A stretch of 29,194 nt of DNA from Thermotogota bacterium. GTDB taxonomy: Bacteria > Thermotogota > Thermotogae > Petrotogales > Petrotogaceae. The stretch is from assembly GCA_051748045.1 (NCBI GenBank), contig JBNJGY010000013.1:9346-38539 (forward strand). The letters run 5' to 3'. Under the pieces are notes generated by a model, which worked only from the letters and a program-made list of their open reading frames with translations, was not told the DNA's origin and ran no database searches. Positions 1 to 29,194 of the stretch are shown here, one piece after another (positions within the stretch are counted from its first letter, which is position 1; each line of letters opens with the position of its first letter). The translations under genes were made by a program, and so were the position numbers.

Positions 1-111
1 TTAAAAAATTAAGCTATAAATAAAACTATATACTTACACTATTATTATATCACTTGATATATTAATTTTCTGAAATTATTTTTTAAGATTTGGTAAACAC
101 CGAGGTGATTT

Positions 112-666
112 ATGCATATAATTACGAATAATTTGATTATTAAGCCACATACTAAGGATAATAAAGAATTACTATATAAATGGATGAATGATGCTAATTT
201 AGCTTATTATGATGATGAAGACCCTGAACCATATGAAGGGCCAAGTTGGGAAAAAATGGAAAAAATAATGGAAAGATTTATAAAATCAACACCTGAAAAA
301 AATGGAGATATAATCCATTTAGCAATTCACAAAAAGGATAGTAATGACTTCATTGGATTCACTATGATCGCCTTGATAGATAAGTATCATAAAAAATGTC
401 ACTTAGGTCTTACTATTGGCAATAAAGAAGAATGGGGTAAGGGATATGGAACAGAAGTTGTAAAAGCTATGATAAAATTCGCTTTTAATGATTTAAAAAT
501 GAATAGAGTTGGTGCGGAAATTTATTCACATAATATTGGTTCTATAAAAATATTTGAAAAAAGTGGATTTAAAAAAGAAGGTATTATAAGACAAAGTGTG
601 CTAAAAAATAGTCACTATAAAGATGAATTTATATACGGAATTTTAAAAGAAGAATATTGGAGGTAA
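112..666 (+). CDS. GNAT N-acetyltransferase, RimJ/RimL family
   Basis: EWGKGYGTE acetyl-CoA motif, NxxSxxxFEKxGFxxEG; SD GAGGTG upstream. Confidence 0.9.
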   Translation: MHIITNNLIIKPHTKDNKELLYKWMNDANLAYYDDEDPEPYEGPSWEKMEKIMERFIKSTPEKNGDIIHLAIHKKDSNDFIGFTMIALIDKYHKKCHLGLTIGNKEEWGKGYGTEVVKAMIKFAFNDLKMNRVGAEIYSHNIGSIKIFEKSGFKKEGIIRQSVLKNSHYKDEFIYGILKEEYWR

Positions 667-668
667 AG

Positions 669-1607
669 ATGGAATACATTTTTTTGATAATTGGGTTTAT
701 TTTTCTTGTTAAAGGATCTGATTATTTAGTAGATGGAGCTTCAAATATCGCTGGTTATTTTGGAATTTCACAGTTAATAATTGGTTTAACTATTGTTGCC
801 TTCGGTACATCAACTCCAGAATTAATAGTGAATTTGCTTTCTAGTTCTACAAGCAACACCGATTTAGCTATATCCAATGTTCTTGGAAGTAATCTTTTCA
901 ATACATTGATAATTCTTGGGATTACATCTTTAATTGCTCCAATAGGTGTACAAAAATCAACTGTAAAAAAAGAAATCCCTATGAACTTTTTGGTTACCTT
1001 AGTTTTACTAGTTCTTGTAAATGATTTAATTTTGAATCAAGGAAATAATTCACTTTCTCTTGGCGATGGAATTATTTTATTATTATTTTTTATTATTTTC
1101 TTTTATTATGTATTTGAAAACGCAAAAGAACAAGGTTTTAAAAAAGAAGATAATAATAACATATTAAAAATAAAAGATTTTGTATTTGTTGGTTTGGGCA
1201 TATTTATGCTTTATTTAGGTGGAGACTGGATAGTTACTAACGCAGTGAAGATATCAGAAAGTTTTGGAGTTCCACAAAAAATTATTGGTCTGACAATTTT
1301 AGCTACAGGAACATCATTACCTGAATTGGTAACCTCTATAACAGCTGTAAGAAAAGGAAACAACGATATTGCTGTAGGAAATGTTGTAGGATCAAATATT
1401 TTTAATATTCTTTTAGTTTTATCCTCTTCAACATTTATAACTAAAATACCTTTTAACCCTGGTGACAATATAACTATATTGGTGTTATTATTCTCAACTA
1501 TTTTACTATGGCTGTTTTTACGAAAAGACCATGAATTAACCAAAGGAGAAGGTCTTATATTATTAATAATTTACATATCTTATATGAGTTATGAATTCAT
1601 AAAATAA
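669..1607 (+). CDS. Calcium/sodium antiporter (YrbG/CaCA family)
   Basis: Two alpha repeats GTSTPEL and GTSLPEL with GSNxFN; about 10 TM segments; ATG at 669 after GGAGG preferred over 657. Confidence 0.92.
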   Translation: MEYIFLIIGFIFLVKGSDYLVDGASNIAGYFGISQLIIGLTIVAFGTSTPELIVNLLSSSTSNTDLAISNVLGSNLFNTLIILGITSLIAPIGVQKSTVKKEIPMNFLVTLVLLVLVNDLILNQGNNSLSLGDGIILLLFFIIFFYYVFENAKEQGFKKEDNNNILKIKDFVFVGLGIFMLYLGGDWIVTNAVKISESFGVPQKIIGLTILATGTSLPELVTSITAVRKGNNDIAVGNVVGSNIFNILLVLSSSTFITKIPFNPGDNITILVLLFSTILLWLFLRKDHELTKGEGLILLIIYISYMSYEFIK

Positions 1608-1632
1608 AAGGAGATTTATCTCCTTTTATTTT
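1601..1632. terminator. Bidirectional intrinsic terminator between convergent genes
   Basis: aaaataaaaggagat-tt-atctccttttatttt; arms include both TAA stops. Confidence 0.8.
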
Positions 1633-2273
1633 CTTGCTACTATTATGTGATTTTTCTTGTTCTTTTCATAGATCATATCAACACTTTTGAACCCGGATTT
1701 TTTTAGTAAATCTATCTCATTTTCAATGGTCAAAGGGATATCAAAATGTCCCTCTACTTCAGAAATCTTTTTATCCAGAAATTCTTTTATCAAAAAATCT
1801 TGTTCTTCTTCTGTTTTTGAGAAATAATCTCCTTCTATATATAAACCATTAGGATTTAATGATTTATGAATAGATTGAAAGATTTTTGCTTTTTTATTGC
1901 CAAAATAATGGTGCATGGTCATGCTTGAAATTATGCAATCAAACTTGTCACCATATTTGTCCAAATTTAGATACGAATCTTTAATTGTTGAAATTTTATA
2001 ACTTTTAAATTTCCTTTTTAGTTTTTTCAGCATTTTTTCTGAAATATCTAAAGCTGTTATTTCTGCTTCTGGAAAATATTCCAACAGAACCTTTAATTCA
2101 ATGCCTGTTCCAGCACCTAAATTTAAAATTTTTATTTCTTTCTTTTCTAAACTTTTATACAAATACTCTCCAAACTTCGAATAATAATTATTATAATCAT
2201 CTACGTTTTTCTTCATGTATTCATCATAACTATCTACCCTGTTATCAAAAAACTGTTCCATATTTTCAGTCAT
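1626..2273 (-). CDS. Class I SAM-dependent methyltransferase
   Basis: LNLGAGTG motif I, LDIS, FDCIISS, LNPNG; ATG at 2273 after GGAGGTG. Confidence 0.88.
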   Translation of the reverse strand: MTENMEQFFDNRVDSYDEYMKKNVDDYNNYYSKFGEYLYKSLEKKEIKILNLGAGTGIELKVLLEYFPEAEITALDISEKMLKKLKRKFKSYKISTIKDSYLNLDKYGDKFDCIISSMTMHHYFGNKKAKIFQSIHKSLNPNGLYIEGDYFSKTEEEQDFLIKEFLDKKISEVEGHFDIPLTIENEIDLLKKSGFKSVDMIYEKNKKNHIIVARK

Positions 2274-2398
2274 TTCCCACCTCCATTTACTATATATTAT
2301 TATACACAAAATTAATTTTATTTTTATATTATCATAATTTTTTGAAGTTAGAATTTAACAGACCCCTAGGGCGGGGGCAGTTTAAAAGAGGTGAAATC

Positions 2399-2515
2399 AT
2401 GGATATATTTATTAGTGTTTTAATATTGGGAATTGCTGGATACTTAGTATATAGATTTTTATTTAAGAAAAAAGGAAAATCTTGTTGTTCTCAAGAATCA
2501 AAAGAAATGGAATAG
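2399..2515 (+). CDS. 38-aa single-TM Cys-containing protein (FeoB-associated Cys-rich-like); not in ORF track
   Basis: MDIFISVLILGIAGYLVYRFLFKKKGKSCCSQESKEME*; SD GAGGTG; TM helix, basic patch, CC. Confidence 0.75.
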   Translation: MDIFISVLILGIAGYLVYRFLFKKKGKSCCSQESKEME

Positions 2516-2537
2516 GTTACCCTATTCCATTTCTTTT
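2500..2537. terminator. 17-bp perfect inverted repeat formed by the 3' ends of two convergent ORFs
   Basis: aaaagaaatggaatagg-ttac-cctattccatttctttt. Confidence 0.8.
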
Positions 2538-2704
2538 TTTAAAATAACTACCGTTTCTTCATCTTCATTAATATAAAAAATATTATCTCCATGACATAAA
2601 TCACATCTTCCAACGCAATCTTCTACAGAGTATTCCAAGTCAATATTTTCTAAATATTTTTTTATTTCTTCTAATTTTTTAGCTGCACTACAAACTTTTA
2701 CCAT
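2522..2704 (-). CDS. Small 4-Cys protein, YuzB/DUF1450-like (possible metal/Fe-S binding)
   Basis: N-terminal Cys plus CVGRCDLC (CxxxCxxC); SD GGAGGTGG. Confidence 0.7.
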   Translation of the reverse strand: MVKVCSAAKKLEEIKKYLENIDLEYSVEDCVGRCDLCHGDNIFYINEDEETVVILKKEME

Positions 2705-2737
2705 TTATAACCACCTCCGGGGGATATGGGTATTTCA

Positions 2738-2766
2738 ATTATAATAATTAATACCATTTTTGTCAA
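2738..2766 (-). promoter_or_regulatory. Consensus sigma70/A promoter of the DUF1450-like gene
   Basis: TTGACA (2766-2761), 17-nt spacer, TATAAT (2743-2738). Confidence 0.8.
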
Positions 2767-2815
2767 TTTTAATATTGTTTTTATTTAACTAACATAATTT
2801 AGAGTTATCATATTA

Positions 2816-2834
2816 ATACCCCCTACCATAGGGC
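2816..2834. promoter_or_regulatory. CsoR/RcnR-like operator candidate upstream of response regulator
   Basis: ATACCCCCTACCATAGGGC; related tracts at 2362-2378 and 2717-2733. Confidence 0.45.
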
Positions 2835-2850
2835 TGATTGGAGGAATATT

Positions 2851-3540
2851 ATGATTTATAAAATTTTATTAGTAGAAGATGACAAAAAGATATCTGAAAT
2901 AATAGAAAAATATTTAAAAAAGAAAGGCTTTAATGTCGATCTCGTTTTTAACGGGATAGATGCCCTTGAGAAATTCAGTGGAGATAATTTCCATCTCATT
3001 ATTTTGGACATAATGATGCCTGGAATAAGTGGCTTTGAAGTTCTTTCTGAGATAAGAACTATTTCTGATATTCCAGTTATTATTGTTACTGCTAAGAAAG
3101 ATGAAGTAGATAGGTTAAATGGATTCAATAAAGGAGCTGATGATTATATAGTCAAACCTTTTAGTCCAAAAGAGTTAGTAAAAAGAGTAGAGGTAATAAT
3201 AAAAAGAGCCTACAAACCTATAAAACAAAAAAGATTGCTTATTTTTGGTGACTTGAAGTTAGACTTAGTTAGTCAAAAATTATATAAAGGTGAGAAAAAC
3301 ATAGAGATTTCTTCAAAAGAATTTAATATATTAAGAACTTTTTTTGAAAATACTAATATCCCCTTATCAAGAGAAAAACTAATTAAAGATTCTTTTGGCT
3401 TTGATTATGAAGGCTTTGATAGAAATATTGATTCTTATATTAAAAATATTAGAAAAAAAATTGAAATTGATACTAGAAATCCAGATTACATTAAAACGAT
3501 TTATGGGTTTGGTTATTTAATGGGAAGTGATGAAGATTAA
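2851..3540 (+). CDS. OmpR/PhoB-family response regulator
   Basis: Receiver VEDD, DIMMP, KPF; winged-helix RNIDSYIKNIRKK, TIYGFGY. Confidence 0.95.
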   Translation: MIYKILLVEDDKKISEIIEKYLKKKGFNVDLVFNGIDALEKFSGDNFHLIILDIMMPGISGFEVLSEIRTISDIPVIIVTAKKDEVDRLNGFNKGADDYIVKPFSPKELVKRVEVIIKRAYKPIKQKRLLIFGDLKLDLVSQKLYKGEKNIEISSKEFNILRTFFENTNIPLSREKLIKDSFGFDYEGFDRNIDSYIKNIRKKIEIDTRNPDYIKTIYGFGYLMGSDED

Positions 3541-4885
3541 ATTTAAAAATATAATTTTATTAAGTATTTTATCGATAGTTTTGTTTTCAATTTTTATTAA
3601 TAGTTTTATATTTGGTGGTTTAATAAATAACTACTTTAAAGGTTATATTCTAGAAGAATATAACAATGAGATAGAAAAAATAAAAAGTATTAGCGTTAAT
3701 TATTTAGAAAACAATGAATTAACAAAAAATCAGATAATTTTACAATTTGAAAATTTTATTGAAGACCCCATTGCTGAAATAGAACTGTATGATGATTCTG
3801 GAAATTACATTCTAGGCACAGAGAATACAATGACGAATATGCATAATAGAATGATGAATATGAGAAACTCTGATATAGATACTGAAACAGATATATATAG
3901 CTTAGAAATAGATGAGGTTTTATTAGGTTATTTAGAAATTAAAAGAAACATGAAAATTGAAAACACAGAAAACATTAATTATTTTTATGGTTCTTTAATA
4001 AGAGGTTCTCTTGTATCAATTTTTGTCGTTTCTTTATTAGCAATAATTATAAGTATAGCTTATAGTAAGAGAATTAGTTTTGATTTTAAAAAAACTGTTG
4101 AACTTGCAAATCAAATTGATCATAATGAAGAAATAAATCTTAAAGAATCAAAAATTAAGGAAATAAAAGAAATCCAAAATACTTTAAGTAGTATATCTAC
4201 TAAATTAAAAATTAAACGAACTCTCAGAAAAGAAGAATTAGACAAGTTAACTCATGAAATTAAAACTCCAATTATGATTTTAAAATCAAATTTAGAAGGG
4301 AAAAAAGATGGTGTTGTAGATTTTGATAAAAAAAGAATAAATAGTCTTATTGAAGAGGTTGATAATTTGTCAAAAATTACAGAAAATATAAAAGAAATAT
4401 TTGAGTATGAAAAAAATAATAAAAAACTTAATATTACTACTTTTAATTTAAATGAAGAAATCAAAAAAATATATAAAGGAATGAAATATCAGTTTGAAAA
4501 GAAAAATATAGAATTGGAATTTGTTTCTAACAAAAAAATTGAAATAACTTCAGATAAATCTTTATTAAATCAATCTATTTATAATCTTTTATCTAATGCT
4601 TATAAATATTCAAATTCCAGTAAAGTATTAATTAAAATTGAAGAATTTGAGTCAAAAGTTGATATTCTAATAAAAGATAACGGTAAAGGCATAGATAAGA
4701 AATATATAAAAAATATATTTGAAGCATATTATCGAGTTCCCACAGAAAAAATTGGTGGTTCTGGATTAGGACTTTTTATAACAAAGAATAATATAGAGAA
4801 AATAAACGGAACTATTAAAGTGGAATCAGATAAACATCAAGGAACGAAATTTATTATTGAATTACCAAAAAATATAAAATCATAA
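3527..4885 (+). CDS. Two-TM sensor histidine kinase
   Basis: H-box THEIKTP, N-box NLLSNAYKY, DNGKGI, GSGLGL; Met/His-rich extracytoplasmic segment MTNMHNRMMNM. Confidence 0.93.
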   Translation: MMKIKFKNIILLSILSIVLFSIFINSFIFGGLINNYFKGYILEEYNNEIEKIKSISVNYLENNELTKNQIILQFENFIEDPIAEIELYDDSGNYILGTENTMTNMHNRMMNMRNSDIDTETDIYSLEIDEVLLGYLEIKRNMKIENTENINYFYGSLIRGSLVSIFVVSLLAIIISIAYSKRISFDFKKTVELANQIDHNEEINLKESKIKEIKEIQNTLSSISTKLKIKRTLRKEELDKLTHEIKTPIMILKSNLEGKKDGVVDFDKKRINSLIEEVDNLSKITENIKEIFEYEKNNKKLNITTFNLNEEIKKIYKGMKYQFEKKNIELEFVSNKKIEITSDKSLLNQSIYNLLSNAYKYSNSSKVLIKIEEFESKVDILIKDNGKGIDKKYIKNIFEAYYRVPTEKIGGSGLGLFITKNNIEKINGTIKVESDKHQGTKFIIELPKNIKS

Positions 4886-4910
4886 TTCCTCCATAATTCA
4901 AAATTATAAT
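4881..4910 (+). promoter_or_regulatory. OmpR-type tandem direct repeat plus -10 box
   Basis: CATAATTC at 4881 and 4892 (11-bp period), TATAAT at 4905-4910. Confidence 0.6.
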
Positions 4911-4964
4911 ATAAGTGTAGATAGGTTGAAATACAAAACATACATTTAAAGGAGGCGTTTATAT

Positions 4965-5219
4965 ATGATGCACGGATATTTTTGGGACGGAATGTGGACA
5001 GGAGGTGGATTCTTTATGGGATTATTCTGGATTCTAATCATTGCAGCAGTGTTGTATTTTGTTTTTAGAAACAATAATACTGGTAACCAAAACAACAATA
5101 ATAATAATTCAAAAAGAAATTCTACAGACGAAGCTCTAAAAACTTTGAACGAAAGATATGTAAATGGTGAAATTAGTGAAGAAGAATATAAAGAAAAGAA
5201 AAATAATTTATTAAAATAG
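4965..5219 (+). CDS. SHOCT-domain membrane protein
   Basis: MMHG..GMW N-terminus, one TM, Asn-rich linker, ALKTLNERYVNGEISEEEY SHOCT motif; SD AAGGAGG. Confidence 0.88.
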   Translation: MMHGYFWDGMWTGGGFFMGLFWILIIAAVLYFVFRNNNTGNQNNNNNNSKRNSTDEALKTLNERYVNGEISEEEYKEKKNNLLK

Positions 5220-5231
5220 GAGATGATTTAA

Positions 5232-5690
5232 ATGAAAAAGATATTTATACCAATTTTGGTTATAATGTTAGGGTCAGTTTTTATTTTTTCTCATGGTTAC
5301 AATAGTTCCGAAAGCAACTGGAACGAACCATTATCCAATACCCTAAGCGAATCTAGTGATTCTTACAATTTGACTATTATAGAAATAGATACAACAAGAC
5401 CTTTAGCGGTTGGACAAGATAATGATGGTAGTGAATACGTTATTAATTTTGGTTTTTTATTGAATAAATATAACAATATTCCAGTAGAAGTAGGGCAAAC
5501 CATACAATTAAATGGTCAAATTGAAACCCATTTTTTCTCTAGAGATATGATCTTAGCTAAAAAAGCCTCTATAAATAATGAAGAGTATTTTATAGATTAT
5601 CAAAATTCAAATCAATCAAATTCTTATGGCAACTGTGGTTTTGGTAATAGGAATAATAGGAATTATGGTCACGGAATGATGGGCTGGTAA
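5232..5690 (+). CDS. Secreted protein with C-terminal Cys/His/Met tail
   Basis: Signal peptide MKKIFIPILVIMLGSVFIFS; ends CGFG...YGHGMMGW; SD AGGAG. Confidence 0.75.
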   Translation: MKKIFIPILVIMLGSVFIFSHGYNSSESNWNEPLSNTLSESSDSYNLTIIEIDTTRPLAVGQDNDGSEYVINFGFLLNKYNNIPVEVGQTIQLNGQIETHFFSRDMILAKKASINNEEYFIDYQNSNQSNSYGNCGFGNRNNRNYGHGMMGW

Positions 5691-5727
5691 TCACTCAGAA
5701 ATAATATAATACAACAAAATATATTTT

Positions 5728-5754
5728 AAATAGGATGTCTTTGACATCCTATTT
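5728..5754 (+). terminator. Intrinsic terminator
   Basis: aaataggatgtc-ttt-gacatcctattt followed by T-rich tail. Confidence 0.8.
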
Positions 5755-5815
5755 TTCTTTTTATATCTAAATAAGTTATAATAAGATTTGACAAAACTAA
5801 ATAAGAGGTGAAAAA

Positions 5816-7045
5816 ATGTTTTTATATATTTTTTTAGGTATTTATCTATTTGCAGAATTTTTTGATATTTTTCTTTCAAGATTAAATCTTAATTATTCAA
5901 CTTCTCCTTTAAGAGAAATCCCAAAAGAAATGAAAGATGAAATAACTTGGCATGAATTTGAAAAATCCAAAGAATATACAGCTGACAAGAATTTGATTAG
6001 TTTTGCTTCTCATATTCTAACTATTATAGCTAACATATTATTTATTATATTTATATTTCCGTATGTTGAAAACTTTGTTGTTAATTTAACAGATAATATT
6101 ATTTATCAATCATTTTTGTTTTTTGGTTTTTTTGGATTAGTAAATTATATTATTTCTCTACCTTTTAGTTATTTTAACACTTTTAAAATAGAACAAAAAT
6201 ATGGATTCAATAAAACTACTATGAAAACTTTTATATTAGACAATATAAAAAGTATTTTATTATCTGTGTTATTAGGTGCAGGTGTGATTTATTTAATTAT
6301 AAAAGGTATTCAAACATTTGATAATTGGTGGATAGTTGTTTCCTTTATTATCATAGGGGTTCAGTTTATAGCTATTTGGTTATATCCAAAATTTATTATG
6401 CCACTTTTTAATAAATTTAAGCCTCTTGAAAATGAAAAATTAAAAAACAAATTAGTTAAAATCGCAAATGATGCAGGATTTGATGTTTCAAAAATTTTTG
6501 TCATGGACGCTTCAAAAAGAACTGGACATTCAAACGCATTTTTTTCAGGGTTTGGAAAAACAAAGAAAATAGTTCTTTTTGATACATTATTAGAAGAACA
6601 CGATGAAGATGAAATTGAAGCTATTTTTGCTCATGAAGCTGGTCATTATAAATTAAATCATATTATGAAAAACATGTTTATTTCTATATTTTTAATGGTA
6701 GCTATAATTGTTTTAGTTTTCTTTATTACTGAGTCAAATCTTTTAACGGAAACTTTTGGAGTGAAAAAAGTATACACAAAACTGACTTATGCTTTTATCT
6801 TTGCTGGTAGTATCTTTAATTTTGTTGGTTACATATTAAGCACTATGAGCAGAAAACATGAGTTTGAAGCAGATAACTATTCAAAGAAATATAAAGATCC
6901 CAAACATTTAATTAGAGCATTGAAAAAATTAACGAAATCAAATTTATCTAATTTAAATCCTCATCCTTTGTATGCCAAACTCAATTATTCACACCCAACA
7001 CTTGTTGAGAGAATTAGAAATTTAAAAAGATCTAAAAAACAATGA
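5816..7045 (+). CDS. M48 family zinc metallopeptidase, Ste24/CAAX protease type
   Basis: HEAGH, MDASKRTGHSNAFFSG, SRKHEFEAD, YSHPTLVERI; multi-TM. Confidence 0.93.
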   Translation: MFLYIFLGIYLFAEFFDIFLSRLNLNYSTSPLREIPKEMKDEITWHEFEKSKEYTADKNLISFASHILTIIANILFIIFIFPYVENFVVNLTDNIIYQSFLFFGFFGLVNYIISLPFSYFNTFKIEQKYGFNKTTMKTFILDNIKSILLSVLLGAGVIYLIIKGIQTFDNWWIVVSFIIIGVQFIAIWLYPKFIMPLFNKFKPLENEKLKNKLVKIANDAGFDVSKIFVMDASKRTGHSNAFFSGFGKTKKIVLFDTLLEEHDEDEIEAIFAHEAGHYKLNHIMKNMFISIFLMVAIIVLVFFITESNLLTETFGVKKVYTKLTYAFIFAGSIFNFVGYILSTMSRKHEFEADNYSKKYKDPKHLIRALKKLTKSNLSNLNPHPLYAKLNYSHPTLVERIRNLKRSKKQ

Positions 7046-7235
7046 AGAAATATAAAAAAGAAAAGTATTGGAGTTTTACTGAGAGAAACAATATAAAAAT
7101 TGATGTTGAAAAACACGGATGTTTTTCATGCGAATTTATCCATGGATGGATAATATGAGCTGTACATCAATTTTATTGTTGAACGAGGGTTAAAAAACGA
7201 CCTACTTTGATTTTTTATATTTCGGAATTGTTTTT
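7035..7235. repeat. Nested imperfect palindrome (REP/MITE-like or structured RNA) with twin hairpins
   Basis: Five nested arm pairs enclose hairpins tgaaaaaca-cgga-tgtttttca and ttatcca-tgga-tggataa. Confidence 0.7.
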
Positions 7236-7254
7236 CTATGTCTTTCAAATATAA

Positions 7255-7278
7255 AAAGGCTCGCATATGCGAGCCTTT
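7255..7278 (-). terminator. Intrinsic terminator of the micropeptide operon
   Basis: Perfect 24-bp palindrome aaaggctcgcatatgcgagccttt; T run on minus strand, 10 nt after the ORF C stop. Confidence 0.8.
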
Positions 7279-7288
7279 CCAGTTTGGA

Positions 7289-7402
7289 TTAGATAAAGAT
7301 CCTGTTGCTTTCTGTTACTTCGTTTATTGATAAACATTCTACATTGGGGTTTAATAAATTTATTTTATTTAACTTATCATTATTTCTTGATTTTTTCATC
7401 AT
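7289..7402 (-). CDS. 37-aa micropeptide C (unannotated)
   Basis: MMKKSRNNDKLNKINLLNPNVECLSINEVTESNRIFI*; SD GAGGAGG; followed by terminator. Confidence 0.65.
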   Translation of the reverse strand: MMKKSRNNDKLNKINLLNPNVECLSINEVTESNRIFI

Positions 7403-7447
7403 TCAAATCGCCTCCTCATTTTTAGGAAACGGCTAAAAACTTATTCC

Positions 7448-7549
7448 TTAAAATCTTCTCATCAATTCAATTGCTAATTCTTTGTTATTGTCAAAAATTT
7501 CATCTTTTGCACTTATATATCTTTTTTTCCCAAAGTTTTTGTTTTTCAT
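7448..7549 (-). CDS. 33-aa micropeptide B (unannotated, paralog of A)
   Basis: MKNKNFGKKRYISAKDEIFDNNKELAIELMRRF*; SD AAGGAGGG at 7564-7557. Confidence 0.82.
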   Translation of the reverse strand: MKNKNFGKKRYISAKDEIFDNNKELAIELMRRF

Positions 7550-7579
7550 AATCCATCCCTCCTTTTTTCAGAAAGTAGG

Positions 7580-7678
7580 TCAGAATCTTCTTAACAACTC
7601 ACTAACTACATCTGAATATTCGTCAAACAAATTATCTTTAGCGCTTCTAATCCTTTTGTCATAAGTTCTTTTTGCCAT
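7580..7678 (-). CDS. 32-aa micropeptide A (unannotated, paralog of B)
   Basis: MAKRTYDKRIRSAKDNLFDEYSDVVSELLRRF*; SD AAGGAGGT at 7693-7686; TATAAT at 7726-7721. Confidence 0.82.
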   Translation of the reverse strand: MAKRTYDKRIRSAKDNLFDEYSDVVSELLRRF

Positions 7679-7909
7679 TTCGAATACCTCCTTTTGGAAT
7701 GTTTTTATATTTTCATAAGTATTATAATTTATAAAGTTAACTTCAAATCAAGAGCAATTTATGTTAACATTGAGTAAAATATACGAAAAATATGGAGTTA
7801 GCTATAGTTCATATTAATCATTGATTATGTAATGAAAAATATATCTTACAAAAACAGCATAAAATGACTGATTTTGAAATAGGATGAATAATATCATTAA
7901 TTTTGCATA

Positions 7910-7943
7910 TACAAAAACATGGAGTTAACTCCATGTTTTTGTA
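7910..7943. repeat. 34-bp perfect palindrome (terminator-like)
   Basis: tacaaaaacatggagttaactccatgtttttgta. Confidence 0.75.
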
Positions 7944-8015
7944 AGTATCTTTTTTCACTACTTAAGTATTATATTATGATAGAATTTATTGATATTATAA
8001 AAAAGAGGCGATTAT

Positions 8016-9221
8016 ATGAATAAAAACTATATATATTTTTGGTGGCATGCTTTTTTCTTGGCAATTGCAATAGTATTCACAGAAATAAATACAGTTATTC
8101 CATCATTGATTTTAAAAGCTGGGGGAAATGAAATTATCCTTGGTTTTCTTACTTCAATACTTGTTGGATTTCCTTTTATAACTAAATTTTTCTTTGCTTT
8201 TTTTCTTCATTCAAGAAAAAGGAAAAAACCATTTTTATTAATTGGAATTTATGTTAGAACTATTTCTCTTTTTTCTATAGGGTTTATAACAGGATATGCG
8301 AAAGATATAAATGATGCTCTAATGATTACTATTATTTTTGTATTAATGGGTTTTTTCTCTGTGGGAGGAGCATTTGCAGGAATTTCATATGTAGATGTTT
8401 TAGGAAAAACTGTATTAGAATCAAAAAGAAGATTAACTATGTCTGTTAAGCAGTTTATTAATGCTATTTCTACATTAATATTTGGCTTTGCAGCTAGATA
8501 TGTAGTTAGTGGATTTGAATATCCACAAAATTATTCTTATATGTTTTTAATAGCGGGTACTTCATTATTAATTGCTTCTTTAGGATTTTTGAAATTAAAA
8601 GAAGATAAAATTGAGAAAGAAATAGAAAAGATAAAAATAAAAAATATGTTAAAAATAATTAAAAATATAAACAAAAAAGATAAAAATTTATTTTTTTATA
8701 TCATTTTCTTAAATTTAAGCGCGTTTAGTCAAACTACTATACCATTTTATATCGCTTATGCTAAAAATGGATTTGGATTGACAGGACAAGAAGTTGGAAA
8801 TTATATGATTTTTCAAGTTATTGGAATGATAGTCGCTACACCAATTTGGTATTTTATTTCAAAAAGAGGTAGTTTTAAAAGGATTATTAAAAATTGTTTG
8901 GTTCTAGCATCTATTACACCTTTATATGCTTTGTTATCTATGAATTTCGGGATAAACTTTTATATATTTACCTTTTTATTGACCGGATTTAGTCTTAGTG
9001 CAAGAAAGATAGCAGTAGAAGGTTTGCTTATTGAAATTTCACAAAATGATAACAGGGCTTTGTATTCTGGAATATCTGGGGCTTTTAGTATTGTTTCTGC
9101 TTTGTTCCCTATTTTGTCTGGGATTTTAATAAGTTTCTTAGGATACAATTTTATTTTTATTCTAGTTTCAGTATTAGTTTTCTCTGCTTTAATACCATTA
9201 TCTAAAATAAAATATTCTTGA
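8016..9221 (+). CDS. MFS transporter
   Basis: About 12 hydrophobic segments in a 6+6 arrangement with a charged central loop; SD GAGG. Confidence 0.8.
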   Translation: MNKNYIYFWWHAFFLAIAIVFTEINTVIPSLILKAGGNEIILGFLTSILVGFPFITKFFFAFFLHSRKRKKPFLLIGIYVRTISLFSIGFITGYAKDINDALMITIIFVLMGFFSVGGAFAGISYVDVLGKTVLESKRRLTMSVKQFINAISTLIFGFAARYVVSGFEYPQNYSYMFLIAGTSLLIASLGFLKLKEDKIEKEIEKIKIKNMLKIIKNINKKDKNLFFYIIFLNLSAFSQTTIPFYIAYAKNGFGLTGQEVGNYMIFQVIGMIVATPIWYFISKRGSFKRIIKNCLVLASITPLYALLSMNFGINFYIFTFLLTGFSLSARKIAVEGLLIEISQNDNRALYSGISGAFSIVSALFPILSGILISFLGYNFIFILVSVLVFSALIPLSKIKYS

Positions 9222-9332
9222 AATAAATTACAAAGTAATTTATTTTGTTGCTGGTTGGAGGATGGAGGTAAAAAATTATATACTCTGTCATTTCGACTAA
9301 GAGTAGAAATCATTTCATGATTTCTATCAATA

Positions 9333-9425
9333 TTATTTTATTTTGAATTTATGTTTTTTCATTCTCATTTTTTCAATAAACTTGATAATTGGACATCTCA
9401 TCTTTATTTTCTTGAGTATCTTAAT
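9333..9425 (-). CDS. Possible cationic micropeptide (30 aa from ATT, or 22 aa from ATG at 9401)
   Basis: (M)KILKKIKMRCPIIKFIEKMRMKKHKFKIK*; AAGGAG 9 nt before ATT; hairpin 9304-9326 after stop. Confidence 0.4.
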   Translation of the reverse strand: MKILKKIKMRCPIIKFIEKMRMKKHKFKIK

Positions 9426-9684
9426 TGTGATTCACTCCTTTCTATAAGTATTTTAAAAATGATTAAAACACACTAATATTAAATTTGTTGTTTTTATGTT
9501 AACTGTTTAATTAATTTCTGAGTCGTCTTATTTAAGATATTTTAAATGAATCATCATCTAAATAATACAACAAACCACAATATTTAGTATATAATAGTGA
9601 TGATTGAAGTTTAATTAAAGCATAATTTTTTAACTAACTAGCGTAATGTGGGGTTTACTATTGAATATATATACTTTAAGTTAT

Positions 9685-9718
9685 CCCGACCTATTAATTT
9701 AGGTCGGGTATTTTCTTT
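9685..9718. terminator. Intrinsic terminator hairpin
   Basis: cccgaccta-ttaatt-taggtcggg; T-rich tail on + strand; 20 nt from glycerate kinase stop. Confidence 0.75.
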
Positions 9719-9728
9719 ATATATTCAA

Positions 9729-11069
9729 TTATTCTATAATAGTTATTCTCAAATCATTTAAGTTAGATTCTCTTGGCCCTGTCACAATCAAATCTTTTGT
9801 TTTACTAAATATTTTTTCAGTGTTGTTTGATTTCAAAACCTCTTCATAATCATAATATTTTTGTATTTTTTCATATGTTATATAGTCTCCAATAGCCCCC
9901 GCAGAAGGACAAGGTCCATCTGTTCCATCTGTGTCTATAGCTATTTGAGTTATTTCTTTTTCTTTTTTTATTCTATCTAAAAATCCTAAAATAAATTCTT
10001 TATTAGGACCACCTATTCCTTCTTTATTTTGAATAGTTACTGTAGTTTCTCCACCAGTAATCAATATACAAGGTTTTTTGAAAGGTCTATTATATCTTTT
10101 TATTTCCATAGCTATAGAGCCTATAAAATTTCCAGCTTGGAAACTATCCCCATATAAGTCTGAAGACAAAATTTGTACATTTTTTTCTTTGTCACTCAAT
10201 ATATTGTATGCATTTATTACTGCTTCTTCCACTTTTGAGATGAAAAAATTTATCACATTAAATTTTTTATATTCTTCTTTTTTTAATGTTTCTTTAGTAC
10301 CATTTCCCAAATTTTTATCAATAAAATCTATTAATTTTTTTGGTAAATTTTCTTCTAAATTTAGATCTTTTATTATTTTCAATACTTCTTCTAGTGTAGA
10401 GGTGTCATAATATGTTGGACCAGAAGCGATAGTTGATAAATCATTGTTTTCTACGTCTGAAATTATGAAATTAAAAATTTGACAATTTTTATCTTTCAAA
10501 TGTTTTAATAACTTTCCACCTTTTACAGAAGAAATGTGTTTTCTTATTATGTTTATTTTTTTAATATTTAATCCTGATTCAAGTAGAACTCTATTTATTT
10601 TTTGAAGTTCTTTTATCTCAAGATCCATAACAGGTTTTTCAAAAAGAGCAGAACCCCCACCAGATATTAAAAAAAATACTGTTGAATTTTTGGTGATTGT
10701 TTTTATTTTATTTAGAAATTTCTCAGTGTTTTTAAATGTTCTTTCATCTGGAAATGGATGCGAACCTTTAATAACTTCTATTTTTTTTAAATTTCTTTCA
10801 TAACCGTCCTTTGTTATGATCATTCCATCCACTATTTTGTCTCCAAAAATTTTTTCGATTTCAAATCCCATTGAAGCTGAAGATTTCCCAAATCCAAAAA
10901 CATAAATGTCATCCAATAATTTATATTTTTTGTCTTCTAACAAAATGTTATTTTTTTCATGTTTTATTTTATCTTTTATCAGATTATCAATACTTAAACT
11001 ATTTAATATTTCTTGAATATAATATAATAATTTTTTTCTTTGATTAGTAGAGTTATCAATTTCATTCAT
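9729..11069 (-). CDS. Glycerate 2-kinase (class II, MOFRL/GckA family)
   Basis: GFGKSS, HPFPD, LISGGGSAL, SSVKGG, ISDV, IASGPT, GGETTV, TDGTDG, NLNDL. Confidence 0.92.
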   Translation of the reverse strand: MNEIDNSTNQRKKLLYYIQEILNSLSIDNLIKDKIKHEKNNILLEDKKYKLLDDIYVFGFGKSSASMGFEIEKIFGDKIVDGMIITKDGYERNLKKIEVIKGSHPFPDERTFKNTEKFLNKIKTITKNSTVFFLISGGGSALFEKPVMDLEIKELQKINRVLLESGLNIKKINIIRKHISSVKGGKLLKHLKDKNCQIFNFIISDVENNDLSTIASGPTYYDTSTLEEVLKIIKDLNLEENLPKKLIDFIDKNLGNGTKETLKKEEYKKFNVINFFISKVEEAVINAYNILSDKEKNVQILSSDLYGDSFQAGNFIGSIAMEIKRYNRPFKKPCILITGGETTVTIQNKEGIGGPNKEFILGFLDRIKKEKEITQIAIDTDGTDGPCPSAGAIGDYITYEKIQKYYDYEEVLKSNNTEKIFSKTKDLIVTGPRESNLNDLRITIIE

Positions 11070-12753
11070 TGTATTTCACCCATATATAATCATAAGAGTT
11101 TAATATGATTTTATTCTTTATATTTTTATTTCTTAGTATATCTATTTTTTTTGAAGCTTTAATTATCTCTTCAATTTTTATATTAACTTTTTCTTTAGAC
11201 AAATTAGCTATAGCCATTATTTTTTCAGTTTCTGCTATTCTTTCAATACAAAAAACATTTTTTGATAAATGTAATATCCTTTGTTCTGATTTGGGAGAAA
11301 AAGCTTTATTAGTTTTTCTTATATCCAACATTTTTTTCATACCATTAAAAATTTTATTTCTTAAAGAATCTTTCTCATTTATTTCTTTGATTAGTTTTTT
11401 GTATTGTAATTTTTCTCTATTAATCGCTCTGTTATAACCTAATTTTTTAACTCCTTCTACCCAGTTTCTTGATCCAATTAAGCTATGAATATAAATTCCT
11501 GGTATACCCCTTAATGAAAATGCTATAAAATAAGCCCCTAAAAATTTTCTTATGTTTTCTTCCATTGATTCAGAAGCTTCATATAGCGCATCAAAATAAT
11601 TTATATTCATTTCATATGCAGATTTTGTCCCATCAGAATTTGTTTTGTAGGATACATTCCCATTATTTTTCTCAACTTTTTTTATAAGATTATTTATTTC
11701 TTTTTCACTCAGAATATCTTTTATAGGCATTAATCCTATACCATCGTGAGAAGCTAAAAAGTTGAAAAATGTTGTTTCTTTAGAAGGATATTCTAATTCA
11801 GATGCCCATTTTGAAATGTGGTCGGAATTATGACTTTGATAAGCGTTTAAAACCAAAGGAGGTAATGAAAAATTATAAACCATTTGAGCCTCATCTTTCC
11901 CGTTACCAAAATAACTAACATTTTCTTTATGTGGAACATTCGTTTCGGTGACTATAATGACTTCTCTTTTTATTGAATCAAATATATCTTTAAAAAGTTT
12001 TATTATTTCATGCGTCTCGTCTAAATGAATACATGTAGTTCCAATTTTTTTCCACATGTAACCAATGGCATCTAACCGCAATAATGTCGCACCATTTTTT
12101 ACGTAGAATAAAAGAACATCAATAATATCTAATAATAAATCTGGGTTTTTATAATTTAGATCTATTTGATCCTCTGAGAATGTTGTCCATACATATTTAA
12201 CTCCATCTTTATTTTTAAATTTTGTTAATAAAGGCAAAGCCCTTGGTCTAGTAACAGAGGATAAATCTGTATTTTTTTCAACTGTTATAAAATAATCTTT
12301 ATATTTTGGATCATTTTTTAAAAAACCTTGAAACCATTCACTCTTAGCAGATATATGGTTAATTACTGCGTCAAACATCAAATAATAATGTTTAGAGAAA
12401 TTATTTATATCTTTCCAAGTACCTAGTTTAGGATTGACTTTTTTATAATCTATTACAGAAAACCCATCATCGGAAGAATATGGGAAAAATGGTAATATAT
12501 GTACTGTATTTATTGTCATTCCAACATAATTTTCCATAAATTTTTCTAATGTATTTAATGGATGATCTTCATCTTGTATAGAATCGCCATATGTTATTAT
12601 AATTGATTTTTTTTCATTTATATTGTATTCATTAGCTTTTTCAATGGCATAGTTAAAATTATTAACTTTTTCTCTTATTTTTTTTAATAAATATTCTGAG
12701 TTTTCTTTATACAATTTCTTTAATCTTTTTTCTATAACCCTTTCTTTTTTCAT
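11062..12753 (-). CDS. GH13_18 glucosylglycerate phosphorylase (YcjM-like)
   Basis: ITYGD, HILPFFPYSSDDGF, RLDAIG, TETN, SHDGIG, KTNSDGTKSAYEMN loop; overlaps glycerate kinase start. Confidence 0.85.
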   Translation of the reverse strand: MKKERVIEKRLKKLYKENSEYLLKKIREKVNNFNYAIEKANEYNINEKKSIIITYGDSIQDEDHPLNTLEKFMENYVGMTINTVHILPFFPYSSDDGFSVIDYKKVNPKLGTWKDINNFSKHYYLMFDAVINHISAKSEWFQGFLKNDPKYKDYFITVEKNTDLSSVTRPRALPLLTKFKNKDGVKYVWTTFSEDQIDLNYKNPDLLLDIIDVLLFYVKNGATLLRLDAIGYMWKKIGTTCIHLDETHEIIKLFKDIFDSIKREVIIVTETNVPHKENVSYFGNGKDEAQMVYNFSLPPLVLNAYQSHNSDHISKWASELEYPSKETTFFNFLASHDGIGLMPIKDILSEKEINNLIKKVEKNNGNVSYKTNSDGTKSAYEMNINYFDALYEASESMEENIRKFLGAYFIAFSLRGIPGIYIHSLIGSRNWVEGVKKLGYNRAINREKLQYKKLIKEINEKDSLRNKIFNGMKKMLDIRKTNKAFSPKSEQRILHLSKNVFCIERIAETEKIMAIANLSKEKVNIKIEEIIKASKKIDILRNKNIKNKIILNSYDYIWVKYNE

Positions 12754-12762
12754 AAGATCACC

Positions 12763-13569
12763 TCAGAATTTTTTTGTATTAGTAATCTTGTTCAATTTAG
12801 CAAAATGTTTTTCTGGATTCATCTTTTGAACTAACACTCTATAAATAATATCCATAATAAACATCTCAGCCATTCTATTGTATGTATATTCATTTTCTTC
12901 TGGATGGTTTGCTGCAGTATAGATTTTTAATTCTGATATTTTACTTAAGGGTGATTCTACTCCAGAAGTGATAGAAATAGTAAAGGCTCCAGCTTCTTTA
13001 GCGACTTCTGTAGATTTATAAACATCTCTTATCATTCCAGAATGGCTTATTGATATAACTACACAGCTTTTATCTGTAGCAGCACCTGCCATGACCTGCA
13101 TATGGGGATCTGAGTAGGCTTCCGAACTTATTCCTAGCGCAGCTAATTTTAAACTCATGTCTAAAGCAACAGAATAAGATCTTCCTACTGCATAAAAAAG
13201 TACTTTTTTTGAATTTTTAATCTTTTCTGCAACTAAATTTATTTTTTCTTTGTCAATATTTTGGTAGGTATATTCGAGCATATTAATTGTTTTACTATAC
13301 ACAGTAGAATAAATATCATCTCCATCACTTTCATCTACATTTGGAGTACTTAATTGTTTTACTAAAGACATTTTAAAATCTTGATAGCCTGTATATCCTA
13401 TTTTCTTTATTAACCTATAAACGGTTGTTTCACTAACTTCTGACCAATTGGCTAACTCTGTTATACTATAATGTATAACGTCTTCAGGCCTTTCTATAAT
13501 ATAATTTGCAGCTTTTTTTTCTGAATTTGTAAGAGAATTATAAACTCCCTTTATTTTTTGAATTACCAT
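12763..13569 (-). CDS. RpiR/MurR-family transcriptional regulator
   Basis: LTNSEKKAANYI, SETTVYRLIKKIGYTGYQDFK HTH; SIS domain ISISHSG. Confidence 0.93.
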   Translation of the reverse strand: MVIQKIKGVYNSLTNSEKKAANYIIERPEDVIHYSITELANWSEVSETTVYRLIKKIGYTGYQDFKMSLVKQLSTPNVDESDGDDIYSTVYSKTINMLEYTYQNIDKEKINLVAEKIKNSKKVLFYAVGRSYSVALDMSLKLAALGISSEAYSDPHMQVMAGAATDKSCVVISISHSGMIRDVYKSTEVAKEAGAFTISITSGVESPLSKISELKIYTAANHPEENEYTYNRMAEMFIMDIIYRVLVQKMNPEKHFAKLNKITNTKKF

Positions 13570-13593
13570 ACGAGATCACCTTCCAAAATTTGG

Positions 13594-14565
13594 CTATTCT
13601 TTAACTCCACCTGCAGTTAAACCACCTGTAAGATATTTTTGCATTATCATGAACAAAGCTACAACAGGTATAGAAGTTAAGACTGAAGCAGCCATCATCT
13701 TAGCCCATATTGCATGTTCAGAATAGAATATCTCATATAACCCAATTGGTAAAGTGTGAAATTGAGGATATGATCTGACAAATATTGAAGCAAAAAGATA
13801 TTCATTCCATGCAATCATAAAAGCGTATATGTAAACTGTGACAATAGCTGGTAAAGATAATGGAATTATTATTCTCCATATAACTCCAAATCTACTACTA
13901 CCATCTATTATAGCAGCTTCTTCTATTGTTTCAGGAATAGTTCTAAAATAATTACCCAACATATATAAAGAAACAGGCAATGTTTGAACTATATAAATCA
14001 CGAATAATGCAGCCATACCTCTGGCTCCAGATCCTGTCAGACCTATATTAACAAAAATCTGATACAAAGGAACAGCTAAAATAGTCCCTCCAAATAAATA
14101 TACTAGTAAAACCCCTCTTTGAACTGTTCCCCTTCCAGGAAACCATACTCTAGAAAAAGCATATGCTCCCAATATTGATATTACAAGACTGACAAAAGCA
14201 CTTGCTCCTGCAATAAATAAACTATTTCTAAAAAATCTTATAAAAGGAAATGATTCTTTTTTTCTTTCAGAAGCTATAGTTCCTAGAATCTCTTTTTGTT
14301 TTTCTGGAGGCATATCTTTTACCAAATCTTGTAATTGTTTTTGTTCATCTGACAATTCATCCCTTATTGTTTCTTGAAATCCCAATAATTGTAAATAAGT
14401 ATCAAATGTTGGATTTTCAGGAATTAGCCCCTCTTCAAAAGCATCTGTATCATGTCTGAAAGAAACAGATACCATATATGCAAAAGGATAAGATACAAAA
14501 ACTATTACCAACACTATTAATGACCAGAATCCTATTGTTCTTAAAATTGTTTTTTTCTTTACCAT
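13594..14565 (-). CDS. Carbohydrate ABC permease (MalG-like)
   Basis: EEAAIIDGSS EAA loop, AWNEYLFA. Confidence 0.93.
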   Translation of the reverse strand: MVKKKTILRTIGFWSLIVLVIVFVSYPFAYMVSVSFRHDTDAFEEGLIPENPTFDTYLQLLGFQETIRDELSDEQKQLQDLVKDMPPEKQKEILGTIASERKKESFPFIRFFRNSLFIAGASAFVSLVISILGAYAFSRVWFPGRGTVQRGVLLVYLFGGTILAVPLYQIFVNIGLTGSGARGMAALFVIYIVQTLPVSLYMLGNYFRTIPETIEEAAIIDGSSRFGVIWRIIIPLSLPAIVTVYIYAFMIAWNEYLFASIFVRSYPQFHTLPIGLYEIFYSEHAIWAKMMAASVLTSIPVVALFMIMQKYLTGGLTAGGVKE

Positions 14566-15440
14566 TTTAACACCTTCTTCACGTAAAAGGCTATCAATCC
14601 AAACATAAATATAAATAATATTGTAGCTATAGAGGCAGCAACTCCTTGTTCAGGTAGGCCTGTGAAAGCCTTTTCGTAAATATAAATTGGTAATGTCCCA
14701 GCAAATTTTGACATAAGATATACTTCATCAAATTTATAAAAGTTCCAAATACCTCTTAATAAAGCAACTGAACCAATTACAAAGTATAATTCTGGTAAAG
14801 TAATATTCCAAAATTTTTGCCACCCGCTTGCTCCATCTATTTCTGCTGCTTCATAATAATCATCTGGAATAGATTGAAGCCTTGAAAGCATCATTAAATA
14901 TATGAAAGGAAAATTTCTCCATATATTGAAAAAAGACACAACCAAAAAGGCATTATTTGGATTATTTATAACATCTGTACCAGGATCCATAATGTTTAAA
15001 CTCGATAACATTTGAACTAAAGGCCCATCTAATGGTAAAAAAACATATTTCCAAGCAAAAACAATAGCTATTAAAGGAGTTACATAAGGTAATAACAGTA
15101 ATCCTCTAACAATACCTCTACCAGGAAATTCTTTATTCATTAATATAGCAACCCCTAGTCCTAAAACTATGCTACCAACAACAGTTATTATAGTAAAAAA
15201 GATAGTTTTCCAAAAAGATACCCAAAATGTGGAATCAGTTAAAACATCAGTATAATTTTTTAATCCTAGAAAAGTGTTAGTTTCATTAGGCGATATAGTT
15301 ACATCAAAAAAACTCAAATATATATTATAAAATACTGGATATAAGATCAAAAGAGCTATTAATATAACAGTTGGAGCAACTAATTTCATTCCAAACTTAG
15401 CTTCTTTTTGCCTCAAAGGAGATAACTCTGATATTTTCAT
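14559..15440 (-). CDS. Carbohydrate ABC permease (MalF-like)
   Basis: YEAAEIDGASGWQKFWNITLP, FLGLKNY. Confidence 0.93.
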   Translation of the reverse strand: MKISELSPLRQKEAKFGMKLVAPTVILIALLILYPVFYNIYLSFFDVTISPNETNTFLGLKNYTDVLTDSTFWVSFWKTIFFTIITVVGSIVLGLGVAILMNKEFPGRGIVRGLLLLPYVTPLIAIVFAWKYVFLPLDGPLVQMLSSLNIMDPGTDVINNPNNAFLVVSFFNIWRNFPFIYLMMLSRLQSIPDDYYEAAEIDGASGWQKFWNITLPELYFVIGSVALLRGIWNFYKFDEVYLMSKFAGTLPIYIYEKAFTGLPEQGVAASIATILFIFMFGLIAFYVKKVLKW

Positions 15441-15462
15441 AAATATTCCTCCCTAATAAAAC

Positions 15463-15482
15463 GGGGAGAATTTCTTCTCCCC
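15463..15482 (-). terminator. Intercistronic stem-loop after substrate-binding protein gene
   Basis: ggggagaa-N4-ttctcccc with short T tail on minus strand. Confidence 0.65.
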
Positions 15483-15498
15483 ACTTATTTCTAAATAA

Positions 15499-16785
15499 TT
15501 ATTTATCTAATACTCTTTCTGCTTCTTCTTGAGCCCATCGAGCGGTTTCTTGTGGTGTCCAATCATTTGCGAACATGTAATTAATGGCTTTACTAATAAC
15601 AAAACTAGAGGATAATTGGCTCATTTCTTCAATAATTTCACCATCTAAAAATTCAAATCGTTCTATTTCATCAAGTGCGGATACAATTCCAGTGATTTGT
15701 TCTCTATCATATTTAGATAAAATCGGATTATCTAAAAACTCTTCTGATCCAGCTATAGATGATCTTGTAGGATTCATTCCTCCTGGAGCCATGTGTAAAT
15801 AATAAACATAATTGTCTCCTGTCATCAAAAATTTCACCCATTGTTCTGCAACATCTTTATTGTCTGAAGTACTCAAAACACTTACTGCTACTATTTCTCC
15901 AAAGGATGAAGCCCTTATATTAAACATTTTGTTCCCAAAATCAGTATTTTTAACCAAATCAGGATTAAATTCATCAACTCTACCCCTTTGAACTTCTTCA
16001 ACTGCTATATCATCCATTATATATGTTGAATAAAAAACCATAGCTGCTTCTCCTGATAGATATCCTTTAAGAGCATCTAAAACACTAGTAAAACCAGGTC
16101 TTGAATATTTACCTAATTCTTTATAGAATCTAAATGCTTCTATCATTTTTTGTGAATCAAACATAATATTTCCCTCTGCATCAATTGGTCTTGCGCCATT
16201 TGATAAAGCTATTTCTGTAAAAGCTTGTTCTGTATAAGCATCAGCAGCTTTAGGGAGCACTAATCCATAAACTCCTTCTGCTGGATTGTTTAATGCTTTT
16301 GCTGCTGTTAAAAGGTTATACCAACTTGTTGGTTCTCCCAGTGATCTTGGTTCAGTCCAATCTTTTCTATACCATATTCCCTGAACCCATGCAGAAAATG
16401 GAATAGCAAAATGATTTCCTTTTCCATCTGATAATAATCTTTCAGCACCAGAATAAATATCTCCTAAATCTTCGATTATTTTCGTGTTTAATTCAACATC
16501 CATAAACCCTTGACTACCCAATAACAACATAGGAGATATTCCTCCTTCAGTTACATCTGGTAAAGTATTTGATTTTTGTGCTAAAGGAATTTGTCTTAAA
16601 ATTTCATTTTCTTCAATAGGAACTATCTCTATTTTGTGACCTGTTTGCGATTCAAAAATTGAAGCTAAAGCTTTTATTCTTTGTTGTCTTCCAGATTCAA
16701 CCTGCGTTGTCCAAAACGTTATTGTTTCCGACATAACCAATAAACCCACCAAAAGAACTGTGATTAAAACTAAAAATTTCTTCAT
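15499..16785 (-). CDS. Carbohydrate ABC substrate-binding protein (YcjN-like)
   Basis: Signal peptide, AIPFSAWVQGIWYRKDW, first gene of permease operon; SD GGGAGG. Confidence 0.9.
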   Translation of the reverse strand: MKKFLVLITVLLVGLLVMSETITFWTTQVESGRQQRIKALASIFESQTGHKIEIVPIEENEILRQIPLAQKSNTLPDVTEGGISPMLLLGSQGFMDVELNTKIIEDLGDIYSGAERLLSDGKGNHFAIPFSAWVQGIWYRKDWTEPRSLGEPTSWYNLLTAAKALNNPAEGVYGLVLPKAADAYTEQAFTEIALSNGARPIDAEGNIMFDSQKMIEAFRFYKELGKYSRPGFTSVLDALKGYLSGEAAMVFYSTYIMDDIAVEEVQRGRVDEFNPDLVKNTDFGNKMFNIRASSFGEIVAVSVLSTSDNKDVAEQWVKFLMTGDNYVYYLHMAPGGMNPTRSSIAGSEEFLDNPILSKYDREQITGIVSALDEIERFEFLDGEIIEEMSQLSSSFVISKAINYMFANDWTPQETARWAQEEAERVLDK

Positions 16786-16841
16786 ATGAATCCCTCCCTA
16801 AATAAAGTGATTGTATATATTTTTCATAATATTATATTTTA

Positions 16842-16858
16842 TTGAAAGTTTTCTTCAA
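16842..16858. promoter_or_regulatory. Candidate RpiR operator
   Basis: TTGAA-N7-TTCAA palindrome in divergent promoter region; degenerate copy TGTATATATTTTTCA at 16812-16826. Confidence 0.4.
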
Positions 16859-17036
16859 AATTATAGAATAAAAAATATATTTTCTCAAATGACTTTATTT
16901 TGCTTTTCAGCCTATTATCCCTATTTATTAACAAATATTAAAAAGATATTCACTTATACTTAAAAAAATGTATTTTAGAAAATTTATTTTTTTATATATA
17001 ATTTAATTGAAAATTTTCTTTTTAAGGGGTGATTAT

Positions 17037-18353
17037 ATGAATATTGGATTGATGCATTTTCGTGTAGGAGAAACTGATGGTGTTTCTCTTGAAATGTTTA
17101 AATGGAAAAATGTTTTAGAACAAATGAATCATAATGTATATTTAATCGCAGGAGAAACCGGAGGATTAGCTTCTCTACAAGTACCATCAATTTCATATAG
17201 AAATAAAAAGAACATTGAAATTAAAAATCATTCTTATATTTCTTTGAATGATTGGAAAGAAAATGATTTAATTGGAGAAAACGAAGCATATTACAGCGAA
17301 ATTTTAAGAGATTTGTTTAAATTACCTGATTTAGATGTTATTTTTGTCAATAATATTTTTTCTCTAGGACATAATTTAGCAGCCGCTAAAGCTGTTTATG
17401 AGTTTTCAAAAATAAAAAACATTAAACTTTTTGGCCATCATCATGATTTTTATTGGGAAAGAGACTTTTACTCTAATCCAACATCAGAATATGTTAATTA
17501 TTATTTGCAAAACTTTTTTCCACCAAAAGATATAGAAAACGTAGTGATTAATTCTATAGCTAGAGATTCATTACAAAACTATAAAGGGCTTAATTCAACA
17601 ATAGTTCCAAATGTTTTTGACTTTTCAGGAAATTTGTGGAAGAGAGATGCTTATAATTCTAAAATAATAGAACTTTTAGAAATAAAAGATAATGATCTCA
17701 TATTTTTACAAGCAACAAGAATTGTACAAAGAAAAGCTATAGAATTAGCAATCGATACCTTGTCTAAAGTTGTTGAAAATCTAGAGAAACACTACAGAAA
17801 TATAACTTATAACGGTAAAAAAATAGATAAAGATTCTAAAATTTATTTAGTTCTACCTGGGTTAAATGAGGAAAATAATTATACTAAAAAATTAAAAGAA
17901 TATTCAAAGGTTAAGAATGTTAATATGATTTTTGCTGAAGAATTGTGTGAAGATAAAAGAAATGAAGAAAAGGGGATTTTTTCACTATGGGATTTTTATG
18001 CTATATCTGATTTTATAACTTATCCGAGCGTTAAAGAAGGTTTTGGAAACCAATTTTTAGAAGCTGTCTTCGCAAAAAAACCTATACTTATATTTAATTA
18101 TCCAGTTTACGATAAGGATATAGGCCCTTTAGGATTTAAAACTGTTAGTTTAGGAAATAAAGCTAATAAAAAAGAAGATTTCTATGAAGTTCCTGATAAT
18201 AAAATAAAATCAGCCTCCAAAGAAATCCTCGAGATTATTTTTGATAGAGAAAAAGCTTTTGATTATATAGAAACAAACTATAAACTTGCAAAAAAACATT
18301 TTTCTTATGATTCATTAGAAAAGAAATTATCTATATTACTAAAAAGAATATAA
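17037..18353 (+). CDS. mggS: GT4 glycosyltransferase, mannosylglucosylglycerate synthase-like
   Basis: DGVSLEMxKW, NNIFSLG, HHHDFYWER, FPP, LQATRI..RK.IEL, YPSxxEGFGNQxLEA as recalled for Thermotogales MggS; ATG 17037 after AAGGGGTGA. Confidence 0.75.
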   Translation: MNIGLMHFRVGETDGVSLEMFKWKNVLEQMNHNVYLIAGETGGLASLQVPSISYRNKKNIEIKNHSYISLNDWKENDLIGENEAYYSEILRDLFKLPDLDVIFVNNIFSLGHNLAAAKAVYEFSKIKNIKLFGHHHDFYWERDFYSNPTSEYVNYYLQNFFPPKDIENVVINSIARDSLQNYKGLNSTIVPNVFDFSGNLWKRDAYNSKIIELLEIKDNDLIFLQATRIVQRKAIELAIDTLSKVVENLEKHYRNITYNGKKIDKDSKIYLVLPGLNEENNYTKKLKEYSKVKNVNMIFAEELCEDKRNEEKGIFSLWDFYAISDFITYPSVKEGFGNQFLEAVFAKKPILIFNYPVYDKDIGPLGFKTVSLGNKANKKEDFYEVPDNKIKSASKEILEIIFDREKAFDYIETNYKLAKKHFSYDSLEKKLSILLKRI

Positions 18354-18357
18354 TTTG

Positions 18358-19851
18358 CTATTTTTTAATGTATCTGTTTATTATTTGCTTTATTTTTTCT
18401 TTACAAATTGGTTTTAATAAAAAATCGTCAGCACCTATTTCACTAATCTCTTCAGGGGTATGGTTTTTTGAAGAAATATAAATTATATAAGAACTATTTA
18501 ATAACTCATGTGATGACTTGATGATATTAATAGTTTCAAGTCCATTCATTATAGGCATATCAGAATCTACAAAAATTAAATCATAATCATGCTGTTTTAT
18601 GAGTTCAAGGCCATCTTTTCCGTTTAAGGCTGTTCCGAATGTATATCCATATGATTTAAATATTTTTTTTGCTAGCATTAAATTTACTTCATTATCATCA
18701 ATGAATAAAACATTAATATCCTTATTATTATTAATATTTGAATTTTCGTTATTTCTAGATATTTTAAAAGGTATTTCAACTTCGATTGAAGTACCTTTAT
18801 TTTTTTCACTTTGGATTTTAACTTTCCCTTCCATTAAAGCTAAAAGTTTATTAACAATAAATAAACCTAACCCAGTTCCACCAAATTTTCTTCTAATTGA
18901 TACTTCTTCTTGAGAAAACGCCTCAAAAATTTTTTCTAGCTTTGATTTGTCTATTCCAATTCCAGTATCAACAATTGAAAAAATAAGAATAGCAATATCC
19001 TTTTTTATTTCTTTTAAAGAAAATTCCATTTTAATGAAGCCACTCTTTGTAAATTTGAAAGAGTTTGATAACAAATTATCCAAAATTTGCCTTAATCTCA
19101 TAGGATCGCCTATTAAGCTGTCTGGAATATCATCATCATAATCTATTTCAAAATTTATATCTTTTGAAAAAGATTTTGACTTATAGGATAAATAGAGAGA
19201 ATTATATATTTTAAGTGGAGAAAATTTTATTTTATCTAAATCCATTTTATTTGCTTCAATCTTCGATAAATCTAATAGTTCATCCAACATATTTAAAATA
19301 TGGTATGAAGAATCTCTCATAGTTTTTAGTAATTCTTGATTTTCTTTTGATTCAGCTGTTTCTTTCAAAAGATCTATAATTCCAATAATACCGTTTAAAG
19401 GATTTTTTATTTCATGTGAAATATTACCAAGAAATTTACTCTTAGCTTTATTTGCTTTGTCTGCTTCATCCGCAGCTTTTTTTAGTTTTTTTTCCATTTG
19501 TTTAGAATGAGAAATATCAGTTAAAAGAGCAATAACCCCTATAATGTTATTTTCTTCATCATAATAAGGTGCTCCAGAAATTAAAACAGGAATCCTATTT
19601 CCAGTTTTAGATATTAAAACGGCTTCATAACTCGATTCATTCCCCTTCAATCTTTCATTGAATATCTTTTTGACATCTACCCCATCAATTTTTTCTGTTA
19701 GGTCAAATAGATTATATTTTTCTAAATCGCTGGTTGAATATTCAACCATTTCTAAAAACTTTTTATTAAAATATTCAAAATTTCCTTTATCATCTAGAAT
19801 AACTAATCCTTGACCAAGATGATTCATTATTTGGTTTGACATCTGTTTCAT
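18358..19851 (-). CDS. Cytoplasmic PAS hybrid histidine kinase with receiver domain
   Basis: PAS/PAC, SHEIKNPL, GDPMRLRQILDNLLSN, DTGIGI, GGTGLGL, receiver DDN..DSDMP..KP. Confidence 0.93.
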   Translation of the reverse strand: MKQMSNQIMNHLGQGLVILDDKGNFEYFNKKFLEMVEYSTSDLEKYNLFDLTEKIDGVDVKKIFNERLKGNESSYEAVLISKTGNRIPVLISGAPYYDEENNIIGVIALLTDISHSKQMEKKLKKAADEADKANKAKSKFLGNISHEIKNPLNGIIGIIDLLKETAESKENQELLKTMRDSSYHILNMLDELLDLSKIEANKMDLDKIKFSPLKIYNSLYLSYKSKSFSKDINFEIDYDDDIPDSLIGDPMRLRQILDNLLSNSFKFTKSGFIKMEFSLKEIKKDIAILIFSIVDTGIGIDKSKLEKIFEAFSQEEVSIRRKFGGTGLGLFIVNKLLALMEGKVKIQSEKNKGTSIEVEIPFKISRNNENSNINNNKDINVLFIDDNEVNLMLAKKIFKSYGYTFGTALNGKDGLELIKQHDYDLIFVDSDMPIMNGLETINIIKSSHELLNSSYIIYISSKNHTPEEISEIGADDFLLKPICKEKIKQIINRYIKK

Positions 19852-19930
19852 TTTTTTCAGCCCCTATAATAATATCTATTAAATAATATTATACCTCAAA
19901 ACACCTATAATTAATTAAACAGTTGATATA

Positions 19931-21229
19931 TTAATCAACTAATCTTTTAGCTATTATCTTTTTAATTCTTCTTTTATCCACATTTTGAACTTTTAAATTC
20001 CACCCATTCACATTTATTTCTTCACCAACTTCTGGTATGTGGTTTAATCTATTCATAACAAAACCAGCCAAAGTATCATAATTTTTAGAATCTGGTATCT
20101 TTATATTTAATGTTTTATTTAAATGCTTTATATATATATTACCTTCTACAGAATATATACCTTCTCCTATCTTTTTTATTTCTGGTATTTCTTCAAGATC
20201 ATGTTCATCTTTTATGTCCCCCACTATTTCTTCTAATAAGTTTTCCATAGTAATAATTCCTGAAGTACCACCAAACTCATCACTTACAATAGCCATATGT
20301 TTATTGACTTTTTTAAAGTATGTAAGCATATCAACAGAAGTTTTGGTTTCAGGAACAAAATGAACATCTGTCATAATATCTTTTGCTTTTAAATTTTTTA
20401 CATCTTGATTTAATTGAGTGATAATATCTCTTACATGAACTATACCCAAAATATCATCTAAATTATCTCCTATCACAGGGAATCTCGATAAACCTTTATT
20501 AGAAACCTTTTTCATTATACAAGGTATATCATCTTCACTCTTTACAAAAATAATATCTGGCCTTGGTGTCATTATATCTTTTACTCTTGTATCTCCAAAG
20601 TCTAAAGCTTTACCTATTATATTTTTTTCTTCATCTCTAATCATTTTCGCTTCATAGAGCATGTGTTTTAAATCTTCTTCAGTAACTTCGTCTTCATTCT
20701 CTGCTTTTGCTCCTGGAATCAAGAATAAAACAGCTGTAGTGGAAATTGATAATAATTTAACAAGAGGATAAGTTACTATCCCTAATCCTTTTATAATAGG
20801 TGAAGAAAACATAGAAATACTTTCTGGCCACCTCAAAGCCAATTGTTTAGGAACTAGTTCTCCAAGAACTAAAGTTATATAAGAAATAAATAAAGTCATC
20901 AAAAAAACAGAAATAGAATATGCGTTATTTGCAATAAAACCTAAAGGAATTTCATTTATCAGTTCGCTAAAAGGCTCTGCAAGAGTTACTGCTGCGGAAG
21001 CACTAGCTAAAAAACCTGCTAAAGTAATACCTATTTGTATAGTAGATAAAAATCTTTTTGAGTTTTTTAGTACTTCTAAAGTTACCATAGCTTTTTTATT
21101 TCCCTTTTTTTCTAGAGCTTTTAATTTAGATTTTTTTGCAGTTAATAAAGCTATTTCGACCATGGCAAAATAACCATTAAGTATCACCAACAAAGCAATT
21201 AATAAAAATTGCCTACCAACATCTTCCAT
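19931..21229 (-). CDS. HlyC/CorC (CNNM-CBS-CorC) family transporter
   Basis: FLSTIQIGIT, GELVPK, IMTPR, SRFPV, DEFGGTSG, DTLAGFV. Confidence 0.94.
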   Translation of the reverse strand: MEDVGRQFLLIALLVILNGYFAMVEIALLTAKKSKLKALEKKGNKKAMVTLEVLKNSKRFLSTIQIGITLAGFLASASAAVTLAEPFSELINEIPLGFIANNAYSISVFLMTLFISYITLVLGELVPKQLALRWPESISMFSSPIIKGLGIVTYPLVKLLSISTTAVLFLIPGAKAENEDEVTEEDLKHMLYEAKMIRDEEKNIIGKALDFGDTRVKDIMTPRPDIIFVKSEDDIPCIMKKVSNKGLSRFPVIGDNLDDILGIVHVRDIITQLNQDVKNLKAKDIMTDVHFVPETKTSVDMLTYFKKVNKHMAIVSDEFGGTSGIITMENLLEEIVGDIKDEHDLEEIPEIKKIGEGIYSVEGNIYIKHLNKTLNIKIPDSKNYDTLAGFVMNRLNHIPEVGEEINVNGWNLKVQNVDKRRIKKIIAKRLVD

Positions 21230-21342
21230 TCAATCATCACCTCTTAGTTTTTAATCTAACAAATAAATTATAACAATAAATGTAAATCTTTTAAAATGAC
21301 TAGATTATAACTTATTTATTACATTTCTTAAAATAAAATTTA

Positions 21343-21371
21343 TTGACAATTTTTAATTTCTATGATATAAT
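21343..21371 (+). promoter_or_regulatory. Consensus promoter with extended -10
   Basis: TTGACA-N17-TATAAT with TGn before -10. Confidence 0.85.
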
Positions 21372-21394
21372 TGTAAATGTAAAATTGATTTTTT

Positions 21395-21426
21395 AACCAG
21401 TCAACTATGTTGGCTGGTTTTTATTT
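21395..21426 (+). terminator. Terminator-like hairpin in 5' leader of C45 gene
   Basis: aaccagtcaac-tat-gttggctggtt then T-rich tail, directly before GGAGG. Confidence 0.65.
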
Positions 21427-21437
21427 ATGGAGGAAAG

Positions 21438-23102
21438 ATGATGAAAAAAATCACATATTTTGCATTAATATGTTTTGTTATTATGTTTTCAATATTTTCT
21501 GTGTTTATTTTTTCACCTATTGATTACAAACATTCGGAAGAAATAAACACTATAAATAGCTCAATACAACAGATTGAAGTCCTTAAGATTGTTAATTTAA
21601 AAGAATCATCTAATTATAAAAAGGGGTTTGCTCACGGGAAATTGCTAAAAGAAGAAATATCTGATCTTAATAATTCAATAAATGAAATATTAGAGGATAA
21701 AAAAATTGATTCTTTCATATCTAAAATAAAGTTAAGAATTTTAATGAAATTTTATTTTTCAAAAACACCTGAATATATTAAAGAAGAAATAAAAGGAATT
21801 TCAGATGCTTCTAATATTGATTATGAAAGAATTTATTTACTGAATGTTTTTGATGATATATTTAACACAGCAATGTGCACAAATATAGCAGCTTTTGGAG
21901 AAAAAACTGAGGGTAATTCGTTGATACATGGAAGAAATTTAGATTATCTTTTCCAAAAATACACTTGGAATAAGGCTGTGATTTTTAATTATTCAAATAA
22001 AAATTCCAATTCATTTGTTTCTATTAATTACCCAGGTATGGTAGGAACTCTAACTGCTATGAATGATAAAGGAATTACATTAGGCTCACTCACCTCAGAA
22101 ATTAAAAAAAATAATGTTTTTGGAATACCAACAGGGTTTTTATACAGAAACGTTATTAAAAATGCTGACAATATAGAAGATGTTAGTAATATTTTAAACG
22201 ACAACAAAACTACTATTGGAAACAATTTAATGGTTACTTCAAAAAATAATAATTTAGGAGTGGTTTTCGAAATAACTCCTAATAAAATTTATATGAGAGA
22301 AGCTAATTCTGTTATATCAGCAGCTAATCATTTTGAAGTTTTACAAAATCAAAACAAAAATGTTTTAGAAAGTAGTGTCTACAGAGCAAATTGGTCAAAA
22401 GAACTTCTTTCAAAATTCGATTTTATTGATGTTGAATATATTATAAATATTTTAAGAGACTTAGAAGTTAACCAACCAAATGGAGAACCAATTGCAAATA
22501 AGAGAAATGTTATATCAGCTGTTTTTTTACCTAATAAAAACCATTTTTTCTTAGCTACAAATGAAGTAGTACCTGCTTCTCATGGTAGATTTTTTCACTT
22601 TAAATATGAGAATAAAACTATTTCATTAATAGATATTTTGGATCCAGGAGTTGAATTCCTTAATTTTAAAAACTATAACTTTAATAAAAAATATGATAGC
22701 AAAAATATTGAGAAAATAAAATATTATGCTGATGTTTTTTTAAAATCTGATTCACTATATAAGCCTTATAAATATTCATCAACAATAGAATTTTTATTAA
22801 GCAATGAAATAACTATAAATATTGATAAATATATTTCTTATTTATATAAATATATTGAAACAGAGGATAGTAGAAACTTTGATAAAAATGATTATAAAAA
22901 ATCAGTAGAAACATATTTCGATAAATATAATAAAGATTCATTATTAGATAATTTTTATATTCAAAAGAATAATTTTTATTATTCTTGGTTTATATTTATT
23001 GAAAAAGGTGAAAATGATTATTTACATGATATAATTAATAATGTTAACTATTATGAATGGTTAAGGAAATGGGCTGAAGAATTATTACATGGGGGGATTT
23101 AA
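21438..23102 (+). CDS. C45-family Ntn hydrolase (acyl-CoA:6-APA acyltransferase/NAAA-like), N-terminal membrane anchor
   Basis: GFAHG, EEIKGISDA, AMCT autoproteolytic Cys, HGRNLDY, MNDKG, ANHF. Confidence 0.85.
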   Translation: MMKKITYFALICFVIMFSIFSVFIFSPIDYKHSEEINTINSSIQQIEVLKIVNLKESSNYKKGFAHGKLLKEEISDLNNSINEILEDKKIDSFISKIKLRILMKFYFSKTPEYIKEEIKGISDASNIDYERIYLLNVFDDIFNTAMCTNIAAFGEKTEGNSLIHGRNLDYLFQKYTWNKAVIFNYSNKNSNSFVSINYPGMVGTLTAMNDKGITLGSLTSEIKKNNVFGIPTGFLYRNVIKNADNIEDVSNILNDNKTTIGNNLMVTSKNNNLGVVFEITPNKIYMREANSVISAANHFEVLQNQNKNVLESSVYRANWSKELLSKFDFIDVEYIINILRDLEVNQPNGEPIANKRNVISAVFLPNKNHFFLATNEVVPASHGRFFHFKYENKTISLIDILDPGVEFLNFKNYNFNKKYDSKNIEKIKYYADVFLKSDSLYKPYKYSSTIEFLLSNEITINIDKYISYLYKYIETEDSRNFDKNDYKKSVETYFDKYNKDSLLDNFYIQKNNFYYSWFIFIEKGENDYLHDIINNVNYYEWLRKWAEELLHGGI

Positions 23103-23558
23103 ATGGTTGATTTCATTTATAAACCATATGAGGATAAGTATTTAGATAAAGTAGCAAAAACTTTTATTGAAGTTTTTTCAAAAGAACCCTGGAATGATAG
23201 ATGGCCTTCTATTGAAAAAGCTAAAGAATATTTAAAAGGTTATATCGACGCTCCTAATTTTAAAGGTTTTTTGGTCTTGAATAACAAAGATCACATAATA
23301 GCCTTTTCTTTTGGTGATATTAGAAAATGGTGGTCTGGTGACGAATACATGATACACGAATATGGTGTATCTCCTTCTTTTCAAGGAGAAGGATTTGGAG
23401 TAGCTTTTATGGATTATATTCAAAGAGAATTAATAAAAAAAGGGGTTAGGGTAATAATACTTAATACTGGTAAAGGAACCCCAGCGGAATATTTTTATAA
23501 AAAAGAGGGTTTTGAAGAAAATGAAGATAATATTTTTTTGTATAAAGTAATTAGGTAG
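23103..23558 (+). CDS. GNAT N-acetyltransferase
   Basis: FSKEPWND, VSPSFQGEGFG, FYKKEGF; ATG abuts upstream stop. Confidence 0.9.
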   Translation: MVDFIYKPYEDKYLDKVAKTFIEVFSKEPWNDRWPSIEKAKEYLKGYIDAPNFKGFLVLNNKDHIIAFSFGDIRKWWSGDEYMIHEYGVSPSFQGEGFGVAFMDYIQRELIKKGVRVIILNTGKGTPAEYFYKKEGFEENEDNIFLYKVIR

Positions 23559-23580
23559 CCATTTTAATTGGCTACTTTTT
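23555..23580 (+). terminator. Intrinsic terminator
   Basis: gtagcca-N7-tggctac plus T run. Confidence 0.7.
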
Positions 23581-23642
23581 ATTTTTGATTTAATTTAATG
23601 TTATAATATATTAACACCGATTTTTGGTTTGGGGGAATATTT

Positions 23643-26435
23643 ATGAAAAAAATAAAAATTTTAATTTTTTTACTAATTATATCTTTTTCTTTTTCTAGTC
23701 AAAAAATTCAGAATTATCCATTTTATGATAATTATTCTAATTTGAATATAACTCAAATATATCAAGACCATTATGACTTCTTATGGTTAGGCACAGATTA
23801 TGGAATTTATAGGTTTGATGGAGATAAATCAAAATCATTTTTCCCTAATGCAAATAATTCTAAATCTCTAAAGGGCGAAAAAATCAATTATATATTTGGG
23901 GATTCTTCACAAAATCTATGGATAGCAACAAATTTAGGGTTAAATCTTTTTAATTATTCAAAAGATTCTTTTGATTTTTATCATAACGAAAATATGAACA
24001 ACCATTTTCTTTCTGTTGCAGAATTTGATGATAGCTTATTAATAGGTACATCTAGTGGGTTATTATTATTTGACAAAAATGATGAATCTTTTCAAAAAGT
24101 GTCTGAAAATTTAGATATCTTTACAATAAATGATATAGACATTCACGAAACATCTTTTTGGCTATCTACAAATAAAGGATTAGTCAAATATAACCAAAAA
24201 AATGATGATATAGAAATATATTCCTCTAATAAGCGTATTAAAAAATCTGTTTTGATAGATGATACATTTTGGTATATAACTGATAAAGGGTTACATAAAT
24301 ATGACATTAAAAATGCCACCAAAACAGAATTTTTGGATTTTTATGAGTTTAATTCATTAACTATAAACAAAAAAGAATTATGGCTAAGTACAAATTCAAA
24401 TAAAATTATCAAATTTAATTCTAATTCATTAAACTATGAAATCATTGATTTATCTAGTTCTATTTATTATATTTATAAAGATAAATATGATTTTATTTGG
24501 ATATCCAACAAAAAATATGGTTTATCAAGAATGAATATAAATTCTCCTTTTGAAAATATATCTTTCTCTTTAAAAGAAAACCTCAGTTCTATATCAATAG
24601 ACAACGACAACTTTATCTGGTTGGGAAACAACGATGGAAATTTAAAACGATTTAACCCTTTTTCCGATAATTGGGAAGAGATAGAAACAGATTTAAATAC
24701 TATAAAATATTTATCAGACAATGGAACTTCACTAATTCTGGGAACTAATAATGGTTTATTCTCATTAAATAAAAAAGATTTTTCTATAAATCAAGTATCA
24801 ACTAAAAACCTTTCTATTACAAGTATTTTAGAAAATTCTAATAATGAATTCTGGATAGGTTCAGATAATGGGCTATTTTTATTAAAAAACAATTCACTTA
24901 AAATTTTAATTGAAAATATAAGTATTAATAAAATTATTAAAGATAAAGATTCTTTATGGATCATAGATAATAAAAATAAAGTGATCAAATATGAAATCTT
25001 TACAGAAGATACAATCACCTATGAAGATATATTCATAGAAACAATTAAAATAAATAATTTTATAAAGATTAATAATAATTTATACTTTTCAAGTAATCAC
25101 GGAATAGTCAAATATGATTTAGAAAGTTATGATACGACTTATTTAGATATAGATGACGGATTAGCCTCTAATAATATTAAAACCTTAACAATGGACACAT
25201 ATGGGAATATATGGGCGAGCACTGATAGAGGTATCAGTAAATTTTTTGTTTTTGAAAATAGATTTCTAAATTATGATTTAGATGACGGGGTAATATTTAA
25301 TAATTTTATAGAAGGAAAACATTTGAATTACAATAACCAAATTTATTTTCTATCTAAAAATGGAATAACAAACTTTTATATAAACGATGTTAAAACAAAT
25401 ATAAGATTTCACCCTATAATCATAAGTAGCATAGAAACTGAAGATCAAAAGCATTTTTTAACTTCTTCAAAAGAACTAAAAATAAAAGATAATTCTTTCA
25501 AAATCCAGTTTTTGTCTGCTGATTTTAATAATGAAATTCAATATAGATATAAGCTTCTTAACTTTGATGAAGAATGGAAATATACATCACAAAATTCTAT
25601 TTATTTTTCAATGCTTCCTCAAGGAGAATATAAATTTATAATCCAAACTGTAGATAATTCAGGAAAATGGGTAGGGAAAGAAAAAATCTTAAACTTGAAA
25701 GTTTCTTATAGTATTTTTAAAACAAGGTATGCGTTTGCTTTTTATATTATTTCTATTCTCTCTTTTATCTCCATATTTATTTATTTTACATTTTTAAAAC
25801 AAAAATCTAAATATGAAACTAAAACAAAACAATTAATAAGGCAGCATATAGAAGAATCTCAAGAGAATAGTAACCATCTAGAAAAATTGAATAAAAGAAT
25901 TGAAAAACTTTCTTCATATGATCCTTTGACAGGAATACAAAATTTAAGACTATTTGATGAAATAGTTGAAAGAGAATGGAATCTTGCAAAAAGAAAGAAA
26001 TATCCACTAACCCTTATTTTAATAGATTTAGATTATTTTAAAAACTATAATGATGAATACGGACATTTAAAGGGCGACGAAGTCTTAATCGATGTAGCTC
26101 AATCTTTAAAAAAATGCTTAAGAAGAGCAACAGACCATGTTTTTAGATATTCAGGGGAAAAATTTGCAGCCGTGTTACCAGATACCGATGAGCCTGGAGC
26201 AAAAGTAGTTGCTTATAACATGAAAAATGCTGTAGATAAATTAAACATCCCTCATATAAAATCAAAAGTATCTGATCATATTACAGTTTCAATAGGCACC
26301 TCCACCAGGACACCTTCTGATCAAATGGACATAGAAACATTTATATCAGAAACTGAAAGCTCTCTTATAGACGCTAAAAATAAAGGAAGAGATAATATCG
26401 TTCAGCATTCAGATAAAGAACCAGGAGACTCTTAA
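23643..26435 (+). CDS. Beta-propeller/Y_Y_Y sensor with GGDEF domain (variant SGEKF motif)
   Basis: Signal peptide, LWLGTDYGIYRFDG-type repeats, YRYKLLNFDEEW, TM, DPLTG, DLDYFKNYNDEYGH, RATD..RYSGEKF. Confidence 0.9.
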   Translation: MKKIKILIFLLIISFSFSSQKIQNYPFYDNYSNLNITQIYQDHYDFLWLGTDYGIYRFDGDKSKSFFPNANNSKSLKGEKINYIFGDSSQNLWIATNLGLNLFNYSKDSFDFYHNENMNNHFLSVAEFDDSLLIGTSSGLLLFDKNDESFQKVSENLDIFTINDIDIHETSFWLSTNKGLVKYNQKNDDIEIYSSNKRIKKSVLIDDTFWYITDKGLHKYDIKNATKTEFLDFYEFNSLTINKKELWLSTNSNKIIKFNSNSLNYEIIDLSSSIYYIYKDKYDFIWISNKKYGLSRMNINSPFENISFSLKENLSSISIDNDNFIWLGNNDGNLKRFNPFSDNWEEIETDLNTIKYLSDNGTSLILGTNNGLFSLNKKDFSINQVSTKNLSITSILENSNNEFWIGSDNGLFLLKNNSLKILIENISINKIIKDKDSLWIIDNKNKVIKYEIFTEDTITYEDIFIETIKINNFIKINNNLYFSSNHGIVKYDLESYDTTYLDIDDGLASNNIKTLTMDTYGNIWASTDRGISKFFVFENRFLNYDLDDGVIFNNFIEGKHLNYNNQIYFLSKNGITNFYINDVKTNIRFHPIIISSIETEDQKHFLTSSKELKIKDNSFKIQFLSADFNNEIQYRYKLLNFDEEWKYTSQNSIYFSMLPQGEYKFIIQTVDNSGKWVGKEKILNLKVSYSIFKTRYAFAFYIISILSFISIFIYFTFLKQKSKYETKTKQLIRQHIEESQENSNHLEKLNKRIEKLSSYDPLTGIQNLRLFDEIVEREWNLAKRKKYPLTLILIDLDYFKNYNDEYGHLKGDEVLIDVAQSLKKCLRRATDHVFRYSGEKFAAVLPDTDEPGAKVVAYNMKNAVDKLNIPHIKSKVSDHITVSIGTSTRTPSDQMDIETFISETESSLIDAKNKGRDNIVQHSDKEPGDS

Positions 26436-27937
26436 GAGTCTCCTTTATTTTTTATTGCATGTTCAGTAAACGTTTTAAACAATTTTTCTGCATTTTGATC
26501 ATATCTTTCTTTATTTTCCCAAGTATTTCTTGGATTAAGAATTTCTGTCGGAACACCTTCACAGCTTTTTGGAATTAATAAATCTAAATGCTCGAATTTT
26601 TCAAAATCATTTAATTCATTATTTATTGCTGCCTCTACTAATCTTTTTGTATATCTAAGTTTAATTCTATTACCTTCCCCATAAGGCCCTTCTATCCAAC
26701 CTGTATTTACTAAATATACGTTTGCATTGTATTTAATTACTTTTTCAACTAACATTTTCGCATAGACTTCTGGGACTAAAGGTAAAAAAGGTTTTCCAAA
26801 TCCTTCTGAAAATGTTGCTACAGGATTTTTTATACCTCTTTCTGTACCAGCAAGTTTTGCGGTATATCCCAACATGAAATATTTAAAAATTTGATATGGT
26901 TCTAATTTAGATATTGGTGGAAGTACACCAAAAGCATCTGCAGACAAAAAGAATATATTATTTGGATGGCTTGCAGTCCCATCTTTTTTTATTATATCTT
27001 CAAAATAATCTAGCGGTATAGAAGCTCTTGTATTTTCAGTTATTGAACTATTTGAGTAATCAGGTACTCTATTCTCATCATAAACAACATTCTCCATAAA
27101 AACACCAAATCCTAACGAATCATATATTTCAGGACTATCTTCTCTATTGATATCTATTACTTTAGCATAAGAACCACCCTCAATATTAAAAATTCCATCT
27201 TCATACCAAGCATGTTCATCATCCCCAACCATTAGTCTATTCTTATCTATTGATAAAGTTGTTTTACCAGTTCCAGACAATCCAAAGAATAATGCTGGAT
27301 TTTCTCCTTGCAAATCAGTATTGGCAGAACAATGCATTGATAATATTCCGTGTAAAGGTAAATGATAGTTCATAAAAGAAAAAATACTTTTCTTTATTTC
27401 TCCTGAATATTTTGTTTTTCCAATTATGATCTCATTTTCTGAAAAATCTAATACTATAAACGCTTCTGAATTCGTCTTATGAAATTTTGGATCAGCTGAA
27501 AAATCTGGTGAGGCTTTTATAATTAAATCTGGTTTTTCAAAATTTTCTTCTGTGTTGATAACAAGATTTTTAAATGTCAATGCTTGTATTGGTGATGTGG
27601 TTTTTAGTTGAACCTTAACTCTATAATTTTTTGATGCTCCAGCATATCCATTTAAAATATATAATTCTTCTGAATTATTAATATGTTCATTCAGGTCTTT
27701 TCTAAGCCTTAAAAAATTCAACTTAGAGAAAGGTTGGTTAGTAAAACTCCAGTTAATTCTTTCTTTAGTGAAATCATCAACTACAATAAATTTATCTTTT
27801 GGTGAACGTCCTGTGTAAGGTTCTGTATTGATACCAATCGTTCCATTAGATAGTAGCACAGCTTGTTTTGAGGTTACTGCTTTTTCAATTAAAAAAACCC
27901 TTGAAGGATTTACATGGGTTACAGCTGTCTTCAACAT
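26432..27937 (-). CDS. pckA: Phosphoenolpyruvate carboxykinase (ATP)
   Basis: TGRSPKDK, GEIKKSIF, MHCSAN, GLSGTGKTTLS, GDDEH, ENTR, YLVNTGW; ATG 27937 after GGGGGG. Confidence 0.96.
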   Translation of the reverse strand: MLKTAVTHVNPSRVFLIEKAVTSKQAVLLSNGTIGINTEPYTGRSPKDKFIVVDDFTKERINWSFTNQPFSKLNFLRLRKDLNEHINNSEELYILNGYAGASKNYRVKVQLKTTSPIQALTFKNLVINTEENFEKPDLIIKASPDFSADPKFHKTNSEAFIVLDFSENEIIIGKTKYSGEIKKSIFSFMNYHLPLHGILSMHCSANTDLQGENPALFFGLSGTGKTTLSIDKNRLMVGDDEHAWYEDGIFNIEGGSYAKVIDINREDSPEIYDSLGFGVFMENVVYDENRVPDYSNSSITENTRASIPLDYFEDIIKKDGTASHPNNIFFLSADAFGVLPPISKLEPYQIFKYFMLGYTAKLAGTERGIKNPVATFSEGFGKPFLPLVPEVYAKMLVEKVIKYNANVYLVNTGWIEGPYGEGNRIKLRYTKRLVEAAINNELNDFEKFEHLDLLIPKSCEGVPTEILNPRNTWENKERYDQNAEKLFKTFTEHAIKNKGDS

Positions 27938-28122
27938 TTTTAATCCCCCCAATAAAATAGTATTTTCGATTATTACTATGAAAATTCTTTCTCACATAAA
28001 TATTAAAACACTTTTACTAAAATTTTCTAAACTGACAAACTGTAATAATAAAGAGATATATTATATTAATCAAAATTATTTGTTCATAAGTGATTTTATT
28101 CAAGTACTTTTGTGAAAAATAA

Positions 28123-28151
28123 AAAGAGCCTCTTTAAAAAAGAGGCTCTTT
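28123..28151 (-). terminator. Intrinsic terminator downstream of MCP
   Basis: aaagagcctcttt-aaa-aaagaggctcttt. Confidence 0.8.
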
Positions 28152-28176
28152 CGTAATATTTGGTTAAAATCTCTTA

Positions 28177-29193
28177 TTAAATTTTAAATTTATTTACTTG
28201 TTCAGACAAGTTTTCTGAAAGAGCAGATAATTCTTCTGAATTAGCACTTGTTTGTTGTGCACCTTCTGCTTGATTATTTATAGATTCAGTTGCTTGAGTT
28301 ATTTGATCACTGATATCCGAAACTGTTTTTGCAACTCTATCCATCGCAGCACTCATTTCTTCTGCAGAAGCGCTTTGCTCTTGTGATGTTGCTGTCATAT
28401 TTTCTATTCCACCGTTTATTTCATTAATCTGTTTTAATATTGTTTCAAATTCATTTGATATTTCATCCATTTCTTTATCTATTTCATTTATAAATGTAAC
28501 CGTATCTGCAGATGAAGCTGAAACATCTTGTGTGCTTTTTTTGATTTCTTGTAGTATTTTCGCTATTTCCTCTGTAGCTCCACCACTTTCTTCTGCTAAT
28601 TTTCTTATTTCATCCGCTACAACAGCAAACCCTTTTCCAGCTTCTCCAGCTCTTGCTGCCTCAATGGCTGCATTAAGCGCTAAAAGATTTGTTTGTTCTG
28701 TTATAGAATTTATTGTTTGTACAATTTGGCCTACATTTTCTGCCTTTTTCGCCAGTGTCTCTACTTGTTTTTCTGTTGCTTTTGTTTTTTTATTTGCATC
28801 AGTTATTTTAGCGTTCATATTTCTTATTTTTGTTGCACCACTATTTGCAGCATCATTTGTGCTTTCTGCAGAATGTGATAAACTTTGTGCGGCTTTAGAT
28901 AAGGATTGTGCACTTGCAGCAACTTCTTCTACACCACTTGTTACTTCTTGTACTGATGCTGATGCGTCTTCTGCATTTCTTTCTATAGTTTCAACTTGTG
29001 AATTCAATTCTTCAGATGTTGCTGATGATTCTTCTGCTACACTTGCTAAGTCCTGGCTAGAATTTTTCATTTCAGTTGATGATTCTTTTATATTTGTAAT
29101 TATTTTATTTAATTGATTGATAAGTTTGTCAAAGCTTTTAGCTAGGATACCGACTTCATCATTTTTGCTTAATAATTTTTCATCAACTTTTTG
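28177..29193 (-). CDS. Methyl-accepting chemotaxis protein (5' part outside window)
   Basis: [35 protein letters not shown]; frame stays open to the window edge with HAMP-like [14 protein letters not shown]. Confidence 0.95.
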
Positions 29194-29194
29194 A

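Follow-up and report, generated by a model that had tools for sequence, protein, structure and literature searches.

Proteins of fewer than 50 residues are largely missed by automatic annotation, and few such families come with supporting evidence. Among those described, SgrT, MntS, MciZ and Sda are small cytoplasmic regulators of 30–50 amino acids, single-copy and consisting of a single helix, some of them encoded beside the transporter they modulate. Enterocin L50A/B, aureocin A70 and garvicin KS are leaderless helical peptides of 30–45 amino acids, which occur as tandem paralogs, vary between strains and often have their genes beside those of transporters. Leaderless bacteriocins described so far combine a cationic charge with hydrophobicity. 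For the Thermotogota, work by Frock et al. from 2013 is said to describe TM1316 of Thermotoga maritima, a highly transcribed peptide of about 30 amino acids near radical SAM and transporter genes. The locus presented here belongs to a Thermotogota genus that has received little study and is found in saline and oil-associated samples. It offers a testable case, in which paralogs are numerous, sister species carry orthologs, selection is purifying, the promoter cassette is the family's own and metatranscriptomes hold traces of it.

The window, the whole stretch of 29,194 nucleotides analysed, contains three small open reading frames (ORFs) on the minus strand, designated A, B and C, which an earlier note on this DNA had read as an operon of micropeptides. 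Their coordinates and translations were all as claimed (Table 1). The strong Shine-Dalgarno (SD) sequences at normal spacing were also confirmed (AAAGGAGG, AAAGGAGGG and GAGGAGG, 6–9 nt 5′ of the ATGs), as were the TATAAT upstream of ORF A, a −10 hexamer, and the terminator after the last stop, an extended hairpin of −21.3 kcal/mol (z = −5.4; 0 of 200 shuffles equally stable). A generic scanner of the window listed neither the operon promoter nor the terminator, and its promoter count was that expected by chance (10 versus 8.3 ± 2.5). Four metatranscriptome runs from three studies each yielded one 100%-identical contig of 198–275 nt, of which strand and level are not readable and contaminating DNA is a possible source. 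These contigs lie wholly within 7329–7684 and span both the A/B and the B/C gap, in agreement with a single unit from promoter to terminator. Among the contigs for 6900–8100, all fell inside the operon, which for the flanking genes proves nothing.

Table 1. Features of the operon and its surroundings (positions in the window).
Feature	Position	Strand	Description
MITE-like repeat	7035..7235		201 bp, with terminal inverted repeats of 33 nt; adjoins the operon on its downstream side and marks the left edge of the island
Intrinsic terminator	7252..7281	-	core stem GGCTCGC/GCGAGCC, followed by a T-run (U-run in RNA)
ORF C	7289..7402	-	37 aa, orphan, SD GAGGAGG; RNA-library contigs reach 7329 and 7349
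Peptide B	7448..7549	-	33 aa, family 1 paralog of A, end ELMRRF
Peptide A	7580..7678	-	32 aa, family 1, basic tail and helix, end ELLRRF
Probable 5′ UTR	7679..7714	-	conserved TGAAAATATAAA box and SD AAAGGAGG; start of transcription inferred
−10 hexamer TATAAT	7721..7726	-	lies 19 nt past the −35; 10-bp palindrome AAGTTAACTT within the spacer
−35-like hexamer TTGATT	7746..7751	-	aligns with TTGACA/TTGACT of paralogous modules
Conserved upstream element (ACTCCATaTTTTT ... TTTTAC...)	7752..7815	-	common to the module promoters; nine upstream regions aligned
Palindrome	7910..7943		perfect, 17+17 nt, in the interval that separates the operon promoter from the divergent MFS gene
Divergent MFS_1 transporter gene	8016..9221	+	Pfam MFS_1, E = 4.5e-23; same island as the operon

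The relatedness of A and B, proposed in the note from 13 ungapped identities over the 25 C-terminal residues, was borne out by a recount, and a MAFFT alignment of the two gave 15 invariant columns. The shared residues indeed use different synonymous codons (AGG/AGA, AGC/AGT, GCT/GCA, GAG/GAA, TTC/TTT; stops TGA/TAA). With A alone as query, a six-frame search of the 2.4-Mb genome retrieved B at E = 0.017 and five more paralog copies at E = 0.0025–0.53. A profile built from six paralogs of this genome found copies outside the model in two sister genomes (E = 1e-13 to 4e-6). Because both searches recover further copies, the likeness of A and B goes beyond chance. In every copy the frame is open and the stop follows directly after the F or Y, and the SDs are conserved among the copies. 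An ortholog of A inside protein P0004 shares 30 of 32 residues with it, orthologs of B were found in P0009 and in the second half of P0004 (23 of 33 identities, counted by hand), and the intergenic SD is kept in the ortholog pair of P0004. Selection at the protein level, which the note had suspected, is supported by dN/dS values below 1 in eight pairs (0.06–0.57, each estimated from just 3–17 substitutions); a ninth pair shows one synonymous and no non-synonymous difference. Judged by their sequences, A and B are real paralogs within a family of proteins of 29–39 residues, here called family 1.

Nine gene copies of family 1 were confirmed in the genome itself, at five to six loci; eight match at E ≤ 1e-13, the copy on C40 was included after separate verification, and C52b and C102b are perhaps a single gene encountered at the ends of two contigs. 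Four copies lie in the sister genome G001 and two in G002, and among 151 Thermotogota genomes the family is present in three, all of one genus. Conserved synteny across species was observed for C40 with G001:C5 and G002:C117, and for C52/C102 with G001:C11. C52a and C99a are recent duplicates differing by one synonymous change. A search of 1.84 billion proteins returned 13 matches, of which 11 were small family members named just ‘hypothetical’.

Several candidates were rejected. The long matches P0007, P0014 and P0015 were taken as spurious (P0014, the only one read, is a repeat or coiled-coil protein), as was the match C12:21410, which lies within a 465-aa frame. C27:26476-26547, a 24-aa ORF truncated by the end of its contig and preceded by a module-type promoter, reached only 2.4 bits against the family profile. 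‘Halanaerobium saccharolyticum’ WC1 was dismissed as a second host, the family being found in just a single genome among the 72 of its order. Over 3581 bp the WC1 contig L061 matches G001:C9 with 97.4% identity, and its GC content is low like that of the Thermotogota genus; this copy more likely represents contamination or a very recent transfer. Among viral contigs, two subfamily alignments as queries found no relative. A metagenome scan with P0004 gave two matches, both false positives, namely NusA genes with the 8-mer KDNLFNEY in common. The idea that the peptides mimic a helix of the NusA N-domain was rejected as well, since NusA of this genome reads differently and hhalign returned a probability of 0.2%.

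In the alignment of 35 family members, the features which the note had regarded as conserved proved narrower. The terminal RRF is not retained, other members ending in RSF, RNF, GKF, IRF, MRF, MRY, LVF or IVF, and neither is ELxRRF family-wide, with A13 and E27 as the only invariant residues and L28 nearly so. Of the 35 rows, 33 close with F or Y; one of the remaining two has a V and the other is truncated. At the level of sequence, the general motif of family 1 is reduced to E, L and the terminal aromatic, the helix ending in ...EL-h-x(x)-F/Y-stop.

The basic N-terminus and single amphipathic helix held up. An AF2 model (pLDDT 75.9) has residues 1–12 unstructured and a helix at 13–31, with a hydrophobic moment that is mostly 0.3–0.5 among the members, down to 0.09–0.24 in those of the C40/C117 type. 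GRAVY values range from −0.36 to −1.32. In members with a short start the tail charge is +1 to +6 and the helix charge −2 to +1, and both A and B are free of Trp, Cys and hydrophobic stretches. The encoded peptide is hydrophilic, and in it a fast-evolving, basic and disordered N-terminal tail precedes a conserved amphipathic helix running up to an obligatory C-terminal aromatic residue. A complex of A with B, the one pair predicted, scored 0.02 against a mark of 0.32, which counts neither for nor against a heterodimer.

As the note had stated, no named family could be recognised. Pfam gave no family for A, B or C at E ≤ 10, and just two of the 35 members matched one unrelated family (E = 0.14). 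NCBIfam gave none for seven peptides, the nine PHROG families found were each matched by one member (best E = 0.031), and the PDB profile search reached E = 4.1 at best. In the ESM Atlas the matches were unnamed clusters only (best score 0.88), and in the literature searched nothing on family-1 peptides was found. They may be present as an unnamed cluster in small-protein databases such as sORFdb.

ORF C does not belong to the family of A and B, and no homolog was detectable in 31 genomes. By sequence it is an orphan, occupying the slot which in other modules is taken by a second type of peptide, the c-type. This family has the motif ...KND..E.EE.E.I..IKKY, with members on C14, C40 and G002:C117. 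ORF C ends in NRIFI, not IKKY, and its MAFFT alignment with the c-type peptides was unconvincing, with M, N, D and one I in common and an 18-column gap needed. The c-type motif was not found in the other frames of the ORF C region, and the region holds no frameshifted c-type gene.

Each family-1 locus is an autonomous module, consisting of a conserved promoter with a 19-nt spacer, a conserved 5′ UTR whose SD is strong, a single family-1 gene or two in tandem, and a terminator; in some modules a second, unrelated micropeptide precedes the terminator. The 19-nt distance between −35 and −10 is common to the modules on C14, C27, C40, C52 and C99. TTGAC[AT]-N19-TATAAT occurs at 12 sites in the genome, five of which are peptide modules. 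The same architecture is present before a non-peptide transcript on C38, and the spacer could simply be the way in which this genus builds some of its strong promoters. Promoters regulated by MerR-type proteins have a spacer of 19–20 nt with a dyad operator inside. The modules resemble them in the 19-nt spacer between TTGAC(A/T) or TTGATT and TATAAT and, in the window, in the palindrome within it. They differ in that this dyad, perfect over 10 bp in the window, is imperfect, weak or shifted in the other modules, and in that none of the modules is adjacent to a MerR gene, the nine MerR_1 matches lying elsewhere in the genome.

The operon, with A, B and the orphan C, and the divergent MFS gene form a species-specific island of 2.7 kb, which was acquired or lost as one piece and is absent in G001 between the same flanking genes. 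Neither G001 nor G002 contains a homolog of the MFS gene at E ≤ 1e-5. For the MITE-like repeat at the island edge, the search gave six copies of about 200 bp with 95–97% identity (five complete and a sixth, at the end of a contig, of 169 bp) plus fragments in the sister genome G001. A half-site of the palindrome, ACTCCATGTTTTT, resembles the upstream element of the modules; in full length it has no other occurrence in the genome with fewer than two mismatches.

The neighbours at the different loci are an MFS gene, an MFS and a radical SAM gene, CDF/HD-GYP, a PucR regulator, serine hydrolase/kinase-like genes and a sensor. As they vary among loci, no target can be derived from the context. A transporter lies beside three of the six loci (MFS at two, CDF at one) and beside none of the other three; this adjacency, like the joint gain or loss of operon and MFS gene, fits export as well as a cytoplasmic role. 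Some copies adjoin mobile or defence-type genes, namely a DUF2281 protein (Pfam) and, named from reading the translations, an SNF2-like helicase, an ISL3-like transposase, a methyltransferase and a family-B DNA polymerase.

On this basis A and B are tentatively read as translated genes of a genus-restricted, multi-copy family whose products would act as docking helices in the cytoplasm, a reading that we prefer while holding it with less than even confidence. The peptides would stay inside the cell as free helices and would attach to a larger protein or complex and modulate it, probably making contact through the hydrophobic face and the carboxylate of the terminal F or Y. The basic tail may serve as a non-specific affinity or solubility element, and the common promoter architecture suggests that the modules are one co-regulated set. 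Alternatively, the peptides may be exported without a leader, as hydrophilic signals or as several peptides of a bacteriocin-like set, through the adjacent transporter of the MFS type, which might confer immunity as well. This is unlikely, even if tandem, diverged paralogs of about 30 residues that lack a leader and vary between strains are what it would predict, and the shared island, its MFS gene peculiar to this species among the three, and the adjoining MFS and CDF genes elsewhere fit it too. Against it stand the marked hydrophilicity of the peptides, the neutral or acidic charge of their helix and the lack of Trp. The two MFS proteins share 23% identity over 253 residues (E = 4e-4) and are therefore not a conserved partner, adjacency at half of the loci does not exceed chance by a rough estimate, and at least six loci are many for one bacteriocin system. 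Pheromone precursors of the RRNPP and SHP types come with a cognate receptor-regulator encoded alongside, and with either a secretion signal or a mature C-terminus that is hydrophobic; family 1 has no conserved neighbouring regulator (PucR at one locus only) and its C-termini are charged.

That the peptides are RiPP precursors whose conserved C-terminus forms the core and which a radical SAM/SPASM enzyme matures is very improbable. It is suggested by the 356-aa radical SAM protein encoded on C14 directly upstream of a family-1 pair, on the same strand, whose best NCBIfam matches, to SPASM-type enzymes and to peptide maturases, all remain well under the cut-offs, and by the terminal aromatic residue, which recalls mycofactocin-type precursors. 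Such an enzyme is, however, found at just one of six loci. G001 and G002, which have the peptides, contain only a 32%-identical paralog and no ortholog of it, while orthologs of 34–46% identity occur with different neighbours in genera that lack the family. A and B are without Cys, and the island in the window contains no maturase, protease or RRE gene. There is equally little to recommend type I toxins or addiction modules restrained by RNA. The multiple, partly recently duplicated modules (C52a/C99a), taken as strongly expressed and in some cases located beside mobile or defence-type genes, would suit toxic peptides of variable regions, but a hydrophobic or transmembrane segment is missing, homologous pairs cannot be toxin and antitoxin, promoter-like sites on the other strand are no more frequent than chance, no antisense promoter standing out among them, and several loci are syntenic across species and not mobile. 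None of the three readings, as bacteriocin, RiPP or type I toxin, passes every test that defines its class. That the conserved unit is a small RNA with incidental, untranslated frames is scarcely credible: promoter, 5′ region and terminator are conserved as in an sRNA gene, but frame, stop position and SD spacing are kept in every copy despite DNA too diverged for nucleotide search (A and B of the window yielded a single match, of 65 nt at 78%, in G002), non-synonymous changes are depleted, conservation at the amino-acid level extends over 35 sequences, and no Rfam family matched.

A wider proposal, which we regard as rather doubtful, is that the at least six autonomous cassettes constitute one regulon with two unrelated micropeptide families (family 1, R-x-F/Y; c-type, KKY), a new lineage-specific small-protein system. 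Its members would be either hetero-pairing peptides of basic tail and helix that switch a conserved machine under stress sensed via the MerR-like 19-nt-spacer promoter, or hydrophilic leaderless signals exported by a co-acquired MFS pump. Should a partner of the docking helices be found, it would show a lineage inventing and multiplying a regulatory micropeptide; with neither partner nor phenotype, family 1 would be one more conserved hypothetical small-protein family. The unusual promoter class and the tandem a/b pairing provide experimental handles.

Compared by its description, TM1316 shares with family 1 a size of about 30 residues, its occurrence in the Thermotogota and the proximity of radical SAM or transporter genes; because family 1 is confined to one genus among the 151 genomes, TM1316 is not a detectable relative. 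The leaderless multi-peptide bacteriocins resemble family 1 in being leaderless, tandem paralogous and strain-variable, within the range of 30–50 amino acids, but family 1 is hydrophilic, its helix is near-neutral and without Trp, and no conserved transporter or immunity gene lies beside it. With SgrT, MntS, MciZ and Sda it shares the size, the lack of a signal peptide, the single helix and the expected binding of a larger protein. It has no sequence similarity to them (Pfam and NCBIfam empty), and differs from these regulators in being a multi-copy family, arranged in tandem diverged pairs under a common promoter cassette.

The three minus-strand ORFs A, B and C lie within 7255-7726, exactly where the earlier note had placed them. 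Each is preceded by a strong SD at a distance of 6-9 nt, a TATAAT stands upstream, and C is followed by a hairpin with a GC core (GGCTCGC/GCGAGCC) and a U-run, which folds at -21.3 kcal/mol (z = -5.4), a stability reached in 0 of 200 shuffles; all the signals described in that note are present. The 13 ungapped identities over the 25 C-terminal residues of A and B were also borne out, with 15 invariant columns in a MAFFT alignment, and the synonymous-codon differences claimed between them are found in the DNA. Both the promoter and the terminator of the operon were absent from the output of a generic consensus scanner, which found about as many promoters as chance would give (10 against 8.3 +/- 2.5), so these two signals are called from inspection of the sequence, from folding and from the paralogous loci. 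Across the whole window, Rfam gave zero matches.

Features of the peptide operon and its surroundings, with the c-type genes of other loci
Feature	Positions	Strand	Remarks
ORF A	7580-7678	minus	32 aa
ORF B	7448-7549	minus	33 aa
ORF C	7289-7402	minus	37 aa
-10 TATAAT	7721-7726	minus	direct reading
-35-like TTGATT	7746-7751	minus	19 nt upstream of TATAAT
MITE-like repeat	7035-7235		201 bp; 33-nt terminal inverted repeats, 85% complementary
Palindrome	7910-7943		perfect, 34 nt; between peptide promoter and divergent MFS gene
MFS_1 transporter gene	8016-9221		divergent from operon
c-type gene	L002:1627-1707
c-type gene	L060:1613-1690
c-type gene	L055:1386-1463	minus
c-type gene	L041:2178-2243

A six-frame search of the own 2.41-Mb genome (G000) with peptide A matched B at E = 0.017, together with five more small open frames (E = 0.0025-0.53), arranged as tandem pairs or singles: 29 aa (GTG start) and 30 aa on contig C14, 30 and 33 aa on C52/C102, and on C99 a copy of the first C52 gene with an identical protein. 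The profile of the six own-genome paralogs recovered members outside the model in both sister genomes of the genus, G001 (E = 1.2e-13 to 6.1e-13) and G002 (E = 2.9e-6 and 3.7e-6). Among 151 genomes of the phylum, a ten-row profile reached E <= 0.01 in three only, all belonging to one genus out of 48; two weaker matches proved on inspection to be true members: C40 encodes a 37-aa peptide, and G001:C5 its ortholog. When 1.84 billion representative proteins were searched with HMMER, 13 matches reached E <= 1e-3, including ten family peptides of 29-47 aa. Three long matches were regarded as spurious, and the one that was read, P0014, is a repeat protein. P0004, a 76-aa metagenome protein from ENA, consists of two adjacent micropeptide genes read through, an A'-B' ortholog pair (by hand count 30/32 identities of A' with A and 23/33 of B' with B). 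It has two W residues where the window shows in-frame TGA codons, so its gene caller probably used a TGA=W code. The ten clusters of the family hold 28 member sequences, named solely ‘hypothetical protein’ or ‘Uncharacterized protein’; no match was found in Pfam, NCBIfam, PHROGs, PDB or ESM Atlas, and nothing on the family in the literature searched. Judged by sequence, A and B are members of a real, well delimited multi-copy family (family 1), the detectable relatives of which appear confined to one genus. Contigs C52, C99 and C102 end inside or adjoining an a/b peptide pair, leaving the ‘b’ genes as one or two; the assembly seems to have broken up there at a duplicated module of near-identical sequence.

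The one record of family 1 from outside the Thermotogota is an assembly labelled Halanaerobium saccharolyticum WC1 (NZ_QAXS01000057.1 and NZ_QAXS01000047.1), the contigs of which are of Thermotogota type with a GC of 0.28-0.31. Since the family occurs in only 1 of 72 genomes of Halanaerobium's order, and since one WC1 contig of the same low GC matches G001:C9 at 97.4% identity along 3581 bp, this record is best explained as contamination or a very recent transfer.

Family 1 looks translated, is under selection and has multiple copies, which are expressed from autonomous modules. The frame is kept in every copy, with the stop directly behind an aromatic residue, and the DNA of the subtypes is too diverged for nucleotide searches, the window yielding only a 65-nt match of 78% in G002. 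Nei-Gojobori dN/dS was 0.06-0.57 in eight ortholog or recent-paralog pairs, on small counts of 3-17 substitutions per pair; the ninth pair, the first genes of C52 and C99, differs by a single synonymous change. Sequence changes cluster in the basic tail. In each of four metatranscriptome runs, which come from three studies, a single contig of 198-275 nt was 100% identical to the window, and all four lie within the operon (7410-7684, 7418-7657, 7349-7602 and 7329-7526). Together these contigs span the A/B and B/C gaps and lend weak support to a polycistronic transcript, as they carry neither strand nor level and may include DNA carry-over.

Only two residues never vary across 35 aligned sequences, an Ala (A13 of peptide A) and a Glu (E27), with L28 almost as constant. 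A basic or hydrophobic position lies one or two residues before the end of the chain, and the last residue is F or Y in 33 rows, the exceptions being one V and one truncated entry. As the endings vary (RSF, RNF, GKF, IRF, MRF, MRY, LVF, IVF), the terminal RRF, put forward earlier as a conserved family feature, is particular to the A/B subtype. AlphaFold2 with the family alignment predicted residues 1-12 as unstructured and 13-31 as a single helix (mean pLDDT 75.9). The peptides are hydrophilic (GRAVY -0.36 to -1.32), with a tail charge of +1 to +6 in members with a short start and -2 to +1 over the last 20 residues. The hydrophobic moment of the helix is mostly 0.3-0.5; that of A, 0.51, was reached by 38 of 2000 shuffles. 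Composition analysis of A and B revealed no transmembrane segment, signal peptide, Cys or Trp.

ORF C, the third micropeptide of the earlier note, gave only chance-level matches (E = 0.24-0.40) at E <= 1 among 31 related genomes. It is an orphan ORF; the grounds for taking it as coding are the SD, the position in front of the terminator and the RNA-library contigs that cover it in part. At three other loci and a fourth, orthologous one (C14, C40, G001:C5, G002:C117), a family-1 gene is followed by a gene for a 21-26-aa peptide of the pattern ...(K/N)ND(I/F)..E.EE.E.I..IKKY-stop. These c-type peptides, co-transcribed behind those of family 1, are likewise without a name. C occupies the c-type position and starts similarly (MMK...NND); no convincing alignment was obtained, and the motif is hidden in no other frame.

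The same upstream architecture precedes the first gene at every locus: a ACTCCATaTTTTT-like box, TTTTACATAAA, TTGAC(A/T) (TTGATT in the window), a 19-nt spacer containing GTTTACT or GTTAACT, TATAAT, a 5'UTR with TGAAAATATAAA, and the SD. Genome-wide, TTGAC[AT] and TATAAT stand 17 nt apart at 45 sites, 18 nt apart at 17 and 19 nt apart at 12; peptide modules account for five of these 12, the window's TTGATT promoter lying outside the count. In MerR-type activated promoters a 19-nt spacer encloses a dyad, and the modules resemble these in spacer length, the window also in its perfect spacer palindrome AAGTTAACTT. The dyads of the other modules, in contrast, are imperfect and no MerR gene adjoins them, the nine MerR_1 matches of the own genome all lying elsewhere. 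The architecture also recurs on C38 (14644-14840; ACTCCATGTTTTT box, 19-nt spacer) before a non-peptide transcript of about 80 nt, which ends at a strong terminator upstream of a 298-aa ORF, kinase-like by eye, and may be an sRNA or riboswitch-like leader. For these three reasons co-regulation of the modules is inferred tentatively only, and MerR control is no more than a lead. Unrelated to the peptides, a 19-nt-spacer promoter at C5:7875-7905 carries a perfect dyad, CCTGGAGT-TT-ACTCCAGG, which looks like a textbook MerR-type operator.

The operon lies in a species-specific island of about 2.7 kb (7046-9728), the flanking genes of which are adjacent in G001. One encodes an M48/Ste24-type peptidase and is 83% identical in DNA between the two genomes; the other, DUF4147/MOFRL and glycerate-kinase-like, is 68% identical in protein. 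They are separated by 292 bp in G001 and by 2.68 kb in the window. The island contains the MITE-like repeat, the C-B-A operon, the MFS_1 gene, without homolog in G001 or G002, and short repeats around 9211-9270. In G001 the MITE-like repeat is present in six copies of about 200 bp with 95-97% identity, of which five are full and the sixth, at a contig end, measures 169 bp; fragments occur there too. In the window, the left end of the repeat overlaps with the stop codon of the peptidase gene, which encodes 409 aa here against 405 in G001, with differing C-terminal tails. The palindrome TACAAAAACATGGAGTT/AACTCCATGTTTTTGTA, a half-site of which resembles the upstream box of the modules, could act either as an operator or as a terminator in both directions.

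No neighbour is common to all family-1 loci compared. The modules adjoin a TetR-like regulator (by reading of its translation), a radical SAM enzyme and an MFS protein on C14; a CDF transporter and a GAF-HD-GYP protein on C52/C102, syntenic with G001:C11; a PucR-type regulator on C99; a serine hydrolase and a kinase-like protein, both by reading, on C40, syntenic with G001:C5 and G002:C117; and a MarR-like regulator, a nitroreductase and a DUF2281 protein, only the last of them named from Pfam, on G001:C9. A candidate ORF of unconfirmed membership on C27 lies next to a membrane sensor. The radical SAM protein (356 aa; L002:123-1193, C14:29236-30306) follows the TetR-like gene; its best NCBIfam matches, all below cut-offs, are SPASM-type enzymes, and its distribution is patchy, other genera having orthologs of 34-46% and the sister genomes lacking one.

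The reading to which we lean, tentatively, is that the family-1 peptides stay in the cytoplasm and serve as docking helices. Contact with a larger partner would be made by the conserved hydrophobic face together with the carboxylate of the terminal aromatic residue, non-specific affinity would come from the variable basic tail, and tandem a/b pairs might bind each other or address related targets; a complex prediction for A and B gave no verdict either way. Export without a leader, whether as hydrophilic signals or as bacteriocin-like peptides, would fit the MFS gene co-acquired with the operon, but is unlikely given a hydrophilic, non-cationic helix and the absence of a conserved transporter across the loci. 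A role as RiPP precursors is suggested by the radical SAM enzyme, which however adjoins only one of six loci and is missing from the peptide-carrying sister genomes, yet present in genera without the peptides, and this role is considered very improbable. Type I toxin-like modules, against which stands the lack of a hydrophobic segment, are equally hard to credit, and a non-coding RNA is the least probable product.

If the peptides do act as docking helices, family 1 would work most like the small cytoplasmic regulator proteins, with which it has no sequence match. Its likeness to leaderless multi-peptide bacteriocins is superficial; it has no sequence match with these either and departs from them in composition and transporter. 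Family 1 is therefore a member of neither group, and constitutes an addition to the bacterial small-protein gene families.
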